Part shown: piece after piece, positions 1 through 64,000 of the stretch
Layout: each line of letters starts with the position of its first letter
Position numbering within the stretch: the first letter of the stretch is position 1
Source: Candidatus Nezhaarchaeales archaeon
Lineage (GTDB): Archaea; Thermoproteota; Methanomethylicia; Nezhaarchaeales; WYZ-LMO8
Reading direction: 5' to 3'
Length of the DNA: 64,000 nt
NCBI GenBank assembly: GCA_038887515.1
Contig: JAWAKK010000001.1
Span: 67,518 to 131,517 of the forward strand
Notes under the pieces: model-generated
Told to the model about the DNA's origin: nothing
The model's database searches: none
The model's input: the letters and a program-made list of their open reading frames with translations, nothing else
Program-made: the position numbers and the translations under genes

Positions 1-1384
1 ATAACACTACTCTGCCATCTTTCTCCCTATATGCGTACTCCATTGCTGCATAAACGAGTCTCTCAGCTCCAAAGGAGGGCTCAGCAACGAACGGGATAAA
101 CTTTCTACCCTTAACCCTCTTCTTTTCTTTTTTAAACTCAATGTGCTTCGGGTAAATCCTAAATTTACCCATCTCAAAGAACCCTTTGGTTTTTATTTCT
201 TCTAGAACCCTTTCTCCGGGCATCATTCTCAATGCATTTATTACCGTGTTCGTCTCTTGACCGTAATCCTCCCTTATCGTATCTAATATAGGCCTTAATT
301 CAACCTCTTCAACTTCAACCTCGGAGGACATTTGTTTATATACCCTTAAATCTTCTCCGCTCAAGGCCATATGACCTCTCAGGTCGTAATCCGTCCTAAA
401 TGCGTGACCTGAAACTTCGACCCAGCCCCACTTCTCAAGCTTTACGACTTGATCGTAAACTTGAGAAGCGTAGTGAGCCCTTTCATGAGGTAGCTTAGCT
501 ATGAACATTTGCTTATCCTTTGCGATTCCTAATTCTTGAATGAAGTTTTGAGCTAGAACCATGAAGTAAGCAAGCCACTCGTTCGCTATGAATCCTTGCT
601 TAAGAGCCTCCTCGACTGTTACTTCTATTGGGGTTATATCTTTCTTCGAAACTCTCTCCTCAGGGACGAGCCTTAAGAGCTCGCTTCTATTAAGCAACGG
701 ACAATAGGGATCTTGGGGGTCGTAGAAGAACTCGAGCTCCATTATTGTAAATTCTCTTAGCCTTATAGGCCCCTGTCTAGGGGATATTTCGTTTCTCATT
801 ACCTTGCCTATCTGAGCTATCCCTAACGGCAATCTATTTCTCATAGACTCATAGACTCTGCTAAAAGTTGTAAACATTCCTTGAGCAGCCTCAGGCCTTG
901 CAAAACCTACGTTTTCACTATATGGACCTATAGTAGTCTGAAATAGCAAGTTGAATTTCTTAACCGTACCAAGGCGACCTCCACACTCAGGGCATTTGAC
1001 ATTCCTTTCGGCTATTATGGATGTTAGTTGTTCTTCGCTTAACCCTTCAAGTCCTGAAAGTCCTGTTTCTTCCTCTATTACATGATCTGCCCTAAACTTT
1101 CTTCCACACTCTAGGCATTCAACCATGTAGTCTGTGAAGTGATTTACGTGACCTGAAGCCTCAAAGACCTTATACGGTGTTATTATCGGTGTCTCTATTT
1201 CAACGACGATCTCTTGATTCTTTAAGACGAACCAGTAGCGCCACTTCTCTTCGATTTTTCTTTTAAGTAGTTTACCTAGGGGGCCAAAGTCCAAAAAGCC
1301 GCTTACGCCTCCATATATCTCTGCCGAGGTCCAGAAGAATCCTCTCCTTCTAGCCAGTTCCATTACCTTGTCGGCAACACTCAT
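1..1384 (-). CDS. glyS: Glycyl-tRNA synthetase, archaeal/eukaryotic class II type. N-terminal ~460 aa are present; the C-terminus runs off the window edge.
   Basis: I translated the minus strand myself from the ATG whose reverse complement sits at 1382-1384. The product reads MSVADKVMELARRRGFFWTSAEIYGGVSGFLDFGPLGKLL...TIGPYSENVGFARPEAAQGMF...FTIMELEFF. The AEIYGG.SGF.DFGPLG N-terminus and the class II core are characteristic of GlyRS. The gene is absent from the ORF track because it has no stop codon inside the window. Confidence 0.8.
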   Translation of the reverse strand, partial: MSVADKVMELARRRGFFWTSAEIYGGVSGFLDFGPLGKLLKRKIEEKWRYWFVLKNQEIVVEIETPIITPYKVFEASGHVNHFTDYMVECLECGRKFRADHVIEEETGLSGLEGLSEEQLTSIIAERNVKCPECGGRLGTVKKFNLLFQTTIGPYSENVGFARPEAAQGMFTTFSRVYESMRNRLPLGIAQIGKVMRNEISPRQGPIRLREFTIMELEFFYDPQDPYCPLLNRSELLRLVPEERVSKKDITPIEVTVEEALKQGFIANEWLAYFMVLAQNFIQELGIAKDKQMFIAKLPHERAHYASQVYDQVVKLEKWGWVEVSGHAFRTDYDLRGHMALSGEDLRVYKQMSSEVEVEEVELRPILDTIREDYGQETNTVINALRMMPGERVLEEIKTKGFFEMGKFRIYPKHIEFKKEKKRVKGRKFIPFVAEPSFGAERLVYAAMEYAYREKDGRVVL

Positions 1385-1460
1385 TTAGCAACACTCTCTC
1401 CGAGAGTCCTAAAACGTAAAGCTTTTAGCTGTAACGATAATATAAAAACTCTCTCAATCC

Positions 1461-2441
1461 TTACGGAATGGCAATAGCATTTATTCTCAGTCTCTTCTTA
1501 ATCTCGTGAGCGAACTCGATGCCATAACCATCTCTACTGTTATCTACTATCACTACTTCTGGCCTACTATCTTCGACATAGGCTAGTAGGTGGTAAAAGT
1601 CGCTATGGCTACTAAGCGAGACTCTATACATATTACGGGCAACTTTTCTGTGAGTAACCTTAAATTCCCATCCAGTTAGATGTATTTTTAACCCCTTGAC
1701 TTTCTCCTCAAGCCTTGAGGCATGCTTAAAGAATATATACCCGCTTTCTCTCTTAGAGATTTCAACACCCTCCATTGAGGATGCGTTCACCAAATCTCGA
1801 ACCTTAAGATCATGTTTAATACATGCCATAGTTAGTTCGTACATCTTTCCTTCGGCTAGAAATGGTGCACGAATTCCGTTCTTCTGTAATACTTCCATTA
1901 CTTCTTGGATTTTTCCATAAAATCCATATACGTGAATTGGTTGCTTTTCAACTTCGTTACTAACTAGTTTCATCAAAGCATCGTAGACTTCATCTATTGG
2001 CGGTCTGATACACCTTGGGTGTCCGTAGGTTGCCTCTATTATTAATATGTCAGCTTCGATCACTGGTGCCCCTGGAAGCCTAAAGTCACCTGTGTACAAG
2101 ACTCTGTATCCTTGCTCGTCTTCGACTAAGACTTGGGCTGAGCCAGGTATGTGATGCGCCGGGTATAACATCATTACGTTGCCACCGACTATAACCGGTT
2201 CTCCGAACCTTAGCGGCATGATTTTACTAGCTTCACTCCCATACAACACGCTTAACATATCTCTAGTTGTTGGAGTAGCGTAAACAACCTTACATTTTTT
2301 TAAGCTGTTTTTTAGGCCGAAGGTGTGGTCGTAGTGGGCATGAGTTACAATTCTGACGTCTTTCCCGTCTTCATGTGCATCGCAGACTACGTGGTCACCT
2401 ATCACTATAGCCTTATTCCTAGTCACCAGCGCGCTAAGCAA
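1461..2441 (-). CDS. Metallo-beta-lactamase-fold hydrolase, probably a beta-CASP / RNA-processing-type nuclease.
   Basis: 326-aa ORF containing the THAHYDH (HxHxDH) zinc-binding motif. Downstream Asp and His residues follow the MBL-fold pattern. Confidence 0.55.
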   Translation of the reverse strand: MLSALVTRNKAIVIGDHVVCDAHEDGKDVRIVTHAHYDHTFGLKNSLKKCKVVYATPTTRDMLSVLYGSEASKIMPLRFGEPVIVGGNVMMLYPAHHIPGSAQVLVEDEQGYRVLYTGDFRLPGAPVIEADILIIEATYGHPRCIRPPIDEVYDALMKLVSNEVEKQPIHVYGFYGKIQEVMEVLQKNGIRAPFLAEGKMYELTMACIKHDLKVRDLVNASSMEGVEISKRESGYIFFKHASRLEEKVKGLKIHLTGWEFKVTHRKVARNMYRVSLSSHSDFYHLLAYVEDSRPEVVIVDNSRDGYGIEFAHEIKKRLRINAIAIP

Positions 2442-2497
2442 TTAACGCACCGAGCTATCCCTCTAGTTATACCCTCACTTTAAAAGATTGTAGTCTC

Positions 2498-2893
2498 TTA
2501 CTTTATTACAGGTCTAAACTTGTAGGTATAACAAATCATGCCCCCCTCAAGCTGTTCCGGTAACCTTCTTATAGTCAGTTCAACTTCCATGCCCTCTTTG
2601 ACGTCATTTACATCGACGTCAGTTATCTGAGCCACAATCCTTGTCCCGTCTTCTAACTCTACGATACCCACAACGTAGGGGATGGAGGCTTCATAACCTT
2701 TAGGCGCAGAATACACGACTGTATACTCTATCAGCTTACCCTTGTCAGGTAACTTGTATTCCTCCATTTTTACGGAGTTGCAATAAGGACATACAAAGCG
2801 TGGTGGGAAGAATACTTTTTTGCATATTGGACACTTATTACCTATGAGCCTATACCTTTGAAGCCTAGTCCTCCAATACGCCGAGGTCGACAT
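2498..2893 (-). CDS. DUF35 protein (zinc ribbon plus OB fold). It is the scaffold subunit of the archaeal thiolase / HMG-CoA synthase complex.
   Basis: The product has CPICKKVFFPPRFVCPYCNS (a CxxC...CxxC zinc ribbon) followed by an OB-fold-like C-terminal region. I take the start as the internal ATG at 2891-2893, which forms a 4-nt ATGA overlap with the stop codon of the upstream thiolase. Confidence 0.7.
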   Translation of the reverse strand: MSTSAYWRTRLQRYRLIGNKCPICKKVFFPPRFVCPYCNSVKMEEYKLPDKGKLIEYTVVYSAPKGYEASIPYVVGIVELEDGTRIVAQITDVDVNDVKEGMEVELTIRRLPEQLEGGMICYTYKFRPVIK

Positions 2894-4056
2894 CAGCAAC
2901 ACGCCTCGAAAATGTTTATAACAGCTATAGAATTGAAGGCGCAACTAGAATGCGTTAGACCTACTCTTGCACCTTTCACCTGATTTGTACCAGCATTACC
3001 TGTTAGTTGTAGAAAAGTCTCAACGGCTTGATATACACCGACAGCGCCGAGAGGGGCTCCTCGAGCCTTAAGCCCGCCGAAGGTGTTTACGGGGATAGAG
3101 CCTTTTAGCCCTACTTCACCTTCCCTCAAAATCTTTGCTCCCTCACCTGGGCCGCACAACCCTAGTTTCTCAAGAGCGATAACTCCCATCACGGAATAGT
3201 CATCATAAAGCTCCACGAAGCTTAGATCTGATGGTCTTATACCGGCATTAGTGTATGCTCTTTGCGAGGCTTCTGTCAGGGCTTTCATCGTCAGCAGATC
3301 TTCTCTCTCCATCAGATTAAGGTTGTCTCGAGCTATCTCAGACGCAATAATCCTCACGTGAGGTAAGCCTAATTCCTTAGCTTTTTCATGCGAGCACATA
3401 AGTATTGCAGCGGCACCATCACAAGGAGATATCGCTTCAAGGACCTTTATAGGCTCCGCTAGTGTTGGAGATTTCATTACTGCTTCGAGAGGTAACCTAA
3501 ATGGATACTGGGCGTGGCCACAGGTAGAGGCATGTTCATGATCTATAACAGACATCAAGGCTACGTCTTCCTGCTTTACGTTGAATCGCCTCAAGTACGT
3601 CTTGTATATTAACGCTGCAAGGCTATGAATTGTTATACCAGTATATTTTAGGTGTTCTAGATCTTCAACAGACGTCATTGCGGAGACGACTTCTTGAGGG
3701 GAGGCGTCGCTCATTTTTTCAACGCCGCAAACAAGCACTAAATCCCTTATACCGTGGGCTATATCTTTAAACGCTTCGTGGATAGCTAGTGCCCCTGACG
3801 CTCCTCCAGCATCTATGGAGATTGTGAATTTATCGTATAAACCTAAACTGTCAGCCATTACGTTAGCAATATTCGTTTGCTCTTGGAGATAACCAGCAAA
3901 TACATTTGCCACGTATACTCCGTCGAGAGACCCTACGCTGAGGCCCACATTTTCGAGCGCTTTAAGCGCGACTTCTACGAACAAACCTTTAAGGGACTTT
4001 TCCCAATGTTCTGACACTTTTGTGTAACCCACAGATATTACTGCGACTTCTTTCAT
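2893..4056 (-). CDS. Acetyl-CoA C-acetyltransferase (acetoacetyl-CoA thiolase).
   Basis: 387-aa product with thiolase-like fold and conserved Cys and His residues. It sits between the HMG-CoA synthase and DUF35 genes. Confidence 0.85.
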   Translation of the reverse strand: MKEVAVISVGYTKVSEHWEKSLKGLFVEVALKALENVGLSVGSLDGVYVANVFAGYLQEQTNIANVMADSLGLYDKFTISIDAGGASGALAIHEAFKDIAHGIRDLVLVCGVEKMSDASPQEVVSAMTSVEDLEHLKYTGITIHSLAALIYKTYLRRFNVKQEDVALMSVIDHEHASTCGHAQYPFRLPLEAVMKSPTLAEPIKVLEAISPCDGAAAILMCSHEKAKELGLPHVRIIASEIARDNLNLMEREDLLTMKALTEASQRAYTNAGIRPSDLSFVELYDDYSVMGVIALEKLGLCGPGEGAKILREGEVGLKGSIPVNTFGGLKARGAPLGAVGVYQAVETFLQLTGNAGTNQVKGARVGLTHSSCAFNSIAVINIFEACC

Positions 4057-4067
4057 GGCTCAGCACT

Positions 4068-5114
4068 TCAAACTAGTATTTTGTTCCTGAACTTAGCGTA
4101 AAGAGAGTAGTCTACCTCTTTCTTTCTAGATAAAAATGCTGATACCCTGGGCGCTCTCTCTCTTTTCTCCTCTATAGCGTCCTGAACCACAAAGCTGAAG
4201 GCATCGCTTCCAGCTCCAGAACCATAAGAAACTAACAATATCCTGTCACCAGGTTTGGCTATGTCAAGGATCGCTGCTAGCCCTATCATTGAAGATCCAG
4301 AGTACGTGTTTCCTATCATTGAGCACACTATGCTCGGCTTCACTTTCTCCTCAGGTATGCCGAGGTGCTGTGCAACCTTTAATGGAAACTTAGGATTAGG
4401 CTGATGGAAGACTGCGTAGCTAAAATCATTAGGTCTTAACCCGAGATCAGCCATTAAACCTTTAGCAGCCATAGTTGTATGTCTAAAGTAAGCTGGTTCG
4501 GCGGTAAACCGGCTCATGTGGTGGGGATATAGCTCTCCATCCCTTCTCCAAAAGTCTGGCGTGTCGGTTACGAAAGAGTAGCTACCCTCGACATACGCTA
4601 TGGTCTCGTGACTTCTTTTAGCAAATATAAATGCCCCACCACCTGAGCCGGCCGTATACTCTAGGGCATCGGCTGGCCGGCTTTGGGCCGTGTCAACGCC
4701 TATGGACATGGCGTAGGCGACCATACCTGAAGCAACCAAACCTATCGAAGCTTGAAAGGCCTCCGTCCCTGCTTTGCAGGCGAATTCGTAGTCTGCAGCC
4801 AAGACGTTAGGTGTTGCCCCAATGACTTCTGCAACTATAGTACTACAAGGCTTAACGGCGTAAGGCTTAGACTCAGTCCCTACGTAAACAGCCCCTATAT
4901 CCTCTGGTTTAATGTTAGCTCTTCTAATAGCGTACCTAGCTGCTTCAATTGCTATGGTAACGGCATCTTCATCAGGCCCTGCGACGGCCTTCTCCTCTAC
5001 TGGCAGATGGTCGTAGAATTTACCCCAAACACGGGCTATCTCAGAAGCCTTAATCCTATACAACGGGATGTAAACACCATAACCTATTATTCCTACATCA
5101 TCGTTAGGTCTCAA
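4068..5114 (-). CDS. Hydroxymethylglutaryl-CoA synthase, archaeal type.
   Basis: 348-aa product of archaeal HMGCS type with an active-site cysteine region. It is the first gene of the three-gene mevalonate entry operon. Confidence 0.85.
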
Positions 5115-5340
5115 TGCTTAGCCCCCTTAAAAGAAGGGGTTTGAAAGCATTTATTTACGGACTAAAGATATATACTTTTCGTTATGTGTCTAAAATTTTT
5201 ACATTAAACGTCGAAAAGACCTCTTGAATCACTTAAAATGGAGTAATATGGAACAATCCTTCTGTTTTTATAATTTTTCTTTCGTCTTTAAAAAGATAAC
5301 TTTAAAGAAACCTTTCTATTTATAAACTCCACTGCTAAAA

Positions 5341-6117
5341 GTGATCTTAATGAACATCTCTAAAAAAATAATATTTTTGATGACTCTTCCGATGATCTTT
5401 GTCTTAGTAGCCTTCATAATGTCGTCATTTATAACTCAACCCGAGAGACCTGAGACGAACGTGACGCCTCCATTTTATGTCGGTGAACGCATGACGTACG
5501 AGGTAAGACTCGTCAACTCCTCAGGTGCTTATGTACTGTACAAATTGAACTTGAGTGTTACTGAAATCTCTACGATAAATGGTAGAGCATGTTTTGTTCT
5601 AAGGGGGGAGTACTTAGGCTACGATTTCGTCATTTACAGTTTCGTCACAAAGGATAATCTCACCCTTCTGAAAACCCTCATGGAGTCTCCTGTCGGCTCT
5701 GCCACAATAACTTACGACTATGAAAAGAGAAAGTGTGAAATATTTGTTTTGACAAATAAAGACCCCTCACCGCAAAGGGCTGAAGCCGACATAAAGCCAT
5801 ACCTCCAAGATCCCCTCAGCACAGTTTACTACATTAGAAGCTTGCCATTAAGCGAAGGTTACTGGTGTACCTTTAACCAGATAGACGTAATGAGCGGATT
5901 AACGTCAGTTATCAAGGTTTCAGTGAGAGGTCTCTCAAACATCAGTACTGCTGTAGGAGCCTTTGACTGTTATGAAATTTCTCTTGAAGCTAGAGGTTCG
6001 AAGACTATCGTTTACATAACCACAACTGGCTTTAAAGTTCCAGTAAAGGTCGAAGTACCGTACGGAAGAGATACGTTCCAAGTGTGGGAGCTCATAGAAT
6101 ACTCTTCAACCTCATGA
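5341..6117 (+). CDS. Hypothetical protein, anchored by an N-terminal signal or transmembrane segment.
   Basis: The N-terminus is hydrophobic (IIFLMTLPMIFVLVAFIM). The remainder is a soluble domain with no motif I recognise. Confidence 0.4.
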   Translation: MILMNISKKIIFLMTLPMIFVLVAFIMSSFITQPERPETNVTPPFYVGERMTYEVRLVNSSGAYVLYKLNLSVTEISTINGRACFVLRGEYLGYDFVIYSFVTKDNLTLLKTLMESPVGSATITYDYEKRKCEIFVLTNKDPSPQRAEADIKPYLQDPLSTVYYIRSLPLSEGYWCTFNQIDVMSGLTSVIKVSVRGLSNISTAVGAFDCYEISLEARGSKTIVYITTTGFKVPVKVEVPYGRDTFQVWELIEYSSTS

Positions 6118-7980
6118 AAGCCTGATGCCCAGCCTTTCTAGCTCGCTAATAACAAAGTGTAGGCCTAAGCTCTCTAACTTGGATTTAGTCGGTCTACCAT
6201 TAGAGTCCCATCCTCTGAACCTATAATAGTTATCTAACAATCTAGAGTAGCCTTCTCTGTCGAGCTTTACTCCCTTAAATGGGCCTGAAGGTAGTCCCTC
6301 CTCGAACCACCTAGGTGGAGGATAGTCCCATGAACGGTCCATGAATGGATATTCTCTTAGCCAAATGCACCTCGTTAAGTTGTAGACCCTCTCAGCTACT
6401 AACAGTAGATCCGTGAATCGATAATTTATGCCAGTAACAGCTACATAAAGTCTTTCATAGTAATCTAAAGGTAACGAAAGCTCAACCCAAGGTAGTCTAC
6501 AGCAAGTTAACATATCGAAGAGCGACCTAACGTGCTGTAGGTATATGACCCATTCGGCCTTGTCAGACGTATACAACGTTCTACCAACTTTAATGTCGTA
6601 AGTTATAGCCCAAGCCCTATTATGATGAGCCCCTATATCACACGTACCGTAGGCTAGGGCCATGGCTGGAGCAGCCCTACTTTCATAAGCTGATATTTCA
6701 AGACCTTTGACATGCATGGCTATCTTAATAGCTTCTTTGCCAAGCTTTTCAGCTACTCTTTTAGTTCCTTGAGCTAGCAAATCTCCAATTTTTCTCCTAT
6801 AAGCAATGTCCTCTACGAGTCTAAGTATTCCTTCAACATCACCATAGTCAGCATCGACCTCCTTCAGTAATCCTCTTCTCTTGCACTCGATAGCAAATGC
6901 AACTACGCTACCCGTCGATATGCTATCTAAGCCAAGCTCATCACAGACCCTATTTAGCTTGACTACTTCTTCTATATTATTGAGAGCACAGTTGCTGCCA
7001 ATCATAGCTGCTGTTTCATACTCGGGCCCCTCTACTAATGTTCCCGCAAACTTTCCTTCCTTAACTTTAGATATTTGTCCACAAGGCATCGCACAACCAA
7101 AGCAACCATGATTTCCTATCTTAACTTTGCCTTCCATAACATCTCCACTTATCATATCGGCCCTTTCGTAGACTGCCTCACTCATGTTTCTTGTTGGTAA
7201 CGCTGAATTCTCGTTGCTCCATAGTATTAATTGCATGGTTCCCTGTCGAATCCAAGCTTTTTGAGCCTCGCTCCTAAAGCAATACTCGTACGCTTCTTGT
7301 GCGACCTCTATCATTGCATCGCAATCATAGATAGGTATATCCATGGAGCCTGAGGCGACAATAGCCTTAACTTTTTTGGACCCTAATACAGCACCAATAC
7401 CTGTTCTACCGGCTTGCCTTCCAAAATCCGAAGTTATGCAGGCAAAGTATACTTTATTTTCTCCGGCAGGACCTATAGTTAAACATGATAAGGAGCCTGC
7501 TTTAATGTCTCGTTTGATTACCTCTTCAGCTTCTATTGAACCCAAACCCCATAAATGCTTTGCCTTCTCAATACTTACTTCACCATCAAAGATCTTTATG
7601 TAGACCGGATCCGGACTAGCTCCTTCTATGATAATAGCGTCGAAACCTGCTTGCTTAAGCTCTACACCAAACCTTCCACCTACATTACTATCTCCATAAG
7701 CTCCTGTCAATGGACTCTTAGAGCATAACGTAGTCTTGCCCGTTCCAGTAAAGTACACTCCAGTTAAAGGTCCCGTCGCTATTACGACTTTGTTTTCTGG
7801 GGAGAATGGATCTACACCCCTTGGGACTTCGTCCCATATGATCTTGGCCCCCCAACCTCTTCCACCGATATAATTCATTATAAGCTCACGGCTCAGCTCT
7901 TGAACGCATATCTTCCTTCTTGTAAGGTCGATCCTGGCTATCCTATTCATGTAACCTCCTTTTAAAGTCATGTACTCCAC
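6112..7980 (-). CDS. aor: Tungsten-containing aldehyde:ferredoxin oxidoreductase, AOR family (paralog 1).
   Basis: The AOR N-terminal domain is recognisable (NRIARIDLTRRKI..GGRGWGAKIIWDEVP...TGPLTG). The likely true start is the internal Met at about 7950. Confidence 0.85.
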   Translation of the reverse strand: MEYMTLKGGYMNRIARIDLTRRKICVQELSRELIMNYIGGRGWGAKIIWDEVPRGVDPFSPENKVVIATGPLTGVYFTGTGKTTLCSKSPLTGAYGDSNVGGRFGVELKQAGFDAIIIEGASPDPVYIKIFDGEVSIEKAKHLWGLGSIEAEEVIKRDIKAGSLSCLTIGPAGENKVYFACITSDFGRQAGRTGIGAVLGSKKVKAIVASGSMDIPIYDCDAMIEVAQEAYEYCFRSEAQKAWIRQGTMQLILWSNENSALPTRNMSEAVYERADMISGDVMEGKVKIGNHGCFGCAMPCGQISKVKEGKFAGTLVEGPEYETAAMIGSNCALNNIEEVVKLNRVCDELGLDSISTGSVVAFAIECKRRGLLKEVDADYGDVEGILRLVEDIAYRRKIGDLLAQGTKRVAEKLGKEAIKIAMHVKGLEISAYESRAAPAMALAYGTCDIGAHHNRAWAITYDIKVGRTLYTSDKAEWVIYLQHVRSLFDMLTCCRLPWVELSLPLDYYERLYVAVTGINYRFTDLLLVAERVYNLTRCIWLREYPFMDRSWDYPPPRWFEEGLPSGPFKGVKLDREGYSRLLDNYYRFRGWDSNGRPTKSKLESLGLHFVISELERLGIRLS

Positions 7981-7992
7981 CCCTCTACTGCT

Positions 7993-8397
7993 TCAAACAA
8001 CCTTAAGTGCCTTCATAGGACACATTTTAACGCATTGAGGTTCTCCGCCACAAAGATCGCAAATAAGGGGTCTTTTAACATCTTCGTGAAAGAATATTGC
8101 TTCATAAGTACATGCAAAAGCACAGGCTTTACATAACGTGCAAAGAGACTCGTCAACTTCAATCCAACGACCGTTGAACCTTAGAGCGCCCGAGGGACAT
8201 ACTCTAACGCAGGCTTTCTCCTCGCAAACCCTACAAACTCTAACTTGAGATCTGGCATCGCTGGAAGAAACTAGGAACCCTACCCGTATCATGGACTTCT
8301 TTGGATTGTTAGCCTTGAAATGCCTTAAAGCGCAAGTAAGTTCGCATACACCGCATGCGGCACATTTTTCTTCGAGTACCTCGATTCTCATATTCAA
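7993..8397 (-). CDS. Ferredoxin with 4Fe-4S clusters, the probable electron partner of the AOR.
   Basis: Cysteine-rich 134-aa product with several CxxCxxC...CP clusters. It lies immediately upstream of the AOR gene on the same strand. Confidence 0.75.
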   Translation of the reverse strand: MNMRIEVLEEKCAACGVCELTCALRHFKANNPKKSMIRVGFLVSSSDARSQVRVCRVCEEKACVRVCPSGALRFNGRWIEVDESLCTLCKACAFACTYEAIFFHEDVKRPLICDLCGGEPQCVKMCPMKALKVV

Positions 8398-8506
8398 GAG
8401 CCTCTTGCTAGGAGATAAGAAAGTTCATTAAGCCAGCTTAAAGACTTTTCCCTAGGTCTCAGCGATATTGTTAAGAGTCAGCTCATCACTATCAAAGTGA
8501 AACTCT

Positions 8507-8809
8507 ATGAAGAACGAGAGAATAACGATAACGCCGGAACTTCTTGATTACCTTTCAGAACTAGCAAAGCTTAAGTTAACTGATAAAGAGAAGGAAACCT
8601 TCTTGAGAGATCTAAATAGGATACTAGAATATTTCAGCATCATAGATGAAGTTGAAGTAGCGGATGTAGAACCTGCCTTTCATGTGCTTGGCCTATCGAA
8701 CGTCATGAGAGAAGACGAGGTTGGTGGAGACGCTTTGACGCAAGACGAGGCACTAGCGAACGCTAGCCATAAAGAAGAAGGTTATATCAAAGCCCCTAGG
8801 ATGGTGTGA
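8507..8809 (+). CDS. gatC: Glu-tRNA(Gln) / Asp-tRNA(Asn) amidotransferase, subunit C.
   Basis: Small acidic 100-aa protein sitting directly upstream of gatA and gatB. Confidence 0.8.
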   Translation: MKNERITITPELLDYLSELAKLKLTDKEKETFLRDLNRILEYFSIIDEVEVADVEPAFHVLGLSNVMREDEVGGDALTQDEALANASHKEEGYIKAPRMV

Positions 8810-8812
8810 ACT

Positions 8813-10267
8813 ATGGTTAATGTTCTTCATTTGACGGCGAAACAGATAGCTGAACTAGTTTCTAATGGTTCAGTGAGCCCCATCGACATTGTACAGACAT
8901 ATTTGGATAGAGCGAAGAAACTTAACCCCAAAATAAATGCTTTCATAACCATAGCCGAAGACTATGCGAAGAAAAGTGCAGAGGAACTTGAAAGGTCATT
9001 GAAAAAGGGCTTTAAAGGCAAGCTAACCGGGGTTCCTATAGCAGTAAAAGACGTCATATCGACAAAAAGTCTAGAGACCACATGTGCCTCGAAGATTTTG
9101 AAAGGCTACGTCCCTCCCTACGATGCTACGGTTATAAGGAAGCTCAAGGCTGAAGGGGCGATAATAATTGGAAAGACGAATATGGACGAGTTCGCTATGG
9201 GTTCTTCAACTGAGTTGAGCGCATACGGGCCCACGAGGAATCCATGGAACTTAGATAGAGTCGCTGGAGGATCGTCTGGTGGAAGTGGGGCATCAGTAGC
9301 AGCAAGAATGGTGCCCACCGCATTAGGGTCAGATACTGGAGGCTCAATAAGATGTCCAGCTGCTTTCTGTAACATAGTCGGTTTAAAGCCCACATACGGC
9401 ACTATCAGTAGGTACGGCTTAATATCGTATGCTTGTAGCCTAGAGCAGATAGGTCCCATGACTATGAACGTAGAGGATTGCGCACTATTGATGGAAGTTA
9501 TTTCCGGTAGAGACTTCTTTGACTCAACTTTGATAGACTACAAGTTTCGGTGGGTGCCGCAAGAAGTAAGGGGTCTAAAGATAGCAGTACCCAAAGAATT
9601 CTTTGCCCATGGAACAGATGAAAGGGTTGCAGATAGAGTTTGGAACATAATAAAGCTATTGGAATCTCACGGAGCAACATATGACGAAGTTTCCATTCCA
9701 CTAGCCCGCTATGCACTTGCATGTTATTACATAATAGCAATGTCCGAGGCAAGTTCAAACTTGGCTCGATACGATGGTGTGAGATATGGTGTGCCTTGTG
9801 ATCTCACAATGCCTTGGTTCGACTCATTCTCAAAGGTTAGAGGTGAGTGTTTTGGAACCGAAGTCAAGCGAAGGATAATACTGGGTTGCTTCGCTCTATC
9901 GGCAGGCTACTATGGTAGGTATTACCTGAAGGCTTTAAAGCTTAGAGCCATGATAAGGGATCAAATACTCCTAATACTAAAGGACTTCGACGTAATAGCA
10001 ACGCCAACAACGCCTTTTCCGCCATTTAAAATAGGCGAGAGGATAGAAGATCCTCTAAGTCTTTATATGGCTGACGTTGATACAGTCATAGCCAATTTGG
10101 CAGGCGTTCCTGCAATATCCGTTCCAGCGGGCTTCGTCGATGGACTTCCGGTCGGAGTACAATTTATGGCTAATTACTGTTGTGAAAACCTCTTACTGGA
10201 TTTAGCTAGATGCATCCAAGATGAAACAAGATTTCACCTTAAGATCCCGGAGGAAGCGATCATATGA
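8813..10267 (+). CDS. gatA: Amidotransferase subunit A, of the amidase-signature family.
   Basis: Carries the amidase signature GGSSGGSGASVA and the catalytic Ser-cisSer-Lys context. Confidence 0.9.
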   Translation: MVNVLHLTAKQIAELVSNGSVSPIDIVQTYLDRAKKLNPKINAFITIAEDYAKKSAEELERSLKKGFKGKLTGVPIAVKDVISTKSLETTCASKILKGYVPPYDATVIRKLKAEGAIIIGKTNMDEFAMGSSTELSAYGPTRNPWNLDRVAGGSSGGSGASVAARMVPTALGSDTGGSIRCPAAFCNIVGLKPTYGTISRYGLISYACSLEQIGPMTMNVEDCALLMEVISGRDFFDSTLIDYKFRWVPQEVRGLKIAVPKEFFAHGTDERVADRVWNIIKLLESHGATYDEVSIPLARYALACYYIIAMSEASSNLARYDGVRYGVPCDLTMPWFDSFSKVRGECFGTEVKRRIILGCFALSAGYYGRYYLKALKLRAMIRDQILLILKDFDVIATPTTPFPPFKIGERIEDPLSLYMADVDTVIANLAGVPAISVPAGFVDGLPVGVQFMANYCCENLLLDLARCIQDETRFHLKIPEEAII

Positions 10268-11712
10268 AAGAGTTCAAGGTGAAGATAGGACTAGAATGCC
10301 ATTGCCAAATGACTAGCTTGAAGACTAAGCTCTTTTGTAGGTGTCAAGCCGACTATAGGGGAAAGTCGCCAAACAATAACGTCTGCCCCACATGTCTAGG
10401 ACTTCCAGGCTCTCTTCCCTATCTAAATAAGAGGGCGGTCGAAGAGGCGATTAAGGTAGCGTTAGCATTAAACTGTAAGATAAACAGAAAAATGATTTTT
10501 TACAGGAAGAACTACTTCTACCCTGATCTAAGTAAGAACTTTCAGATCTCTCAATACGATTATCCACTTGCGGTAGATGGACGGATAGCGATAAGTGTTA
10601 ATGGTGTTGAGAAGAACATCAGGATAAGGCGCGTGCACATAGAAGAGGATCCTGGGAGACTTGTATATAAGGGGGGTATAGAATCTTCACCCTACACCTT
10701 AGTCGACTACAATAGGATGGGAGTTGCTCTCCTCGAAATCGTAACCGAGCCAGACATAGAGACGCCGACCGAAGCTAAAATATTCCTTCAAGAACTAAGA
10801 TCCATATTGGAACATTTAGAAGTCTCTGATGGAAGTCTAGAGGGATCTATGAGATGCGATGCCAACATATCTCTTGATGGTGGCAGTAGGGTAGAGATAA
10901 AGAACATATCCTCATTTAAGGAGGTGGAGAAAGCTCTATCCTATGAGATAATAAGGCAGCGAAACTTGCTAAGAAGGGGGATGCAAGTAAGAAGAGAGAC
11001 AAGGCACTGGGACGAGGTTAGGAAGATAACCGTCGCTCTTAGAGCGAAAGAAGAAGAGATGGATTACAGATACTTCCCAGAACCGGATTTAGTACCAATA
11101 GAAATAACTGACGAAACTATAGAAAAAATTAAGGCATGTTTACCAGAACTACCAGCAAATAGGCGCCTCAGGTTAATTAAGCAATATAATCTAAGAGATT
11201 ATGAAGCACGAGTCTTAACTTCTGATAAACAGTTAGCGGACTTCTTTGAAAAATTGGTATCGCTCCATGGAAATCCTAAGGTGGATTGCAACCTTGTAAT
11301 AAATGAGCTATTGAGGTTGTTAAACGAGAAAAACATAGAGGTCAGGGACCTCAAATTCACACCACTGGAAGTCGCAGAACTATTGAAGATGGTTGATGAT
11401 GGAACGATAAGCTGGAAGACCGCGAAGTACGTGTTGAGGAAGATGGTCGATACTGGTGAACATCCCAGAAAAATAGTCGAAGTTGAGGGTATGAAGAGGA
11501 TAGCAAGCGTCGAGGAGATAGAGAAGTACGTAGACAAGGTCTTCAAACGTTGTGAAGGAGACGTAAAAGAAGCATTAAGAGATCCCAAGGTTATACATAG
11601 ACTTGTAGGTGAGGTGTTAAGAGAAACAAATATGCTTGCTGACCCTAAGATAACTTTTCAAGTGGTCTCGAAGCGAATTGAAAGACTAAAACAAGCTTCT
11701 CAAAAAGGCTAA
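10264..11712 (+). CDS. gatB: Amidotransferase subunit B.
   Basis: Has the GatB/GatE-type N-terminal domain (CHCQ...CPTCLGLPGSLP) and a YqeY-like tail. It overlaps the gatA stop by 4 nt. Confidence 0.9.
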   Translation: MKEFKVKIGLECHCQMTSLKTKLFCRCQADYRGKSPNNNVCPTCLGLPGSLPYLNKRAVEEAIKVALALNCKINRKMIFYRKNYFYPDLSKNFQISQYDYPLAVDGRIAISVNGVEKNIRIRRVHIEEDPGRLVYKGGIESSPYTLVDYNRMGVALLEIVTEPDIETPTEAKIFLQELRSILEHLEVSDGSLEGSMRCDANISLDGGSRVEIKNISSFKEVEKALSYEIIRQRNLLRRGMQVRRETRHWDEVRKITVALRAKEEEMDYRYFPEPDLVPIEITDETIEKIKACLPELPANRRLRLIKQYNLRDYEARVLTSDKQLADFFEKLVSLHGNPKVDCNLVINELLRLLNEKNIEVRDLKFTPLEVAELLKMVDDGTISWKTAKYVLRKMVDTGEHPRKIVEVEGMKRIASVEEIEKYVDKVFKRCEGDVKEALRDPKVIHRLVGEVLRETNMLADPKITFQVVSKRIERLKQASQKG

Positions 11713-12082
11713 GAACCTAGTAGCGGGCTTTAAGAGAAGCTGTCATCGGGCGTATTTGTGTAAACCAATAATTATGTTATTATGCTGTTAAACCTAAAGT
11801 ATCTAAGGAGCAATATTTACTTCATGTCCTTAGTAAGTAAAGTTCATCACAACAGATTATTGGTTGTCGGATTTATTTCCGATCCAGGGGCTCAGCATGG
11901 TAGCTCTAATCATCCTTCATCGCTTTTAACCTACATCATAGCCCAGACGTAGCTGCCTACTACTATAAGCCCTTTAGGGATTGCTAAGCGTTTATGCCGA
12001 GTGCTACCTTCATAACACTGATGGTACCGTGATTAATTAAAGCTGTTAGCCAATCTCCGATATTGCGATACATAGGCTACGG
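11713..12082. other. A 370-nt non-coding gap between the convergent genes gatB and idsA. It is a candidate location for an ncRNA.
   Basis: No ORF longer than about 40 codons is present here. The gap is unusually long for this very compact window. It contains a D-arm-like string (GCTCAGCATGGTAGC), but no complete tRNA cloverleaf can be folded from it. Confidence 0.25.
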
Positions 12083-13153
12083 TTACTTCATCCTTTCGAC
12101 GACGAGTCTTGCCAGATCCCTTAATATGTCTCTTACGTCGGAGCTTATATCGGCTTCGTCAAGAACTGATGAACCTTTTCTTGCAAGGTTTAGTGCCAAT
12201 TCCCGAGTGTAGTCGAGAGCTCCCGTCATCCTTATTACATCTTTTACTTCCTCTATATCCTCTCTGGATGCAAGATCATTACCAAGGGTTCTCTCCAATA
12301 TCTTCCTCTGTCCAGGAGAAGCCCACTCCCATGCCTTAATGACCAAGAGTGTCCTCTTACCCTCTCTTATGTCTGAGCCTACGGGCTTGCCTACGACAGC
12401 CTCGTCTCCAAAGACCCCTAAGATATCATCTTGCAATTGAAATGCTATACCTACTGGAATGGCATAGTTAGAATAAACATTCAATAATTCTTCATCCGCT
12501 CTCGCTAAGACCCCACCTATGCGCAATGGTCCGTCAATGGTGTATATTGCTGTTTTAAGCTTATGGACTTCCAAGACATCTTCCTCTTTGATGGCGTTTA
12601 TGGGCTCTTTCTTCAAAGTAATATCAAGTATCTGCCCATAACCAGTCTTCTCTACGACGTCTTGCATTAATTCTATCGCCTTTAAAACAACGTCGTATTC
12701 AAAATTTGACTGTAAAATTGCTTGTACTGCATACGTAGCAGCAAGATCTCCAGCTATTATAGCCATGCTATAACCATAATGCGTAGAATCTTCATATCCA
12801 TAAAGCTTTAAATGAATATCCGTAAATGTCTTCCAAACCGTGGGTCTGCCCCTTCTAATTTCGTCTCGATCCATCACGTCGTCGTGAATTAACAAATAGG
12901 AGTGAGCCAACTCGATAGCTATAGATGCTCTTACTATTCTGCTATCAACAACCCCCTTAGAACCTGCATAGCCCAATATCATTAGCGAAGGTCTAATTCT
13001 CTTGCCTCCACTTAACGTAAACCTAGCTATCTCTTCGACAACTCGCCGTCTCCTTTCGTCGCTAAGAGATTCAATTTTAGTCTTCAAGAAGTTTGCCAAC
13101 TCTTCCTCTATTTGATGCCCATATCTTTCGATGAAGTCTTCAAAGGGTCTCAT
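12083..13153 (-). CDS. idsA: Polyprenyl diphosphate synthase of the trans-IPPS family, either GGPP synthase or a longer-chain synthase.
   Basis: Contains the first aspartate-rich motif (LIHDDVMDRDEIRRGRP) and the second (FQLQDDILGVFG). Confidence 0.85.
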   Translation of the reverse strand: MRPFEDFIERYGHQIEEELANFLKTKIESLSDERRRRVVEEIARFTLSGGKRIRPSLMILGYAGSKGVVDSRIVRASIAIELAHSYLLIHDDVMDRDEIRRGRPTVWKTFTDIHLKLYGYEDSTHYGYSMAIIAGDLAATYAVQAILQSNFEYDVVLKAIELMQDVVEKTGYGQILDITLKKEPINAIKEEDVLEVHKLKTAIYTIDGPLRIGGVLARADEELLNVYSNYAIPVGIAFQLQDDILGVFGDEAVVGKPVGSDIREGKRTLLVIKAWEWASPGQRKILERTLGNDLASREDIEEVKDVIRMTGALDYTRELALNLARKGSSVLDEADISSDVRDILRDLARLVVERMK

Positions 13154-13222
13154 GGTTAACTTTAATACTGAAAATTTTTAATTAAAGCTTTTCGAGGTTG
13201 TCATTGAGGCTCGATTAAGATC

Positions 13223-16060
13223 ATGGTTGAAAATGCCTTTGACCTATTAAGCGAGGAGATAAGGAGAGAGCTTATTAGCTTAGGCCTTACGAAGCCGACG
13301 GAGCCCCAACAGAGGGCCATCCCCCTAATTTTAAGTGGAAAGAACGTCCTCATAGTGTCTCCGACAGGAACTGGCAAGACGGAGGCAGCAGTTTTACCGA
13401 TATTCGATTTGATGAAAGTGTTGAAGGAGAGACATGAAGCTCAGGGGATACTATGCATCTATGTAACACCTCTCAGAGCTCTCAATAGGGACTTATGGGG
13501 TAGATTATCGAAGCTAGCCGAGAGAATAGGACTAGTGATTGAGGTTAGACATGGAGACACGCCGCAACACACTAGGAGGAAACAGGCTCAGCGGCCACCA
13601 GATATGTTGATAACTACTCCCGAGTCTCTGCAAGCGATACTCATAGGCAAAGTGATGAAGAGAAGTTTGTCGAACGTCAGATGGGTCATAATAGATGAAA
13701 TACATGAGCTCGTGGTCGACAAGAGAGGGGTTCAATTGTCCCTAGCCCTTGAAAGGTTGAAGAAGATATCCAGCAGACAATTGCAAAGGATAGGGCTTTC
13801 AGCTACTGTTGGCTCGGTAGACTTAGTTGGGAAGTTTCTTGTCGGTAGTGATGGTGACGTCGACGTAGTTTACATCCCTACATCTAGGGAGATGCAAATA
13901 ACTGTAGATTCCATTTCTTGCGAAAATGGAGAGCTCGCCTCAAAACTTCAAGTACCTCCTCCTATAGCATCAGCAATAGCTAAAGTAGCAGATGAGATAA
14001 GTCGGCACGAGAGCGTTCTTGTATTTACAAACACAAGAGAGAGCGCCGAACTGCTTGCTTCACGCCTAACGCTAATAGCTGGCGACATTAAAGTCAAAGT
14101 ACATCACGGCTCGCTCTCAAGAGAGGAGAGAATTCAAGCAGAGAACGACTTTAAAAGCGGTTTGGTTAAAGCCCTCGTATGCACATCCTCTCTTGAACTT
14201 GGAATAGACATAGGCTCTGTCGACTTCATAGTCCAGTTTACATCGCCCAGACAATCGACGCCACTAGTGCAAAGAGTAGGACGCTCTGGTCATAGAGTGG
14301 GTGGTGTGGCAAGAGGTCTCGTAGTGTCCTATTCATCTGACGACATCATAGAATCTGCAGTCTTGGCTAGGAGAGCAATGAGTGGAGAACTTGAAGAGAT
14401 AAAAGTTCATGAATGTGCATTTGATGTTTTGGCCCATCAAATAGTAGGTCTCGTAATTGATGAAGGCTCAGTAGACGTCGATGAAGCTCTTAGAATAGTT
14501 AGAGGTGCGTATCCCTATAAGGATCTAACTCGCGAAGCTTTCTTCGAGACTATAAAGTTCCTCTGCGATAGGGGGATCATAAAACTCGCGGGTTCAAGAC
14601 TTAAACGAGCCGGCAGACAAACCATAGAGTTTTACCTACAAAATTTATCAATGATACCTGATGTGAGGAAGTACGACGTAAGAGCCCTACCCGATAAGCA
14701 TAGAGTTGGATCCCTCGACGAAGAGTTCGTAGCTACTAAGGCTGAAGGCTCGCCAAGTATAATCTTAGGAGGTAGGGTTTGGAGGATCGTTGGTGTCGAA
14801 GAGTTGACGGTTTATGTAGAGCCCTCCGACGACATCTTTGGAGCCATACCGGCCTGGGTTGGGGAACTCATACCAGTTCAAATCGAAGTAGCTCTCGAAG
14901 TCGCTTCGATAAGAAGGAGGATCGAAGAACTGTATAACAAAGGATGCGATGTGAGAGAAGCCCTCAGGGGGTATCCTTTAAATGATAGAGCCCTTGAGGC
15001 AGCATTAGAGGATGTTATAGAACATCTAGGGCGAGGATTACCGTTACCCCACGATAGAAGGATAGTTGTTGAAGGTCTTGGGAATTACATCGTAATTCAT
15101 GCATGCTTAGGATCTAAAGCCAATGAATTACTTGGCCTCATATTATCTTCGATGCTCTCTAGCTCTCTAGCTCTAACAGTCCGCTATAGAGCGGATCAGT
15201 ATAGGGTCCTGATAATTTCGCCTCGAAGTATAAGAGCTAGCTTTGTAGCTAAAATGTTGAGCGAGCTTAGACCAGAGGACGTCGAGGTACTGGCCATAAA
15301 CCTTATTCCGTCTTCTGACATATACCTTTGGAGACTATTTCACGTAGCAAAGCGTATGGGAGTTGTAGATAAGAACGCTGAAGTCAAAGCCTTTTCCAAA
15401 GCCTATAAGTTCTTACTCGGAACGATAGTCGATAGGGCTGCTAGAATGGAGGTTTTAATAGATAAACTTGACGTTGAGGGGCTTAAGCGAACATTAGAGC
15501 TAATTGCGAAAGGAAAAGTAGAAGTCGTTTGGTTTGAAAGTGAAGGGCAAGCATCGCCCATGGCTATGCCGATACTCAACAAGTATATTCCAATAGAAGC
15601 ACATCTCCTTAAGGTCTCTGATAAGACTTTGGATGAAATGGTCTATGAAAGACTCATGGAGAGGACCGTGAAGCTAGTGTGTATGTACTGTGGTGGTTGG
15701 ACGACCGTAAGAAAAGTCAGGTATGTGCCTGACGACGTAAGATGCCCTAAATGTGGAGCCAGGTATATAGCTGTCACATGGCCAGGAGATAACAAAATCG
15801 AGAAGCTACTTAAAAAGATGTTTTCGGGTAAGCTCAATAAGCAGGAGATGGACGATGTTAGGAGATATAAGATGTCGGCAGGATTAGTCTTGACCTACGG
15901 CAAGAAAGCAGTTATGGTTCTAGCTGCTAGAGGTGTCGGTCCCCACACAGCATCAAGAATACTCGCTAAAGATGCTAGGGGCGATGGTACGCTATTTAAG
16001 GACATACTAGAAGCCGAGAAGACTTATATTAGGACTAGGATGTACTGGTCAGACGCTTAA
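13223..16060 (+). CDS. lhr: Lhr-type superfamily 2 DExH helicase (archaeal Lhr-core with C-terminal domains).
   Basis: Shows Q-motif PTEPQQRAIP, Walker A SPTGTGKTEAA, DExH as VIIDEIHEL, and helicase motif VI QRVGRSGHR. A C-terminal zinc ribbon is present (CMYCGG...CPKCG). The length, 945 aa, is typical of Lhr. Confidence 0.85.
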   Translation: MVENAFDLLSEEIRRELISLGLTKPTEPQQRAIPLILSGKNVLIVSPTGTGKTEAAVLPIFDLMKVLKERHEAQGILCIYVTPLRALNRDLWGRLSKLAERIGLVIEVRHGDTPQHTRRKQAQRPPDMLITTPESLQAILIGKVMKRSLSNVRWVIIDEIHELVVDKRGVQLSLALERLKKISSRQLQRIGLSATVGSVDLVGKFLVGSDGDVDVVYIPTSREMQITVDSISCENGELASKLQVPPPIASAIAKVADEISRHESVLVFTNTRESAELLASRLTLIAGDIKVKVHHGSLSREERIQAENDFKSGLVKALVCTSSLELGIDIGSVDFIVQFTSPRQSTPLVQRVGRSGHRVGGVARGLVVSYSSDDIIESAVLARRAMSGELEEIKVHECAFDVLAHQIVGLVIDEGSVDVDEALRIVRGAYPYKDLTREAFFETIKFLCDRGIIKLAGSRLKRAGRQTIEFYLQNLSMIPDVRKYDVRALPDKHRVGSLDEEFVATKAEGSPSIILGGRVWRIVGVEELTVYVEPSDDIFGAIPAWVGELIPVQIEVALEVASIRRRIEELYNKGCDVREALRGYPLNDRALEAALEDVIEHLGRGLPLPHDRRIVVEGLGNYIVIHACLGSKANELLGLILSSMLSSSLALTVRYRADQYRVLIISPRSIRASFVAKMLSELRPEDVEVLAINLIPSSDIYLWRLFHVAKRMGVVDKNAEVKAFSKAYKFLLGTIVDRAARMEVLIDKLDVEGLKRTLELIAKGKVEVVWFESEGQASPMAMPILNKYIPIEAHLLKVSDKTLDEMVYERLMERTVKLVCMYCGGWTTVRKVRYVPDDVRCPKCGARYIAVTWPGDNKIEKLLKKMFSGKLNKQEMDDVRRYKMSAGLVLTYGKKAVMVLAARGVGPHTASRILAKDARGDGTLFKDILEAEKTYIRTRMYWSDA

Positions 16061-16179
16061 TTTGCATGACCAAATTTATCAAAGGGCTGCAAGGTCCCAG
16101 TATACCTTTAGATCTCGCCCCTTTTAAATAAACGAAGTAAAAAGTACAGCGAAGCTTTGAACTCCATGAAGTAACGTGA

Positions 16180-16209
16180 CTGAGAACATAAAAGCTGAGA
16201 ACATAAAAT
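16180..16209 (+). repeat. Perfect-but-one tandem direct repeat, 2 x 15 nt (CTGAGAACATAAAAG followed by CTGAGAACATAAAAT), located in the lhr-herA intergenic promoter region.
   Basis: The repeat is visible directly in the sequence, ending about 60 nt upstream of the TTG start at 16273. It is followed by an A/T-rich stretch (aaaatttagg) that resembles a TATA element. Confidence 0.6.
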
Positions 16210-16272
16210 TTAGGAGTATTTGTATGGTTAACTACAATAGATGCCCTAAACGTCATAGAGCTGGGAGATAAG

Positions 16273-19200
16273 TTGGAGAAGGATAGGTCGGAAACATCCT
16301 ACGCTAAGGCTGTAGGCATAATTGAAGGTAAAACTACTACCAATAGCTTTAGGATTAAGGTCTTGTCCAGCGATGTAGGGAAAAATTCCTTTCTTGAAGT
16401 AGCTCATGAAGGCTCATATTATGTCTGTGGAATTAAAGAGCTCTACCGAACTGAGGACGGCGTCTATGCAGAATGCTTCGTCATCGGTCAAGGACCCAAG
16501 CTACCCTTTACTCCTGGAAGCCCAGTTTACATAGCTAGAGAGGAACATGTAAGAAAAGCATTAAGGCTAAGTGATGACCCCTCAACCGGGATATACGTCG
16601 GCAAGCTGAAAGGATTAGAATGTAGAATTTGGCTTCCAATAAAGAAGCTCGGGAGAATATTCATAGTCGGAAAACCCGGTTCAGGTAAGTCTTACACTGC
16701 AGGGGTCTTCATAGAGGAATTACTGAAGAAAGGGATACCGCTACTAGTAATAGACGTTCACGGCGAGTACTCAAGTTTGAAGGTGATGGGTGACGTAACT
16801 TCCGAAGAGTTTGATGTATATCCTAAATCTTATGCGGAAAACGTTGTAGAGTTCGGAAATCTCAAAGTTAATCCTGGTGCTGACCTCTCGCTTGACATCT
16901 TAGAAGCAGCTAGGCCTGAAGACTTGATAGTTCCAGGCCAATGTACAATAATAAATCTTAGGGGCCTACTCAAAGAGGAGCAGATATCTCTAGTATCTTT
17001 TCTCCTCGAGAAAGTCTTTCAAGCAGTCATGGAAGGTAGGTTGAGGCCCTTTTATTGTGTTCTTGACGAGGCCCATAGATTTGCTGGAAGAGAGAGGACT
17101 AAGGCAACTGATGTTATTAGAAGGTTTGCACAGGAGGGTAGGAAATTTGGTGCAGGACTAGTCGTTATAACTCAAAGACCCCAACTACTTGATACGACCG
17201 TTAGAGGACTCGTGGGTACATGGGTAATTCATAGACTCTCAGACCCTAATGACATGAGGATAACGTTGGAAAGTGGAGGGCTTGAAAGTGAGTGGGAAAA
17301 CGTTATTGCTTGGCTCGAAAGCGGCGAAGCCGTCATAACGGGCGAAGCCGTTGAGAAGATACCGATAATAGTTAGGATTAGACCCCGAGAAACAAAGCAT
17401 GGAGGTGAAGGCTTTAATCCATTGGACTACGCAGCTAAGCCTAGCGACACTTCGGTTACGAAGATTCTTGAAAAGCTCTCTAAGACCGTAGTGCGCGACT
17501 TAGATAAACTTCAAAAACAACCCATTTCAGCTGTAGGCCTTCCCCAAACTTTTTTACCAATAGTCGTTGACGAGTCGGAAATCTTAACAAAGATCAAAGG
17601 CAAGTTACCCAATTTAAATGTCGACATGGTATCGTTAGAGATAAACTACATGCCTGCTCTATACTGTGAAGTTGAGGCGAGGGTTGAAAGGCAAAACCCT
17701 TACGTGAAGTTCTCAGATTCCATTCAGAGGCTAATACCAATCGGAGTAGAGGTTGGAGAGATAAATTGGGATAGCTCCCAAGCATATGGCGTAGAATTAA
17801 AGGATTTAGAGTCTATCGAACTCCTCCCATCACCCCCACAACCGGGCCTTTATCAAAAAACATGCTTTAATATTGCAGACTCAAAGGCCGTCAAGAAAGT
17901 TAAAGAAGAATTGTTGGCCTACACCGCTACAAAGCTTGTAAAAACGCTCTACTATAGCAAGAAATTAGGTAGGTTTTCGCTGACGAGCGATAGGCAAGCC
18001 TTCTTGTCAGAGTGCCTTAAGGAGATAGCTGAGATAGAACAAAACGAGGAGAGAAGTCTTGAAGAAAGTTACCTTAAATCTATTGCTGAAATAGACAAAG
18101 CAATAGAAAGGTACAACGAAAGGCTTCGAAGGCTCAGCGAACAATACAATATTTTAAACTACGAATACGAGCAACTGCGCGAACAATTAAAGGAAGCTAA
18201 GAAGCAGAAGAAATCCATACTAAAGCTTTCAAAACAGCTAGAGCTTAGAAAAAATAAGATAGAAGCCATTAGGGATGAAATATTGAAGATAAACACTCAG
18301 ATAAGAACATTAAACGATAAAAAACGAGCAATAGAGACGGAGCACAAGGAAAAAGTTAGGGAATTGAGAATAAAAATAGATTCGCTTAAAAAGTTTGACG
18401 TGAAGTCGCTAGTGATCCAACCCGAGCTTGAGGAGCTCTCGGTAAATAGCTTTCAACTCACGTGGGTTCCCATATATAAAGCTAAAGTGGTCATAGCGGG
18501 TGAAAATACGTCCAAAGAAATCGGAGTATGGTGGAACGCCTTAAATGGTAAGGGATTCTACGGTTCGTGTGTTATATGCGATGCAGAAATAAGGGACCTA
18601 TCAAACATGGCCATATGTGAAGTATGTTTTAATCCCATGTGTACGGCGCATATACTTGAATGCTATGCCTGTAGGGCACGCATATGTGCTAAGGACTCTT
18701 GGACTTGCGAATCATGTTCAAGGACTTTGTGCTTAAAAGAACCTCCATCTAGATGCAAATCTTGCGAAGCATTGTTGTGCAGGGAATGTGCTAAGAAATG
18801 TGTAGCCTGCGGAGGTGAGATAGCCTATTGTTCAAAACATCTAAAGAATTGCCCCGTATGTGGTGTAACGCTGTGCGATGAACACTTTAAAACTCATGTT
18901 ACGAAATGTAGCATTTGCTCCAAGACTATATGCGAAGCGCTGTCCGACAGATGCTCCATATGCAATGAGCCTCTGTGTAAAACTTGTTCAAATATATGTG
19001 CCGAGTGCGGTAAGACAATTTGCAGACGACACAGCTGGAGATGCAAAAGCTGCGGTAGGACATTTTGTATAAATGAGGAAAAGAAAACGTGTAGTGTATG
19101 CGGCGAGGATATGTGCTCATCGCATTCAAACTTCTGCGAGTTATGCGGCAAAGTAGCCTGTAAGAATCACACTTATCGATGTACTTCTTGTGGTAAGCTC

Positions 19201-19284
19201 ATATGCAAGGACTGTGTAGGTGAATCTAAGGGTTTTCTCCGGAGAAAAATGCTTTGTGTTGAGTGTGCGAGTAAGGAAAGTTGA
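16273..19284 (+). CDS. Multidomain protein. It has an N-terminal HerA/FtsK-like (DUF87) P-loop ATPase, a central coiled coil, and a C-terminal tandem array of CxxC zinc knuckles.
   Basis: The start codon is TTG. The ATPase region carries a HerA-like N-terminal barrel, Walker A (VGKPGSGKSY, encoded at 16669-16692), Walker B (CVLDEAHRF), and the HerA signature VVITQRPQLLDTTVRGLVGTWVIHRLSDPND. Residues encoded at about 18000-18420 are a heptad-rich region biased towards K, E and L (EQYNILNYEYEQLREQLKEAKKQKK...). Residues encoded at 18568-19281 form about 14 repeats of the form C-x2-C-x4-C-x5-7. Confidence 0.8.
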   Translation: MEKDRSETSYAKAVGIIEGKTTTNSFRIKVLSSDVGKNSFLEVAHEGSYYVCGIKELYRTEDGVYAECFVIGQGPKLPFTPGSPVYIAREEHVRKALRLSDDPSTGIYVGKLKGLECRIWLPIKKLGRIFIVGKPGSGKSYTAGVFIEELLKKGIPLLVIDVHGEYSSLKVMGDVTSEEFDVYPKSYAENVVEFGNLKVNPGADLSLDILEAARPEDLIVPGQCTIINLRGLLKEEQISLVSFLLEKVFQAVMEGRLRPFYCVLDEAHRFAGRERTKATDVIRRFAQEGRKFGAGLVVITQRPQLLDTTVRGLVGTWVIHRLSDPNDMRITLESGGLESEWENVIAWLESGEAVITGEAVEKIPIIVRIRPRETKHGGEGFNPLDYAAKPSDTSVTKILEKLSKTVVRDLDKLQKQPISAVGLPQTFLPIVVDESEILTKIKGKLPNLNVDMVSLEINYMPALYCEVEARVERQNPYVKFSDSIQRLIPIGVEVGEINWDSSQAYGVELKDLESIELLPSPPQPGLYQKTCFNIADSKAVKKVKEELLAYTATKLVKTLYYSKKLGRFSLTSDRQAFLSECLKEIAEIEQNEERSLEESYLKSIAEIDKAIERYNERLRRLSEQYNILNYEYEQLREQLKEAKKQKKSILKLSKQLELRKNKIEAIRDEILKINTQIRTLNDKKRAIETEHKEKVRELRIKIDSLKKFDVKSLVIQPELEELSVNSFQLTWVPIYKAKVVIAGENTSKEIGVWWNALNGKGFYGSCVICDAEIRDLSNMAICEVCFNPMCTAHILECYACRARICAKDSWTCESCSRTLCLKEPPSRCKSCEALLCRECAKKCVACGGEIAYCSKHLKNCPVCGVTLCDEHFKTHVTKCSICSKTICEALSDRCSICNEPLCKTCSNICAECGKTICRRHSWRCKSCGRTFCINEEKKTCSVCGEDMCSSHSNFCELCGKVACKNHTYRCTSCGKLICKDCVGESKGFLRRKMLCVECASKES
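18568..19281 (+). repeat. Coding tandem repeat of about 14 units, each about 15 aa, built from Cx2C-x4-C knuckles. This is the poly-zinc-ribbon tail of the HerA-like protein.
   Basis: Examples of the units are CEVCFNPMC, CYACRARIC, CKSCEALLC, CVACGGEIAYC, CPVCGVTLC, CSICSKTIC, CAECGKTIC, CKSCGRTFC, CSVCGEDMC, CELCGKVAC and CTSCGKLIC. The biased TGT/TGC-rich DNA also generates stop-free reading frames on the opposite strand. Confidence 0.75.
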
Positions 19285-19288
19285 AAAG

Positions 19289-20083
19289 CTACGAGCCAAA
19301 TCTCCTCTGTCGCTTCTGATAAGTTCTAATGGCCCTAAGCAAGTCTATATACCTGAATTCAGGCCAATACGCGTCGAGAAAGCAGAGCTCACTGTAAGCC
19401 GATTGCCAAAGCAGAAACCCACTCAACCTTTCTTCACCCGATGTCCTTATTATCAAATCTGGGTGAGGATTCGGAAGATGAGAAGTATACAAGAACCTCT
19501 CGAAAAGTTCTTCATTTATTTCTTCAGGCTTAACCTTTCCCTCAAGTACTAAACTTGTTAATTGCTTTATAGCATCTATTATTTCCGCCCTTCCACCGTA
19601 GGCTACCGCTATATTCAAGTAATAGTTCGAGTATTTCGCGGTAATTTCTTCAAGTTTGTAAAGAAGTTTTTGAATGTGGGACGGTAATAGCCAAATTCTT
19701 CCTAAGGCCTTGATCCTAACACCATTTCTCTGTATACGCTCATCGTTCAAAGCCCTTAACAATGTTTCCTCAACAACTTTCATTACTGCTTCAATTTCAT
19801 CGGATTTTCGTTTGAAGTTTTCAGTCGAAAATACATATATGGTTAAGGTCTTAATTCCAAGCCTTAAACACCAATCTAATAGTTTCTCGACGTTTTTAGC
19901 TCCAATTCTATAACCCTCCTCTAATGGTACCCTCCTTTTCTGTGACCAACGCCTGTTACCATCAAGTATAACTCCTATGTGCTGAGGTAAAGACCTATAG
20001 TTGGCCTTTACAGCTCTTTCAAGCCACTTTTCGTATAATTTGTAAACTCCTAGGTACCTTAAGACTCTTTCAAACCAGCTCAT
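19289..20083 (-). CDS. uppS: Cis-prenyltransferase (undecaprenyl / dolichyl-type diphosphate synthase).
   Basis: Carries the UPPS motifs HIGVILDGNRRW, ENFKR and RTSGEERLSGFLLWQ. Confidence 0.85.
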   Translation of the reverse strand: MSWFERVLRYLGVYKLYEKWLERAVKANYRSLPQHIGVILDGNRRWSQKRRVPLEEGYRIGAKNVEKLLDWCLRLGIKTLTIYVFSTENFKRKSDEIEAVMKVVEETLLRALNDERIQRNGVRIKALGRIWLLPSHIQKLLYKLEEITAKYSNYYLNIAVAYGGRAEIIDAIKQLTSLVLEGKVKPEEINEELFERFLYTSHLPNPHPDLIIRTSGEERLSGFLLWQSAYSELCFLDAYWPEFRYIDLLRAIRTYQKRQRRFGS

Positions 20084-20514
20084 TGGCTACGTCGCCTAGC
20101 CCTTCTCATGCTTACTTCTTTTAAGCTCTCCTTATTAAACGGTTTACCTGATTCAAGAATCTCCCGGGGAAACTTTTCAAGCCACTTTTTCATAAATTCA
20201 AGCTCTTCGTTTGGATCCATAATTCGTTGGTCGTCGGGTAACATGTGTGGAATCTCATCTATTATTGGATACCACCGTTGACAGCCTTCACATATGATGA
20301 GCCCTTCTACTACTTCCTTTGAGAAGCAGTCGAGACAGAGATCGTCTGTCGGCTTTACATCTTCAACTCGACCATTCTTTAGAGCACAGTAGAGAGGACA
20401 CTTTGATGGTAGTTCCTTCGGCTTTTCCCTTTCTTCAATTACAAACGTTATTAGCTTTAATGGGAATTTCTTACACATAGGACACGCGAGCAAGTCCATA
20501 AGTCTTAGCTTCAA
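20080..20514 (-). CDS. Trm112-like small zinc-binding protein of the DUF343 family.
   Basis: Has the paired motifs LLACPMCK and ICEGCQRWYPIIDEIPHML. It overlaps the uppS start by 4 nt. Confidence 0.55.
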   Translation of the reverse strand: MKLRLMDLLACPMCKKFPLKLITFVIEEREKPKELPSKCPLYCALKNGRVEDVKPTDDLCLDCFSKEVVEGLIICEGCQRWYPIIDEIPHMLPDDQRIMDPNEELEFMKKWLEKFPREILESGKPFNKESLKEVSMRRARRRSQ

Positions 20515-20583
20515 TCTTAACCCCCTCGTTACTCAGCTAGTCTTATTCAAATAAATAACCTTCTTCTACTATATACTCTCAAG

Positions 20584-21858
20584 GTGCTTGCGGTGGGCAT
20601 AACGACTCTATGCGTGTTCGAAGATGAGGGTTGGGAAGCCCTTCTTCCAATCACGTACACTAAAGCCGTTTACGAGCTTACATGCGGGTCAAAGACCCTA
20701 CTTAAAAGGGCTATTGAGACTTTAAATCCTCAAAAAGTCCTATTGATAGCTAGAGAATATCTTAGAGACAAATTGGCTGAAAGAACTACCTTCATAGTTA
20801 ACGAACCAGATGTAGAAGGTGAGGTTCTTTTCCTAAATGGAAGACTCCTCTTAGACCCTGAAGCTACCTCAATTATTCGTTCCATTAAGGTCGGAGAGGC
20901 TTTGTCATGTAAGGGCTCTCTCGCAGCTATGAAGCTTCGAGAAGGGGTAGCACGAGGAGTGATAGTAAACAAGATTTTTGAACCTAAACTCGTTAAATCG
21001 TTTGCAGAGGTAAGGGAAGTAAACTTAAGGTTCGTTAGGCACCCCTGGGATCTAGTAGAGCTTACGCCGAAACTCCTTGACGAAGTGTCGACATTGGGAG
21101 AGGGTTATGGAGGAGACGATATCAAAATTATCGGAGACCCTAAGATGCTAAGGGTTGCCGGTGAGCTTAATATTGAGGGTCTAGTGGTGGCGAATGTTAG
21201 GAAGGGGCCAATTTACATAGGAAGTGGCTGTCAAATAGAAGGCTATACCGTTATTAAGGGACCAACGTACATAGGTAACAATTGTGTAATTAAGAGTGCT
21301 TACATTGGGTCGGGGTGCTACATAGGTGATATGTGTAGAATAGGTGTTGGAAGCGAGTTGGAAGAGACGATAATTTCAGGCTTTACAAACAAGCAGCATT
21401 TAGGCTTCATAGCTCACTCGTATATAGGTGAGTGGGTGAACATAGGAGCCGGGACAAACGTCTCTGACTTAAAGAATACCTACGGTACCGTAAGAGTCTA
21501 CATAGGCGATTCAAAAATCGATACAGGCCTTATAAAGCTTGGATGTTTTATGGGCGATTACGTAAAGACAAGCATAGGAACGCAGATGTATTCGGGTAAA
21601 AAGATAGGCCCCTTCTCGCACGTACATGGCTTCATATACGATGATGTACCTCCCTTTACAATATGGGCTAAGAGCCTAGGCTTTGAACCCGTCGAGCTAA
21701 GGCTTGAATCTGCAATAGAAACTCAGAAAAGGATGTACGAGAGGAGGGGCTTCTCGCAAACAAAGGCCGATATAGAGCTTATAAAAAAACTTTTTGAATT
21801 AACAGCAAAAGAAAGAGCTAAAAGTGGAGTTAATAAAGAGCCTTTTAAACTAGGCTAA
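20584..21858 (+). CDS. Protein with a nucleotidyltransferase-like N-terminal domain followed by a left-handed beta-helix hexapeptide-repeat domain, resembling GlmU or eIF2B-epsilon.
   Basis: The C-terminal half is built from long [LIV]-G-x-x-x-x-I hexapeptide repeats. The N-terminal domain resembles an NTP-transferase fold but lacks a clear GxGxR motif. Confidence 0.5.
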   Translation: MLAVGITTLCVFEDEGWEALLPITYTKAVYELTCGSKTLLKRAIETLNPQKVLLIAREYLRDKLAERTTFIVNEPDVEGEVLFLNGRLLLDPEATSIIRSIKVGEALSCKGSLAAMKLREGVARGVIVNKIFEPKLVKSFAEVREVNLRFVRHPWDLVELTPKLLDEVSTLGEGYGGDDIKIIGDPKMLRVAGELNIEGLVVANVRKGPIYIGSGCQIEGYTVIKGPTYIGNNCVIKSAYIGSGCYIGDMCRIGVGSELEETIISGFTNKQHLGFIAHSYIGEWVNIGAGTNVSDLKNTYGTVRVYIGDSKIDTGLIKLGCFMGDYVKTSIGTQMYSGKKIGPFSHVHGFIYDDVPPFTIWAKSLGFEPVELRLESAIETQKRMYERRGFSQTKADIELIKKLFELTAKERAKSGVNKEPFKLG

Positions 21859-22116
21859 AGTGGTCATCAATAAAACTTCTTACTAATAAACGTAATTAAA
21901 CGAGTTAACAATTTATGTTATCATACATTCTCCAGTATTGAACTAAAGTTGGCAGGAGCATTTCTTAGGCAACTTAAGTTTATAGAGCGTTTAAAATAAA
22001 CCCTTTAGTAGAGGTATAATGACTTTCGATTCATACAGTCTTTTTCTGCGAAGCCTATCATAGACTTGTGATAAAGCTTAAAAAAGGTACCCCCCAAACT
22101 ATAGGGGAGAATTTCC

Positions 22117-23976
22117 ATGCCGCCCAAATTTTACGGTTACACTGGGAAAATTTTATGGATAAATCTATCAAAACGAGAATTTAAGAAACTTGACCTCGAC
22201 GAGAATCTGGCGAGGAACTACATAGGGGCTAGAGGGTTCGGCATTAAGATTTTATGGGATCACTTAAAACCAGGCATAGACCCTTTTGCTCCTGAAAATA
22301 AGTTTATAATTACGTTGGGACCATTAGCTTGTACCGGCGTACAGGCTGCTAGTAGGTCCTTTGCGGCCTTCAAGTCTCCATTAACTAACACGTATTTTAG
22401 ATGTACTGCTGGTGGTTCCGCAGGTGCTGAGATAAAATTGGCTGGCTATGATGTAGTCGTAGTCGATGGCAGAGCAGAAAAACCAACTTACGTCTACATT
22501 AATAATGATAGAGTGGAGTTCCGCGATGCTTCCCACGTATGGGGATTGACGACGGATTTAGCTGTCGAGTACTTAAGAGATGAAACGGACAAGAGTGCGG
22601 GCATCTTTGTTATAGGTCCTGCTGGAGAAAGATTGGTAAGGTTTGCATGCATTCAAACTCACGATCAAAGAAGCTTCGGGAGGGGTGGCGGAGGCGCCGT
22701 CTGGGGTGCCAAGAACTTAAAGGCAATAGTTGTCAAGGGAAGCAAGAGGCCGGAGATCTATGATGAGGAAAAGTTCCGCTCCCTCCTCAAAGAGGAGCTA
22801 GAGATCTTTAAATCCCATCCGTTTGTGCGAGCTTTTCACGGCTTAGGGACTGCTGGAGTAACGTATTTGTTCTATACTTTGGGACACTTCCCAACTTATA
22901 ATTTTAAGCAGCTCGAATTACCAAATGTAGAGAGGTTTAAGCCTGAGGTTCTCGAGAAGTACGTCATAAAGCGCAAAGGTTGCTATGGATGCATGATAGC
23001 TTGTTGGCAATACATGAAAGTAGACAGGGGACCCTTTGCTGGAGTAGCGTGGGATAAGCCTGAATATGAAACTTTGTGGTCATTTGGAGGCAACCTAGGT
23101 ATAACGAACTTAGAGGGAATAATAGTAGCTAACATGTTATGTGATAAGTATGGCATTGATACCATGTCGGCGGGCTCTGTAATAGGTTTCGTTTACGAAC
23201 TTTACGAAAAGGGCATTCTAAGTAAGAGCGAACTTGACGGGTTGGAACCGAAGTGGGGAGACATAGAGCCAGCGCTTGAGCTCGTTAGGAAAATTGCGTT
23301 GAGGGAAGGCGTTGGAAACTTACTTGCCGAAGGCGTTAAGAGAGCAGCAGAAATTATTGGTAGGGGGGCCGAGAGATTCGCCTTTCACATTAAAGGCCTG
23401 GAAATGCCAGGGTACGACCCTCGGGCGGCAAAGGCACACGGATTAAACCTCTCCACATCGAATATAGGTGCTAGCCACATGATTGGATGGAACTACTTTG
23501 AGATCTTTGGAGTACCGAAGAAAGTAGATCCGTTCGCTGTTGAGGGTAAGGGTGAATTATGTAAGTACGTACAAGACGAAGCTGCTTTACTGGACTCCGT
23601 AGGTTTATGTCAGTTCCCTGCTTCAAATGGTCTGCCGCCTTTAGAATTACTGGCTAAGTTATTGTACGCTGCTACTGGAATCGAAGAATTCAAAGACGCC
23701 AAGTATCTGCTCCTTGTTGGAGAAAGGGTATATAACCTCGAAAGAGCCTTCAACGTTAGAGAAGGATTTGAAAGAGAACACGATACGATGCCTGAAAGGA
23801 TAGTTTACGAAAAAGTCCCCAGACCACCAGCTATGGGCCAAATTTTCGAGTTGGATAGGTTACTAGAAGATTACTATAGAGCCCGCGGATGGAGTACTAA
23901 GACAGGTAAGCCGTCTAAGAAGAAGCTGGAGGAGCTTGGACTCTCGGAGGTTGCTGATACCATAGGGGCAGAGTGA
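22117..23976 (+). CDS. Tungsten-containing aldehyde:ferredoxin oxidoreductase, AOR family (paralog 2).
   Basis: Has the AOR N-terminal domain (GKILWINLSKRE...GARGFGIKILWDHL...LGPLAC) and a full-length 619-aa AOR architecture. Confidence 0.85.
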   Translation: MPPKFYGYTGKILWINLSKREFKKLDLDENLARNYIGARGFGIKILWDHLKPGIDPFAPENKFIITLGPLACTGVQAASRSFAAFKSPLTNTYFRCTAGGSAGAEIKLAGYDVVVVDGRAEKPTYVYINNDRVEFRDASHVWGLTTDLAVEYLRDETDKSAGIFVIGPAGERLVRFACIQTHDQRSFGRGGGGAVWGAKNLKAIVVKGSKRPEIYDEEKFRSLLKEELEIFKSHPFVRAFHGLGTAGVTYLFYTLGHFPTYNFKQLELPNVERFKPEVLEKYVIKRKGCYGCMIACWQYMKVDRGPFAGVAWDKPEYETLWSFGGNLGITNLEGIIVANMLCDKYGIDTMSAGSVIGFVYELYEKGILSKSELDGLEPKWGDIEPALELVRKIALREGVGNLLAEGVKRAAEIIGRGAERFAFHIKGLEMPGYDPRAAKAHGLNLSTSNIGASHMIGWNYFEIFGVPKKVDPFAVEGKGELCKYVQDEAALLDSVGLCQFPASNGLPPLELLAKLLYAATGIEEFKDAKYLLLVGERVYNLERAFNVREGFEREHDTMPERIVYEKVPRPPAMGQIFELDRLLEDYYRARGWSTKTGKPSKKKLEELGLSEVADTIGAE

Positions 23977-24254
23977 ATAATGTCATGCGAGTGTTGGTAG
24001 AATTCTTGGGAGAGGTGCGAAGATTAACCGGTAGGTCTATTGCTTGGATAGAGTTGCCTGAAGAAGCTTCTTTACATACACTTTTTTATAAAATATCGGA
24101 TCTCTTTGGAAAAGATGTTTATGAATCTATGGTTCACAAATTTTTCGAAAAGCAACTTTTCGTATTTGTGAATGGAATTTCGGTGGGTGGGCTTGAACAC
24201 AAGCTTAAAAACATGGATAGAGTTCTCTTTACAACGTTAGCTTACGGGGGATAA
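23973..24254 (+). CDS. MoaD/ThiS-like ubiquitin-fold protein ending in a C-terminal GlyGly.
   Basis: The product ends ...FTTLAYGG and has a beta-grasp-like size of about 90 aa. Its GTG start overlaps the AOR stop (GTGA). An ATG at 23985 is an alternative start. Confidence 0.55.
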   Translation: MNNVMRVLVEFLGEVRRLTGRSIAWIELPEEASLHTLFYKISDLFGKDVYESMVHKFFEKQLFVFVNGISVGGLEHKLKNMDRVLFTTLAYGG

Positions 24255-24321
24255 AGACCTCTGTCTCGAGGCTTTGTACGAAAGGTTATTACAGCCTTTG
24301 CCAAGAGTTTTTGATTGAAAC

Positions 24322-24585
24322 TCATAGTTCTTCTTCGTTTGCGTCATAGTCCTTGCACTTAACGACATTAAGGACATCGTATATTATTCCCTTCGTCACC
24401 ATCTCTTCATAGGTTCTCCAAACCCGCTTAATTGTGAGATATGATGTTTTGAAACCTTCGGCTTCGAGTTTAGCTTTAACCTTATCGTAAAAGCTCTCTG
24501 GTTTAACGTAGCTCTCATCTGCTAGAACCTTCATTATCGTCCTAATTACGTCGGAAGTATGAGGATATCCTTTTTTCCTCTTCAT
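24322..24585 (-). CDS. Small hypothetical protein, co-transcribed with the radical-SAM gene.
   Basis: 87-aa ORF whose start lies within 4 nt of the upstream radical-SAM gene. It contains no motif I recognise. Confidence 0.35.
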   Translation of the reverse strand: MKRKKGYPHTSDVIRTIMKVLADESYVKPESFYDKVKAKLEAEGFKTSYLTIKRVWRTYEEMVTKGIIYDVLNVVKCKDYDANEEEL

Positions 24586-25352
24586 ATTAATTCCTCCGGA
24601 ATCCTATTTGGATCATAAGATATTTTGGGCTTTACACCGCTCTTCGTAAGTCTTTTAATTACATGAGGATACATGAAGACGTATTCTTCTTCAATTTCGT
24701 TAGCTATCCTGACGTCTATCTCTAAGAGTTTTTCCCTTATCTTGTTGTAGCCTTCTCTATCGCTAAATGAGAGCATTACGGCTGGGTGGCAGGACACCCC
24801 GTAATCTAAAAGGTTCTTTAAAGCTCGAAGTTGCAAATTGAACTGCTCTGGTAATGCTCCGGTTAACAGCGAAAACTCTTCTTCACTGGTACCCTTAATG
24901 GATACCCTCACGCGCACCTTATTGAACTTTGAGAGCGCGTGCGCATAGCTTTTATCGCTTCCTATGAGTATACCATTGGTCTCAAGTATGAAGTTTAAGT
25001 GTCCGTCAGCTTCGACGAGTTCTATTACTTTTAATAGGTGCTCTTTGCCTATCGTTGGCTCATTACCACTTATCCTTATTTGGCGATAGCCATGCTTTAA
25101 AGCGCAGTCCTTAAGTGCGTTGTAGACCTCTTCGGGAGTATAGAACTTTCCTATTTGTTCTGGAAAGTCTCGGGGAGCTCCACTCCAACAAAAAATACAC
25201 CTTAAATTACATCCACAACAGTCTGCAGTCGCTATCCCATCATACCACTTACCGCCTCTTGCGATTCTATAATATTTCCTGCTTATACCTTTAATAACGA
25301 TCTTTTCGATAGCCTCCGACATCCTTAATGCGTCAAAAGGCATTACTACCAA
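24582..25352 (-). CDS. Radical SAM enzyme of the small activase-like type, related to QueE, NrdG or PflA.
   Basis: The motif CGCNLRCIFC (Cx3Cx2C) is present. At 256 aa the protein is in the size range of the small radical-SAM activases. Confidence 0.65.
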   Translation of the reverse strand: MVVMPFDALRMSEAIEKIVIKGISRKYYRIARGGKWYDGIATADCCGCNLRCIFCWSGAPRDFPEQIGKFYTPEEVYNALKDCALKHGYRQIRISGNEPTIGKEHLLKVIELVEADGHLNFILETNGILIGSDKSYAHALSKFNKVRVRVSIKGTSEEEFSLLTGALPEQFNLQLRALKNLLDYGVSCHPAVMLSFSDREGYNKIREKLLEIDVRIANEIEEEYVFMYPHVIKRLTKSGVKPKISYDPNRIPEELI

Positions 25353-25377
25353 GCTTAGTAATATAAGAGGGGTAGTT

Positions 25378-26391
25378 ATGAAGCTTGTGAAGTTACGATT
25401 TAAAAGTGGCGACGTAAAGAGTTATAATCTTGACCTTACACTTAAACCATCGTTCGTTTCATCGCTCTACGATAAGGAAGATTTGTTTTATTGGGTTAAA
25501 CGAGTAGGTCTATATGCTAACTTATTATCTCTTAGGCAGAGAAATGATTCGTTGGAGGCCTACATAAAATACGAAGTTGACGACAGAATTCGTGAAGTAA
25601 TCCTTCACGAGTCAGGGCTATGGGACGAAAGCCCAGCGTCGAGAATCTCTAAGCTAAATGCTCCGTTGAAGGAGCATATCAAAGCTCTTACAGAAGTCTT
25701 TCCTGGAGTTAGGCTCTCAATAGCCCCTCACGATTTTGATTGTATACTTGTAGCTTCTATCCTTTCACGAAGGACGAACTACGAAGTCTTCGTACGTAAA
25801 TGGGTCAAAAATATTTGGGACTTGTGGCGTTGCGACCTAAAATTGATAGCCAACCTCTCGCCTAGCGACATTAAGAATGTTGGCACAAGCTATCAATTAT
25901 TGAACCTAATTAAGACACTAAGGGATTACGTGAATATGAGCTATAGGAGAGATAAGATAGAGGATGTTAGAAGAGCGTTGATGCTATGTTGGGGGGTAGG
26001 ACCTAAAATCGCTGATGCAGTTCTCCTTTTTACAACGAAATCTTCTTGGATAGTTCCATGCGATACTCATCTGTGGAGGGTTTCCAGAAGGCTAGGATGG
26101 GCAAGTCAAGAAGATAGGCTACCGACTAAAACCCTATGCTTAAGCTACTACTGCGATGAATGTGTAGACAAGTACGGGCCATGCTTAAGGGAGACCATTA
26201 AGAGTCTATTTCCGGATTTCGGGGGATGGATTCAGACACTCGCTTACCTTTTCGGGTCGTCGATATGCCTAAGTCGTAAACCAAAATGTTACCTATGCCA
26301 TCCAACATTAAAAGAATGCTGTGAAATGATAGAAACGCGAAACAAGCTATCCCTACTGAAAACTGGAGCCCAAGTCGGTTTAAAAACATAG
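25378..26391 (+). CDS. DNA glycosylase/lyase of the HhH-GPD family, Ogg-like.
   Basis: Has the helix-hairpin-helix segment with lysine (LCWGVGPKIADAVLLF) followed by the catalytic aspartate in VPCDTHLWRV. Confidence 0.6.
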   Translation: MKLVKLRFKSGDVKSYNLDLTLKPSFVSSLYDKEDLFYWVKRVGLYANLLSLRQRNDSLEAYIKYEVDDRIREVILHESGLWDESPASRISKLNAPLKEHIKALTEVFPGVRLSIAPHDFDCILVASILSRRTNYEVFVRKWVKNIWDLWRCDLKLIANLSPSDIKNVGTSYQLLNLIKTLRDYVNMSYRRDKIEDVRRALMLCWGVGPKIADAVLLFTTKSSWIVPCDTHLWRVSRRLGWASQEDRLPTKTLCLSYYCDECVDKYGPCLRETIKSLFPDFGGWIQTLAYLFGSSICLSRKPKCYLCHPTLKECCEMIETRNKLSLLKTGAQVGLKT

Positions 26392-26639
26392 TAGCATAAC
26401 TAGAAAATAACCGTTCCGAAGTCTAATCGTCCATGCATCTAAGCTAACCTGAGACGAATAAGTTTAAGGTAAGGCCGGCGCAGACTTACTTGGACTAAGC
26501 AAAAACACTTCTCTCAGACATCAAGATAGGCATCGGTCTTAAATATCAAAGTAGAGTTTAAGAGGTTGTACGGCAACTTAAATCTAGCAAGCTGTTTAAT
26601 AATTTCCCGAAATTTACTGGCTTTAAGGCCGCATAATGC

Positions 26640-28115
26640 TTGGGGTGGAGGAAATTGTCGTCGAAGGGGATTCCACTTAGGCAAATAGACGAGTACACTT
26701 GGGAGGTCCCTAAGGATTACAAGCCTGGCATGAGAGTCCCAGCTAGAATATACGCTGACAAGGTATTACTGAATAAAATGCTTGAAGATCTAACAATAGC
26801 ACAAGCAGTCAACGTGGCTCACCTACCAGGAATATATAAGTGGTCCATAACTTTACCGGATGGACATCAAGGTTATGGTTTCCCTATAGGAGGGGTGGCA
26901 GCTCTCGACGCAGAAGAGGGCGTTATAAGTCCAGGTGGAATAGGCTACGATATAAACTGCGGCGTTAGGGTATTGACCACAAACCTGATGTATAAGGACG
27001 TAAAACCTGTTCTAGAGGACCTTATAACGACAATCTTTAACTTAGTACCTTCGGGCCTAGGCTCAACGACGAAGGCCGTCAAATTGACGAGAGGCGAGCT
27101 CGACGAAGTTCTGGCAGAGGGAGTAAGGTGGGCTCTAAGACACGGCTATGGCTGGGAAGTGGACGCTGAGTTCTGTGAAGAAGAAGGATGTATGAAGTCG
27201 GCAGACCCCTCGAAAGTTTCCTCTAGAGCTAAAGATAGAGGGTTTGACCAATTAGGGACTTTAGGAAGTGGTAACCACTTCCTTGAGGTACAAGTGGTGG
27301 ACAAAATCTTTGATGAGGAAGTTGCAAAGACCTTTGGAATCTACGAAGAGGGCCAAGTAACTGTAATGATACATACTGGAAGCAGGGGTCTGGGACATCA
27401 AGTGTGTAGTGACTACCTTCGAGTTATGGAGATGGCGGTCAAGAAGTACAGAATATCAATACCGGACCGTGAACTTGTATGTGCTCCAGCAACTTCTAAG
27501 GAAGCCGAAGAATACTTTGCAGCCATGTCAGCGGCGGCAAACTTTGCTTGGTGCAATAGGCAGATGATAACTCATTGGGTTAGGGAAGCGTTTAAGAAAA
27601 CATTCAAGCGAGGTGCTGAGGAGTTAGGGTTAAACTTAGTGTATGATGTAGCCCACAACATCTGCAAAATCGAAGAACACCTAGTCGACGGCACTAAAAA
27701 GAAGGTCTTCGTACACAGAAAGGGAGCTACTCGAGCCTTTCCTCCTAACCATCCAGAAATACCATCTAAATACAGGTCGGTCGGACAACCGGTATTAATC
27801 CCGGGCTCTATGGGCACTAGCTCGTGGATACTTGTCGGCAACCCTAAGGCTATGCAAATAACCTTTGGTTCAACGGCTCACGGAGCTGGCAGAATGATGT
27901 CAAGAGAAGAAGCCTTGAGGACTGTTAAGGGGTCTGAAGTCAAGTCCGAGCTGGAGCATAAAGGTATTGCGGTTAGAGCTGCCAGTATAAGGGTACTAGC
28001 CGAGGAATGGGATAGAGCATACAAGGATGTCGACAGAGTCGCCGAAGTAAGTCATAGGGTAGGTATAGTAACGAAAGTGGCTAGACTTAGACCGATTGCT
28101 GTCGCAAAAGGTTAA
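26640..28115 (+). CDS. rtcB: RNA-splicing ligase RtcB.
   Basis: Shows strong RtcB identity: HLPGIYKWSITLPDGHQGYGFPIGGVAA...GGIGYDINCGVRV and a GSRGLGHQV motif. The start codon is TTG. Confidence 0.9.
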   Translation: MGWRKLSSKGIPLRQIDEYTWEVPKDYKPGMRVPARIYADKVLLNKMLEDLTIAQAVNVAHLPGIYKWSITLPDGHQGYGFPIGGVAALDAEEGVISPGGIGYDINCGVRVLTTNLMYKDVKPVLEDLITTIFNLVPSGLGSTTKAVKLTRGELDEVLAEGVRWALRHGYGWEVDAEFCEEEGCMKSADPSKVSSRAKDRGFDQLGTLGSGNHFLEVQVVDKIFDEEVAKTFGIYEEGQVTVMIHTGSRGLGHQVCSDYLRVMEMAVKKYRISIPDRELVCAPATSKEAEEYFAAMSAAANFAWCNRQMITHWVREAFKKTFKRGAEELGLNLVYDVAHNICKIEEHLVDGTKKKVFVHRKGATRAFPPNHPEIPSKYRSVGQPVLIPGSMGTSSWILVGNPKAMQITFGSTAHGAGRMMSREEALRTVKGSEVKSELEHKGIAVRAASIRVLAEEWDRAYKDVDRVAEVSHRVGIVTKVARLRPIAVAKG

Positions 28116-28123
28116 CCCATCAG

Positions 28124-28984
28124 CTACCTCTTTGCAAGGTCGACAGCATATTCAACAATCTTTCTAGCTATATCAACGCCAGTGGCTGGGGCAGCATTCC
28201 TAAACTCAGTTACACTATTTAGTTCATGAACTAATAGACCTCTCTCGCTCTCCAGACAGTCAACGCCTACTACGTGTGCCCCCACAGCTTTAGCAGCTTT
28301 TACGCTGAGCTCTCTAAGCTCATCACTAATCTCCAGTTTAACGGCTCTACCTCCAAGAGCTGTATTTGACCTCCATTCGCCAGGAGCAGCATAACGGTAT
28401 ATGGCTGCTATTGCTTCATCGCCTACGACGAAGCACCTAATATCCCTATTAGGCTTCTTAATATATTCTTGAACGTAAAATACCTGGTATAAGGGATACA
28501 AGAGCTCTCGGTGTTCAATTACTACTTTTGCCGTCTCTACGTCCTTAACTAGTGATACAAGTCTTCCCCAGCTACCAACTACAGGTTTTAGGATTGCTGG
28601 ATAGCCTAATACGTCTAGTGCTTTTAGGGCACCGTCGCGGGTGAAGGCAACAAAGGTTTTTGGTGTCGGAATACCGGCTTTCGTTAACGCTAACGATGTT
28701 AAAAGCTTATCGCCACATATAAACGTTGTAGAGAACGGATTTATGACAGGTACCCCAGTATTTTCGATAATTGCAGTCAGGTATAGGCTCCTGTAATGTC
28801 CAACGCACCTCTGAATAACTACATCTCCTTTAAGAACTTCGGGGTTTACATCGCCCTTCGTTATGTCTATGAAGGAGTCCTTTATGTCTACTAGGCTAAC
28901 TTCTACTCCTAAATCTTCTCCAGCTCTTTGTAGAGCCTTCTCTTCAGCTCTGATCCTATCGTACGTTATCACTATCTTTACCAA
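28124..28984 (-). CDS. lysX: RimK-family ATP-grasp ligase, assigned as LysX (alpha-aminoadipate--LysW ligase) because it lies next to lysW.
   Basis: The product has an ATP-grasp fold. The gene lies immediately downstream of the small lysW gene. Confidence 0.7.
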   Translation of the reverse strand: MVKIVITYDRIRAEEKALQRAGEDLGVEVSLVDIKDSFIDITKGDVNPEVLKGDVVIQRCVGHYRSLYLTAIIENTGVPVINPFSTTFICGDKLLTSLALTKAGIPTPKTFVAFTRDGALKALDVLGYPAILKPVVGSWGRLVSLVKDVETAKVVIEHRELLYPLYQVFYVQEYIKKPNRDIRCFVVGDEAIAAIYRYAAPGEWRSNTALGGRAVKLEISDELRELSVKAAKAVGAHVVGVDCLESERGLLVHELNSVTEFRNAAPATGVDIARKIVEYAVDLAKR

Positions 28985-28988
28985 GCTT

Positions 28989-29159
28989 TTACTCTCCCCA
29001 ATCTTCCTTCACTGTCTCCGCTTGCTTTAACTTAAGCTGCCCATTTTCGAAGTAGACCTCGTATTCTTGTCCGCAATCAGGGCAACTCACTATCTCTCCA
29101 CTTATTGCATCGTCTGGAACGTTAATTTCACCTTCACAATCTGGACATTTAAGCTTCAT
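28989..29159 (-). CDS. lysW: LysW amino-group carrier protein (56 aa). It is absent from the ORF track.
   Basis: My own translation gives MKLKCPDCEGEINVPDDAISGEIVSCPDCGQEYEVYFENGQLKLKQAETVKEDWGE. The product has an N-terminal zinc ribbon and the diagnostic C-terminal EDWGE tail. Confidence 0.75.
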   Translation of the reverse strand: MKLKCPDCEGEINVPDDAISGEIVSCPDCGQEYEVYFENGQLKLKQAETVKEDWGE

Positions 29160-29228
29160 TTAGACCTTAACCCCCATTATAAGCGAAGCATAACTTTAAG
29201 CTTTAGGCTTATTAAAATTTCTCCCAGA

Positions 29229-29657
29229 TTACCATTCCTTCAGGACCATCATGGTATTCGTTGACTTAACCCCTCTTATCTTTCTTAAATAATCAATACA
29301 TTTGTTTAAATCGCTTATGTTAGATGACGATAGTACCACTACGAGGTCGTATATTCCTGTTACTTCATACACTTTTTCTACCCCCTCAATTTCTTTGACG
29401 TTGCTTGAAACCTCAGAAGTATCAGTCGAAGTATCAGCCGTTATGAGGGTTATCGCCTTGACTGCTGCTGGTCGATAGACCTCGATGGTGAAGCGCTTTA
29501 TGATACCCATTTTAATCAATTTATCAACCCTCTTCCTTACACCAGCCTCCGATAAGCCCACTTTCTTTGCTATCTCCGTATAGGGAGTCCTAGAATCCTT
29601 AATTAGAATGTCCAATATCGCGCTATCTACGTCATCTAGATAAGACAATATTCGCAC
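29229..29657 (-). CDS. Lrp/AsnC-family transcription regulator (LysM-like).
   Basis: Has an N-terminal HTH (DSRTPYTEIAKKVGLSEAGVRKRVDKL) and a C-terminal RAM domain. It sits within the lysine/arginine cluster. Confidence 0.8.
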   Translation of the reverse strand: MRILSYLDDVDSAILDILIKDSRTPYTEIAKKVGLSEAGVRKRVDKLIKMGIIKRFTIEVYRPAAVKAITLITADTSTDTSEVSSNVKEIEGVEKVYEVTGIYDLVVVLSSSNISDLNKCIDYLRKIRGVKSTNTMMVLKEW

Positions 29658-29711
29658 CCTCTAGTGCGATTATCGTAATTAAGAGCCCCTAAAAATCCGC
29701 AGACGCTTACG

Positions 29712-30821
29712 TTAAAAAGTTTTACTTTTAATGTGCTCTATCCATAGCAGAGTTCTCGACAGGACGTTTATTGACTTCAGGTATTCCTCAATACTTACTC
29801 TTTCCCAAGGTGTATGATCTAGACTTGAATCCCCAGGGCCGTAGGCAGCCATCTCTGTTCGATTCCATTTGGACGCCGCTACATTAATATCACTTGTCCC
29901 AGTCTTGTACACAAAGCCCGGCTTAGTTCCAAGTTCTTCAGAAACTGCTCTACTAAATGCTCTTGCAACAGTAGTAGTCCTACTTGAAACATAGGCTTCG
30001 ACACACTCCCCCCAATCGACTTTCACTTTAATGCTCCTGGTGTTCGCAAAATTACTCGTAGCTTCCATCACAATTTTAATTACGTCCTTACATTTGATCG
30101 TCGGCGGTATTCTAACATTGAACCTAAAGTTGCACTTCGATGGGACGAGCGTAGATGTTCCGCCACCACTTACTGATGTCAGGCAGTACGTTAATGAATA
30201 GAACTTGCTATCTTCCTTATGGTAAACATTAAAAGCTCTTTTCAGTTCCTCCCATAGAAGCCACGCTTCTTCAATAGAGTTTTTAAATAGCCACGGGCTA
30301 GCAGAATGCCCTCCATCGGTCTCAACAGAGACGTTGAAAGTTATGCTTCCTTTATACCCCAACACTAAGCACGAGACTCCACTAGGCTCTCCAAATATTG
30401 CTATGTCCGGCTCTTCGATCGTATCCATTAAGTGGTACATACCTTTACTCGATCCTTCTTCTTCAACCACGCCTGCTACTATTACGTTGAGGTTATTGGC
30501 TCCAAGGCTAACATACTTCTTGGCAGCCAATACGAGCGTGGCCAAGGGGCCCTTCGCATCTACAGCACCTCTCCCCCATATTTCTCCATCTTCAACCTTA
30601 ATTGGTATGAAGCCAGGGACTGTGTCCATGTGCCCACACAGCAGTATTCTAGGACCCCTACCTTCTACCTCCCCAATAACGTTCCCCGCAGCGTCTATGT
30701 ATGCTTTAAAGCCTAAATCCTTCATCTTCGAGTAGAGCAATCTAGCTAGCTCAGCTTCTTGGCCGGTTGGACTGTAAACCCTTAAAATATCTAGTAAAAA
30801 ATCCACTTCAAAGCTTGACAT
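29712..30821 (-). CDS. lysK: M20-family deacylase, either [LysW]-lysine/ornithine hydrolase or acetylornithine deacetylase.
   Basis: Carries the M20 metal-binding motifs LLCGHMDTV and GRGAVDAKG. Confidence 0.8.
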   Translation of the reverse strand: MSSFEVDFLLDILRVYSPTGQEAELARLLYSKMKDLGFKAYIDAAGNVIGEVEGRGPRILLCGHMDTVPGFIPIKVEDGEIWGRGAVDAKGPLATLVLAAKKYVSLGANNLNVIVAGVVEEEGSSKGMYHLMDTIEEPDIAIFGEPSGVSCLVLGYKGSITFNVSVETDGGHSASPWLFKNSIEEAWLLWEELKRAFNVYHKEDSKFYSLTYCLTSVSGGGTSTLVPSKCNFRFNVRIPPTIKCKDVIKIVMEATSNFANTRSIKVKVDWGECVEAYVSSRTTTVARAFSRAVSEELGTKPGFVYKTGTSDINVAASKWNRTEMAAYGPGDSSLDHTPWERVSIEEYLKSINVLSRTLLWIEHIKSKTF

Positions 30822-31989
30822 TGCTTAACACTCTTTCAAGGGAGTGAACCACTATGTTGACTTCATCCTTTGTTAAACAAAGTGGAGGCAAGAACCTAAT
30901 GGTTGTTCTCCCTGAGTAAGGAGCCAAGACTCCTTCATTTATTAGAGAGAGCAGAGACTCTTTGACGTCAATTCTAAGTTCTACGGCTTGCATGAACCCC
31001 ATCCCCCTAACGTCTCTTATGATTTTGAACTTCTCCTTAAGTTCTTTAAGCGTATCAAACATGTACCTACCAGTTAAATTACAATTTTCAAGTAATCCGT
31101 CCTCAAGTATGGCGTCAAGAGTCGCCGTAGCTGCTGCACACGCTAGTGGGCTACCTCCGAAAGTAGTTGTATGTTCGCCCACTCTCATCTTAGATGCCAC
31201 CTCCTCTCTTGCAGCTGTAGCGCCCATCGGGATTCCACTAGCTATACCCTTTGCCATACACATGATGTCCGGCTCTACTCCCCAATGTTCGCAGGCCCAA
31301 AGCTTGCCTGTTCTACCAAAGCCTGTTTGAACTTCGTCAACTATTAATAAGATATTTCTTCTAAGGCATTCTTCTCTTACTTGAGGTAAGAAATCACTTG
31401 GAGGGAGTATCACTCCGCTCTCGCCTTGGATTGGTTCAACGATTACTGCCGCAACATCATCGGTCATAGACTCTTTCAACTTTTCAATATTGCCGTAGGG
31501 AACAAACTTAACAAAACGAGGGAGAGGCTCAAATGGCTCTCTATACTTTTGGTCCCACGTGAGGGTCAAGGCTCCGAGGGTTTTTCCATGATAGCCTCTC
31601 ATCATGGATATTATGGTTCTCTTGCCTGTAGCCTTCCAAGCCATCTTTATAGCCGCTTCAACAGCCTCAGCTCCACTATTGCATAAGTAGACCCTTGTCA
31701 ATCCTTTAGGCAAGACTCTAACTAACTTTTCAAGATATTTAGCCCTGACATCATTGTAATATGAACCATGACATGCTATAAGTATCTCACATTGTTCCTT
31801 TATAGCCTTAACGACCCTTGGATTGCAGTGACCTACGAGCGCAGCGCCATAACCAGCTACACAATCTATATATTCTCTACCGTTTTCATCCCATACCCTA
31901 GCGCCAAGACCTCTGACGATTGTGACTGGGAACTTTTGATACGTGGGGACTAAGTAGGAGTCTTCTAGATGTTTATAATTAATTGTCAA
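30808..31989 (-). CDS. lysJ: Class III PLP aminotransferase (LysJ/ArgD).
   Basis: Has the aminotransferase class III fold and a PLP-binding lysine region (DIMCMAKGI). Confidence 0.85.
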   Translation of the reverse strand: MTINYKHLEDSYLVPTYQKFPVTIVRGLGARVWDENGREYIDCVAGYGAALVGHCNPRVVKAIKEQCEILIACHGSYYNDVRAKYLEKLVRVLPKGLTRVYLCNSGAEAVEAAIKMAWKATGKRTIISMMRGYHGKTLGALTLTWDQKYREPFEPLPRFVKFVPYGNIEKLKESMTDDVAAVIVEPIQGESGVILPPSDFLPQVREECLRRNILLIVDEVQTGFGRTGKLWACEHWGVEPDIMCMAKGIASGIPMGATAAREEVASKMRVGEHTTTFGGSPLACAAATATLDAILEDGLLENCNLTGRYMFDTLKELKEKFKIIRDVRGMGFMQAVELRIDVKESLLSLINEGVLAPYSGRTTIRFLPPLCLTKDEVNIVVHSLERVLSNVKL

Positions 31990-32800
31990 TGGTAACCACC
32001 GTGCCCCTACCCATTAGCGCATTCGTAATGGGCTTTTCTTTAAGCCCCGAAGCAATGATGACTTCTTTAACACCTCCTTCCAAAGCCTCAATGGCGGCGT
32101 AAAGTTTCGTTATCATACCTGCACCTACAAGCTTCAGCGCCGACTTGGCCTTACTTAAGTCCATTTTTTCCACCAGCTTATCGTTCAATAAGACTCCTTC
32201 GACATCTGTTAATAGTATCAAAGCTTCAGCTTTCAGCGCTTTAGCTATGTTGGCTGCAGCCCTATCGCCGTCAACGTTTAGGACCTCATATTCGTCTCCG
32301 ATCGCTACGGGGGCGATTACAGGTGTCAGACCTTTATCCAATAGAACGCTTAAGATTTCAGCGTCAACGCTTACGATTCTCCCAGTATATCCTCCCTCTA
32401 TTGCTCTTTTCCTCCCCCTCTCATCTATTATGATAAGCTTCTTCTTGCGTTCAGCTCTAAGCATTCCAACATCTACACCTGATATTCCCACAGCCCTAAC
32501 GCCTGCCTTAAGAAGAGAAACTACGACCTCTTTGTTTATCTTGCCTGCCATTACCATCATGTAAATTTCAGCGGTCTCTTTATCGGTATACCTGCTTCTG
32601 AAACCTTCGGGCGACATAATGAAAACCTGTGGCTTTCCGAGCTTTTCGGCTATTGCTGTTACTACATCTCCTCCACCATGAACTACCACTACTTTCTCTT
32701 TAGTTGAAACTTCAGCTATGTCCTTGGCAAGTCTGTCGAGAACTTCTTTATTAGCTACCAGGTCCCCTCCAAACTTTACTATTACGACCAAAGGGACCAC
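31979..32800 (-). CDS. lysZ: Amino-acid kinase family protein (LysZ/ArgB).
   Basis: Carries the VVKFGG and VVVHGGG motifs of the acetylglutamate kinase family. Confidence 0.85.
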   Translation of the reverse strand: MVPLVVIVKFGGDLVANKEVLDRLAKDIAEVSTKEKVVVVHGGGDVVTAIAEKLGKPQVFIMSPEGFRSRYTDKETAEIYMMVMAGKINKEVVVSLLKAGVRAVGISGVDVGMLRAERKKKLIIIDERGRKRAIEGGYTGRIVSVDAEILSVLLDKGLTPVIAPVAIGDEYEVLNVDGDRAAANIAKALKAEALILLTDVEGVLLNDKLVEKMDLSKAKSALKLVGAGMITKLYAAIEALEGGVKEVIIASGLKEKPITNALMGRGTVVTIDN

Positions 32801-33859
32801 CTATATTGGATGGAAACCGCAGAAGTCTAAACCGGTTCTCTCGTCTACTCCTATTAGAATGTTGAAGCATTGAACGGCTTGTCCAGCTGCTCCCTTCATT
32901 AAGTTATCTATTGCTCCTAACGCAACTATACGATTAATGTGCGGATCTATTTCAAAGCCTACGTCACAGAAGTTGGTTCCTATGACGACTTTGGGATCTG
33001 GGAGTCTGTAGATCCCCTTCTTATCCTTCACTATCCTAATGAATGGCTCCTTGGCGTACATCTCTCTATACATCTTCCATAGATCTACAAGCTTCAATTC
33101 CCTATTGATATATACGTGACAGGTGGCTAAGATGCCTCGAACTATGTTAACTGCATGGGCTGACATTGCTGCCCTTACAGGTCTCCTAGCCAACAATGAA
33201 AGCTCTTGCTCTATTTCGCCGGTATGCCTATGGCCGACAGGGGCGTAAGGTCTGACAACTCCAAATCTTTCAGCATGCATTGTAGCTTGCGAAGGACTCG
33301 TCCCAGCACCTGAAGACCCTATTTTGACGTCAACTACTATGTGTTCAACGTCTACAGCGTCACTTTTAACCAGAGGGGCCAATGCAAGTATTGACGCCGT
33401 CGACATACAACCTGGGCACGCTACTATTCTTGTCCTCCTTATTTCCTCTCGATGTAGCTCCGGTAAGCCGTAAACTGCCTCCTTTAGCAATTCTGGTACT
33501 GGGTGCCTCCAATTATACCACTTCTCGTAGAGCTGGGGATCTCTAAACCTAAAGTCGGCACTTAGATCTATTACTTTAATGCCAGTTTCTACGAGTTGAG
33601 CGGTTAACTTGGCTGACTGTTTGTGTGGAACCGCCAAGAATACTACATCGCAGTTCTCTGTTAACCTCTTAAAGTCTGGCGGCGTAAAAACTAGATCAGT
33701 TATCTTTCTCAAATTAGCGTGAACCCTGAAGACGTACTCGCCAGCGTACTTTGTCGACGTTGCAACCGTTACTTCAACGTTCGGGTGATGAAGAAGTAAG
33801 CGGAGTAGCTCTCCGCCTACAAAGCCTGAAGCCCCGACAATACCAACCCTTTTCTTCAT
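32801..33859 (-). CDS. lysY: N-acetyl-gamma-glutamyl-phosphate / LysW-aminoadipyl-phosphate reductase (LysY/ArgC).
   Basis: Has a GIVGASGFVGGEL Rossmann N-terminus and a catalytic cysteine region (PGCMSTA). Confidence 0.85.
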   Translation of the reverse strand: MKKRVGIVGASGFVGGELLRLLLHHPNVEVTVATSTKYAGEYVFRVHANLRKITDLVFTPPDFKRLTENCDVVFLAVPHKQSAKLTAQLVETGIKVIDLSADFRFRDPQLYEKWYNWRHPVPELLKEAVYGLPELHREEIRRTRIVACPGCMSTASILALAPLVKSDAVDVEHIVVDVKIGSSGAGTSPSQATMHAERFGVVRPYAPVGHRHTGEIEQELSLLARRPVRAAMSAHAVNIVRGILATCHVYINRELKLVDLWKMYREMYAKEPFIRIVKDKKGIYRLPDPKVVIGTNFCDVGFEIDPHINRIVALGAIDNLMKGAAGQAVQCFNILIGVDERTGLDFCGFHPI

Positions 33860-34701
33860 TTCTTTGCCTCCCTAATCAAGTAATCTGCAATTTTACCAGC
33901 TATATCTACACCTGTCGCTGAATATGCACCTTTAAATTCAACTGTTGTATTTATTTCGTTAATAAGCAACCCTCTCTTACTCTCTAAACAATCAACTCCA
34001 ACTACTTCCCCGTTGATCGCCTTTGCTGCCTTCAAAACTAACTCGCACTGTTCTTCATTTAGGAGACATGCTTCAGCTCTCCCTCCGAGAGCTATGTTCG
34101 TCCTCCACTCTCCTATGGGAGCATAACGATATATCGATGTAATAACTTCGTCACCTATCACTAGCGACCTTATGTCTCTTGAGGGCTTATCCACATATTC
34201 TTGAATATAAAATATATTATGAAGTACCGGTTCTAAGTATTCTCTATGTTCAAATATTGCCTTAGCATGCTCGTAATCTCTTAGCAAGGCTAACAATCTA
34301 CCCCAGCTGCCTACCACTGGTTTAACAACCGCTGGCAGACCAATTTCGTTTAGGGCCTGCAATGCTCCTTCTGTGGTAAATGCAACGACAAATTTAGGTA
34401 TAGGTATCTTGGCCTTAGCCAATTCAAGCGACGTAAGAAGTTTATCTCCTCCGATCAGCAACGTTCGAAACGAATTGACAACCCTTACGCCTTCCGCCTC
34501 CAAGATGGCTGCCCAATAAAGCCCTCTAAAGTGGCTTAGACACCTGTTTAAAACTATGTCACCAAGATCTCTGACCTTTCCATAAACTGCTACCTTGACC
34601 TTTGCGTCTACCATTTCAACGTCTATACCTCTACCTCTTAGAGCATCTAGTATTGCCTTCTCCTCCCATCTTAACCTATCATAGAGCAAGGATATCTTCA
34701 A
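33856..34701 (-). CDS. argX: Second RimK-family ATP-grasp ligase, assigned as ArgX (glutamate--LysW ligase).
   Basis: Paralog of the 28124-28984 gene. It lies next to argG and argH. Confidence 0.65.
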   Translation of the reverse strand: MKISLLYDRLRWEEKAILDALRGRGIDVEMVDAKVKVAVYGKVRDLGDIVLNRCLSHFRGLYWAAILEAEGVRVVNSFRTLLIGGDKLLTSLELAKAKIPIPKFVVAFTTEGALQALNEIGLPAVVKPVVGSWGRLLALLRDYEHAKAIFEHREYLEPVLHNIFYIQEYVDKPSRDIRSLVIGDEVITSIYRYAPIGEWRTNIALGGRAEACLLNEEQCELVLKAAKAINGEVVGVDCLESKRGLLINEINTTVEFKGAYSATGVDIAGKIADYLIREAKK

Positions 34702-34702
34702 C

Positions 34703-36199
34703 TCACGACACCTCGAGATTCTTAGCTTCGCTCTCGAGCAAGAGGTCTATGCCCTCAACAATAATCTTCAAGTTGCGTATCTTGTCTTCATCCTTTAACA
34801 GCTTGAGCTTACGGTTATTGATCATATCCCTAACAGAGTCGTGTGAGGGTCCTCCACGAGCTCGGTATTTAGCCACGCACTTTTCAACGTTCAGAGAATC
34901 CTTAATGAGCTTCTCATCTACTTTTATTGGAAAGCCCTCAAGCATTGAAGCTTGCTCAATCATTTGAGGGGTTATTTCGCGGGGGGACAGACCTCTATTC
35001 ACAGCATCTTTTACGACTCTGCCTACTATCCTATGAGCTACTCTAAACGGTACATTAAATTGTCTTACAAGCTCGTTTGCAAGCTCCGTAGCGGTAGAAA
35101 AACCGAGCTCGGCGGCTTCATGCATTCTCTTTTCATTGAACTGTAGCCCCTCAACAGCCCCCCTCATGACCCTAAGGGACCTTAACGTCTCTTCGACGGA
35201 TAGCCATATCAAAGGTGTAACTTCTTGCAAATCCAAGTTATAGCTCAACGGTAACCTCTTTAGGATACTCAAAGCCGAGAAAAACATCCCTACGACTTGA
35301 GAAGCCCTTGCCCTAGCCACTTCCGCTACTACGGGGTTCTTCTTTTGCGGCATTATGCTACTGGTTGAAGAATATTTATCCGGTAATTCTACAAAACCGA
35401 ACTCCCATGTACTCCACAGCACCAACTCTTCGGCTAACTCGCTTAAGTGTACCATTATCATGGCCGAAGCAAAAGCTATATCAATCATAAAGTCTCTGTC
35501 GGAGACCGCATCAATTGTGTTTTCTTGTACCCTCGAGAACCCCAAAAGCTTGGCTACATATTCTCTATCTATATTAAAGCTACTGCCGGCAAGCGCAGCA
35601 CTCCCCATCGGGCTTTCGTCGAGCCTTTCGTAAACCTCAAACAACCTATTGATATCTCTATCGAACTTGTCGTGATATGCCAAAAGGTAATGTGCAAGCG
35701 TGACCGGCTGCGCATGTTGAAGATGCGTGTAGCCCGGCATCACAGTATTGACATGCCTCTCGCATTGAATAAGTAATGCCTCCTTGAACTTTAAAAGCTC
35801 ATACATCATTTCAATTATAAACCTCTTAGCTGTAATTCTCAAGGCTGTTGCTACTTGATCATTCCTGCTCTTACCTGTATGTAGTTTTCCGCCTATCTCC
35901 ACTCCAACTTCTCTAATTACTTCATCTTCAATGCACATGTGTACATCTTCAAGATCCTTCTTTAACTCAAATCCTTGAAGAAGCTTTTTCAATACTTGGT
36001 AAAGCACTTTACCATCAGCTAAATTTATGATTCCTTGTTTGACAAGCATTAATAGATGTGCTATGTTTACCCTTACTACATCTAAGGCTATTCTATCGTC
36101 AAAGAATATTGACGATGTGTATTGAGTTGCTTCATTACTTGGCATTTCGACCCTTGTTCCCCACATCATGCTCACTGCGACCACCTCTCGACCTAGCAA
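34703..36199 (-). CDS. argH: Argininosuccinate lyase.
   Basis: Has the fumarase/aspartase family signature (GSSIMPQKKNP). The probable start is the internal Met at about 36169. Confidence 0.85.
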   Translation of the reverse strand: MLGREVVAVSMMWGTRVEMPSNEATQYTSSIFFDDRIALDVVRVNIAHLLMLVKQGIINLADGKVLYQVLKKLLQGFELKKDLEDVHMCIEDEVIREVGVEIGGKLHTGKSRNDQVATALRITAKRFIIEMMYELLKFKEALLIQCERHVNTVMPGYTHLQHAQPVTLAHYLLAYHDKFDRDINRLFEVYERLDESPMGSAALAGSSFNIDREYVAKLLGFSRVQENTIDAVSDRDFMIDIAFASAMIMVHLSELAEELVLWSTWEFGFVELPDKYSSTSSIMPQKKNPVVAEVARARASQVVGMFFSALSILKRLPLSYNLDLQEVTPLIWLSVEETLRSLRVMRGAVEGLQFNEKRMHEAAELGFSTATELANELVRQFNVPFRVAHRIVGRVVKDAVNRGLSPREITPQMIEQASMLEGFPIKVDEKLIKDSLNVEKCVAKYRARGGPSHDSVRDMINNRKLKLLKDEDKIRNLKIIVEGIDLLLESEAKNLEVS

Positions 36200-37358
36200 G
36201 GTATGTTTGCAAACCCCAAAGCTCTATGAAACCCTTAGCAAGTTTCTGATCGAACTTGCTCCATTCCTCATAAGTTGCGAGATCAAGCTCGTAGAGGGAC
36301 TTGATAGACCTTCTACCGACTACAATAACCATGCCCTTGTAAAGCTTTAACTTAACGTCCCCTTCGACTCTCTCTTGGGTCTTATCTATAAAGGCTTCAA
36401 GACCTTCACGAAGAGGATCGCACCATAAGCCCTCGTATACAAGTCTGCTCCACTTATCATCAACCATCGATTTGAACTCCAATTCATGCTTAGTTAAGGT
36501 CATTTTTTCAAGATCCTTATGGGCCTCAATTATACAAATTGCAGCAGGTGCCTCGTAGACTTCTCTACTCTTTATGCCAACGACACGGTCTTCTATATGG
36601 TCTATTCTACCAACACCATGTAGCCCAGCGAACCTATTCAGGGAGATTATTAAGTCCTTTAAATCCATCTTGACGCCATTAAGCGCAGTGGGCACCCCCC
36701 TTTCAAACGTTAAGGTCACGTAAGCGGGCTCGTTAGGAGCTTTAACTGGGTCTATCGTCCATTCAAATGCGTCTTCAGGAGGTTCCGCATAGGGATCGTC
36801 AAGGGGGCCACACTCTATGGATCTCCCCCACAAGTTTTGGTCTATGCTGTAAGGTTTACTTTTTATTGATATAGGGATACCCCTTTCTCTGGCATACTCA
36901 ACCTCCTTATCCCTACTTAATTCCCATTCTCGTACTGGGGCTATGATCTTCAAGTGAGGGGCTAATGCTTTAACGGTAACTTCTATCCTAACTTGATCAT
37001 TCCCTTTGCCAGTACATCCATGAGCTACCGCATCCGCCTTCTCCTTCAAAGCCACTTCAACAAGTTTTTCGGCAATAAGTGGTCTAGAGAGAGCGCTATG
37101 AAGCGGATACTTACCTTCATAAAGTGCGTTCGCTTTTATTGCTCGTGCAACAAACCTGTTGACGAAATCGTCTATAGCATTTATCGAGTAGTGCTTGTAT
37201 ACTCCTAGGTCCTTAGCTTTTTTCTCTATCGCCTTAAGGTCCTCCATCTGTCCAACATCTAGTGTCACAGTTATTACGTCAGCATCGTACTTTTCCTGCA
37301 ACCATTTAATTGCGACTGATGTATCTAACCCTCCTGAATACGCCAATACTACCTTCAT
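36135..37358 (-). CDS. argG: Argininosuccinate synthase.
   Basis: Has the VVLAYSGGLDTS PP-loop. Confidence 0.9.
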   Translation of the reverse strand: MKVVLAYSGGLDTSVAIKWLQEKYDADVITVTLDVGQMEDLKAIEKKAKDLGVYKHYSINAIDDFVNRFVARAIKANALYEGKYPLHSALSRPLIAEKLVEVALKEKADAVAHGCTGKGNDQVRIEVTVKALAPHLKIIAPVREWELSRDKEVEYARERGIPISIKSKPYSIDQNLWGRSIECGPLDDPYAEPPEDAFEWTIDPVKAPNEPAYVTLTFERGVPTALNGVKMDLKDLIISLNRFAGLHGVGRIDHIEDRVVGIKSREVYEAPAAICIIEAHKDLEKMTLTKHELEFKSMVDDKWSRLVYEGLWCDPLREGLEAFIDKTQERVEGDVKLKLYKGMVIVVGRRSIKSLYELDLATYEEWSKFDQKLAKGFIELWGLQTYLARSRGGRSEHDVGNKGRNAK

Positions 37359-37532
37359 AACTCTCTACACTCAATCAGAGATAGAGAGTAGCTTAAAAGA
37401 TGTCTTATATAAACGTTTCTTTCTTTTAAACTATCCTTATATTTTAAATTAATAAAATTTAGGAATCCTCAAAGGTCTGACTGAAAATACTTAAGACTAA
37501 GCTACCCCAACAACTTTAAATGGCGATCCTAT

Positions 37533-37859
37533 ATGAAGGGATGCCACCTCGTCGTTCTAATAACTTTCCCCTCAAAAGAAGAGGCTTTCAAAGCATCGAA
37601 GAGGCTCGTTGAAGAGGGCCTAGCTGCTTGCGTAAATGTTGTAGAGAATGTTCATTCCTTCTTCATATTCGAAGGCAAATTCGAGGAATGCAATGAATCT
37701 TTGGCAGTAATTAAGACCAAGCTTGACGTCTTGCCAAAGCTTATAGAAGTAGTGCGATCTATCCATTCGTATAGCGTCCCTGAAATAATCGCTCTACCAA
37801 TAATTGCCGGTTATGATGATTACTTAAAATGGATTGACGAAAGTTTAGGGTGTAGGTAG
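37533..37859 (+). CDS. cutA: CutA1 divalent-cation tolerance protein.
   Basis: 108-aa product with a CutA-like sequence. Confidence 0.75.
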   Translation: MKGCHLVVLITFPSKEEAFKASKRLVEEGLAACVNVVENVHSFFIFEGKFEECNESLAVIKTKLDVLPKLIEVVRSIHSYSVPEIIALPIIAGYDDYLKWIDESLGCR

Positions 37860-38642
37860 TTGCCGATTAGGGGTCTAATAATAGACTTGGATGGTTGCGT
37901 CTACATAGGAGATAAGCCCATATACGGGGTACAAGAAGCATTGCAAAAACTTAGATCTAAAGGCATAAAGGTACTCTTCTTAACAAATAATTCAACTAAG
38001 ACGCCTCAAGAGTACCTCAGTAAGCTTGAGAGCATGAACATTAAAGCATCCCTTCAGGAAATCTTAACCTCAAGCGTTATAGCAGCATCATACGTAAAAC
38101 GTGTTTACGGTCCTTCAAGGGTATATGTGGTGGGCACAAGAGCTTTAGAAGAAGTATTAAAGTTCTACGGCCACGAAGTTGTTGACGCGGGTTCCGAGGT
38201 CGTGATAGCTGGACTCGACTTTAACTTCAACTATCAAAAGCTTTCAAGGGCCTCGAAAGAGATAAGAAGAGGCGCTAGGTTCATAGCTACTAATGCTGAT
38301 GCCACCATACCGATGGAAGAAGACGTTATGCCCGGTGCAGGCCCAATAGTTAAGGCCATAGAGGTTGCGTCCGGAGTAAAACCGTTAATTGTTGGGAAAC
38401 CATCGAAAATAGCTATTAAAGAAGCCCTTAGGCTTTTAAAACTTAGGCCGGAGGAGGTTTTGATTGTAGGAGACAGACCGGAAACGGATATAAAGATGGG
38501 TAAAAAGTTCAATTGTTTGACGGCTTTAGTTTTGACCGGTGTAATTAAGAAAGAAAGTTTAGAAAGTATGCCAAAGTCACTTAAACCAAACTTAGTCGTT
38601 GACAGCTTGAGAGACTTGGTCGACAAAATTGACGATCTCTAA
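37860..38642 (+). CDS. HAD-superfamily subfamily IIA hydrolase (NagD-like).
   Basis: Has motif I (IIDLDG) and a C-terminal GDRPETD motif. Confidence 0.75.
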   Translation: MPIRGLIIDLDGCVYIGDKPIYGVQEALQKLRSKGIKVLFLTNNSTKTPQEYLSKLESMNIKASLQEILTSSVIAASYVKRVYGPSRVYVVGTRALEEVLKFYGHEVVDAGSEVVIAGLDFNFNYQKLSRASKEIRRGARFIATNADATIPMEEDVMPGAGPIVKAIEVASGVKPLIVGKPSKIAIKEALRLLKLRPEEVLIVGDRPETDIKMGKKFNCLTALVLTGVIKKESLESMPKSLKPNLVVDSLRDLVDKIDDL

Positions 38643-39127
38643 TTGCTTTTTTTAGGTGTACTCACACCGATTTCATAGACATATATTTTGTGGTCACACC
38701 AATAATCCTTTACGCTCTCGACATGAATTGGTTTCCAGCCAGGTACCTCAAAGTCGTGAGATACTACCCTAGCACCAATCCTTAATTCTTTTTCAAGTTT
38801 AGGCTTTAACTTCTCATTGACGCTCGTCAGTAGGTATAATGTCACAACGCTAGCCTCGCTTATGTCTACTTGGAAAAAGTCACCATTAATCACTTTAACC
38901 CTCCCCTCGAGACCATCCATTTTAACCTTTTTCAATATCTGCTCATAAAGATCCTTTCTTATTTCAACACCAACGGCCTTAGCCCCGAACTCCCTTGCCG
39001 CCATAACTATTATCCTACCATCACCTGCACCTAAATCGTACACCACATCGTTAGGGCCAACATTAGCTAGCTCAAGCATCCTTCGAACAACGTGCTCTGG
39101 AGTAGATACAAAGGGGACGTCGACCAC
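38639..39127 (-). CDS. Small class I SAM-dependent methyltransferase.
   Basis: Has a VYDLGAGDGRI glycine-rich SAM loop. Confidence 0.55.
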   Translation of the reverse strand: MVDVPFVSTPEHVVRRMLELANVGPNDVVYDLGAGDGRIIVMAAREFGAKAVGVEIRKDLYEQILKKVKMDGLEGRVKVINGDFFQVDISEASVVTLYLLTSVNEKLKPKLEKELRIGARVVSHDFEVPGWKPIHVESVKDYWCDHKIYVYEIGVSTPKKSN

Positions 39128-39282
39128 TCTAACCCCCTTCTTAGGGGAGGGGATCGTGCCTAAATTTATTTTGTTCCGTTTTTTAAATGGACGCTTTAAT
39201 GGATCTCAAAGGTGCTGCGATGTTCTTCCAAGTCAATAGAGAAGAAGGGGACAAAGTTAAAAGTGACCACTGTTAATCCTTC

Positions 39283-39711
39283 TTGAGGGTTGAGAAATTG
39301 ATGTACCAACCTGACCGTACGCTCCTTAAGAGTCTGGTAGAGTGGGTCGAAAGCCAGAAGAAAGCCCTTGAAGGTGCCAAGGAGTCACTAAAAGAGCTAG
39401 AAGGGGCTGATAGGCTAATGTTGATATTGGCTTCTAGGAATGCTTGTTACCATATAGCTAGGACCATTAGAGGGTTCGACAGCTGGCTTCAAAACCCCAT
39501 GGTTATAGGACTTATGCCGCCAGAAATGGTCAAAGAAGTTCAAGAGAAACTCTATGAGATAATGTTCATGTTAATGGAGTTCGATATAAAGCACACAAGC
39601 GAGTTTGTCGAGCTACTATCGAAACTTATGGATGAAGGAAAGTTGCCAAAAGTACTTTTCGAAAAACCTGAAAGAAAGGAGGAAGGGCGAAGGCTTCCGT
39701 ACATGTTCTAG
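39283..39711 (+). CDS. Hypothetical protein.
   Basis: The ORF has coding-like composition but no motif I recognise. Confidence 0.35.
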   Translation: MRVEKLMYQPDRTLLKSLVEWVESQKKALEGAKESLKELEGADRLMLILASRNACYHIARTIRGFDSWLQNPMVIGLMPPEMVKEVQEKLYEIMFMLMEFDIKHTSEFVELLSKLMDEGKLPKVLFEKPERKEEGRRLPYMF

Positions 39712-40577
39712 AGATTTTTTATACATTCGCTAAAGGCAAAAACTTGGTCTGAGACTTCAAAGATAGGAAGACCAACAATGATTGATACGCCATGGTTTAC
39801 TACCTCCCTAATTTTATTTATGACGTCTTCTTTAGTGCCATAGATGCTAAGTCTTGAAACAGCCTCTTGCAGAACTTCCATGAGTTTTGGTGGCAGATCT
39901 GTTACCTTAAGATTAGAAGGCAGGGCATAACCAAGTTCAACCAGCTTCTTCTTCAACCAACTCCTCCTTAAAACATAGTCTGCCATCGCTGTCACTACAT
40001 CCCTTACCGGTTTATCTATAGCGTAGGGTACATAAATAGCGCACTCGAATCCTCGTTTAGAATAATTCTCGATAAAGTCCAGCTTCTCTCTATCGTATAA
40101 AAAGAAAAGAGTTACTTCAGGGTAAGAGCTTACTATATCGCTTAAGCGCTTCTCTATCCCTTCAATCCCTAGAAAAATCTTTGAAACTCTTCCGTACGAC
40201 TGATCTAAGACCCTCCTTATGGACTTATAAGATTTTTGAAGAGCTTCGTCGCCTTCAAGGTAAATGCTGTTTCCAGCTACCACGCACAATCCAGCGTTTC
40301 CAGCTTCTTCAATTACCGGAATGTAAAGCCTCAATAACTGATCTACATCCTTGCGCCTCGTAGCTATGGTTATAAAGGTCTTAACGTTAGGAAAAAGTCC
40401 AAGTAACTCTTCTAACTCACTTGGAGAAACATCATTTATCCTCCACTCGGAATCTATCACGTGAATTTTTAAACCAGCTTGAGAAATTAGCTTTGTAGTC
40501 TCTAAGGTCTTTGTTATCTGTTCGTTGATGCTGAGACCGAACCTACTCCTTTTAGTCGCTTTCCCCCCCACAAACAT
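39708..40577 (-). CDS. Divergent luciferase-like (LLM / Mer-like) TIM-barrel protein, tentatively assigned.
   Basis: The N-terminal segment RFGLSINEQ...AGLKIHVIDSEW resembles the LLM pattern FG[IL]....GF..W..DH. The C-terminal segment GT.EDV...I......GVS.I..G.P is also LLM-like. Confidence 0.35.
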   Translation of the reverse strand: MFVGGKATKRSRFGLSINEQITKTLETTKLISQAGLKIHVIDSEWRINDVSPSELEELLGLFPNVKTFITIATRRKDVDQLLRLYIPVIEEAGNAGLCVVAGNSIYLEGDEALQKSYKSIRRVLDQSYGRVSKIFLGIEGIEKRLSDIVSSYPEVTLFFLYDREKLDFIENYSKRGFECAIYVPYAIDKPVRDVVTAMADYVLRRSWLKKKLVELGYALPSNLKVTDLPPKLMEVLQEAVSRLSIYGTKEDVINKIREVVNHGVSIIVGLPIFEVSDQVFAFSECIKNL

Positions 40578-40639
40578 TCACACAACACCTGAAGTCGAGC
40601 TTCTTAGAGACAACTTTAACTCGAAGATTTAAAATTAGT

Positions 40640-41551
40640 TTGGGGGTCGTAAAGTTGAACGTTATGGACTTCTATGTTGTGAGGGTACCATATAGGTTCT
40701 TTGAACTTCAAAATGATATTGATGAAGCTAAGCTAGTGCTACTTGGCTTCCCTTATGATTCAACTTCGAGCTTTAGAGTCGGCTCTCGCTTTGCCCCTCA
40801 ATATTTAAGGATATATTCATCGGCCATTGAAGGCTACGTCTGGGAGTTAGGGGTTGAAGTATCCGAAACAAAAATTGCCGATGTTGGAGACATTATGGTA
40901 GTCCACGGAGACACTCTCACAAGCTTAAAGCGGCTTAGTGAAGTTGTCAAGACCTTAAATTCCATGGGAAAGAAGGTAGGTGTTGTGGGGGGCGAGCATA
41001 CATTAACCCTAGGCTCAGCACTTAGTTGCAATCCTAAATCGCTTTTGATTTTTGACGCTCACTTAGATTTTAGAGACGAATACCCCTACGGACAGAGATT
41101 GAGCCACGCTACCTGGCTTAAAAGACTTGTAGAAAGAGAGCCAAAGTATAACGTCATAGTCGTAGGAGTAAGGGCAGTATCAAAAGAGGAGTTGAAGAGT
41201 TTAAGGGGATCGGATTTAAAGTTTTTGACCTTTAGGCAGATACAAAAAGAGGGGTTAAAGACCTTTGAGGACGTTCTAAGCACTACTTCAGATCCCTTAT
41301 ATGTTAGCGTCGACGTCGACGTATTAGATCCAGCATATGCACCAGGTGTTTCGACTCCAGAACCTCTTGGCTTAACTCTTCGAGAGTTACTCGATGGACT
41401 TTGGAGCGTGAAAGGTAGGGAGATCATAGGCTTTGACGTTGTAGAGGTTTGTCCTCCATATGACAACGGCTCTACCTGTACCTCAGCTTGCAAGATATTG
41501 ATGGATCTATCTATGATGTCGTTAACGAGCTTTAATTTTCCTAACTATTAA
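40640..41551 (+). CDS. speB: Agmatinase / ureohydrolase.
   Basis: Has the arginase-family Mn-binding motifs: GGEHT, DAHLD, and SVDVDVLDPAYAPG. Confidence 0.8.
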   Translation: MGVVKLNVMDFYVVRVPYRFFELQNDIDEAKLVLLGFPYDSTSSFRVGSRFAPQYLRIYSSAIEGYVWELGVEVSETKIADVGDIMVVHGDTLTSLKRLSEVVKTLNSMGKKVGVVGGEHTLTLGSALSCNPKSLLIFDAHLDFRDEYPYGQRLSHATWLKRLVEREPKYNVIVVGVRAVSKEELKSLRGSDLKFLTFRQIQKEGLKTFEDVLSTTSDPLYVSVDVDVLDPAYAPGVSTPEPLGLTLRELLDGLWSVKGREIIGFDVVEVCPPYDNGSTCTSACKILMDLSMMSLTSFNFPNY

Positions 41552-41680
41552 AGGTGGTATTTTAAACATGATCCTAGCATCGCAGTAGGGACACCTAACG
41601 CCAAGGCTTTTTATCATCTCTTCTAAGGAGAAGACATTACCACAGCGTATACATTTATACTGTACCATTATTGACACCAT
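41522..41680 (-). CDS. rpoP: DNA-directed RNA polymerase subunit P (Rpo12). It is absent from the ORF track.
   Basis: My own translation gives MVSIMVQYKCIRCGNVFSLEEMIKSLGVRCPYCDARIMFKIPPLIVRKIKAR. This fits the RpoP pattern Y.C..C...........VRCPYC. Confidence 0.6.
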   Translation of the reverse strand: MVSIMVQYKCIRCGNVFSLEEMIKSLGVRCPYCDARIMFKIPPLIVRKIKAR

Positions 41681-41771
41681 GAGTCGACGTTTTGTAATCT
41701 ATCCTCTATGTATAGGATAACCTTTATAAACTCACCTAATCTTCAATCACAGAAGGAGCTGATAGAAGTTA

Positions 41772-42080
41772 ATGAGCGAAACATGCCCTGTATGTGGGCT
41801 ACCGAAAGACCTTTGCGTTTGTGAAGCTATCGATCGCGAGCAACAGATCATAAGGATATACCTTGAGAAACGCAAGTGGGGTAGGGAAGTCACAATTATA
41901 GAAGGCATAGATGAGAGGAGTTGTGACCTTAAGAGCATAGCTGGTAAGCTCAAAACCCTTTGTGCTTGTGGTGGAACAGCGAAGAACGGGAAAATAGAGC
42001 TACAAGGTGATCATAGGCAGAAGGCCAGAGAGACGCTCATAAGCATGGGCTTTCCGCCAGAGAACATAAGCGTTGAATGA
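41772..42080 (+). CDS. Translation initiation factor SUI1 (aIF1).
   Basis: 102-aa product with a SUI1 fold and an N-terminal zinc knuckle ([13 protein letters not shown]). Confidence 0.85.
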
Positions 42081-42120
42081 TCATAACAGCTGTAGGCGTA
42101 CCATGAGAATTAGGGTACGA

Positions 42121-42648
42121 TTACTTGTGAATGTACTTGTCGTTCTTAACTATTTCTTTTATTCTCTCTACCCCTCCTATCCTCTTTATAACTTCGGCTA
42201 CAGCCTTTGGAACATACATTTCCCAACCACCATTCTCTATCATTAGTCTCCGTATGTGTGTAGCATCATATTTATCTCGTTCAAAGAATGGGATTTCTTT
42301 AACTTCAACTCCCGCCTCTACGAAGAGCCTCTTCGTTAAAGGAGAGTTTGTATAAACTCTTGAGAAAGGGGGACAGTATTGTTTAACTACTTGGACCCAC
42401 AAGGCGTGCTGTCCTATGTCTGGTATTGGAATAATTATGCACCTATCAGAGAGCCCCTCTTCCTCTAAGGTTGCTAAGATCATCTCTACCCTCTCACCTA
42501 CCGTGAACGGATTATCGAGAGTATGGCTATATTGCGCAGATCCTATTCCAATGATTAGCTTCCTTTCCTGTTGCAGTATCCACTTAGTAGCAGCTAAATG
42601 ACCCAAATGGTATGGCTGAAATCTACCTATGAATAGCGCCATAGACAT
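42121..42648 (-). CDS. nadM: Nicotinamide-nucleotide adenylyltransferase, archaeal type.
   Basis: Has a GRFQPYHLGH (H/T)xGH motif. Confidence 0.8.
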   Translation of the reverse strand: MSMALFIGRFQPYHLGHLAATKWILQQERKLIIGIGSAQYSHTLDNPFTVGERVEMILATLEEEGLSDRCIIIPIPDIGQHALWVQVVKQYCPPFSRVYTNSPLTKRLFVEAGVEVKEIPFFERDKYDATHIRRLMIENGGWEMYVPKAVAEVIKRIGGVERIKEIVKNDKYIHK

Positions 42649-42741
42649 GCTTCATCACGTAAATGGCCCTATAATTACTAGCTTTCGTTCATAAATTAAT
42701 TATGGTAACGTGTTGCATTATTTCAGTACGACAGCTATGTA

Positions 42742-43527
42742 TTAAAGGGGTGGTAGTAAAGCTTCTCCTGGTCTTATGGATTTAAGCAAGTTGAGAAGCT
42801 CTTGCTGACTAATGGCCTTAGATATTGCTAATGGTACACCTTCATTCTTCGCTATTATAACAGCTAATTTGTCTACAGTCTTAGCTCCGTGGAGTACTAT
42901 CAGACCCGGCTTCAAACTACCTAAACCGGCTTGCATAGCTTTAAGTGCTACTAGAGGCGACCTTCCAGTACTAACTCTAACGAATATTGCTGCTCTCTGG
43001 GAGGTTGAACCATAAAGTTTAAGGTAGTCACTTGATGGGACCTCTAAGACCAACTTAATGCTATCTACTACTGTGTAGCCGAGTAACGGTTTGAACTCTG
43101 TATCTTCACCTACTATGAGTTCGGCTTTTATATGTTTACAGAATTCTCCTAAGCTTATGGGTTCTACGAAGTCCCTTATATCAATGATAGCTTCTCGTAA
43201 TGCCTCAGATCCCGTGTATAATCTTCTTAATGGCTCTGTTATCCTTCCTCCTCTTTCATCATCTATCTTAATGAGGGCTGAAACTACTTTCCTTACAAAC
43301 CCTATACCAGGGGACTTCCTTCTCCCACTTTCGTAGTCTGATATAACAGAAGGCGAAACCTTCAAAAAGTGGGCTAACTCGGTTGTGGAGACCATAAACC
43401 TCTGGCGCCAGCTCCTAAGAGCCTGCCCTACGTCGTCTGAGAATATTATTTCGCCTGCTATCCTTACAGCTAGCTCCCGCTGACTTGTTGTTAACTCAAT
43501 TCCAGTCATTGCCGTCATTAAAACCAT
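42742..43527 (-). CDS. Conserved archaeal putative transcription regulator with an N-terminal HTH (COG1395-like).
   Basis: The HTH-like segment is TTELAHFLKVSPSVISDYESGRR. Confidence 0.5.
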   Translation of the reverse strand: MVLMTAMTGIELTTSQRELAVRIAGEIIFSDDVGQALRSWRQRFMVSTTELAHFLKVSPSVISDYESGRRKSPGIGFVRKVVSALIKIDDERGGRITEPLRRLYTGSEALREAIIDIRDFVEPISLGEFCKHIKAELIVGEDTEFKPLLGYTVVDSIKLVLEVPSSDYLKLYGSTSQRAAIFVRVSTGRSPLVALKAMQAGLGSLKPGLIVLHGAKTVDKLAVIIAKNEGVPLAISKAISQQELLNLLKSIRPGEALLPPL

Positions 43528-43576
43528 CTACGCAACACGTTTTTAGCTCTTCTCCTCTACGAAAAATTAGAAATTC

Positions 43577-44296
43577 ATGAAGAAGATCGAAGAAAAAGCG
43601 CGGGCCAAAATGAGGGACATCATCGAGACCTATGATGCGATAGCGGAGGGCTTCTCTAACACTCGTCGTTATCCTTGGATTGAGATAGTCCATCTACTTG
43701 GCGAAATATCGAATAAAACACTTTTGGACATTGGATGTGGAAATGGAAGGCACTTAGTAGAACTCGCTAAAGGAGCAAGCATAGCAGTAGGCATAGACTT
43801 GTCAAAGAAGCTAATTAAGATAGCTAAGACTCGAATATCTAGGCTAGGAGTTACGCATAAAGCAATGCTCGTCTTAGGCGACATGCTCTTTATGCCCTTT
43901 AGACCTGAAAGCTTCGATTCCATCGCATGCATAGCGGTGATGCATCACGTGCCGACCAAAAATTTGAGACAGCTAGCTGTTTCAGAAATAGCTAGAGTTC
44001 TTAGGAGTGGCGGGCTAGCAGTCATATCGGCTTGGTACAGATGGCAGAAGAAATTTGTCTTTGATGTTCTAAAAAGCTTCTTCATGAAGCTCGTGGGCGT
44101 AGTATTTGAATTTGGGGACACTTACATTTCTTGGAAGTCGAAGGGAAAGATATTCAAAAGGTTCTTCCACATATTTACAATAAGCGAGATGAAGGACTTA
44201 ATAAATATCGAGGCCTTCGAATTTAAAGACTTAAAACTAGTTGCCATCGGGAGTAAGAGGTTAATGAACGTTGTAGCAGTAGTTGCTAAGCGTTAA
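43577..44296 (+). CDS. Class I SAM-dependent methyltransferase.
   Basis: Has the LLDIGCGNGRH motif I. Confidence 0.65.
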   Translation: MKKIEEKARAKMRDIIETYDAIAEGFSNTRRYPWIEIVHLLGEISNKTLLDIGCGNGRHLVELAKGASIAVGIDLSKKLIKIAKTRISRLGVTHKAMLVLGDMLFMPFRPESFDSIACIAVMHHVPTKNLRQLAVSEIARVLRSGGLAVISAWYRWQKKFVFDVLKSFFMKLVGVVFEFGDTYISWKSKGKIFKRFFHIFTISEMKDLINIEAFEFKDLKLVAIGSKRLMNVVAVVAKR

Positions 44297-44328
44297 CGCT
44301 AATACTAACTTCTTCGAAATATCACTTT

Positions 44329-44985
44329 GTGAGCAATATGTCTATAACAATAGCTTGGCATGGGCACGCCTGCTTTGAAATTAAAAACCACGTAACGATA
44401 GTGGTAGACCCTCATGATGGTACATCCATTGGGATAAAACCCCCGTCGGCTAAGGCTGACTTAGTCTTGATATCTCATAAACACTTCGATCATGCTAATG
44501 GCTTAATGTTTGTCAAGAAAAATGGCACCGTAGTAATAGATAAGCCGGGTAATTATGAAGTCAAGGGAGTGAAAGTGGTGGGGATACCCACCTATCACGA
44601 TGAATGTCGAGGAGCTAAACGTGGATTAAATACAGTTTACCTCTTTGAATATGATGAAGTTAGGTTCTGTCATTTAGGCGACTTGGGGCATGTGTTAAGT
44701 GAAGATCAAGCCCGTTTCTTAAGACCAGTAGACGTCCTCATGATTCCTGTCGGAGGAACCTTTACTATAGACGCAAAGCAAGCTAATGAAATTATGAACT
44801 TACTATCACCGAGAATAGCAATACCGATGCACTATAAGACGCCTGGACTAAATCTACCGATAGTTGGCGTTGAAGGTTTTATTGCTGGAAAGACGAATGT
44901 AGAACGCTCACAGTCAAATACATACAGGGTATCTAAAGAGACTCTGCCTAGTAAGTTAAAAATAGTTGTGTTAAGTCCACTGTAA
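44329..44985 (+). CDS. MBL-fold metal-dependent hydrolase (UPF0173-like).
   Basis: Has the ISHKHFDH motif. Confidence 0.7.
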   Translation: MSNMSITIAWHGHACFEIKNHVTIVVDPHDGTSIGIKPPSAKADLVLISHKHFDHANGLMFVKKNGTVVIDKPGNYEVKGVKVVGIPTYHDECRGAKRGLNTVYLFEYDEVRFCHLGDLGHVLSEDQARFLRPVDVLMIPVGGTFTIDAKQANEIMNLLSPRIAIPMHYKTPGLNLPIVGVEGFIAGKTNVERSQSNTYRVSKETLPSKLKIVVLSPL

Positions 44986-45126
44986 CCGACTTAAGTCTCT
45001 TATGTGATGTGACTCTTAGGGGATCTAGTGCATGGTCTTTGGGCTAACGTGTTTCATAAAGGTTGCCACAAGAATTTCTCGAACCTCAATAACCGAAGAT
45101 GGTTCAGAAGAAGTGCGAGTTGATGC

Positions 45127-45444
45127 ATGTTGTCGACCATAATAATATCGCCTGAATTCGATATAATACTCGATCCTGAAAATATGGTGATAGGTGAAGC
45201 TAGAAGCGACTTAGCTTTACTAGACGTTACGCCCATAGACAAGAAGATTGGCGAGCTCAATGACATAATAGATGTACTGTTCTGGTCTTTCGATCCAAAA
45301 GTATCGACTTCAACGACGCCTAGATCCGGGAAAAGGGGGTTGCCGTTAAAGGTTTACTACTTGCCAGACATGATACTAGGCTTCCTCGTAGGCTTAGCGC
45401 TGTTCAGCCTAATAATAGCGATGCACTTTACATTAACTCTATGA
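45127..45444 (+). CDS. MtrB-like tail-anchored protein, tentatively assigned.
   Basis: 105-aa product with a single C-terminal transmembrane helix. The N-terminal segment IISPEFDIILDPENMVIGEA and the segment WSFDPK...PRSGKRG resemble the MtrB pattern (APE..L.LDP..G, SLDP, PGREG). I am recalling that pattern from memory. The gene lies directly upstream of the MtrA homolog. Confidence 0.4.
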   Translation: MLSTIIISPEFDIILDPENMVIGEARSDLALLDVTPIDKKIGELNDIIDVLFWSFDPKVSTSTTPRSGKRGLPLKVYYLPDMILGFLVGLALFSLIIAMHFTLTL

Positions 45445-45477
45445 ATGCTAACGCAAAAATATTAAAGAGTGAGGTAA

Positions 45478-46251
45478 ATGTTCGTGAGAACCCTTCAAAA
45501 AATGAAAGTTGAGCTGGCACCAAATTGGCCCGTAGCGGTTGGAGACTACGTAGTTGGAGATCCTAAAGGTTGTGTTGCGATATGTACGTTGGGGTCTGAA
45601 GGGATATGCTCATTCCTAGTAAAAATGCCGGGAGTCGCAATAGTTGGACCTTGTAAAACTGAGAACGTAGGTTTAGAGAAAATAATATTAAACGTAATAT
45701 CAAATCCAAACATTAGGTTTTTAATAGTATGCGGAATCGAAGTTACAGGCCACTTACCAGGTCTCTCCTTTAAAGCTCTTTACGAAAACGGCATAGAGCC
45801 GGCAACTAAGAGAATCAAGGAAGCACCTGGAGCAATACCTTATATAGAACACTTGACCGTTGAAGCTGTGGAACGTTTTCAAAAACAGGTACAATTTATA
45901 GACATGATAGGGGTTGAAGACATAAACATAATTAAAGCTAAAGTCGAAGAACTCGTAACACAAGATCCAGGAGCTTACCCTGAGCCTCCATTTATCGTAG
46001 ATATCGAGAAAAAAGAGACGAGAGAAACCACTATACCTAAGTTAATTTTGGTTCCATCAATCACACCATCACTGTCAACCCTATCGGCATTAATGAGTGA
46101 CGTAAAGCGTAGAGTGCAATTAATAGAAAGAGAAAGGAAAATTATAACTGCTGTAGAAGTTACAAGAGCTTGGAGTATAGTAGCGGGGATATTACTTGCC
46201 TTCTTGCTCTTTGGTCTACTAGCACTTGTAGTGATTTTAGGAGGAACATAA
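45478..46251 (+). CDS. mtrA: Homolog of tetrahydromethanopterin S-methyltransferase subunit A (MtrA), the corrinoid-binding subunit, with a C-terminal membrane anchor.
   Basis: The product has the segments WPVAVGDYVVGD, KTENVGLEKIILNVISNPNIRFLIVCGIEVTGH, APGAIPYIEH and ERFQKQVQ. A C-terminal transmembrane helix is present. The sequence is collinear with MtrA, with high similarity. Confidence 0.85.
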   Translation: MFVRTLQKMKVELAPNWPVAVGDYVVGDPKGCVAICTLGSEGICSFLVKMPGVAIVGPCKTENVGLEKIILNVISNPNIRFLIVCGIEVTGHLPGLSFKALYENGIEPATKRIKEAPGAIPYIEHLTVEAVERFQKQVQFIDMIGVEDINIIKAKVEELVTQDPGAYPEPPFIVDIEKKETRETTIPKLILVPSITPSLSTLSALMSDVKRRVQLIERERKIITAVEVTRAWSIVAGILLAFLLFGLLALVVILGGT

Positions 46252-46252
46252 A

Positions 46253-46456
46253 GTGTCTTCCAAAAGAACCAAGGAAGCGTATACAGCTGAAATTGCTTAC
46301 ATCGAAGCTAGAATTAACGATATAACGACGAGAATACAAATGATCGGAGAGAAAGGTAGGTTCACCACGGGGTTTTATCGGGGCTTCTTTAAAGGCTTCA
46401 TAATTGGATTGATGGTATCGATAGTGTTACTAACATCAATATTGATAGTTATGTGA
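46253..46456 (+). CDS. Small tail-anchored protein that is MtrF/MtrG-like.
   Basis: 67-aa product. Its C-terminal segment GFYRGFFKGFIIGLMVSIVLL is paralogous to the tail of the next ORF. Its position matches the mtrF slot of the canonical mtrBAFG gene order. Confidence 0.45.
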   Translation: MSSKRTKEAYTAEIAYIEARINDITTRIQMIGEKGRFTTGFYRGFFKGFIIGLMVSIVLLTSILIVM

Positions 46457-46471
46457 GAGGCGCAAAGTAAT

Positions 46472-46699
46472 ATGTCGCTCGATGAGGAAGAATTTAGAGT
46501 ACCGACAGTTATAGCTCCACCGGAAATCGTTCAACTACATTCAAAGCTTAATGCAATAAACGAAAAAGTGAACTTCACGCTCAGCGAAGTAGCTCACAAA
46601 GAAGGTCTAAGAATGGGTAGCTATATAGGTTTCCTTTACGGTTTCTTAACAGGCTCTATGATAATGTTAGTACTTAAGTTTGTACTTAGGATCCTGTGA
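46472..46699 (+). CDS. MtrG-like tail-anchored protein.
   Basis: 75-aa product with the segments VPTVIAPPEIV..KLNAINEKVNF..SEVAHKEGLRMGSYIGFLYGFLTG followed by a transmembrane helix. This matches the MtrG pattern (KLD.IEEKVEF ... IGILYG). Confidence 0.55.
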   Translation: MSLDEEEFRVPTVIAPPEIVQLHSKLNAINEKVNFTLSEVAHKEGLRMGSYIGFLYGFLTGSMIMLVLKFVLRIL

Positions 46700-46740
46700 G
46701 GAGCTGAAATTAGCGTTTTATAGACCCAGCGATGAACTAT

Positions 46741-48246
46741 TCATTCCTCGCATTCGTTTCTTGTCGAACTTTCATTACTACGCTTAACTTTACGCTCCAG
46801 TTTTTGAAACTTTGCCCTTAAGCTCAATATACAGCCCATCCCCCTATTACCTCCTAGAGGATTCTGCGGCGTCCCCAAGGAATGTAAACACCTAGCCATT
46901 ACATTAGCCCCCAAGGCTAAGCCGTCTTCAACGAACACGACTCTTCTATTGACGTCGTCGTTAAATACGCCAAGCTCGTCAACATACTTAAGTATTAAGT
47001 AAGGCTTTAGACCTGTTATTCCTGCCCTTCCAGTTATACCTATGGTGTAATTATCATTTATTAAACCGTGCGCTATTAAGGTCTCCAGGACTCTTTTAGC
47101 TATAAGAGCTGAAGTATAATCCAGTATCGCTAAGAGCGTCTTGCCTCCATATTGACTGTAGAACTCGTGACCTAGTGACCGCAATTTAGGTAAGTAACTT
47201 CCATTATCCCCTACATCGCATCCTATCAGTAATACTCCTTGCTCGCACGCTAACTTTGCATTAATGGGTATCATGCCCACGCGTACTGCACTTGGAAGGA
47301 CTTTCCTTACGTCTATGTACTTATGCACTTCATAAGCTAATTCCTCGCACTTCTCAGCATCTATGACGTCTTTGGTCTTAATGTACTCTGAAAACTCTAA
47401 AGCTGACGTCGCGACTTCGGTACCTTGAATTAAAGCATCACAAATAGCTCCAGAGAGACCACATATACTGCCTATAGTCTTGGCGTAAGGAAGTTCATCA
47501 TTTGTAACCCTTCCTTTAAAGGTAGTCCCAAAATCCATGGATATTATAGGGTTTCTACAATCTACATCAGTCCACTTAGCTCCAACCTTTATACCGGCAG
47601 TCGAAAGCTCAGCTTCCATCTCATTTGCCATTATCTCACCTCCACTCTTGGGAGGTAGGCAGCCAGCAATCGCTCCATCAAAAAAGACTACATCAAGTTT
47701 TGAATATTCTTTTAAATCATCTGGAAGAGAGTTCTTAGATAAAGGTGCTATCATTTTTGACGGACTTATACCAGCTGCCAGACAACCCTTGGCTAATGCC
47801 CTTATAACCGAGCCGACTTCTTCTGGTGTTCCAAAGCTAGCGCTAATACCTGTTGATTGCACTACAAAATGTAAATCTTTATCCCTATCTAGTCCAGCTT
47901 CCCTAACGCAAGATACGAGGAAATCCCTGATAAACTCGATTACTGCCATTTCGCTTAGCATCTTCCCCCACAAGGTATAGCCTAGTAAGCGCTCGTTGGG
48001 GTGGGGTCTTCTGATGTTTCGTGTTAGTTCGACTGCCCTCCTTACTAGGTAAATTTTTCCAGTTTTTAAATCAGTAGTAGTTATGATGCACTTAGTAGTG
48101 GTGTTGCCAAGCTCAATTGATGCGACAGTGAAGAGTTGCCCAGTCCCTCTAGTTGTTACTTTCACAGGATCAATGAACATGCCGCGCGCAATTCTAGGGT
48201 TATACTTGCCGATTTTACCCTTTCTCTTTAAAAATTTAAGCCTCAT
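46741..48246 (-). CDS. ASKHA-superfamily (actin/Hsp70/sugar-kinase fold) protein. Its function is unknown and it is co-transcribed with mtrH.
   Basis: There are two phosphate-1-like motifs (ASIELGNTTTKCII and ISMDFGTTFKGRV) plus DVGDNGS. Confidence 0.5.
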   Translation of the reverse strand: MRLKFLKRKGKIGKYNPRIARGMFIDPVKVTTRGTGQLFTVASIELGNTTTKCIITTTDLKTGKIYLVRRAVELTRNIRRPHPNERLLGYTLWGKMLSEMAVIEFIRDFLVSCVREAGLDRDKDLHFVVQSTGISASFGTPEEVGSVIRALAKGCLAAGISPSKMIAPLSKNSLPDDLKEYSKLDVVFFDGAIAGCLPPKSGGEIMANEMEAELSTAGIKVGAKWTDVDCRNPIISMDFGTTFKGRVTNDELPYAKTIGSICGLSGAICDALIQGTEVATSALEFSEYIKTKDVIDAEKCEELAYEVHKYIDVRKVLPSAVRVGMIPINAKLACEQGVLLIGCDVGDNGSYLPKLRSLGHEFYSQYGGKTLLAILDYTSALIAKRVLETLIAHGLINDNYTIGITGRAGITGLKPYLILKYVDELGVFNDDVNRRVVFVEDGLALGANVMARCLHSLGTPQNPLGGNRGMGCILSLRAKFQKLERKVKRSNESSTRNECEE

Positions 48247-48250
48247 AGTT

Positions 48251-49198
48251 TTAGCCTACAAGTCTTCGATATGGATGATCTTCACTTATGGGGAGTCCAA
48301 GCTCAAGGTGGGTTGTATCCGTCACAATAGCGTCAGCCATGGCTACTACTGGAAAAACGAATTCTGCATTCTCTATGGGTCCATAGAGTACGAAGTTGCC
48401 ACCGATAATTACTTGAAGGATGTTGCTAGCTATATCGCAGAATCTAAATATCTCTCTACCTCGGGGATGCTCTTTCTTAATTCTCTTAAGCCACGGCCAG
48501 GCCGATATAACGTTATGTAAACTGCTCCCTGTCGGGTAACCGAACTTTGACTTAATGACATACGTTGATGCTAGGGCAGCTCCTGCACCAGCTCCTAAAG
48601 TAGTTACTGCGACATCGATCAATGTAGCCTTGACTCCACACTCATTGGCAATATTAAGTAACCCATTTTTAACAACGCCTCCTCCGCTCGTTAGTATTGT
48701 AACCTTACCCCTTATCGAGGGGTCGGCCGGATTAAACGCCAAAATAACGCTATTAGGCATTTTTAGTTCTCTTAGAACATTAAACTCTTCTTCAGTTATT
48801 GAAACGTTTATTGAGTTATATACGGCTTTATCGATAAGCCCAACCTCTTTGGCATATTTTGCGCCTTCAATCCTAACTCTAGGTTCTGTAGAATCTATTA
48901 GAAATGGAGATGGGGTGACTGATGCTACAAAATCTATGTACTTCTTCATTGCCTCGACGCTTTCGGAGAATATTTGGACCATGCAAGGGTTACCGGTTAT
49001 ATCGGACATTTCCTCTTGCTTCTTTATTAACGCCTCGGCTTTGTCTTTATCAAAAAGGCCTTTCCTATGGTCACTTACTATTTTATGTCCTCCATAAAAT
49101 ATTGTTCCAGCTAAGACCGTAGGGTTTTCGCCTGGTTGTCCTCCTATCTTAACTTTCCCTACTTGGTAAACGTACTGCTCTCTAGCGAATAGATATAT
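48251..49198 (-). CDS. mtrH: Homolog of tetrahydromethanopterin S-methyltransferase subunit H (MtrH), a pterin-binding TIM barrel.
   Basis: The conserved MtrH N-terminal region ([59 protein letters not shown]) is encoded in frame upstream of the first ATG at 49009. The rest of the protein (NVISAWPWL and so on) is collinear with MtrH. No ATG, GTG or TTG start exists in the open frame between 49009 and the upstream stop at 49226-49228. The position equivalent to the Met is an ATA codon at 49196-49198. Confidence 0.75.
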   Translation of the reverse strand: [315 protein letters not shown]

Positions 49199-49583
49199 TG
49201 CAATTACACCTCCAACTAGACAACTTCACTTTTAAGATCCAAGTAACTCTTTAAGCTTTACGTGACTTAACAGTAAAGAATGATTAGAATAATTGAAAAT
49301 TAATTTAGAACACTAAGAAGCCACCTTTATCATAGGGGTCCTTCCAGTTAAGAGATTGTAAGGTTGGGAGATGTTATATTTAAATTCGAAGTTACACTTC
49401 TAACAGATTCAGGTTAAGCGACGTTCCCGTCTAAATCTTGCCGAAGTCATGTAATCAAGGCAACTTTATGGCTTAAACCAAGGAGCATTGCCTGTCCCTA
49501 AATCGCTCTCGCCTTACGTTTATGGTTCCCCCGACAGTCTTATATACCTCTAACGTAAAAAGAATTGAGGGTTTTTACTAAAT

Positions 49584-50711
49584 ATGGTAGATGAGCTTAA
49601 CGCGGCTCTAGTGCTAGAAGACGGCTCTATTTTCCTTGGAAGAGGGTTTGGCTTCCCAAAGAAAGTGATCGGAGAAGTTGTGTTCACTACAGGTATGGTG
49701 GGCTATCCAGAATCGATAACTGATCCATCGTATCGAGGCCAGATATTATGTTTTACTTATCCTCTAATTGGGAATTATGGAGTTCCAAACCCCAATATTA
49801 GAGATACTTGGGGACTACCATTACATTTTGAATCTGATAAACCTCAAGTACTAGGAATAATAATCCATGAACTATGCAATAGCCCTAGCCATTGGGCAAG
49901 CGTTAAGAGCCTTCACCAATGGTTGTACGAAGAAGGAATACCCGGAATGTATGGTATAGACACTAGAAAGTTAACTAAGAAGCTGAGAGTTAAGGGAGTG
50001 ATGATGGGGGCCCTCGAAGTAAGTGAAGGCGAAGTAAACGTCGACAAGCTCTTTTCACTACTTGAAAGGGCACAAAGATATGAACGGCTAGACTTAGTGG
50101 GCGAAGTCACAATAAAAGAGCCTATAGTTTATGATAATAGAGGGCCAACAGTTGTAGTAATAGATTGCGGCGTAAAATATGGAATAATAAGGAACCTGTT
50201 GAGGAGAGGTTTGACGGTCGTAAGGTCACCTAGAGACTCTAGTGCCGATGACGTCTTAAAGTTCGAGCCTAAAGGAATTCTAGTAAGCAATGGTCCTGGG
50301 AACCCCGAAATTAATGTTAAAACTATCAACACAATAAGAGACCTCATAGAAGTAGGAATCCCCATGCTAGGGATATGCCTTGGAAACCAGATGATAGCTC
50401 TAGCCCTAGGAGCATCGACATTTAAAATGAAGTTTGGCCATAGAGGACAGAATAAGCCGTCCATAGACATGGAATCTGGAATATGTTATGTAACTAGCCA
50501 AAACCATGGATTCGCCGTCCGCGAAGACACATTAAAAGAATCGGGCTTATCACTATGGTTCCTCAACGCTGATGACATGACCGTAGAGGGATTAAAGCAT
50601 AGGAAAAAACCAGTAATTGCAGTTCAATTTCATCCAGAAGCGTCGCCCGGTCCCTATGATACCGAGTTCGTCTTTGACATGTTTGTTAACATCATGGGAG
50701 TTGAAAGCTGA
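49584..50711 (+). CDS. carA: Carbamoyl-phosphate synthase small subunit (glutamine amidotransferase).
   Basis: Has the GICLGNQ catalytic cysteine and a His-Glu C-terminal region. Confidence 0.9.
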   Translation: MVDELNAALVLEDGSIFLGRGFGFPKKVIGEVVFTTGMVGYPESITDPSYRGQILCFTYPLIGNYGVPNPNIRDTWGLPLHFESDKPQVLGIIIHELCNSPSHWASVKSLHQWLYEEGIPGMYGIDTRKLTKKLRVKGVMMGALEVSEGEVNVDKLFSLLERAQRYERLDLVGEVTIKEPIVYDNRGPTVVVIDCGVKYGIIRNLLRRGLTVVRSPRDSSADDVLKFEPKGILVSNGPGNPEINVKTINTIRDLIEVGIPMLGICLGNQMIALALGASTFKMKFGHRGQNKPSIDMESGICYVTSQNHGFAVREDTLKESGLSLWFLNADDMTVEGLKHRKKPVIAVQFHPEASPGPYDTEFVFDMFVNIMGVES

Positions 50712-53700
50712 TGAGCAAAGAGACCGTTAAGAAGGTCTTAATACTAGGTTCAGGGGCAATAAAGATAGGTGAAGCAGGGGAATTCGATTATAGCGGCTCT
50801 CAAGCTCTCAAAGCCGTTAGAGAGGAGGGCATTGAAACCGTCCTCGTGAATCCAAACATAGCCACGATACAAACAGACCCTAAGTTGGCTGGGAAGGTGT
50901 ACTTAATCCCCGTCTTGCCGGATTTTGTGGCTGAAGTAATAGAAAAGGAGAGGCCTGACGGCATAATGTTGGGCTTTGGAGGCCAAACAGCTCTAAACTG
51001 TGGAGTTCAGCTGTACAATATGGGTGTATTGCAGAAATATGGAGTTAAAGTTTTGGGGACGTCTGTTGAAAGCATAAAGAAGTGTTCTGATAGACTCTTA
51101 TTCAAAGAGACCATCGAGTCAGCCGGATTGCCGATGCCTTGTAGCAAGGCGGCTTATAGCATTGAGGAGGCCGTAGAGGTCGCAAAGGACATAGGCTACC
51201 CGGTGATGGTAAGGGTTGCTTATACTTTAGGTGGCAAAGCTTCCGGAATTGCGAGAAATGAGAAAGAGCTTGTGGAGATAGTTAGAAGAGGTATCGCTCA
51301 CAGCTTAATAGGGCAAGTGTTGATTGAAGAGTGCATAGCTACGTGGAAGCAGATAGAGTACGAAGTTATGAGAGACAAGTACGGAGACAGCGTGACCGTA
51401 TGTAACATGGAAAACATACTTGGCATGAAGGTTCACACAGGAGACAATATAGTGGTAGCGCCGTCTCAGACGATAACTAATAGGGAGTATCACATTTTGA
51501 GGATCGCCTCTATAAAGGCCGCTGAAACACTCCAGATAATAGGGGAATGTAATGTTCAATTGGCCTTAGACCCCACATCGGAAAAATTCTACATTATAGA
51601 GATGAACCCCCGACTATCTAGGAGTTCGGCGTTGGCATCTAAAGCTACTGGTTATCCTCTTGCCTACATGGCAGCGAAACTTGCCCTAGGCTATAGGCTT
51701 CATGAACTTATAAACAAAGTGACTGGAAAAACTACGGCTTGCTTCGAGCCAGCTTTAGATTACGTAGTTCTGAAGTTCCCGAGATGGGACTTCCAGAAGT
51801 TCGAAGGGGTCGATAGAAGACTTGGAACACAGATGAAGTCTGTTGGAGAAGTAATGGCGATAGGACGTTGTTTTGAAGAAGCTCTTCAAAAGGCTATTAG
51901 GATGCTTGATATAGGGAAGCCAGGCCTGGTTGCAAGTAGCATAAGTGATCGAAACCTTCTAAGACAAAAACTTATCGAAATGACGGACGAAATATTATTT
52001 GACGTGGCCGCAGCCCTTAAAGCAGGCATGACGGTAGAGGAAATACATGAATTATCTTCTATAGATCCATGGTTCATAGAGAAGATAAAGAACATAGTCG
52101 ATATGGAGGAGAAGTTAAGATCGCTCAGAGGTAAGCAGCTTGATGAACTCATCGACATCATAAGAGAGGCTAAGAGACTAGGCTTCTCGGACAAACAGAT
52201 AGCCATGTGCCTTGGTTTAACGGAAGACGATGTCAGGAACTTCAGGTACAAGAAGGGTTTGATCCCCGCAGTCAAGCAGATAGATACGCTTGCAGCCGAG
52301 TGGCCTGCTCAAACAAACTATCTGTACGTGACTTATGGAGGAGAAGAAGACGACGTAGAATTTAAGAAAGACGTGAAAAAAGTCATAGTGTTAGGCGCGG
52401 GCACATATCGGATTGGTAGTTCTGTCGAATTCGATTGGTGTACCATGAACATGGTGTGGGCCCTTAAGGAAAGGGGATTAGACGAGGTTATAGTAATAAA
52501 TTGCAATCCTGAAACGGTGTCCACCGATTACGACATGAGTGATAAGCTATACTTTGAAGAACTGACCCTCGAAAGAGTGCTCGACATATGCTATAAGGAG
52601 AACCCGTGGGGAGTAATCACGTGCGTTGGAGGACAAATACCGAACAACTTAGCTCCAAAACTCGAGAAACTCGGCATTAGAATACTCGGCACAGCTGGAG
52701 AGGATGTAGATAGAGCTGAGGATAGAGCTAAATTTAGTAAACTCTTAGACGAGCTTGGAATATCACAACCTCCATGGGCTAAGTTCGCCTCAATAGAAGA
52801 GGCCGAAGATTTTGCGCGGCGGGTTGGTTATCCCGTACTCGTTAGACCCTCTTATGTTCTAAGTGGCGCAGCTATGAGAGTTGCATGGACCCCTGAGCAG
52901 CTTAGGGAATTTCTAAGGAAAGCGACGAGCGTAAGCCAAGAACATCCAGTTGTGATAAGCAAGTTCATAGAAGACGCCATAGAGGTGGAGGTTGACGCCG
53001 TATCGGATGGTGAGACGACGGTCATAGGGGCAGTTATAGAGCACGTCGAGCGTGCAGGAGTTCATTCTGGAGATGCGACGATGGTGATACCACCTCAAAG
53101 GTTAAGTTCTAATATAATAAAGACAATAAAGGACTATACGAAACGAATAGCGAAGGCCCTTAAGATTAAGGGACCCTTCAACATACAGTTCCTCGTTAAG
53201 GAAGGAAACGTCTACGTCATAGAGTGTAACTTGAGAGCTTCAAGGTCTATGCCCTTCACCTCAAAGGTTAAAGCTGTTAACTTAATGAAACTCGCCTCTT
53301 ACGCTCTGGTTGGTGAGAAGATACCTTGGAAGGGGGACGAGGAACCTCCACCTTTAGCGGTAGGAGTAAAGGTACCACAATTCTCTTTCATGCAACTTGA
53401 AGGGGCGGACCCGGTATTAGGGGTTGAAATGCAATCAACTGGTGAAGTTGCATGCTTAGGCGAAACGTTTACAGAAGCTTTCTACAAAGCTCTTCTCGCT
53501 GCTGGTTTTAAGATACCCGTTAGCGGAGGGAACATCCTAATAACCGTCGGTGGCGTAGAACTTAAGAAGAAAATACTCCCATTAGTCAAGTATTTTAGAG
53601 CTCTTGGCTTTAACATCCTCGCCACTGAACACACGGCTGACTTCTTAAGAGAGGAGGGCTTCAATGACGTGAAGGTATTGTACAAGGTTAGAGAAGTTAG

Positions 53701-53971
53701 CAGAAAACCGAATATAATGGACGCCATACTTAAGAGGGAAATAGACTTAGTCATAAATATACCATCATCGATAACTCTTGATAAGTACGCCGAGATGTTA
53801 AGGGACGAATACATCATAAGGAGAAAATCAGTTGAGCTAGGTATACCAGTTGTGACAACGTTAGAAATGGCATACGCGCTCTTGAAGGTAGTTACATGGC
53901 GTATGCTCGGTAAGCCAACGGTCTACTCGCTTAACGAGTACATGGATAGAGCAGTAATTAAGGTGTGGTAA
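50711..53971 (+). CDS. carB: Carbamoyl-phosphate synthase large subunit.
   Basis: 1086-aa product with duplicated ATP-grasp modules and an MGS-like C-terminal domain. Its start overlaps the carA stop (ATGA). Confidence 0.9.
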   Translation: MSKETVKKVLILGSGAIKIGEAGEFDYSGSQALKAVREEGIETVLVNPNIATIQTDPKLAGKVYLIPVLPDFVAEVIEKERPDGIMLGFGGQTALNCGVQLYNMGVLQKYGVKVLGTSVESIKKCSDRLLFKETIESAGLPMPCSKAAYSIEEAVEVAKDIGYPVMVRVAYTLGGKASGIARNEKELVEIVRRGIAHSLIGQVLIEECIATWKQIEYEVMRDKYGDSVTVCNMENILGMKVHTGDNIVVAPSQTITNREYHILRIASIKAAETLQIIGECNVQLALDPTSEKFYIIEMNPRLSRSSALASKATGYPLAYMAAKLALGYRLHELINKVTGKTTACFEPALDYVVLKFPRWDFQKFEGVDRRLGTQMKSVGEVMAIGRCFEEALQKAIRMLDIGKPGLVASSISDRNLLRQKLIEMTDEILFDVAAALKAGMTVEEIHELSSIDPWFIEKIKNIVDMEEKLRSLRGKQLDELIDIIREAKRLGFSDKQIAMCLGLTEDDVRNFRYKKGLIPAVKQIDTLAAEWPAQTNYLYVTYGGEEDDVEFKKDVKKVIVLGAGTYRIGSSVEFDWCTMNMVWALKERGLDEVIVINCNPETVSTDYDMSDKLYFEELTLERVLDICYKENPWGVITCVGGQIPNNLAPKLEKLGIRILGTAGEDVDRAEDRAKFSKLLDELGISQPPWAKFASIEEAEDFARRVGYPVLVRPSYVLSGAAMRVAWTPEQLREFLRKATSVSQEHPVVISKFIEDAIEVEVDAVSDGETTVIGAVIEHVERAGVHSGDATMVIPPQRLSSNIIKTIKDYTKRIAKALKIKGPFNIQFLVKEGNVYVIECNLRASRSMPFTSKVKAVNLMKLASYALVGEKIPWKGDEEPPPLAVGVKVPQFSFMQLEGADPVLGVEMQSTGEVACLGETFTEAFYKALLAAGFKIPVSGGNILITVGGVELKKKILPLVKYFRALGFNILATEHTADFLREEGFNDVKVLYKVREVSRKPNIMDAILKREIDLVINIPSSITLDKYAEMLRDEYIIRRKSVELGIPVVTTLEMAYALLKVVTWRMLGKPTVYSLNEYMDRAVIKVW

Positions 53972-54041
53972 ACAGTTCCTCAGAATTTTTAAATTACCCT
54001 AAAATTCTTATCAGTTAAGCTGAGCCTAGGAGAAGGATCCC

Positions 54042-55349
54042 ATGAAATTCCACCTTCAATGCATAGAGTGTGGGGCTGAATATTCTCCGTCACAAATCGT
54101 CTATTCTTGTCTAAAGTGCGGCGACTTATTAGATGTAGTTTACGACTATTCTGAGCTTACGGGCGTGAATCTTAGAGAGCTTTGGTCGGAAAGAGCCTTT
54201 GGCGTTTGGCGCTATCGCGAGCTTCTTCCAGTATTATCGAATAATCCTGTCACACTTAAGGAAGGTGGTACAAGGCTTCAATTGTGCGATAGGCTTGGGG
54301 AGATGCTTAAACTTCCCAACATTTACGTTAAGAACGAAGGCGATAACCCTACGGGCTCATTTAAGGATAGAGGGATGACCGTAGGCGTTACAAGGGCAAA
54401 GGAGCTGGGGTCAAAAGTTGTCATATGCGCTTCAACTGGAAACACGTCTGCATCTCTTGCGGCATACGCAGCTAAGGCAGGACTTCACTGCATAGTTTTA
54501 GTACCTTCGGGCAAAGTCGCTTTAGGAAAACTTGCTCAAGCTATAGTCCACGGAGCTCACGTAATCCTAGTGAAGGAAAACTTTGATTATGCCCTTAGGG
54601 TCGTTAGAAAGCTCTGTTCAATATATCCACTTTACCTCCTCAATTCTATAAACCCTTACAGGCTCGAAGGACAGAGAACGCTTGCCTACGAAGTGTATGA
54701 GCAACTTGGATGCAGACCCCCTGATGTAGTTATAGTCCCTGTAGGCAACGCTGGTAACATAAGCGCCATATGGAAGGGATTTAAAGAGCTTAAGCTACTA
54801 GGCTTAACCGACAGCACCCCGAGAATGATTGGAGTTCAAGCAGAAGGAGCGGCACCATTAGCTAAGACCTTAAAAGAAAACAGTAACGAGCTGATAAGGG
54901 TTCCAAACCCGGAGACTGTTGCAACAGCTATAAGGATAGGGGCACCAGTTAACTGGAAAAAAGCTTTAAGGGCCATCAAGGAGTCAAAGGGTACCATAAT
55001 TACGGTATCCGATGACGAGATACTGCATGCTCAAAGGCTTCTGGCTTCAAGGGAAGGTATATTTGTTGAACCTGCTAGCGCAGCATCTATAGCCGGTCTG
55101 ATTAGCGTAATAAATCAAGGTTTCTTAGATAAAGGAGAGGTTGTGGTATGCGTTGCTACAGGACATGGATTGAAGGACTCCGAGGTAGTCTTTAAGAGCA
55201 ACGTTAAGCCTGTAGAACTTCAAAGTGCTGACGAAATAGATAACTTCGTCAAATCGCTCCTGAATAATCATTATCTCTCAAACACCTCTACGCCTACAAT
55301 TCTAGGCTTGCAGACAGCAATCAAGCATTCAACCCCCTCACACTCATAA
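54042..55349 (+). CDS. thrC: Threonine synthase.
   Basis: Has an N-terminal zinc ribbon (CIECG...CLKCG) and a PLP lysine motif (GSFKDRGMT). The last ~25 codons overlap the 3' end of thrB on the opposite strand. The true stop may lie earlier. Confidence 0.8.
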   Translation: MKFHLQCIECGAEYSPSQIVYSCLKCGDLLDVVYDYSELTGVNLRELWSERAFGVWRYRELLPVLSNNPVTLKEGGTRLQLCDRLGEMLKLPNIYVKNEGDNPTGSFKDRGMTVGVTRAKELGSKVVICASTGNTSASLAAYAAKAGLHCIVLVPSGKVALGKLAQAIVHGAHVILVKENFDYALRVVRKLCSIYPLYLLNSINPYRLEGQRTLAYEVYEQLGCRPPDVVIVPVGNAGNISAIWKGFKELKLLGLTDSTPRMIGVQAEGAAPLAKTLKENSNELIRVPNPETVATAIRIGAPVNWKKALRAIKESKGTIITVSDDEILHAQRLLASREGIFVEPASAASIAGLISVINQGFLDKGEVVVCVATGHGLKDSEVVFKSNVKPVELQSADEIDNFVKSLLNNHYLSNTSTPTILGLQTAIKHSTPSHS

Positions 55350-56206
55350 GCTCTTTTCATTGCTTTCGCTACGTCCCACGAATTGTTTTTTCTCGCATCA
55401 GTAACCGCTATAACTGTCGGACCAGCACCGCTAAGAGTTGCCCCTAGAGCCCCCGCTTCAATTGCTGCCTCCTTAGCCTTTAAGAACCCTGGGTACACTT
55501 TTGCTCTTGCCGCCTCAACTATTGTGTCGGAACTGACTGCCCTACCTATGAGCTCAAGATCCCCCTTAAATATCCCTATTATAAGCATAGAAAAGGAAGC
55601 CATAGATTCTACGTGTTCTCGAAGATTTATGTTCTTAGGAAGTACTGCACGCGCCCTTTCGGTAGTTTTCTTCACATTTGTGGGTATTGCTAAGGCGAAT
55701 TCTAAGTGAGGAGGCGGTAGAAGCTTTTCGACCCTTAGAGGACTATAGCTTAAGATAGCTACGAATCCTCCAAGTATTGAAGGTGCTACATTGTCCGCGT
55801 GAGCTACACCCGATGATGCGACCTCGCCTAGGGCAGCGACCTCTATAAGATCAAGCGAGCTTAGCCTTAGGTCCAAGGCTTTAGCTAATGCGGCCGCCGT
55901 GGCAGCTGCAGTTGCTGCACTACTTCCTAATCCAACTCCTTGAGGTATACCCTTCCTAATTTTGATGATCGGGCGTCCTTCTATGCCTTTCCTCCTCAAT
56001 AGTTCTTTTGCGACTAAACCGGCGCTATTCCTCTCAGGGTCTACGGGAATTTGAGAAGCCTCCACTCCCTCAACCTCTATTTCTATGCCACTCCCTTTTC
56101 TAACCTCGACTTCAACTTCATCGTAGGCTAGGTCAAGCGCTACTCCGATAACGTCAAATCCTGGCCCTAAATTTGCTGAAGTAGCAGGAGCCCTTGCAAC
56201 AATCAT
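55271..56206 (-). CDS. thrB: Homoserine kinase (GHMP kinase).
   Basis: Has the APATSANLGPGFDV motif and the GHMP motif GLGSSAA. Confidence 0.8.
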   Translation of the reverse strand: MIVARAPATSANLGPGFDVIGVALDLAYDEVEVEVRKGSGIEIEVEGVEASQIPVDPERNSAGLVAKELLRRKGIEGRPIIKIRKGIPQGVGLGSSAATAAATAAALAKALDLRLSSLDLIEVAALGEVASSGVAHADNVAPSILGGFVAILSYSPLRVEKLLPPPHLEFALAIPTNVKKTTERARAVLPKNINLREHVESMASFSMLIIGIFKGDLELIGRAVSSDTIVEAARAKVYPGFLKAKEAAIEAGALGATLSGAGPTVIAVTDARKNNSWDVAKAMKRAYECEGVECLIAVCKPRIVGVEVFER

Positions 56207-56959
56207 TTACTCGACACCCCTCAAGACCCTCTCCACAATTCTCTTAGGGACGCCAAAGACTTCCTTAGCGATCAAAGAGATAAGTTCATCGGATGGAGCC
56301 ATGCGTTCTGCCTTGGTTCTTAAGCACATAGACAATTTTAAAGCTTCTTTCTCGTTCCTACTCTTAACCTTTCTCAACGCTATCTTCTCAGCTATCCTTA
56401 ACGCTATGTAAAACTTTATGAACGAGCGAAAACCCCTTTCATATTCTTTAAACTCTTCAGCTAAAGCTTTGTGAATTTTTAGGAGCTTCTCTTCATCTTC
56501 GAAGCCCAAAACAACAGCTGTTAACAATAGTCTCAGGACTCTAAATATAGTATTCTTACTTACATCACCAGCAACTTCTCGAATCGCATCTGATGGTTTG
56601 GAACCGTTAAGCAATTTTTGAAGAATTTTTTCGCATTTAATCTCAAGCGAAAAAATTTGACTTAAAGTCTGGTGCTCGTCAATTTCTATACCTAAGCCAT
56701 ATTTACCCACAATATAAACCATTGCTAATTCCTTATCGTATAGGTTTTTTGACGTCCATCCTCTTATGGGACCTATACCGCGTTTTCTATAAGCTTCGCT
56801 GAGTCTCTCGACTGTCTCGCTTCTGGTAACAATAGAGCCTGCGAGCATTAAGCTTAAAACATCATTACATGCATCTACGTGAAGCCTGTATGCCCTATTC
56901 ATCGGCATTTTGCTCGCACCGGCAACATCTACTAGCTTATTAAGCAAAAATACATTCAA
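56207..56959 (-). CDS. Conserved hypothetical protein.
   Basis: 250-aa product whose start is contiguous with thrB. It contains no motif I recognise. Confidence 0.35.
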   Translation of the reverse strand: MNVFLLNKLVDVAGASKMPMNRAYRLHVDACNDVLSLMLAGSIVTRSETVERLSEAYRKRGIGPIRGWTSKNLYDKELAMVYIVGKYGLGIEIDEHQTLSQIFSLEIKCEKILQKLLNGSKPSDAIREVAGDVSKNTIFRVLRLLLTAVVLGFEDEEKLLKIHKALAEEFKEYERGFRSFIKFYIALRIAEKIALRKVKSRNEKEALKLSMCLRTKAERMAPSDELISLIAKEVFGVPKRIVERVLRGVE

Positions 56960-57194
56960 AAATAAAAGGGTATAGCAATCTTAACTCGAATCAACCTTCA
57001 TTTTTATCATGTAGGTCTAACATTTAAGGAAGAATACATTATAGTTGTTCCATTTAAAACAATGCTCACGATTTTAGCGTTGCTTCCTTAACCTTAAGCC
57101 AAGACGTAAGTATCAAAAACGGGGGTTAAGAAAAGCTTAGAAGAACCCGGTACGAGTTACTAATGTGTCAAGGTAGTTAAATGGTGATAGTTCG

Positions 57195-57656
57195 TTGTCA
57201 GGGCACGTATATGTCCCATGGAAGCAGGTAAGCAGGTGGACGTGTATCAGGTGTGGTCAATGTTGTCGCGAATTTCTCGTGCCGCTACTCACCCACGAAG
57301 CCTTGAAAATGTACAAATCCTTTGGCCCCATAATAGTCCAAGTCAACGGAAAGATAGCTTTAGCTAAAAAGCCCGACGGCTCTTGCATCTTCCTAAGTTA
57401 CGAGAGCGGCGTTGCAAAATGCGAAATATACTTCGAGAGACCAGGGGTTTGTAGGATATATCCATTCTATATAAAGGTGGGCTCTTCAGGAAGCAACGAC
57501 GCGTTGTACGCTGACGAGTTGGGCTTTAAGTATGAAGTCTATGTTGATACTAGATGTCCCGGTTCTTATAGAGGACTACTTATAGAACCTATTCTCCCTA
57601 AAGTCATTGAAACATGGAAGAGATTCTATGGTTGGTGGGTTTTAAGTAGGCGCTAA
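57195..57656 (+). CDS. UPF0153 / YkgJ-family putative Fe-S or zinc-binding protein.
   Basis: Has the motif CIRCGQCC (CxxCxxCC). Confidence 0.55.
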   Translation: MSGHVYVPWKQVSRWTCIRCGQCCREFLVPLLTHEALKMYKSFGPIIVQVNGKIALAKKPDGSCIFLSYESGVAKCEIYFERPGVCRIYPFYIKVGSSGSNDALYADELGFKYEVYVDTRCPGSYRGLLIEPILPKVIETWKRFYGWWVLSRR

Positions 57657-58148
57657 ACCTTCATACATGTAGGAGCCTTTATACAAATTCTCCGGCTTTG
57701 ATTCAAGCCTTATAAATACTAATTGCATGATCCTAGCATTCCGCTCAAGGATTATACCGTAAGGATTTTCTACGAGGAGTAAACCTTCTCCTCTACCTTC
57801 GTAGCCTGGGTCCCATAGAGCACTGATTATCGTAGCACCCATCCTCATAAGGCTGGAGCGGGGAAGGCCTACTGCGACACAGTCGCTTGGGACCTTTACT
57901 ACCTCGTTGTACCTGACTTTATAGGCACCTTTTTCTAAGAAAAGTACTCCATGATCGTCAAACTCAAGTCTCTCGATTTCAGGTAATCTTCTCGAGGAAT
58001 TTGAGAAACCCAGTACTCCATACCCCTTAAACCTATAAACCTCACTTACTGTAAGATCTATCCCGGCCGGCTGAACTTGAACCACTTCGTCCAAGAGATT
58101 GTGGATGGCGCCCGACTTTAAAATGTACAGTCCTGGCAACACGGCCAC
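57642..58148 (-). CDS. Protein of the dCTP deaminase / dUTPase family.
   Basis: 168-aa product of dUTPase/Dcd size and beta-jelly-roll type. It carries the GIDLTV motif. Confidence 0.65.
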   Translation of the reverse strand: MAVLPGLYILKSGAIHNLLDEVVQVQPAGIDLTVSEVYRFKGYGVLGFSNSSRRLPEIERLEFDDHGVLFLEKGAYKVRYNEVVKVPSDCVAVGLPRSSLMRMGATIISALWDPGYEGRGEGLLLVENPYGIILERNARIMQLVFIRLESKPENLYKGSYMYEGLAPT

Positions 58149-58208
58149 AAAGTTTCACCTCTACATTATTATTACCTTAAAGTGAACTTCTAATAGTTAA
58201 GAACTAAG

Positions 58209-58246
58209 CGGCGTCTCTCCTAAAAAGAGATATAATTCAGACGCCG
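58209..58246. promoter_or_regulatory. Stem-loop (8-bp GC-rich stem CGGCGTCT/AGACGCCG) in the divergent intergenic region.
   Basis: The inverted repeat is visible directly in the sequence. An inner mini-hairpin, CTC-ctaaaaa-GAG, sits within the loop. Confidence 0.3.
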
Positions 58247-58393
58247 ACTGAATGCGAAGTAGCCTTTTTCCTAAGGAACGAGGTTGATATCGCTACTAGA
58301 TCTGCTAGATGTGCTCAGCTTATGTATGGAGGTACATGTCGTTAGCTATAAAATTACTATAGATTCTATGCTATTATAAGCAAGGGGGTTTGC

Positions 58394-59530
58394 TTGTCGC
58401 AAAAAATTGGAATTGTTTACAGCGATGCGTACTTGAAATATAACTTTGGCAGGGACCATCCATTTAATCCCTATCGCTTTAGGTTATTTTTCGACTTAAT
58501 CAAGTATTATGGGCTTCTCGACAGGCTAGAGCACATAGAGCCACGGATGGCATCTGAAAGCGAGCTCGAGCTAGCTCATGATCGAGATTACATACATAAG
58601 GTGAAGAGGTTAAGTGAAGAAGGTCACGGTTTTCTCGATTTCGGAGATACTCCAGCATTTAGGGGGATGTTTGAAGCGTCAAGCTACCTCGTAGGAGGGA
58701 CTCTGAGCGCTGTCGATGCTATAATGAGTGGAAGGTGCGATCACGCATTTAACCCTGGAGGAGGCTTCCATCACGCAGCCCGTAATAGAGGGGCAGGTTT
58801 TTGCGTCTTCAATGATATTGCAATAGCAATATTGTACCTTCTCGAGAAGTGGAAAGTCAATAGAGTTATGTTAGTGGACATGGATGCCCATCACGGAGAT
58901 GGAACGCAGTGGATCTTATACTCAGAGCCAAGGGCACTTAAGGTAGATTTTCACGAGTCTGGCATGTACCTCTATCCTGGAACAGGCTTCGTAGATGAGA
59001 TAGGTGAGGGAGAAGGTCGCGGCTTTATGGTTAATGTACCGTTACCCCCTAAGACCCACGACAAAGCATATCTATATGCCTTTAATGAGATAGTTCCAAC
59101 GCTAGCTGAGGAGTACAAGCCGGATGTAATAATTCATCAATGCGGAGTAGACGCGCATTTTGAAGATCCACTCGCGCACTTAGCTCTCACGACAAGTGCT
59201 TACGCAGAGTTATCTAAATTGATGCATGAAGTGGCACACAAAGTAGCTAATGGAAGGTACGTAATGGTAGGCGGTGGAGGCTACAACGTTGGGACGGTCG
59301 CCAGATCATGGACTATAATGATATCTAAGATTTTGGGGGTTGACTTACCAGATACGTTACCCCAAGGGTGGATGGTTGAATTTAAGAACTTAATGGGCTA
59401 CGATCCCCCCACATCTCTTTACGATAAATCGAGACCTATTATGAGCGAAGGAGTTTGGAGGTCAATTATGGCCGACGTCGAAAAAATCGTTAGAGACGTA
59501 AAAAAGAGGTTCTCCCACTTTTTTAGATGA
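58394..59530 (+). CDS. Class I/II histone-deacetylase-family amidohydrolase, AcuC/APAH-like.
   Basis: Has the motif GGGFHHA and the motif DMDAHHGDGTQ. Confidence 0.8.
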   Translation: MSQKIGIVYSDAYLKYNFGRDHPFNPYRFRLFFDLIKYYGLLDRLEHIEPRMASESELELAHDRDYIHKVKRLSEEGHGFLDFGDTPAFRGMFEASSYLVGGTLSAVDAIMSGRCDHAFNPGGGFHHAARNRGAGFCVFNDIAIAILYLLEKWKVNRVMLVDMDAHHGDGTQWILYSEPRALKVDFHESGMYLYPGTGFVDEIGEGEGRGFMVNVPLPPKTHDKAYLYAFNEIVPTLAEEYKPDVIIHQCGVDAHFEDPLAHLALTTSAYAELSKLMHEVAHKVANGRYVMVGGGGYNVGTVARSWTIMISKILGVDLPDTLPQGWMVEFKNLMGYDPPTSLYDKSRPIMSEGVWRSIMADVEKIVRDVKKRFSHFFR

Positions 59531-59536
59531 TAACCA

Positions 59537-60505
59537 TCATTCTATGAGGGGCCCTATGACGGTATGCCCAGCTAGCTTATTTACTCTTTCAACCTGTTCG
59601 TCAACGTATCTTTGTACTTCAGCTATCTCGTCATCGTTTAAATGTCTAAATCTACCTTGCATCATCAAGTAATCTCTTACCGGTCTCCTCTTAGGGACTG
59701 GGACCGTAACTCTAAAGTTATTCTCTTCAATTTCGTAGAGGATCCACATGCCCGTGAGCACACCTAGCCTTGCGACCTCTATCGTTTTACTGGGGTCGAA
59801 TCTCCATCCTGTAGGGCATGGAGCCAAAACATGTATGTACGCTGGCCCCTCTATTTCGGCTGCCTTTTTGACCTTATTTGCGAAATCTATTGGATGAGAT
59901 ATGCTTGCAACTGCAACATATGGTATTCCATGCGCTGCAACTATTGACGCCATATCCTTCTTGAATTGAAACTTCCCCCTCCACTTAGTTCCAACGGGTG
60001 TAGTGGTGGTCCAAGCCTTGAAGGGAGTTGTTCCGCTACGTTGAATTCCCGTGTTCATGTAAGCTTCGTTATCCATACATATGTAGACGAAGTCGTGTCC
60101 CCTCTCAAGAGCACCACTTAAGGCTTGAAAGCCTATATCAGCCGTTCCACCGTCGCCAGCTAGAACGACTACATTAATCTCTCTATCAGCGAACTTCAGC
60201 CCTCTTTTCTTCAAAGCCTTTATCCCAACCTCGATACCGCTGGCAACAGCCGCAGCATTCTCAAAAGCTACGTGAATCCAAGGAACCTTCCAAGCTGTCT
60301 CGGGATAAACTGACGTGCTAACTTCTAAACATCCAGTTGGAGTTACAATTATGCAATAGGGGCCAAGAACTTTTGTTACAAGCCTAGCTATTACGCCTTC
60401 GGGGCACCCTTGACATAATCTATGCCCAGCACTGAAATATTCGGTTTTAGGCAGATCTCTTATGCTCTTAAACGTCTTGCTCTCCATGGTCGACACCTCT
60501 GACAC
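59537..60505 (-). CDS. porB: 2-oxoacid:ferredoxin oxidoreductase beta subunit (TPP-binding).
   Basis: Has a GDGGT TPP motif and a CxxC...C cluster. Confidence 0.85.
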   Translation of the reverse strand: MSEVSTMESKTFKSIRDLPKTEYFSAGHRLCQGCPEGVIARLVTKVLGPYCIIVTPTGCLEVSTSVYPETAWKVPWIHVAFENAAAVASGIEVGIKALKKRGLKFADREINVVVLAGDGGTADIGFQALSGALERGHDFVYICMDNEAYMNTGIQRSGTTPFKAWTTTTPVGTKWRGKFQFKKDMASIVAAHGIPYVAVASISHPIDFANKVKKAAEIEGPAYIHVLAPCPTGWRFDPSKTIEVARLGVLTGMWILYEIEENNFRVTVPVPKRRPVRDYLMMQGRFRHLNDDEIAEVQRYVDEQVERVNKLAGHTVIGPLIE

Positions 60506-61670
60506 CGTAATAAATGCACGGCTTTTCGATATGGCCCTTTTGAAGGGCTTTTCTTGAAATCTTCACCATGTTTATCAGGTCTGCTACGGTTACGTCCCTC
60601 CCGCCTATTCCGGCTATGAAATTGATCATGAAGGGTCTATCTACATCGTTGGCAAAGACCGACGCTACATCAGTAAAGAGGGGCCCGCCAACAGCACCAA
60701 AAGATATTGATCTGTCCACTATAGTGAGTATCTTCGCATTTCTAAGCTTCTCTCTCCATATATTTGCCGGTATAGGCCTATAAAGTCTAGGTCTAAATAA
60801 CCCAACCTTTATCCCCATTTCGCGTAGTTTTTCTACAGCTACCCTAGCTGTACTGGCTATAGCGCCTAGGGCTATTAGCAGTATGTCAGCATCTTGAGAC
60901 TCATACTCTTCGTAGATTCCGTAGCTAACACCAAATTTTTTCTCGTAATCTCTATCAACTTCCTCTAGAGCTCTTGGCGTTTTCTCCAAGGCATCAACAA
61001 GCTGGTACTTGAACTCGTAAGTGTAATCTGGTAAGGCCATAATCCCCATGGTTATCGGCTTTTCAGGGTCAAGGATATTTGGCCTCTCAATTCGGGGTAG
61101 AAAACTCAATACATCTTCTCTTCCCCTTACCTCTACAGGCTCGTAGGTATGGCTCAGAACGAAACCATCATAGCACACGCACACAGGTACTAAGATGTCA
61201 CTTCTTTCAGCCAGCTTGTATGCTTGAATTATTGTGTCGTGTGCTTCTTGGGCGGAAGAAACATATATTTGAACCCAACCACAATCTCGAGAAGACATCA
61301 TGTCTTGGTGATCGTTATGAATGTTAAGAGGCATCGAAAGGGTCCTGTTCGCCACGGCCATCACTATTGGTAATCTCATGCTCGAAGCTATGAAGAGCAC
61401 TTCATGCATTAGTGCAAGCCCTTGAGATGAAGTAGCTGTGAAGACTCTAGCTCCAACAGCCGAAGCACCTACTACAGCGCTTAGAGCGGAATGTTCGCTT
61501 TCAACATGTATGAACTCTGCTTCAAGCTCTCCTTCAGCTACAAACTCAGAGAGCTTCTCGACAACTGGCGTTTGAGGTGTTATCGGATATGCCGCTATGA
61601 CGTCTACGTCGCAATTTTTAACTGCATAGGCTACGGCATGGTTTGTCGATAAGGCCATTCTCTGGGACAT
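60468..61670 (-). CDS. porA: 2-oxoacid:ferredoxin oxidoreductase alpha subunit.
   Basis: Has the POR alpha N-terminal domain. Confidence 0.85.
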   Translation of the reverse strand: MSQRMALSTNHAVAYAVKNCDVDVIAAYPITPQTPVVEKLSEFVAEGELEAEFIHVESEHSALSAVVGASAVGARVFTATSSQGLALMHEVLFIASSMRLPIVMAVANRTLSMPLNIHNDHQDMMSSRDCGWVQIYVSSAQEAHDTIIQAYKLAERSDILVPVCVCYDGFVLSHTYEPVEVRGREDVLSFLPRIERPNILDPEKPITMGIMALPDYTYEFKYQLVDALEKTPRALEEVDRDYEKKFGVSYGIYEEYESQDADILLIALGAIASTARVAVEKLREMGIKVGLFRPRLYRPIPANIWREKLRNAKILTIVDRSISFGAVGGPLFTDVASVFANDVDRPFMINFIAGIGGRDVTVADLINMVKISRKALQKGHIEKPCIYYGVRGVDHGEQDV

Positions 61671-61676
61671 TTCGCC

Positions 61677-61952
61677 TCACCTCCTCATAACTATCGCTTT
61701 CGAAGGACACTCGTTAGAACAGATACCGCAACCCTTACAGTACAAGTAATTAATTTTAGTGAACCCATCATCCTCTAGTTCTATCGCCCCCTCGGGGCAG
61801 AAAATCCAACACAAATAGCACTTTATACACCTGCTTCTATCTATGACTGGAGTAAACGTTCTCCAACTAGAAGTTAGGTACTTTAAGGAAGAACCGGGTT
61901 CCGTATTGGTGGCACCGATCGGTATTTCATACCACTTTTTTAACGGCGTCAA
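61677..61952 (-). CDS. porD: 2-oxoacid:ferredoxin oxidoreductase delta subunit (2 x [4Fe-4S]).
   Basis: Has the clusters CIKCYLCWIFCP and CKGCGICSNECP. Confidence 0.8.
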   Translation of the reverse strand: MTPLKKWYEIPIGATNTEPGSSLKYLTSSWRTFTPVIDRSRCIKCYLCWIFCPEGAIELEDDGFTKINYLYCKGCGICSNECPSKAIVMRR

Positions 61953-61956
61953 GCCC

Positions 61957-62523
61957 TCATAACCCTCCTATAATAGCCTCTTCAAAAGCTCTAACCATAG
62001 CTTTAAAATTCTTAGCTGCCAAAGCCGGAGGGAACCTTTTTTCTAAAACTTTAACCACGTTGTCTAAGCTCACGGTATCGATGGCCTTGACGACAGCTCC
62101 AACCATTGACGTATTGACTATGGGGGCCCCTATGATCTCTATAGCTATTGAAGTTGCATCGACGGTCACGACTTTTCCATTAAAACCTAACCTCTTGGCC
62201 ACCTCATAGGGTTTTTGATTAATATTAACTATCAGCATACCGTTAGGTTTAAGGCCTGCCATCACGTCATCCCTTCCCCCTACGTTCAATAAGCTTTCGT
62301 CAAGCACAACAACGACATCTGGTTCGTATATGAAAGACCTATTGTATATGGGCTTATCATTTATCCTCGTGTAAGCCTGTACTGGTGCCCCACGTCTCTC
62401 AGCGCCGAAGCTAGGAAAGGCTTGGGCCCACTTGCCTTCAATTATAGCCGCCGACGCTATAATCTCGGCGGCTGTGACCGCGCCTTGCCCCCCTCTTCCA
62501 TGCCATCTTATCTCAACCGGCAT
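61957..62523 (-). CDS. porG: 2-oxoacid:ferredoxin oxidoreductase gamma subunit.
   Basis: Has the POR gamma motif GRGGQG. Confidence 0.8.
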   Translation of the reverse strand: MPVEIRWHGRGGQGAVTAAEIIASAAIIEGKWAQAFPSFGAERRGAPVQAYTRINDKPIYNRSFIYEPDVVVVLDESLLNVGGRDDVMAGLKPNGMLIVNINQKPYEVAKRLGFNGKVVTVDATSIAIEIIGAPIVNTSMVGAVVKAIDTVSLDNVVKVLEKRFPPALAAKNFKAMVRAFEEAIIGGL

Positions 62524-62641
62524 TTAAGGCCCCACCATACATTATCGATAAAGTGTCGCAGTATTAGTGTGGAAAGGAACATCATGGACATTTAAGCTTT
62601 TTCTTAAATAAGAGGAATGATAGAAAACAATAATTTTGAAG

Positions 62642-63064
62642 TTACTTCTCTATCTTAATTCGACTTATGAGAAATTCGTTTCCAGCTATAAATTCGAAAT
62701 CTGACTCTCCACATTTGGGACATGTTTCCTTAAAAAATGCTCTTAAATTATGATCTAAGTTCGTAGCCACTATTAGATGATCAATGTACAGAGCCTTACT
62801 ATAGACGTTTGACTCCCATTCTTCGCCACATCTATTACACCGAGCCATTGCCTTGACCGTATTTATGTTTAATTTTGCGCCTTCAACTATCGTTCCTTTG
62901 CTTAATACGCTGAAAGCAACCATTAACTGATCAGGGTTTAACAACGTAAGCTCACCAACATCGATATTAACTTCTAAAACCTTCTTGGCTCCATATCTCG
63001 AAGCAACTTCTAGCACAGCTTCGAGGATGTTTGATGCCATTGAAAGTTCGTGCAATGTTATCAC
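62642..63064 (-). CDS. hypA: Hydrogenase nickel-insertion protein HypA.
   Basis: A TTG start gives an MHE nickel-binding N-terminus. The zinc site comprises CNRCG...CPKCG. Confidence 0.7.
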   Translation of the reverse strand: MITLHELSMASNILEAVLEVASRYGAKKVLEVNIDVGELTLLNPDQLMVAFSVLSKGTIVEGAKLNINTVKAMARCNRCGEEWESNVYSKALYIDHLIVATNLDHNLRAFFKETCPKCGESDFEFIAGNEFLISRIKIEK

Positions 63065-63146
63065 GCAGACTAGACGAGAAGATTTTTAAACTATTGTTGT
63101 AGAAACCAAATTACATCGGATAAGCTTTTCGCGAGGTTTAAACGCC

Positions 63147-63815
63147 TTGACATTAGAGAGACCCTCCCCTGAAGCGGCAGTATACAGGTTACTAACCTTG
63201 ATAAATGATCATAGTAAAAAACTTGGTGAGTCTTTCAAACAGCTTGAAGAAATGACGACATTGTATCTTGCTGGCAAGGCGAATAAGAAGATTAAGGAGC
63301 TTGCTGATGCTATTAAGAATACTGAAAAGGAAGGTAACAAAATAAAGCTCCAAATCTTCGATTACTTGGCTAGAATTGGAGAGGCCTTAATGTATAGAGA
63401 AGACTGGATGAGATTAATCCTAAATCTTGATTCGATACTTGATTATGTCGATAGTATAGCTTATAGACTTTCGATAGCGGCTTCAAAGAAATGGCACCCA
63501 ACGGCCGAAGTTGCTGACGGTATTAAACATCTCTTATCTCTAATCAGCGCGATGATCGATAAAATAAAACTCTCTCTTGGAACCCTTCAAGTTAATGCTT
63601 TAAGAGTTCTGCAAATTTGCAACGAGTTAGAAGAAATGGAAAGAGAGGTCGACGAGCACCACAGAGAGTTAGGTTCAATCCTCCTTGAATCAAACGTTTC
63701 CACTCCAGCTTTAATGCTATTACATGAGATATGCGAGAGGCTTGAAGACCTAGCTGACATTGCATTGAAGACCGGTGATAGCCTTAGGCTTCTCGCTATG
63801 CATAGAGTTCCTTGA
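63147..63815 (+). CDS. DUF47 / PhoU-like protein (putative phosphate-transport regulator).
   Basis: 222-aa helical protein with the repeat architecture typical of the PhoU-like TIGR00153 family. Confidence 0.5.
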   Translation: MTLERPSPEAAVYRLLTLINDHSKKLGESFKQLEEMTTLYLAGKANKKIKELADAIKNTEKEGNKIKLQIFDYLARIGEALMYREDWMRLILNLDSILDYVDSIAYRLSIAASKKWHPTAEVADGIKHLLSLISAMIDKIKLSLGTLQVNALRVLQICNELEEMEREVDEHHRELGSILLESNVSTPALMLLHEICERLEDLADIALKTGDSLRLLAMHRVP

Positions 63816-64000
63816 CCCACCCTTCTTAAAGAGTTCAGAGAATACATCTGCTGAGTAAAGAGCTGTAATAGACCCTGTAACGGCCACTTCAAACCAGACG
63901 ACGATTATCCTCGTCAATATAGACGCTGAAGAAGCTATAGCCGAGGGGATGCCTAGAGCTACGAACGTCGCGGTCATTGACGTCTCGACGACTCCTAACA
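63750..64000 (-). CDS. C-terminal part of a membrane protein, possibly a PiT-like permease. The gene continues beyond the window edge.
   Basis: The minus-strand frame stays open from 64000 down to the stop at 63750 and encodes the hydrophobic segment ...TATFVALGIPSAIASSASILTRIIVVWFEV... Confidence 0.3.
   Translation of the reverse strand, partial: LGVVETSMTATFVALGIPSAIASSASILTRIIVVWFEVAVTGSITALYSADVFSELFKKGGSRNSMHSEKPKAITGLQCNVS

Follow-up and report, generated by a model that had tools for sequence, protein, structure and literature searches.

A conserved cysteine-rich tail of 14 units, proposed to form an interlocked zinc chain, on a HerA-type ATPase of Candidatus Nezhaarchaeales and related archaea

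The window analysed here is a stretch of 64,000 nucleotides from a Candidatus Nezhaarchaeales genome. One of its forward-strand genes encodes a protein of 1003 aa that is 100% identical to a database entry annotated as 'DUF87 domain-containing protein [Candidatus Nezhaarchaeales archaeon]' and has full-length homologues in 93 clusters. The full-length AF2 model, a monomer (all AF2 models were built without metal), has a pLDDT of 85.4. The features of the gene are as follows, in window coordinates:

16273..19284, + strand: whole gene, predicted HerA-like ATPase with coiled-coil arm and putative poly-zinc tail, 1003 aa; TTG start, stop codon at 19282-19284
16315..16533, + strand: N-terminal beta-barrel (HAS-barrel-like), aa 15-87; all-beta in AF2, aligns with HerA structures 9x1m and 4d2i
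16570..17427, + strand: RecA-like P-loop ATPase core, aa 100-385, by Pfam DUF87, PADLOC HerA and Foldseek HerA
16669-16692, + strand: Walker A, GKPGSGKS, aa 133-140
17053-17070, + strand: Walker B, ..VLDE, aa 261-266
17545..17982, + strand: beta-rich middle domain, family unassigned, aa 425-570; long AF2 strands 449-474 and 477-489
17992..18390, + strand: antiparallel coiled-coil hairpin, helices aa 574-644 and 650-706, from AF2 secondary structure
18403..18561, + strand: long beta-hairpin and WNAxNGxG motif entering the array, aa 711-763; AF2 strands 722-742 and 747-755
18568..18906, + strand: putative zinc array, block 1 (7 units, knuckles A1-A7), aa 766-878
18877-18897, + strand: junction helix aa 869-875 with H871 and H875, inside block 1
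18907..19215, + strand: putative zinc array, block 2 (7 units, knuckles A8-A14), aa 879-981; aligns with block 1 in hhalign
19216..19281, + strand: basic linker (GESKGFLRRKML) and terminal C995-x2-C998, which opens a C-terminal helix (aa 996-1002)
18878-19072 (+), 18894-19151 (-) and 18926-19129 (-): shadow ORFs inside the gene (18878..19151), not genes

The protein is a member of the HerA clade of the HerA/FtsK superfamily, with a P-loop core that carries Walker A and B motifs and lies behind a beta-barrel. Pfam DUF87/HerA (PF01935) matched it with 55.9 bits (E 8e-15, cut-off 23.2) and the PADLOC models HerA and mad8 with E values of 4e-30 and 1e-26, and Foldseek retrieved archaeal HerA from T. 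kodakarensis and S. solfataricus (9x1m and 4d2i, E 2e-22 to ~1e-22). The Walker residues were invariant in 36 sequences. An earlier note on this DNA, made from the letters, had described a cysteine-rich array attached to a motor ATPase, and both the Pfam score and the Foldseek match (E 2e-22) bear this out. Orthology with the HerA proteins of double-strand break (DSB) repair or of anti-phage systems was considered and rejected because the scores were far below the NCBIfam cut-offs, namely 93.6 and 82.1 bits for the DSB-repair equivalogs NF040937 and NF040819 (cut-offs 800 and 970) and 54.5 bits for HerA_antiphage (cut-off 800). Those proteins (archaeal DSB-repair HerA, SIR2-HerA and DUF4297-HerA) have the barrel and RecA-like core in common with our protein, but characterised HerA proteins lack its additional 620 aa (beta domain, coiled coil and zinc array). 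Among these additional parts, the middle domain had no match in Pfam, and its best PDB profile (UPF3, RRM-like, E 0.09) was not significant. The coiled-coil hairpin gave weak matches of the coiled-coil type to SMC, Rad50, LmuB and JetC and nothing else, and the hairpin before the array contains the invariant residues W731, P733, W754, N755, G761 and G764 in the alignment of 36 sequences.

The neighbouring genes at the locus encode an Lhr helicase, a polyprenyl synthase, UppS and Trm112, and no NurA, Mre11, Rad50, SIR2 or DUF4297 partner or defence effector was found nearby. In Methanomethylicia and Bathyarchaeia the Lhr helicase gene does not adjoin the fusion gene, and examination of 14 loci revealed no conserved gene partner in any lineage. 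The possibility of a split version in Asgard archaea, which have ATPase-only relatives of 552 aa, was rejected in view of the absence of an array gene within 6 kb; the neighbours of these genes reflect lineage synteny only. The host protein is best explained as a HerA-clade ATPase of thermophilic Thermoproteota that is conserved, chromosomal and stand-alone.

The tail occupies residues 766-1003 (18568-19281) of the ORF 16273-19284 (+ strand) and contains 46 cysteines in 238 aa (19%, vs 1% in the first 765 aa) and 18 CxxC motifs. Knuckle-bearing units start at 14 positions (aa 766, 782, 797, 812, 828, 843 and 860, then 879, 894, 909, 924, 940, 955 and 970), with a terminal CxxC at 995, and follow the consensus C-x2-C-G-[KR]-x-[LVIF]-C-x2-[H/C/D/E] with a period of 15-19 aa. 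The Cys-Cys autocorrelation has its maximum at lag 15. Motifs of the form C..C-x4-6-C were found 15 times, compared with 3.9 +/- 1.8 in 5000 composition-preserving shuffles (maximum 11), and CC (8.8 expected) and CxC do not occur at all. The periodicity and order of these cysteines are thus far beyond chance. The seven histidines of the tail all occupy ligand-type positions, six of them at +3 from the third cysteine and the other being H875. The earlier description of about 14 tandem Cys repeat units in a 238-aa tail therefore holds at the protein level by period and shuffle test, and the consensus it gave for metal-binding units is likewise supported.

At the DNA level, the same region had been described as a degenerate tandem repeat, which did not stand: Tandem Repeats Finder reported nothing at score 30, a repeat-pair search found only pairs of 12-19 nt (chance size), and the identity at a lag of 45 nt (0.366) was close to the codon-shuffle maximum (0.356). 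The repeat is present at the protein level only. A micro- or minisatellite-like coding repeat was also rejected, given the lack of head-to-tail DNA copies and the constant tail length in orthologues. The three shadow ORFs that the earlier note attributed to the repeat do exist, but ORFs of the same size (63-80 aa) also overlap neighbouring non-repeat genes (15643-15837, 17594-17785, 19674-19913 and 20730-20972), so that no repeat is needed to explain them. The cysteine-rich frame is continuous with the ATPase ORF, and both TGC and TGT are used in all 44 invariant Cys columns of 12 orthologues. It is the translated frame and is under purifying selection, with pN 0.24-0.26 and pS ~0.9 in comparison with two orthologues, on which grounds a frameshift or wrong-frame reading was rejected.

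We identified 92 orthologues (36-77% identity) in Nezhaarchaeales, Bathyarchaeia, Methanomethylicia and Culexarchaeia, with tails of ~248 aa and ~46 Cys. Of these, 74 retain the full set of 56 ligand positions, 44 of the 46 tail cysteines are at least 93% conserved, H793, H871 and H875 are 100% conserved, and C995 and C998 are invariant. Each unit has four conserved ligand positions (C0, C3, C8 and position 11), the last being H, C, D or E in 92% of 731 units (48%, 27%, 11% and 6%, respectively), and other architectures have the same pattern. Two positions of this kind are Glu (E823, invariant, and E935, at least 90% conserved), an unusual zinc ligand, and the eighth unit (B8) has no conserved fourth ligand at the usual position. 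Apart from the ligands, conservation at the surface is limited to a few residues. Losses of ligands are too few in the family for a co-loss analysis of the zinc register. Unit number is constant in most of the 92 orthologues, and the copy number variation among related genomes that had been raised earlier is absent apart from in-register deletions in P0012 and P0013 and the short P0095. The two halves of the array align with each other (hhalign probability 99.9%, E 1.6e-33, 104 columns), and on this evidence the tail is an old duplication of a 7-unit block.

In the AF2 model of the tail (pLDDT 90.9, pTM 0.70), every unit has an identical strand-knuckle-strand-turn pattern, and the nearest solved folds are cross-brace fingers of the FYVE, PHD and AN1 types. 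Profile searches matched EEA1 FYVE (E 0.0044), the MID1 B-box (0.0056) and ALFY FYVE (0.011). A RAD18 UBZ-like reading of C860..C879 (E 0.13) was not significant and was rejected. In FYVE, AN1 and the piggyBac cysteine-rich domain (CRD), each knuckle holds a zinc of its own, while the C-x2-H/C that follows after four residues binds the zinc of the preceding knuckle. The ligand spacing of the tail equals that of these three domains; for instance, C955..C981 together with the terminal pair has the FYVE-like spacing C-x2-C-x11-C-x2-C-x4-C-x2-C-x13-C-x2-C. Each unit consists of a short beta-hairpin tipped by a C-x2-C-G knuckle (pair A) and then of a 3-10 turn that contains C-x2-[H/C/D/E] (pair B). 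By analogy with the known fingers, one zinc would be shared by knuckle A(i) and turn B(i+1). In the FYVE alignment, pairs 1, 2 and 3 fall on A(i), A(i+1) and B(i+1). The AN1/piggyBac-CRD type was defined as C-x2-C-x9-12-C-x1-2-C-x4-C-x2-H plus a fourth pair, with pairs 1+3 and 2+4 together, and the first tail module (C766-x2-C769-x12-C782-x2-C785-x4-C790-x2-H793-x3-C797-x2-C800) fits the piggyBac motif CX2CX11CX2CX4CX2HX4CX2C, in which, by NMR, the first and third pairs bind together, as do the second and fourth (PMC5861402). The array begins with a knuckle-only unit (CVIC, third Cys absent) and closes with a lone C-x2-C on a helix, exactly the ends that an A(i)+B(i+1) register implies, and the rule also holds in three shorter natural variants: P0012, which has lost four units in register, P0095, with 6 sites, and P0163. 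All 46 cysteines are accounted for in this way (28 + 14 + 4). It is this end rule and the analogy with known fingers that argue for the register, whereas the two Glu positions and the irregular B8 count against it.

With four ligand positions per unit and a fold of the FYVE/PHD/AN1 kind, there would be ~14 interleaved cross-braced sites, each Cys4, Cys3His or Cys3Asp/Glu; the metal is assumed to be zinc and not iron. At the block junction, the partners of A7 (C860 and C863) would be H875 and C887. Successive units would be stapled by zinc into one continuous rigid body. The evidence establishes, or at the least strongly indicates, that the 14 units are structurally equivalent and form an ancient chain of fixed length. 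The cysteine-rich tail of this HerA-type ATPase is real and conserved, and its ~14 units would bind zinc and interlock.

Several known systems resemble the tail in part. FYVE domains (such as EEA1, CARP2 and Hrs), in which eight ligands bind two zinc ions in cross-brace order with the core C-x2-C-G-x3-C-x2-C, match its local fold and ligand spacing. However, FYVE is a stand-alone, eukaryotic, membrane-targeting domain with two zinc sites, whereas the tail would have ~14 overlapping sites in one chain; the PI3P-binding motifs WxxD, R(R/K)HHCR and RVC are absent, and the Pfam FYVE model had no match to the tail at E <= 1. AN1 and the B-box/PHD/RING treble-clef fingers have Pfam models of their own, none of which matched, and occur as single or two or three separate domains, in contrast to a continuous register of 14. 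The DnaJ cysteine-rich domain has four CxxCxGxG repeats and two zinc ions, with centres formed between different repeats. Tandem CxxC-G knuckles are common to DnaJ and the tail, but DnaJ has just four repeats, without the third Cys or the His, which a hairpin brings together as 1-4 and 2-3, and DnaJ was not matched by the tail in any search. The piggyBac CRD (a C3H + C4 cross-brace) has a motif near-identical to the first tail module and binds DNA, its ligand pairing being known from NMR (PMC5861402), but it is a single binuclear module of a eukaryotic transposase, no sequence homology between it and the tail was found, and its sequence-specific binding uses conserved basic residues without counterpart in the tail.

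No existing model covers the array. The DZR, zinc-ribbon, B-box and TRASH families that the earlier note had pointed to gave no match to the tail at E <= 1, and the only Pfam hits at that threshold were below cut-off (zf-C2HC5, 15.2 bits against 25.8, and DUF2180, 13.9 against 22.2). Neither Pfam, NCBIfam nor PADLOC had a model for it in the query or in ~27 proteins of other architectures, and our literature searches found no description of such a family. A word-indexed homologue search with the tail alone returned nothing, probably due to an index limitation, since exhaustive phmmer retrieved relatives in at least 228 clusters at 50% identity. No relative was found among IMG/VR viruses, and BFVD gave only low-TM matches to giant-virus Zn-repeat proteins.

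In other architectures the number of CxxC motifs ranges from 7 to 44, and the array is fused to Mrr_cat nucleases, DUF559+UvrD helicases, other HerA/DUF87 ATPases and another P-loop NTPase. In four of six contexts examined, the array gene lies directly downstream of an SNF2/SF2 helicase gene, and array relatives occur beside DNA motors and nucleases in both bacteria and archaea. The coiled coil and hairpin that precede the array in the HerA fusion are homologous to the corresponding region of the SNF2-linked array proteins (hhalign 95%, E 3.5e-8).

Our main reading, to which we give a probability of roughly 0.6, is that a cross-braced chain of ~14 zinc sites forms the C-terminal domain of a HerA-clade translocase and serves as its binding or positioning arm. 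The HerA-like part is predicted to be a ring translocase, each subunit of which would bear a coiled-coil hairpin of ~100 A (estimated from helix lengths) tipped by the zinc-stapled arm. Rather than being catalytic, the arm may be a platform that binds or positions the substrate polymer, most likely DNA, or a partner protein; at best guess, the tail is an arm, made rigid by zinc staples, with which a DNA translocase binds. Binding to nucleic acid in a processive or multivalent manner is a candidate role, favoured by the association with DNA enzymes; the roughly neutral to acidic charge of the zinc-loaded tail speaks against it. The tail has 36 K+R and 26 D+E, and the loaded array would carry ~ -8 counting 46 thiolates and 14 Zn2+, a value atypical for a non-specific DNA binder. 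The lack of a conserved gene neighbour and of a NurA, Mre11 or Rad50 partner, and the poorly conserved surface, likewise weigh against the functional part of this reading.

That charge also suits a different use of the same poly-zinc structure, for which we see perhaps one chance in a few: it would be a stiff spacer or a scaffold for oligomerisation, recruiting or caging a partner protein or tying HerA rings together, without direct contact to nucleic acid. The closest folds (FYVE, PHD, RING, B-box, AN1 and LIM) mostly read proteins or lipids, the scaffold is invariant but its surface poorly conserved, and the range of 7 to 44 CxxC motifs elsewhere is spacer-like. On the other hand, no lineage has a conserved partner gene nearby, the recurrent fusion partners are DNA enzymes throughout, and some cross-brace fingers do bind DNA, such as the piggyBac CRD (PMC5861402).

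The model of the earlier note, in which knuckles pair into ~7 four-cysteine zinc ribbons in series that thread processively along DNA or RNA, is improbable. CxxC knuckles at beta-hairpin tips do build zinc ribbons as well, the array is carried by a translocase, and there is a weak sequence match to the ribosomal zinc-ribbon protein L37Ae (E 0.08-0.3). However, one zinc bound by two CxxC knuckles alone does not agree with the third Cys and fourth H/C/D/E conserved in each unit. Such ribbons would use two of the four ligand positions per unit, leaving 14 invariant third cysteines and the conserved His, Cys and Asp unexplained, and by structure the tail comes closest to the cross-brace fingers FYVE, PHD and AN1 instead, with no Pfam DZR or zinc-ribbon match. 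Less probable still is a role of the cysteines in sensing redox state or metal, or in storing metal (metallothionein-like or Hsp33/RsrA-like), under which the arm would unfold upon oxidation or loss of zinc and so switch the ATPase. The 46 thiols in 238 aa, hosts that are anaerobic thermophiles for which oxidants are a stress, and one BFVD match annotated 'prokaryotic metallothionein' (E 7e-3) would fit it, but the regular, highly conserved and confidently folded geometry is unlike metallothioneins, CC/CxC clusters are absent, the conservation of His, Asp and Glu ligands and of hydrophobic core positions is that of structural fingers, and there is no link to redox genes.

Beyond the binding arm proposed for this protein, we put forward a broader and distinctly more tentative view, which we consider rather unlikely as a whole: the unit may define an unrecognised, widespread prokaryotic class of length-variable 'zinc chain', with each site cross-braced to the next in a continuous rod and not as beads. 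Together with the coiled-coil hairpin, it would have been recruited repeatedly as an arm by which DNA motors and nucleases (HerA-like, SNF2, UvrD and Mrr) sense or measure their substrate in undescribed genome-maintenance or conflict systems, the Thermoproteota version being the fixed 14-site arm of a housekeeping translocase. The cross-brace fingers FYVE, PHD, RING and AN1 are known as one- or two-site modules and are mostly eukaryotic. If the view is correct, arrays that continue the interleaving over 14 sites, and over up to ~40 in relatives, would represent a new principle for building a long rigid protein rod, and the prokaryotic arrays might be an evolutionary reservoir for cross-brace fingers. 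As at least 228 clusters without a database model are linked to HerA-like, SNF2, UvrD and Mrr proteins, defining the array family would annotate many 'hypothetical' proteins and flag unstudied DNA-handling systems, one of which would be the conserved single-gene HerA-like machine of Bathyarchaeia, Methanomethylicia and Nezhaarchaeales.

The cysteine-rich tail analyzed here coincides exactly with codons 766-1003 (18568-19281) of a 1003-codon plus-strand open reading frame (16273-19284), which encodes a HerA-like ATPase. This tail contains 46 of the 54 Cys residues of the whole protein (19% of its residues vs 1% upstream), 18 CxxC motifs and 14 knuckle-bearing units whose starts are spaced by 15-19 residues, followed by a C-x2-C at the extreme C-terminus. 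C..C-x4-6-C motifs occur 15 times, compared with 3.9 ± 1.8 in composition shuffles, while CC (expected about 9 times in such shuffles) and CxC are absent; the ordering of these Cys is far beyond chance. Thus, the zinc-knuckle tail reported in an earlier note was borne out at the protein level, and its unit consensus agrees with the logo x-K-C-[SA]-[IV]-C-G-[KR]-x-[LVIF]-C-x-[ED]-[H 48%, C 27%, D 11%, E 6%] derived from 731 units of orthologs. The translated frame is the Cys-rich one, as pN (0.24-0.26) is far below pS (~0.9) in comparisons with two orthologs and both TGC and TGT are used at each of 44 invariant Cys columns in 12 orthologs.

On the other hand, the claim of a degenerate tandem repeat at the DNA level was not correct: Tandem Repeats Finder reported no repeat in the array DNA, direct repeats were limited to 12-19 nt pairs of chance size, and identity at a 45-nt lag was scarcely above that of codon shuffles. 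The three shadow reading frames that had been attributed to this repeat do exist, but frames of the same size overlap ordinary adjacent genes, so the repeat is not their cause. A further 110-aa frame (19220-19552, plus strand), which runs across the 3' end of the array gene and antisense to the UppS gene (19289-20083, minus strand), is most likely a spurious shadow frame.

An identical protein is present in databases as 'DUF87 domain-containing protein' of a Candidatus Nezhaarchaeales MAG, and full-length homologs (990-1030 aa, 36-77% identity) were found in Nezhaarchaeales, Bathyarchaeia, Methanomethylicia/Methanosuratincola and Culexmicrobium. The AF2 model of the full-length protein (pLDDT 85.4) consists of the following parts:

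aa 15-87, N-terminal beta-barrel
aa 100-385, RecA-like ATPase with invariant Walker motifs
aa 425-570, beta-rich domain
aa 574-644 and 650-706, the two helices of an antiparallel coiled-coil hairpin
between coiled coil and array, a long beta-hairpin with an invariant WNAxNGxG motif at its end
C-terminal, after the WNAxNGxG hairpin, the Cys array

The motor belongs to the HerA-like ATPases: it matched Pfam DUF87 above the cut-off and archaeal HerA structures with an E value of 2e-22 (Foldseek). It is conserved, with intact catalytic motifs, and the protein also has a long coiled-coil hairpin. The proposal that zinc-binding units are attached to a motor ATPase was therefore right. Orthology with the repair or anti-phage HerA was rejected because the scores were far below the NCBIfam cut-offs. 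Among ATPase-only relatives, the nearest are proteins of 552 aa from Asgard archaea, which share 40-51% identity with the query across aa 1-390 and have a C-terminal coiled coil but no array within or near the gene.

Among 92 orthologs, the tail has about 248 aa and about 46 Cys; 44 of the 46 query Cys are conserved at ≥93%, H793, H871 and H875 are invariant, and 74 sequences retain the full set of 56 ligand positions (14 x 4). Copy number is fixed in most orthologs, and the few length variants are in register: units 3-6 are exactly missing from P0012 and P0013, and P0095 has one short block only. The tail thus represents an ancient domain of fixed length rather than a variable repeat. Its two halves (aa 766-878 and 879-981) align to each other with a profile-to-profile probability of 99.9% (E 1.6e-33), by which sequence comparison identifies the array as a duplicated 7-unit block. 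In three loci (L014, L017 and L019), belonging to some Bathyarchaeia and one Methanomethylicaceae sequence, both turn ligands of unit 13 are lost (C963 to G/S, H966 to R/Y) while all knuckles are kept; one zinc site appears to be dispensable or re-ligated.

The metal-free AF2 model of aa 705-1003 (mean pLDDT 90.9, pTM 0.70) showed a uniform unit pattern of a strand, a six-residue knuckle loop, a strand ending at the third Cys and a 3-10 turn with His. With its confident fold and conserved ligand positions, the array has the local fold of cross-brace fingers, and the unit fold belongs to the known treble-clef kind. AN1 and the piggyBac cysteine-rich domain have the same CX2CX4CX2H core; in the piggyBac domain, NMR revealed one zinc shared by pairs 1 and 3 and another by pairs 2 and 4 (PMC5861402). 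If this pairing rule is carried along the array, one zinc would be held by the C-x2-C-G knuckle of unit i, A(i), and the C-x2-[H/C/D/E] turn of the next unit, B(i+1), giving about 14 interleaved sites instead of the ~7 serial zinc ribbons of the earlier note, which we judge to be wrong. Three features fit the A(i)+B(i+1) register and no other simple arrangement: a third Cys is missing from the opening unit (CVIC); the final ligand pair (C995 and C998) comes without a knuckle and lies on a helix following a basic linker, resembling the fourth pair of FYVE; and the tally of 28 + 14 + 4 = 46 uses every Cys. Shorter natural variants obey the same rule at both ends. At the block junction, where the sole real helix (aa 869-875) carries invariant H875, this residue and C887 would complete the C860/C863 site.

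An exhaustive phmmer search of 1.84 billion representatives, with the tail as query, identified 228 clusters at E ≤ 1e-3, 72 of them at E ≤ 1e-10, with arrays of 7 to 44 CxxC motifs. The array was found behind several N-terminal partners:

Mrr_cat restriction-endonuclease domains
DUF559 endonuclease plus UvrD helicase
HerA/DUF87 ATPases of a second type, among them one of an Anaerolineae bacterium
another P-loop NTPase
an uncharacterised N-domain of ~300 aa (a large group), weakly similar to YqhG

Pfam, NCBIfam and PADLOC gave no match over the array in about 27 proteins of other architectures, and no description of the family was found in the literature searched. Three aspects appear to be undescribed: the chaining of many sites without interruption, the pairing of this chain with a coiled-coil arm, and its spread on prokaryotic DNA enzymes. 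P0141 (1610 aa, up to 155 Cys) has a giant, partly degenerate array across ~1200 aa, and P0125 (1274 aa) has a long lysine-rich N-terminal region without Pfam match in addition to the coiled-coil, hairpin and array module. In P0132 (885 aa), a 30-aa double unit (CNSCKKQFCQTDRTRCAECDLEFCRNDAGE) occurs ~11 times in near-identical form at aa ~470-800; here the same zinc unit seems to have expanded in tandem recently, whereas the array of the HerA fusion is frozen.

In four of six contexts inspected, an SNF2/SF2 helicase gene immediately precedes, and overlaps with, the gene for a ~300-aa N-domain protein. By hhalign (95%, E 3.5e-8), the coiled coil and beta-hairpin in front of the array are homologous between this group and the HerA fusion. 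Such ATPase-less array genes (P0121, P0127, P0133 and P0134; loci L005 (8001-10316), L006/L007, L090 and L091) overlap the upstream SNF2/SF2 gene on both bacterial and archaeal contigs, which suggests a two-gene SNF2-plus-zinc-array system. Pfam YqhG weakly matched one of these N-domains; in B. subtilis, yqhG lies next to the SNF2 gene yqhH. On two bacterial contigs, small DUF2997 and DUF1257 genes follow the array gene (L005, 10369-10952; L089, 5451-6019), and L005 also has an AAA ATPase upstream and a radical-SAM gene downstream.

The query gene itself has housekeeping surroundings (GatA/B, polyprenyl synthase, Lhr-type helicase, UppS, Trm112, sugar nucleotidyltransferase and AOR) of even GC content, and no neighbor is conserved beyond within-class synteny in 14 loci from four classes. 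The Lhr-type helicase gene (13223-16060, plus strand) is located 213 bp before the array gene, in the same orientation; its 945-aa product has DEAD, Helicase_C, WH_Lhr and DEAD_assoc domains and a C-terminal CxxC...CxxC pair. The adjacency of the two genes is absent in Methanomethylicia and Bathyarchaeia and therefore probably reflects local synteny. The Trm112-like frame (20080-20514, minus strand; 144 aa) carries a large insertion, as the 40-position Pfam model is stretched across residues 1-85, and a C-terminal extension with additional Cys pairs.

With regard to function, three features speak against simple non-specific DNA binding: the charge of the zinc-loaded array, near-neutral or negative by count (K+R 36, D+E 26, 46 thiolates and 14 Zn2+), its poorly conserved surfaces and the lack of a conserved partner gene. 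The array may instead act as a protein scaffold or spacer. A role as redox sensor or metal store is unlikely because the geometry is regular and conserved and CC and CxC clusters are absent. The recurrence of the array with DNA motors and nucleases favors a DNA-related role. In the mechanism we propose, ~14 zinc ions would staple the units into a single rigid rod, the ATPase would form a ring with six such arms around its translocation axis, and each arm may bind or position the substrate polymer or a partner.

Follow-up and report, generated by a model that had tools for sequence, protein, structure and literature searches.

The window analysed here, a 64,000-nucleotide (64-kb) stretch of a contig from a Candidatus Nezhaarchaeales archaeon, carries on its minus strand an ATG-initiated open reading frame of 501 aa (46741..48246) that encodes methanogenesis marker protein 14 (Mmp14; DUF2114/TIGR03285/arCOG04866/m26), an assignment based on the reading frame, Pfam, NCBIfam, homologues and an AlphaFold2 (AF2) model. 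Directly upstream on the same strand lies mtrH (48251..49198), recognized by Pfam and NCBIfam; read from an ATA at 49198 it would encode about 315 aa, whereas the ATG chosen by gene callers at 49009 gives 252 aa. Only 4 nt separate the stop codon of mtrH from the ATG of mmp14, a spacing that suggests translational coupling of the two genes. Converging on this pair from the plus strand are mtrB (45127..45444) and mtrA (45478..46251), both identified by Pfam and NCBIfam, the latter encoding the corrinoid subunit with a C-terminal MtrF-like segment (an mtrA–mtrF fusion), followed by a small mtrF-like gene (67 aa, 46253..46456) and by mtrG (75 aa, 46472..46699), which is separated from mmp14 by a 41-bp gap. 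The placement of the gene in an operon with mtrH and opposite mtrA, made in an initial sequence-only reading of this DNA, therefore holds.

No mtrE, mtrD or mtrC was found within the 64-kb window. Since published Nezhaarchaeota MAGs encode all eight Mtr subunits (PMC6783470), mtrEDC of the window organism is probably located elsewhere in the genome. Other Nezhaarchaeales contigs show the same split cluster, in which mmp14 stays with mtrH and mtrEDC is found elsewhere. The remaining genes of the window are of a housekeeping kind (mevalonate pathway, two aldehyde:ferredoxin oxidoreductases, GatAB, arginine/lysine biosynthesis and carbamoyl-phosphate synthase).

The mmp14 reading frame is a true gene and not a chance ORF, since it matches Pfam DUF2114 (PF09887) over residues 38–481 with E=3.5e-174 (580 bits against a cut-off of 25; model positions 2–449 of 449) and NCBIfam TIGR03285, ‘methanogenesis marker 14 protein’, with 566.8 bits against a cut-off of 274 (model positions 2–445 of 446), and since 934 homologues were scored in a homologue search. 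An NCBI ‘methanogenesis marker 14’ protein from a Candidatus Nezhaarchaeales MAG is 100 % identical to it. The window protein is thus an ordinary member of a catalogued, uncharacterized archaeal family, known also as marker m26 (Borrel 2019; Adam 2022) and, in M. maripaludis, as MMP1223: it matches at full length far above both curated cut-offs, it has all family-invariant residues, and its gene is associated with Mtr in the way known for the family. Nothing substantive sets it apart, only local peculiarities (the split mtr cluster and the ATA at the mtrH start position). We found no functional study in the literature on Mmp14, DUF2114, TIGR03285 or MMP1223; none of the papers searched reports Mmp14 with Mtr, as a full-text search with the names of the family returned comparative-genomics papers only, and a term search of two Mtr structure papers gave no mention of marker proteins.

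Conservation was assessed in a 48-sequence alignment that spans Thermoproteota to Methanosarcinales, with 46–85 % identity to the window protein. The three motifs singled out initially, IELGNTTTK, MDFGTTFKG and DVGDNGS, are all present, at residues 44–52, 237–245 and 344–350 of the 501-aa product. The alignment and the AF2 model identify IELGNTTTK (48091..48117, minus strand, as for all motifs below) as the ASKHA PHOSPHATE 1 hairpin: E45, G47, N48, T50, T51 and K52 are invariant, and the pattern E-x-G-N-T-T-T-K is modelled on the strand pair 38–46/50–59, the first hairpin of subdomain I. By the same evidence MDFGTTFKG (47512..47538) is the PHOSPHATE 2 hairpin, with D238, G240, T241, T242, G245 and R246 invariant and D-x-G-T-T modelled on the strand pair 234–239/242–248, the first hairpin of subdomain II. 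What had been taken for two phosphate-1-like motifs are accordingly PHOSPHATE 1 and PHOSPHATE 2 of one ASKHA fold. DVGDNGS (47197..47217), which is preceded by C343 and had been counted among the motifs that indicate the fold, is not a canonical nucleotide motif; comparison of the alignment and of paralogues marks it as specific to the family, and the order of secondary-structure elements would place it inside a family-specific insert of the second subdomain. It is present in paralogues that have no nucleotide motifs and is lost in the form of the protein encoded by the minimal mtrA–mtrH–mmp14 cassette described below.

The adenosine-type motif is instead GITGRAGITG (residues 403–412, 47011..47040), recognized in the alignment after strand 401–405, in which G403, T405, G406, R407 and A408 are invariant. 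Together with VFVEDGLALGA (residues 437–447, 46906..46938), read from alignment and model as the CONNECT-2-like strand plus helix with which the ASKHA core closes, it presumably fits the adenosine plus connect-2 pattern of Hsp70/MreB-like members. A further family-specific element is ANEMEAE (residues 207–213, 47608..47628), with an invariant N-E-M-E motif at the start of helix 209–223 and an A-N-E core that is retained even by degenerate paralogues. The C-terminal tail from C453 to C472 (46831..46890) stands out by its cysteine columns and by comparison with divergent orthologues: C453 and C472 are invariant in the 48 sequences and are the only two tail cysteines that are, while the tail holds two to five cysteines, three to five of them in divergent orthologues, as exemplified by RCLCALCPACPPLC in Hodarchaeaceae and RCLYGLCPACRLCETC in another lineage. 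This pattern suggests that the tail is a candidate metal or redox site. The window protein possesses the whole family-invariant set (E45, G47, N48, T50–K52, NEME 208–211, D238, G240–T242, D344, G346, G349, T405–A408, C453 and C472).

The AF2 model, built on the 48-sequence alignment, is confident (mean pLDDT 88.7, pTM 0.90) and contains the two RNase-H-like beta-beta-beta-alpha-beta-alpha-beta-alpha subdomains of an ASKHA protein, with PHOSPHATE 1, PHOSPHATE 2 and ADENOSINE on the expected hairpins and loops, as assigned by pattern and not by residue-level superposition. The initial proposal of an actin/Hsp70/sugar-kinase fold is in this respect upheld by the model and by Foldseek, while its possible duplication is rejected, the core being single and the two hairpin motifs being PHOSPHATE 1 and 2. 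Among the Foldseek matches RACo (3zyy, 4c1n) ranked 2, 6 and 9 with E of about 3e-7, but equal scores were obtained for YgjD/Kae1, MK0840, xylulokinase and glucokinase, and query-normalized TM-scores do not exceed 0.40. No ASKHA subfamily stands out as closest, since RACo is not separated from kinases or Kae1 by such a search; RACo, one of the corrinoid activators initially proposed for comparison, was matched only along with these other proteins. No PDB sequence matches were obtained with either the single Mmp14 sequence or the family profile, and no second Pfam family was found at E≤0.1, DUF2114 being accompanied at E≤10 only by chance matches of E about 0.2. We conclude that Mmp14 is, as modelled, one ASKHA fold and forms a separate family, in which inserts and tails account for about 200 residues. 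On the strength of its motifs and model it very probably binds nucleotide. Since the phosphate motifs are degenerate in some orthologues and paralogues, ATP turnover may not be universal across the family.

Linkage of the gene to mtr was examined at 80 mmp14 loci from species-representative genomes, and at 32 of them mtr genes lie within 6 kb. In Nezhaarchaeales and a Methanomethylicia MAG mtrH is directly upstream of mmp14 with a gap of −7 to 19 bp; mmp14 directly follows mtrH also in a Bathyarchaeota MAG, in Hecatellales and on metagenome contigs, with overall gaps of −7 to 78 bp; the pair, whose conservation across genomes had been proposed as a check, thus recurs in these groups. In Methanobacteriales and at one Methanomicrobiales locus mtrH lies 0.2–3.3 kb upstream on the same strand, sometimes with sodium-transporter genes in between. 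Moreover, mtrEDCBAFGH operons of the Bathyarchaeota MAG, two Hecatellales and one Thermoproteota-like contig have mmp14 as their ninth gene, and one further contig has the order mtrBAFGH–mmp14. Among the loci fetched, no mtr linkage was found in Methanosarcinaceae, Methanoperedens or Methanococcales. The smallest arrangement is on an 11.6-kb contig of 62 % GC, where mtrA (encoding no membrane anchor), mtrH and a gene for a 398-aa Mmp14 follow one another in the same direction, spaced by about 4–12 bp, and where no other Mtr subunit is encoded. Considering this minimal cassette, and that the mtrH–mmp14 pair is intact in the split Nezhaarchaeales cluster, Mmp14 is tied to the soluble corrinoid module (MtrA plus MtrH) and not to the MtrCDE pump or to the L-type [Fe8S9C] cluster.

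Borrel et al. (2014; PMC4153887) described marker 14 (arCOG04866) as missing from the Mtr-less Methanomassiliicoccales and as lying close to mtr in several orders, and proposed that it takes part in the function of Mtr. Hecatellales, which are Mcr-less but Mtr-positive, retain mmp14 (our contigs; Adam 2022), and the gene was reported in Thorarchaeia that have only MtrAH (Adam 2022); since there was no Thor-labelled match among the 120 matches listed in a search seeded with the Hecatella protein, the Thorarchaeial occurrence rests on that report. Only a few ‘methanogenesis markers’ follow Mtr and not Mcr, and Mmp14 is one of them. Its strong link to Mtr had already been published (2014, 2022), and the window gene adds no new kind of element to a family already known; operons, cassette and neighbours extend the link here.

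Where mmp14 has other recurrent neighbours, their common theme is corrinoid or redox chemistry. In 22 loci of Methanobacteriales mmp14 is followed after about 145 bp by a gene for a CobY-like nucleotidyltransferase (which scores best in NCBIfam with TIGR00454, at 170 bits against a cut-off of 174.7, and with CobY, at 141 bits, just below the cut-offs). Methanopyri have a gene resembling CobN upstream of mmp14 and one for a MesA-type methionine synthase downstream, and in 21 Methanosarcinaceae loci a thioredoxin gene lies 17 bp upstream. The Hodarchaeaceae orthologue is flanked by tandem core methionine synthases and not by mtr; core methionine synthases are predicted to take methyl groups from MtrA (Price 2021). 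In Ca. Hecatella orcuttiae genes for a canonical RACo and a URO-D methyltransferase are directly downstream of mmp14.

Of the known ASKHA systems, RACo/RamA (COG3894) shares with Mmp14 the ASKHA ATPase core, with RACo structures among the top Foldseek matches, gene linkage to a corrinoid protein and the methyltransferase that goes with it, and a segment with cysteines at which a metal centre could be bound. It differs in its Fe–S domain (N-terminal [2Fe-2S] ferredoxin or two [4Fe-4S] motifs), for which Mmp14 gave no Fer2 or Fer4 Pfam match at E≤10, and in the RACo_linker, RACo_middle and RACo_C_ter domains, which Pfam did not detect in Mmp14; hhalign of the Mmp14 profile with the genuine Hecatella RACo returned a probability of 0.3 %. 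The ‘archerases’ HgdC and BcrAD-BadFG are activators of 2-hydroxyacyl-CoA dehydratases and ATPase subunits of benzoyl-CoA reductase, typified by a [4Fe-4S] cluster that bridges the dimer through two Cys of each monomer. Mmp14 is twice their size, has no PF01869 match, gives an hhalign probability of 0.7 % with a BcrAD-type marker protein, and carries its two invariant cysteines in a C-terminal tail, at positions non-homologous to those of HgdC. Type III pantothenate kinase (CoaX) is a compact fold of about 250 aa; of the 501 residues of Mmp14, 238 align with it at 10 % identity, about 250 extra residues lie in inserts and tails, there is no Pan_kinase Pfam match, and the genomic context of mmp14 is unrelated to CoA synthesis. 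For diol-dehydratase reactivase and MutL we found no specific structural or sequence likeness beyond the generic ASKHA fold.

We suggest, as a serious possibility that stops somewhat short of being likely, that Mmp14 is a dedicated ASKHA accessory factor of the MtrA plus MtrH module, whose task would probably be activation of the cobamide to Co(I), the state required for Mtr catalysis according to an Mtr preprint (10.64898/2026.07.03.736320). In such a mechanism Mmp14, a single-copy ASKHA protein, would bind nucleotide and serve MtrA, the cobamide carrier, and MtrH, the methyl-H4MPT:cob(I)amide methyltransferase. It would dock on MtrA once the cobamide is in the inactive Co(II) state, or during loading; ATP binding or hydrolysis would alter the cobalt coordination; and the cysteine-bearing tail (as a metal/Fe–S centre or a dithiol), or an external donor, might then return the cofactor to active Co(I). 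Mmp14 would in this way be functionally analogous to RACo/RamA, while standing outside that family. Our analysis shows to which family the protein belongs, its fold, the conservation of its phosphate and adenosine motifs and its genomic coupling to mtrA and mtrH; that it is an ATPase, that it acts on MtrA and that it transfers electrons or handles the cofactor is inferred. An ATP-dependent service of the MtrA corrinoid, and with it the maturation or reactivation role suggested initially, is plausible, and Mmp14 is a reasonable candidate for the missing Mtr activation factor; the literature yielded no usable older report of ATP-dependent Mtr activation. Counting against an activase, Pfam detects no ferredoxin-type, flavin or RACo domain in Mmp14. 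Furthermore, since the Hecatella gene adjoins that of a true RACo, Mmp14 would not be a simple replacement of RACo. The fuller proposal, which we hold doubtful, is that Mmp14 is the missing ATP-dependent activase of the MtrA cobamide and founds a further class of reductive activators for corrinoid proteins, in which C-terminal cysteines ligate a metal centre (possibly bridged across a dimer) and the architecture is unlike RACo/RamA; it would serve both the Na+-pumping Mtr and the stand-alone MtrAH/MesA modules of non-methanogens.

The coupling to Mtr, or to MtrA–MtrH, and the ASKHA fold would also suit a chaperone that loads or exchanges the cofactor of MtrA in the manner of diol-dehydratase reactivase and MutL, inserting or swapping the cobamide without reducing it, and the cobamide-biosynthesis neighbours (CobY-like in the 22 Methanobacteriales loci, CobN-like in Methanopyri) are in keeping with this; we nevertheless regard such a role as unlikely, given that reactivase and MutL structures are absent among the top Foldseek matches and that redox chemistry is favoured by the tail with its invariant cysteines and by thioredoxin and RACo as neighbours. 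That mmp14 is found as gene number nine in complete mtrEDCBAFGH operons of many lineages brings to mind an assembly or maturation factor for membrane-bound Mtr, acting for example in insertion of the L-type [Fe8S9C] cluster into MtrCDE or in assembly of tail-anchored subunits. The cysteine tail could carry a cluster, and the July 2026 preprint (10.64898/2026.07.03.736320) describes an unexpected MtrCDE cluster, the insertion of which it does not discuss. This role appears improbable to us: the cassette contig has no MtrCDE, the window and other Nezhaarchaeales contigs keep mmp14 with mtrH and apart from mtrEDC, Thorarchaeia with only MtrAH are reported to have the gene (Adam 2022), and in Hodarchaeaceae it sits beside methionine synthases and not beside mtr.

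A small-molecule kinase, akin to type III pantothenate kinase or anhydro-sugar kinase and making or recycling a metabolite needed only with Mtr, has about the same low probability in our view. The Foldseek alignments to kinases cover just 230–290 of the 501 residues at 8–16 % identity, a PanK or other kinase Pfam match is absent, and no Mtr-specific metabolite is obvious, as H4MPT, CoM and cobamide would occur also in methanogens that have neither Mtr nor Mmp14, to judge from the phyletic data of Borrel et al. (2014) (PMC4153887). Finally, it is formally conceivable that the position of mmp14 is a relic of ancestral gene order and that the protein acts elsewhere, e.g. on Mcr or in general redox homeostasis, as the gene lies apart from mtr in Methanosarcinaceae, Methanoperedens and Methanococcales and, in the one Bathyarchaeota MAG, has other marker genes just downstream. 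We consider this very improbable, since Mcr-less lineages retain mmp14, Mtr-less methanogens are without it (PMC4153887), and coupling at 4–30 bp recurs in very distant lineages. Both the maturation and the relic explanations are weakened in particular by the MtrCDE-less cassette together with the retention of mmp14 in Mcr-less lineages.

The proposed service of Mmp14 to MtrA and MtrH bears on a stated question, in that a 2025 Mtr structure paper explicitly leaves open how Mtr is re-activated after oxidation. The ASKHA fold, the mtrA–mtrH–mmp14 minimal cassette and the cysteine tail together give a sharper, testable hypothesis. Should Mmp14 be an activase or a maturase, active Mtr could be reconstituted in vitro with its help, and methane mitigation might have a target in it.

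Mmp14 proteins make up a very small and compact family, with 167 matches, all of 546 aa or less and none with a domain fusion, in an exhaustive HMM search of 1.84 billion representative proteins. Among its members is a degenerate paralogue, about 390 aa long, that has lost the phosphate motifs, the adenosine motif and the cysteine tail and retains A-N-E, G-x-x-P-V-N and G-C-D-V-G-x-N-G-S; a core methionine synthase gene adjoins one such paralogue.

Within the window, the mtr cluster is split (45127–49198): mtrH and mmp14, the gene for the ASKHA-fold methanogenesis marker protein 14 (Mmp14), are faced convergently by mtrB, an mtrA–F gene, an mtrF-like gene and mtrG. Neither the 64-kb window nor the related Nezhaarchaeales contigs (L001–L004 and L006) carry mtrE, mtrD or mtrC. 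The mtrEDC genes are likewise missing from contig L088, on which mtrBAFGH and mmp14 all run in one direction, and the complete order mtrEDCBAFGH–mmp14 is present on other Thermoproteota contigs. Immediately 5′ of mtrB, on the same strand, lie genes for a SAM-dependent methyltransferase and a metallo-β-lactamase-fold protein (43577–44985, +). Elsewhere in the window, a 337-aa ORF (25378–26391, +) gave no Pfam match at E≤1e-5.

The first 63 codons of the window mtrH (49009–49198, −) are conserved and in frame, and since this stretch contains no ATG, GTG or TTG, gene callers shorten MtrH to 252 aa. An ATA at 49198–49196 occupies the site of the ATG or GTG of relatives and is preceded, 8 nt upstream, by GGAGGTG; either ATA serves here as a rare start codon or the sequence contains a base error.

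The neighbours of mmp14 are in part lineage-specific. In Methanosarcinaceae (21 loci, e.g. L082 6591–8437) a conserved thioredoxin gene lies 17 bp upstream of mmp14, and in Methanobacteriales (22 loci, e.g. L038 3022–3615) a conserved gene for a CobY-like nucleotidyltransferase lies about 145 bp downstream, followed by that for a PRC-barrel protein. Some Methanobacteriales have mtrH and mmp14 separated by genes for a Na+/Ca2+ exchanger and a universal stress protein, or for a Na+:sulfate symporter (L032 4376–5756, L074 4398–5822 and L046 4316–5689). Whereas the mtr operon ends with mmp14 in other Hecatellales, in Ca. Hecatella orcuttiae (L085 8001–12716) mmp14 is followed 123 bp 3′ by a canonical RACo gene (encoding Fer2, RACo_linker, RACo_middle and RACo_C_ter domains) and then by a URO-D family methyltransferase gene.

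Divergent relatives differ in the motifs that they keep. Members of a degenerate family of DUF2114 paralogues, about 380–410 aa long (including P0196, P0204 and P0210), lack GNTTTK, DFGTT, TGRAGITG and the C-terminal cysteines and retain ANE, GxxPVN and GCDVGxNGS; one of them (L091 1760–2929) adjoins, in divergent orientation, a core MetE-like methionine synthase gene. The Mmp14 orthologue of Hodarchaeaceae (Asgard; L092 6765–10173) has a degenerate PHOSPHATE 2 motif, HFGTL, and a tail with five cysteines. Its gene is adjoined divergently by a tandem pair of Meth_synt_2 genes, and no mtr gene was found within 9 kb. A cassette of mtrA (without membrane anchor), mtrH and mmp14 (L093 5170–7947; L094 2381–5155) encodes a 398-aa Mmp14 in which the nucleotide motifs and cysteines are retained and GCDVGxNGS is missing; the contig has 62% GC, and the source MAGs are labelled Undinarchaeales or Methanopyri.

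A typical archaeal mmp14 also occurs on a contig titled ‘Candidatus Acidiferrales bacterium’ (L023, DASPRZ010000063.1). The genes around it group with those of Methanomicrobia-type loci, and the contig is probably mis-binned.

What the first reader, a model, noticed from the sequence alone, without database searches (positions are those of the whole stretch)
48251..49228. MtrH homolog whose conserved N-terminus has no canonical start codon
The diagnostic MtrH N-terminal block ([28 protein letters not shown]...) is encoded in frame for 63 codons upstream of the first ATG, which is at 49009. The open frame back to the upstream stop contains no ATG, GTG or TTG. That stop is at 49226-49228. The codon that aligns with the initiator Met of methanogen MtrH (MFKFDKEQ versus IYLFAREQ) is ATA, at 49196-49198.

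One possibility is non-canonical initiation from ATA or ATT. Another is a sequencing error in which ATG was read as ATA. A third is that the gene is recently inactivated or N-terminally truncated.
Basis: seen in the sequence. Interest (0 to 1): 0.5.

Follow-up and report, generated by a model that had tools for sequence, protein, structure and literature searches.

The report
MtrH gene with conserved ATA start
A complete methyltransferase gene (mtrH) under purifying selection in an uncultured Nezhaarchaeota archaeon has ATA where all its relatives have ATG or GTG, and a second, diverged lineage has the same ATA, so this is most likely a real but rare non-canonical translation start, not a sequencing error or a dead gene.

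Summary
The minus-strand mtrH frame is open from TGA (49228-49226). It has no ATG, GTG or TTG for 72 codons, until ATG 49009. ATA (49198-49196) sits exactly where 19 or more Nezhaarchaeota orthologs (all 315-316 aa) have ATG or GTG.

A Logan contig from another sample (L001, 87.6% aa identity, dS about 0.46) carries the same ATA, the same upstream TGA and the same Shine-Dalgarno (SD) sequence. An independent assembly (L002) is identical to the window. This excludes sequencing error.

Codons 2-63 evolve under strong purifying selection (omega 0.09, against 0.14 for the rest). They encode barrel strand 1 of a confidently predicted TIM barrel. This excludes a truncated or decaying gene.

A perfect SD, GGAGGTG, lies 8 nt upstream of ATA, within the 6-9 nt spacing of other genes in the window. 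Orthologs that start at ATG or GTG have weaker SDs (mostly GAAGGTG or GAAGGTT).

GenBank already annotates this protein with a non-ATG start, ATT two codons upstream. That ATT is TTT in L001 and sits only 2 nt after the SD.

Best reading: SD-directed near-cognate initiation at AUA, inherited from the common ancestor of the two lineages. This is a new example of a known phenomenon and of modest interest.

The parts
48251..49198 (-). mtrH coding sequence read from ATA: 315 codons plus the TAA stop.
   Evidence: Translation. PF02007 E 1.2e-125. TIGR01114 429.9 bits. Same length as the 315-aa orthologs.
49196..49198 (-). ATA, the proposed near-cognate initiation codon. It aligns with the ATG or GTG of all orthologs.
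   Evidence: The same ATA is at L001 1790-1792.
49207..49213 (-). Shine-Dalgarno sequence GGAGGTG, 8 nt upstream of ATA.
   Evidence: Identical in L001. In other window genes the GGTG-to-start spacing is 6-9 nt. Orthologs have GAAGGTG, GAAGGTT, AAAGGTG or GAAGGGTG at the same place.
49226..49228 (-). In-frame TGA that closes the frame upstream. A further in-frame stop, TAA, lies two codons beyond it at 49234-49232.
   Evidence: TGA is conserved in L001.
49202..49204 (-). ATT, the start chosen in the GenBank annotation (317-aa product MAIYLF...). It is not conserved.
   Evidence: P0121 = MEM4575949.1. TTT in L001. Only 2 nt after the SD.
49007..49009 (-). First canonical in-frame start, ATG at codon 64. 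Automatic callers use it for the 252-aa product P0020.
   Evidence: It falls inside predicted helix 51-68. Its Met is part of the KKQEEMSD motif shared with most close orthologs.
49247..49262 (-). CGTAAAGCTTAAAGAG, a promoter-like motif that looks like BRE plus TATA box. It lies about 49-64 nt upstream of the start and is conserved in most Nezhaarchaeota mtrH loci.
   Evidence: Upstream regions anchored at the start codon. Its role as a promoter is inferred, not shown.
49199..49264 (-). Conserved promoter and leader region. Only 3 differences from L001 over 66 nt.
   Evidence: printed upstream sequences; coordinates.
49182..49229 (-). Out-of-frame 15-codon ORF from GTG to TAG that overlaps the start region. 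Probably incidental.
   Evidence: Read. It is present in both ATA loci, but all 3 differences are non-synonymous in that frame.
46741..48246 (-). Methanogenesis marker 14 gene (DUF2114), which starts 4 nt after the mtrH stop and so probably shares its operon.
   Evidence: PF09887 E 3.5e-174. TIGR03285. Same arrangement in all relatives.
45127..46699 (+). mtrB, mtrA (with an MtrF-like C-terminus), mtrF and mtrG, convergent with mtrH.
   Evidence: Against L001, omega is 0.08-0.16 for A, F and G, and 0.40 for B.
44986..45126 (.). 141-nt spacer between the MBL-fold hydrolase gene and mtrB. Relatives L045, L046 and L047 carry mtrE, mtrD and mtrC at this place.

Best explanation
mtrH is a functional, full-length gene whose initiation codon is AUA.

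Proposed mechanism:
1. The mRNA is probably made from a conserved BRE/TATA-like promoter about 50-65 nt upstream. It would have a leader of roughly 25-30 nt.
2. The leader carries a perfect 7-nt Shine-Dalgarno sequence (GGAGGUG). This pairs with the 3' end of 16S rRNA and places the small subunit so that AUA (49198-49196) lies in the P site.
3. Initiator Met-tRNA (anticodon CAU) pairs with AUA at the first two positions and tolerates the A:C mismatch at the third. This gives Met-Tyr-Leu-Phe-Ala-Arg-Glu-Gln... and a 315-aa MtrH.
4. The G-to-A change from the ancestral ATG arose before the split of two lineages and has been kept since.
5. Translation is presumably less efficient than from AUG. 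The strengthened SD (GGAGGTG, against mostly GAAGGTG or GAAGGTT in relatives) may compensate in part.

Shown: the sequence facts, conservation of ATA and the SD, purifying selection on the N-terminus, and the integrity of the fold.
Inferred: the transcription start, the use of initiator tRNA at AUA, the reduced efficiency, and the compensation.
For: 1. ATA sits at the exact ortholog start. 19 or more Nezhaarchaeota loci and the outgroups have ATG or GTG there, and their products are 315-316 aa.
2. L001 comes from another sample and is 87.6% aa identical (dS 0.455). It has the same ATA, the same in-frame TGA 9 codons upstream, and no canonical start until codon 64.
3. The window and L001 are sister lineages in a neighbour-joining tree. 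All the other Nezhaarchaeota loci and both outgroups start at ATG or GTG, so ATA is a shared derived state.
4. Codons 2-63 have omega 0.089 (15 synonymous, 7 non-synonymous differences). The rest of the gene has omega 0.139.
5. 18 of 57 invariant family columns lie in residues 1-63. The AlphaFold2 model (pLDDT 92.9) places a beta-hairpin, barrel strand 28-33 and most of helix 51-68 there. The solved MtrH chain 9qtp_o aligns from residue 2.
6. GGAGGTG lies 8 nt upstream of ATA. Other genes in the window have 6-9 nt between GGTG and the start. Orthologs have the homologous SD 6-8 nt before their ATG or GTG.
7. The neighbouring mtrA, mtrF, mtrG and marker-14 genes are also under purifying selection, so the cluster is in use.
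8. From the literature: in archaea the SD pre-positions the initiation complex and only local scanning follows (PMC6237735). About 30% of putative alternative initiation sites in Haloferax ribosome profiling were near-cognate codons (PMC7261190).
Against: - There is no direct evidence of the protein's N-terminus or of the transcript's 5' end.
- AUA is not among the start codons accepted for archaea. A review lists only AUG, GUG and UUG (PMC7531240).
- aIF1 discriminates against non-canonical starts (PMC6237735).
- Among 61,358 reconstructed AUG starts in prokaryotes, none switched to AUA (PMC5622118).
- Only two lineages, which amount to one evolutionary event, carry the ATA. The SD 'compensation' is therefore a single observation.
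- A third-position mismatch should be less stable at the high growth temperatures expected for this group.
Confidence: 0.75

Rival explanations
1. Initiation occurs at ATT (49204-49202), two codons upstream, as in the GenBank annotation. The product would be 317 aa (MAIYLF...).
For: PGAP chose this start for MEM4575949.1. ATT is a near-cognate codon, and AUU is the codon E. coli infC uses (my own knowledge).
Against: The sister lineage L001 has TTT at this position but keeps ATA. ATT begins only 2 nt after GGAGGTG, whereas other genes in the window have 6-9 nt. No ortholog has the two extra residues.
Confidence: 0.06
2. The full-length protein is made by another unconventional route. One option is initiation at an out-of-frame canonical codon (TTG 49203-49201, or GTG 49229-49227) followed by a frameshift. 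Another is re-initiation coupled to the 15-codon upstream ORF that ends at TAG 49184-49182.
For: The out-of-frame TTG, and the GTG...TAG small ORF overlapping the start, are present in both ATA loci. Termination-reinitiation is known in archaea (my own knowledge).
Against: Neither overlap contains an X XXY YYZ heptamer or any other shift site conserved between the window and L001 (read). All three differences inside the small ORF are non-synonymous in its frame but synonymous or conservative in the mtrH frame. The other orthologs show no comparable small ORF in the 110 nt upstream of their starts (read by eye). TTG lies only 3 nt after the SD. The GTG lies at or upstream of the inferred transcript start. 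A frameshift product would carry a non-homologous N-terminal extension that no ortholog has.
Confidence: 0.07
3. The gene is N-terminally truncated or decaying. Only the 252-aa product from ATG 49009 is made, or none at all.
For: Automatic gene callers produce 252-aa and 243-aa products (P0020, P0022). The lineage has lost mtrEDC. mtrB shows relaxed constraint, with omega 0.40.
Against: Omega is 0.089 for codons 2-63 across dS 0.55. No stop or frameshift occurs in 315 codons in either lineage. A product from Met64 would start inside helix 51-68 and lack barrel strand 1 and the most conserved block of the family. The SD and promoter upstream of ATA are conserved.
Confidence: 0.04
4. Sequencing or assembly error: the true codon is ATG.
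For: It would take only a single base (G read as A).
Against: The Logan assembly L002 is identical to the window over 6,759 nt, including the ATA. L001 comes from a different run and a different species-level lineage and has ATA with diverged flanking codons: TAC ATA TTT against TAT CTA TTC.
Confidence: 0.01

Closest known systems
Bacterial genes with conserved near-cognate start codons (E. coli infC and pcnB, AUU). Recalled from my own knowledge, not tested here.
   Same: The start codon differs from AUG only at the third position. It is preceded by an SD and is conserved among relatives. The gene is functional and full length.
   Different: This case is archaeal and the codon is AUA, not AUU. 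In infC the weak codon is the sensor of an IF3 autoregulatory loop, and nothing here suggests such a loop. The archaeal fidelity factor is aIF1, whose gene in the window (41772-42080) shows no change in its invariant basic stretch.
Canonical MtrH of methanogens (TIGR01114/PF02007; solved in the Mtr complex, PDB 9qtp chain o).
   Same: It aligns end to end: residues 2-313 to 2-315, E 5.4e-90. It scores above the equivalog cut-off. It has the same predicted TIM-barrel layout. It is adjacent to mtrB, A, F, G and marker 14.
   Different: The start codon is ATA instead of ATG. The membrane subunit genes mtrE, D and C, which precede mtrB in related lineages L045-L047, are absent from that place, leaving only 141 nt between the hydrolase gene and mtrB.
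Near-cognate putative initiation sites seen by ribosome profiling in Haloferax volcanii (PMC7261190).
   Same: Both are archaeal, and both suggest that codons one base away from AUG can be used.
   Different: The Haloferax sites are unvalidated alternative or internal sites, and the authors set them aside. Here the near-cognate codon is the only possible start of a conserved enzyme, and it is conserved between lineages.
The GenBank (PGAP) annotation of this same protein, MEM4575949.1, 317 aa.
   Same: It is the same gene, and it already recognises that the gene needs a non-ATG/GTG/TTG start.
   Different: It starts at ATT two codons upstream. Comparison with L001 and the SD spacing favour ATA.

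Membership tests
MtrH (tetrahydromethanopterin S-methyltransferase subunit H; TIGR01114 / PF02007) | Full-length match to the family profile above the curated cut-off | tested here: met
   TIGR01114: 429.9 bits against a cut-off of 271.4, positions 3-313 of 314. PF02007: 419.1 bits, profile 1-294 of 299.
MtrH (tetrahydromethanopterin S-methyltransferase subunit H; TIGR01114 / PF02007) | Conserved N-terminal block (GGQPGE...TVL.GTIFY) present and in frame | tested here: met
   Invariant residues F4, Q8, G19, G20, G23, E24, L29, G31, T32, I33, F34 and Y35 are all present.
MtrH (tetrahydromethanopterin S-methyltransferase subunit H; TIGR01114 / PF02007) | Alternating strand-helix (TIM-barrel-like) fold, like solved MtrH and MtgA | tested here: met
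   The AF2 model has pLDDT 92.9 and pTM 0.91, with alternating strand-helix elements. By sequence it aligns to 9qtp_o, 8z9u_B and 6sj8_A. No structural fold search was run.
MtrH (tetrahydromethanopterin S-methyltransferase subunit H; TIGR01114 / PF02007) | Part of a complete mtrEDCBAFGH set (membrane-bound, sodium-pumping complex) | tested here: not met
   mtrB, A, F, G and H are present. mtrE, D and C are missing from the conserved position between the MBL hydrolase gene and mtrB. Whether they lie elsewhere in the genome cannot be seen from the window.
MtrH (tetrahydromethanopterin S-methyltransferase subunit H; TIGR01114 / PF02007) | Methyl transfer from methyl-H4MPT to the corrinoid of MtrA | not testable with these tools
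   This needs biochemistry.
Genes with a genuine non-canonical (near-cognate) start codon | No ATG, GTG or TTG in frame between the upstream stop and the conserved N-terminus | tested here: met
   72 start-less codons in the window, and the same in L001.
Genes with a genuine non-canonical (near-cognate) start codon | A near-cognate codon at the position of the ortholog start, conserved in independent sequences | tested here: met
   ATA in the window, in L002 and in the diverged L001. ATG or GTG in all other loci.
Genes with a genuine non-canonical (near-cognate) start codon | Ribosome-binding site at functional spacing | tested here: met
   GGAGGTG plus 8 nt. The window's range is 6-9 nt. The homologous SD occurs in orthologs.
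Genes with a genuine non-canonical (near-cognate) start codon | Purifying selection on the codons upstream of the first canonical start | tested here: met
   Omega 0.089 for codons 2-63.
Genes with a genuine non-canonical (near-cognate) start codon | Direct mapping of the initiation site (N-terminal peptide, ribosome profiling or toeprint) | not testable with these tools
   No expression data are available for this lineage.
Pseudogene / truncated gene | Internal stops or frameshifts, or relaxed selection (omega near 1) | tested here: not met
   The 315-codon frame is intact in both lineages. Omega is 0.128 overall.
Programmed frameshift / recoding site | Conserved slippery or shift-prone sequence linking an upstream canonical start to the main frame | tested here: not met
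   There is no X XXY YYZ heptamer in the TTG-frame overlap, and no conserved shift site in the GTG-frame overlap. The sequence differs between the window and L001 (read).

The most novel reading that the evidence does not exclude
The ATG-to-ATA change is not a tolerated defect but a selected setting. It would be a conserved AUA initiation codon, paired with a strengthened Shine-Dalgarno sequence, that sets or regulates MtrH output in a lineage whose Mtr complex has lost its membrane pump subunits. That regulation might work through sensitivity to aIF1 levels, as infC does with IF3. A second MtrH-like clade has ACG at the initiator position and no canonical alternative (L030/L031). This would then hint that near-cognate starts recur in this enzyme family as a way of tuning expression.
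Probability: 0.15. Interest if true: 0.55.

Novelty: new member of a known kind. Interest (0 to 1): 0.3.

Why it matters
Archaeal start codons are generally taken to be AUG, GUG and UUG only. This gene gives a clean, naturally conserved case in which an SD-led archaeal mRNA must start at AUA to make an enzyme that selection is clearly maintaining.

It has three practical consequences:
- It offers a concrete substrate for testing the fidelity of archaeal initiation (aIF1 and SD strength) in vitro.
- It corrects the public annotation, which starts at ATT where ATA is the better-supported codon.
- Automatic gene callers truncate this protein to 252 or 243 aa, which could lead to mtrH being scored as defective or absent in metabolic reconstructions of Nezhaarchaeota.

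It does not change what is known about Mtr function.

Tried and rejected
- **Rfam.** A scan of the whole window found no known RNA family, including in the mtrH leader.
- **tRNA scan.** No tRNA genes in the window, so the initiator tRNA could not be examined.
- **RNA fold of the leader and start region.** A hairpin pairs the SD with the start region at -17.3 kcal/mol. The z-score is only -1.46 and the pairs are not kept in L001, so it was dropped.
- **Stop-codon readthrough from an upstream ORF.** Rejected. A second in-frame stop (TAA) lies two codons before the TGA, and the frame upstream differs in L001.
- **Frameshift from out-of-frame TTG or GTG.** No conserved shift site was found.
- **Link between the ATA start and loss of mtrEDC.** The ATA lineages do lack mtrEDC. 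So do the ATG/GTG-start lineages L048, L049 and L050, so the deletion does not explain the start codon.
- **Lineage-wide relaxed start-codon fidelity through an altered aIF1.** aIF1 is 89-90% identical to that of ATG-start relatives, with its basic stretch invariant. No other gene in the window lacks a canonical start.
- **More members of the ATA clade.** The window's own genome is not among the species representatives.
Full report
**What is in the sequence**

On the minus strand, a frame opens after TGA (49228-49226) and runs to TAA (48253-48251). Its first in-frame ATG, GTG or TTG is ATG at 49009-49007, 72 codons after the upstream stop.

Read from ATA (49198-49196), the frame encodes 315 residues. 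Pfam MtrH (PF02007) matches residues 6-300 to profile positions 1-294, with E 1.2e-125. The NCBIfam equivalog TIGR01114 matches residues 3-313 at 429.9 bits, against a cut-off of 271.4.

A 72-codon run without a canonical start codon occurs in about 3% of coding windows of this sequence. The absence of internal alternatives is therefore unremarkable. The anomaly is the missing initiator. No other long ORF in the window has more than 44 start-less codons at its 5' end, and none with a family match has more than 28.

**Whose gene it is**

The closest proteins are 77-81% identical. All are 315-316 aa, are annotated as MtrH of Candidatus Nezhaarchaeota/Nezhaarchaeales, and begin M/V-F/Y-K/R-F-A/V-K/R-E-Q. 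More distant hits come from Methanomethylicia, Bathyarchaeia, Thorarchaeota and Methanothermobacter.

Two database entries are short:
- P0020 (252 aa) is 100% identical to the window from Met64.
- P0022 (243 aa) is 87% identical.

Both are automatic gene calls that fell back to an internal Met. The cluster of P0020 also contains the GenBank protein MEM4575949.1 (317 aa, MAIYLF...), which lies on a 776-kb contig of a Nezhaarchaeales MAG. NCBI's pipeline therefore already gave this gene a non-standard start, namely ATT at 49204-49202.

**Sequencing error is excluded**

L002 is a Logan assembly of run SRR21619495. It is identical to window 45251-52009 over 6,759 nt, including the ATA.

The stronger evidence is L001, a 5,988-nt Logan contig from a different run (SRR32459161) that carries a diverged copy of the whole cluster. 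Its MtrH is 87.6% identical in protein. It differs at 34% of synonymous sites (dS 0.455).

At the start, L001 reads GGAGGTGTATTTGCA ATA TAC ATA TTT GCT AGA GAG. The ATA is there, and the neighbouring codons have changed (TAT to TAC, CTA to ATA, TTC to TTT). L001 has the same in-frame TGA nine codons upstream and no canonical start before codon 64.

In a neighbour-joining tree the window and L001 are sister lineages. All the other Nezhaarchaeota loci start at ATG or GTG, as do the Bathyarchaeota and Methanobacteriaceae outgroups. The simplest history is a single ATG-to-ATA transition in the common ancestor of the two lineages.

**Truncation and decay are excluded**

Between the window and L001, selection on mtrH compares as follows:

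| Region | Synonymous differences | Non-synonymous differences | omega |
|---|---|---|---|
| Codons 2-63 | 15 | 7 | 0.089 |
| Codons 64-315 | 58 | 34 | 0.139 |

The block upstream of the first ATG has been kept as protein-coding sequence throughout the divergence.

It is also the most conserved part of the family. 18 of the 57 invariant columns in a 32-sequence alignment lie in residues 1-63.

An AlphaFold2 model (mean pLDDT 92.9, pTM 0.91) places three elements there: a beta-hairpin (10-19), barrel strand 28-33, and most of helix 51-68. The solved MtrH chain 9qtp_o aligns from residue 2. A product starting at Met64 would begin in the middle of helix 1 and lack the first strand of the barrel.

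The neighbouring genes are also constrained:

| Gene | omega (window against L001) |
|---|---|
| mtrA | 0.16 |
| mtrF | 0.08 |
| mtrG | 0.08 |
| marker 14 | 0.11 |

**Why ATA rather than ATT or something else**

GGAGGTG (49213-49207) lies 8 nt upstream of ATA and is identical in L001. Genes in the window with a recognisable SD have 6-9 nt between the GGTG and the start codon. Examples are 61670, 34701, 58148, 40577, 57195 and 31989.

The orthologs have a homologous purine-rich element 6-8 nt before their ATG or GTG. It reads GAAGGTG or GAAGGTT, and once each AAAGGTG and GAAGGGTG. ATA therefore lies where this element places initiation in every relative.

ATT, the GenBank start, begins only 2 nt after the SD and is TTT in L001.

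Further upstream, CGTAAAGCTTAAAGAG (49262-49247) is conserved in most Nezhaarchaeota loci, ending about 45-50 nt before the start. It looks like a BRE plus TATA box. If so, transcription would begin near 49225, giving a leader of about 27 nt that contains the SD. This last step is inference from typical archaeal promoter geometry, not a result.

Only the two ATA loci have a perfect GGAGG core. All ATG/GTG loci have A at the second position. This is consistent with a compensating improvement of the SD, but phylogenetically it is one event.

**Other routes considered**

- **Out-of-frame TTG (49203-49201).** It is conserved in both ATA loci. It lies 3 nt after the SD, and its frame ends after 15 codons.
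- **GTG (49229-49227).** It opens a 15-codon ORF that ends at TAG 49184-49182 in both loci.
- **Neither overlap** contains a shift-prone sequence shared by the two lineages. All three substitutions inside the small ORF change its amino acids. By eye, no comparable small ORF appears in the upstream regions of the other orthologs.
- **Readthrough of the TGA** has no upstream ORF to come from.
- **A predicted hairpin** pairing the SD with the start region is not significant (z -1.46) and not conserved.
- **Rfam** finds nothing in the window.

**Mechanism proposed**

In archaea, the SD pre-positions the pre-initiation complex, which consists of the 30S subunit, aIF1, aIF1A and aIF2-GTP-Met-tRNAi. 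Only local scanning settles the codon, and aIF1 disfavours wrong complexes and non-canonical codons (PMC6237735).

I propose that the strong SD holds AUA in the P site long enough for the initiator tRNA to be accepted despite the third-position A:C mismatch. This would give full-length MtrH at reduced efficiency.

Reviews list only AUG, GUG and UUG as archaeal starts (PMC7531240). However, about 30% of putative alternative initiation sites in Haloferax ribosome profiling were near-cognate codons (PMC7261190). Switches of annotated starts to such codons are very rare in prokaryotes. Of 61,358 ancestral AUG starts, 1 became AUU, 2 became CUG and none became AUA (PMC5622118).

I put this explanation at 0.75. 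The remainder is divided among ATT (0.06), an unconventional coupled or frameshift route (0.07), truncation (0.04), error (0.01) and mechanisms not considered.

**Context**

In relatives L045, L046 and L047 the order is HTH regulator, UbiE-like methyltransferase, MBL hydrolase, then mtrE-D-C-B-A-F-G. This block is convergent with mtrH and marker 14, which are followed by carA and carB.

The window keeps both flanks, but only 141 nt separate the hydrolase gene (which ends at 44985) from mtrB (which starts at 45127). So mtrEDC have been deleted. The 120 nt upstream of mtrB in L001 are homologous to this spacer.

A preprint on Methanonezhaarchaeia reports species clusters that lack MtrCDE and interprets them as a stage in the loss of methanogenesis (10.1101/2025.06.25.661132). 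However, ATG/GTG-start lineages L048, L049 and L050 have the same deletion. The start-codon change is therefore not a simple consequence of it.

The aIF1 (SUI1) gene lies in the window at 41772-42080. It is 89-90% identical to that of three ATG/GTG-start relatives, and its basic stretch is unchanged. Nothing here points to relaxed initiation fidelity across the lineage.

**Verdict**

This is a real, conserved, non-canonical (AUA) start of a functional archaeal gene. It is a new example of a known kind of exception, and GenBank already flags it, though at the neighbouring ATT. Interest is modest (0.3).

Noticed in passing
window 44986-45126 (compare L045 13334-15926, L046 7804-10394): mtrE, mtrD and mtrC are cleanly missing between the MBL-fold hydrolase gene and mtrB, with synteny kept on both sides. 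The same deletion occurs in ATG/GTG-start lineages L048, L049 and L050. L045, L046 and L047 keep the full operon. On the MtrH tree this suggests repeated loss or exchange.
   Followed up: partly
L030 1498-1500, L031 1498-1500, L033 149-151: A second MtrH-like clade, about 43% identical to the query, has ACG at the initiator position where its close relatives L029, L032 and L034 have ATG. In L030 and L031 (identical coding sequences from two metagenomes) the in-frame TTG three codons upstream is also lost (TCG), so no canonical start remains before codon 29. The 306-codon frame is intact, and omega for codons 29-306 is about 0.13.
   Followed up: partly
window 49222-49262, and the same region of L003-L050: Downstream of the conserved CGTAAAGCTTAAAGAG motif, most Nezhaarchaeota mtrH upstream regions carry an imperfect palindrome (AAGAGCT-N5-8-AGCTCTTAGAG). 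It spans the likely transcription start and could be a regulator binding site. In the window it is degenerate (AAGAGTTACTTGGATCTTAAAAG).
   Followed up: no
window 45127-45444: MtrB is shorter here (105 aa, against 118-122 aa in relatives) and falls below both NCBIfam cut-offs (49.5 bits against 113; 48.2 against 50). It evolves faster than its neighbours, with omega 0.40 against L001. It may be losing constraint after the loss of MtrCDE.
   Followed up: partly
window 41772-42080: The gene for aIF1/SUI1, the factor that polices start-codon choice, lies 7 kb from mtrH. Differences from three ATG/GTG-start relatives that are specific to the window are I7V, G21D, V42I, A63L, residue 62 (T here; A, A and S in the relatives), residue 83 (Q here; H, H and Y) and M88T. 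The [10 protein letters not shown] stretch is invariant.
   Followed up: partly
window 45478-45504: The start of mtrA is ambiguous. ATG 45478 lies only 2 nt after GAGGT. GTG 45484 lies 8 nt after it. The Pfam match begins at residue 11, and relatives are 253-254 aa against 257 aa here.
   Followed up: no
L048 9181-10158: In one mtrEDC-less relative with an ATG start, the marker-14 (DUF2114) gene is called at only 325 aa, against about 500 aa elsewhere. There are gaps of about 230 nt before it and about 740 nt after it. It may be a decaying copy.
   Followed up: no
window 6115-7980 and 22117-23973: There are two full-length paralogs of aldehyde:ferredoxin oxidoreductase. The rest of the scanned window holds ordinary housekeeping genes: GatA/B, a LysX/ArgX-type cluster, carAB, RtcB, an Lhr helicase and a 1003-aa HerA-like ORF.
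   Followed up: no
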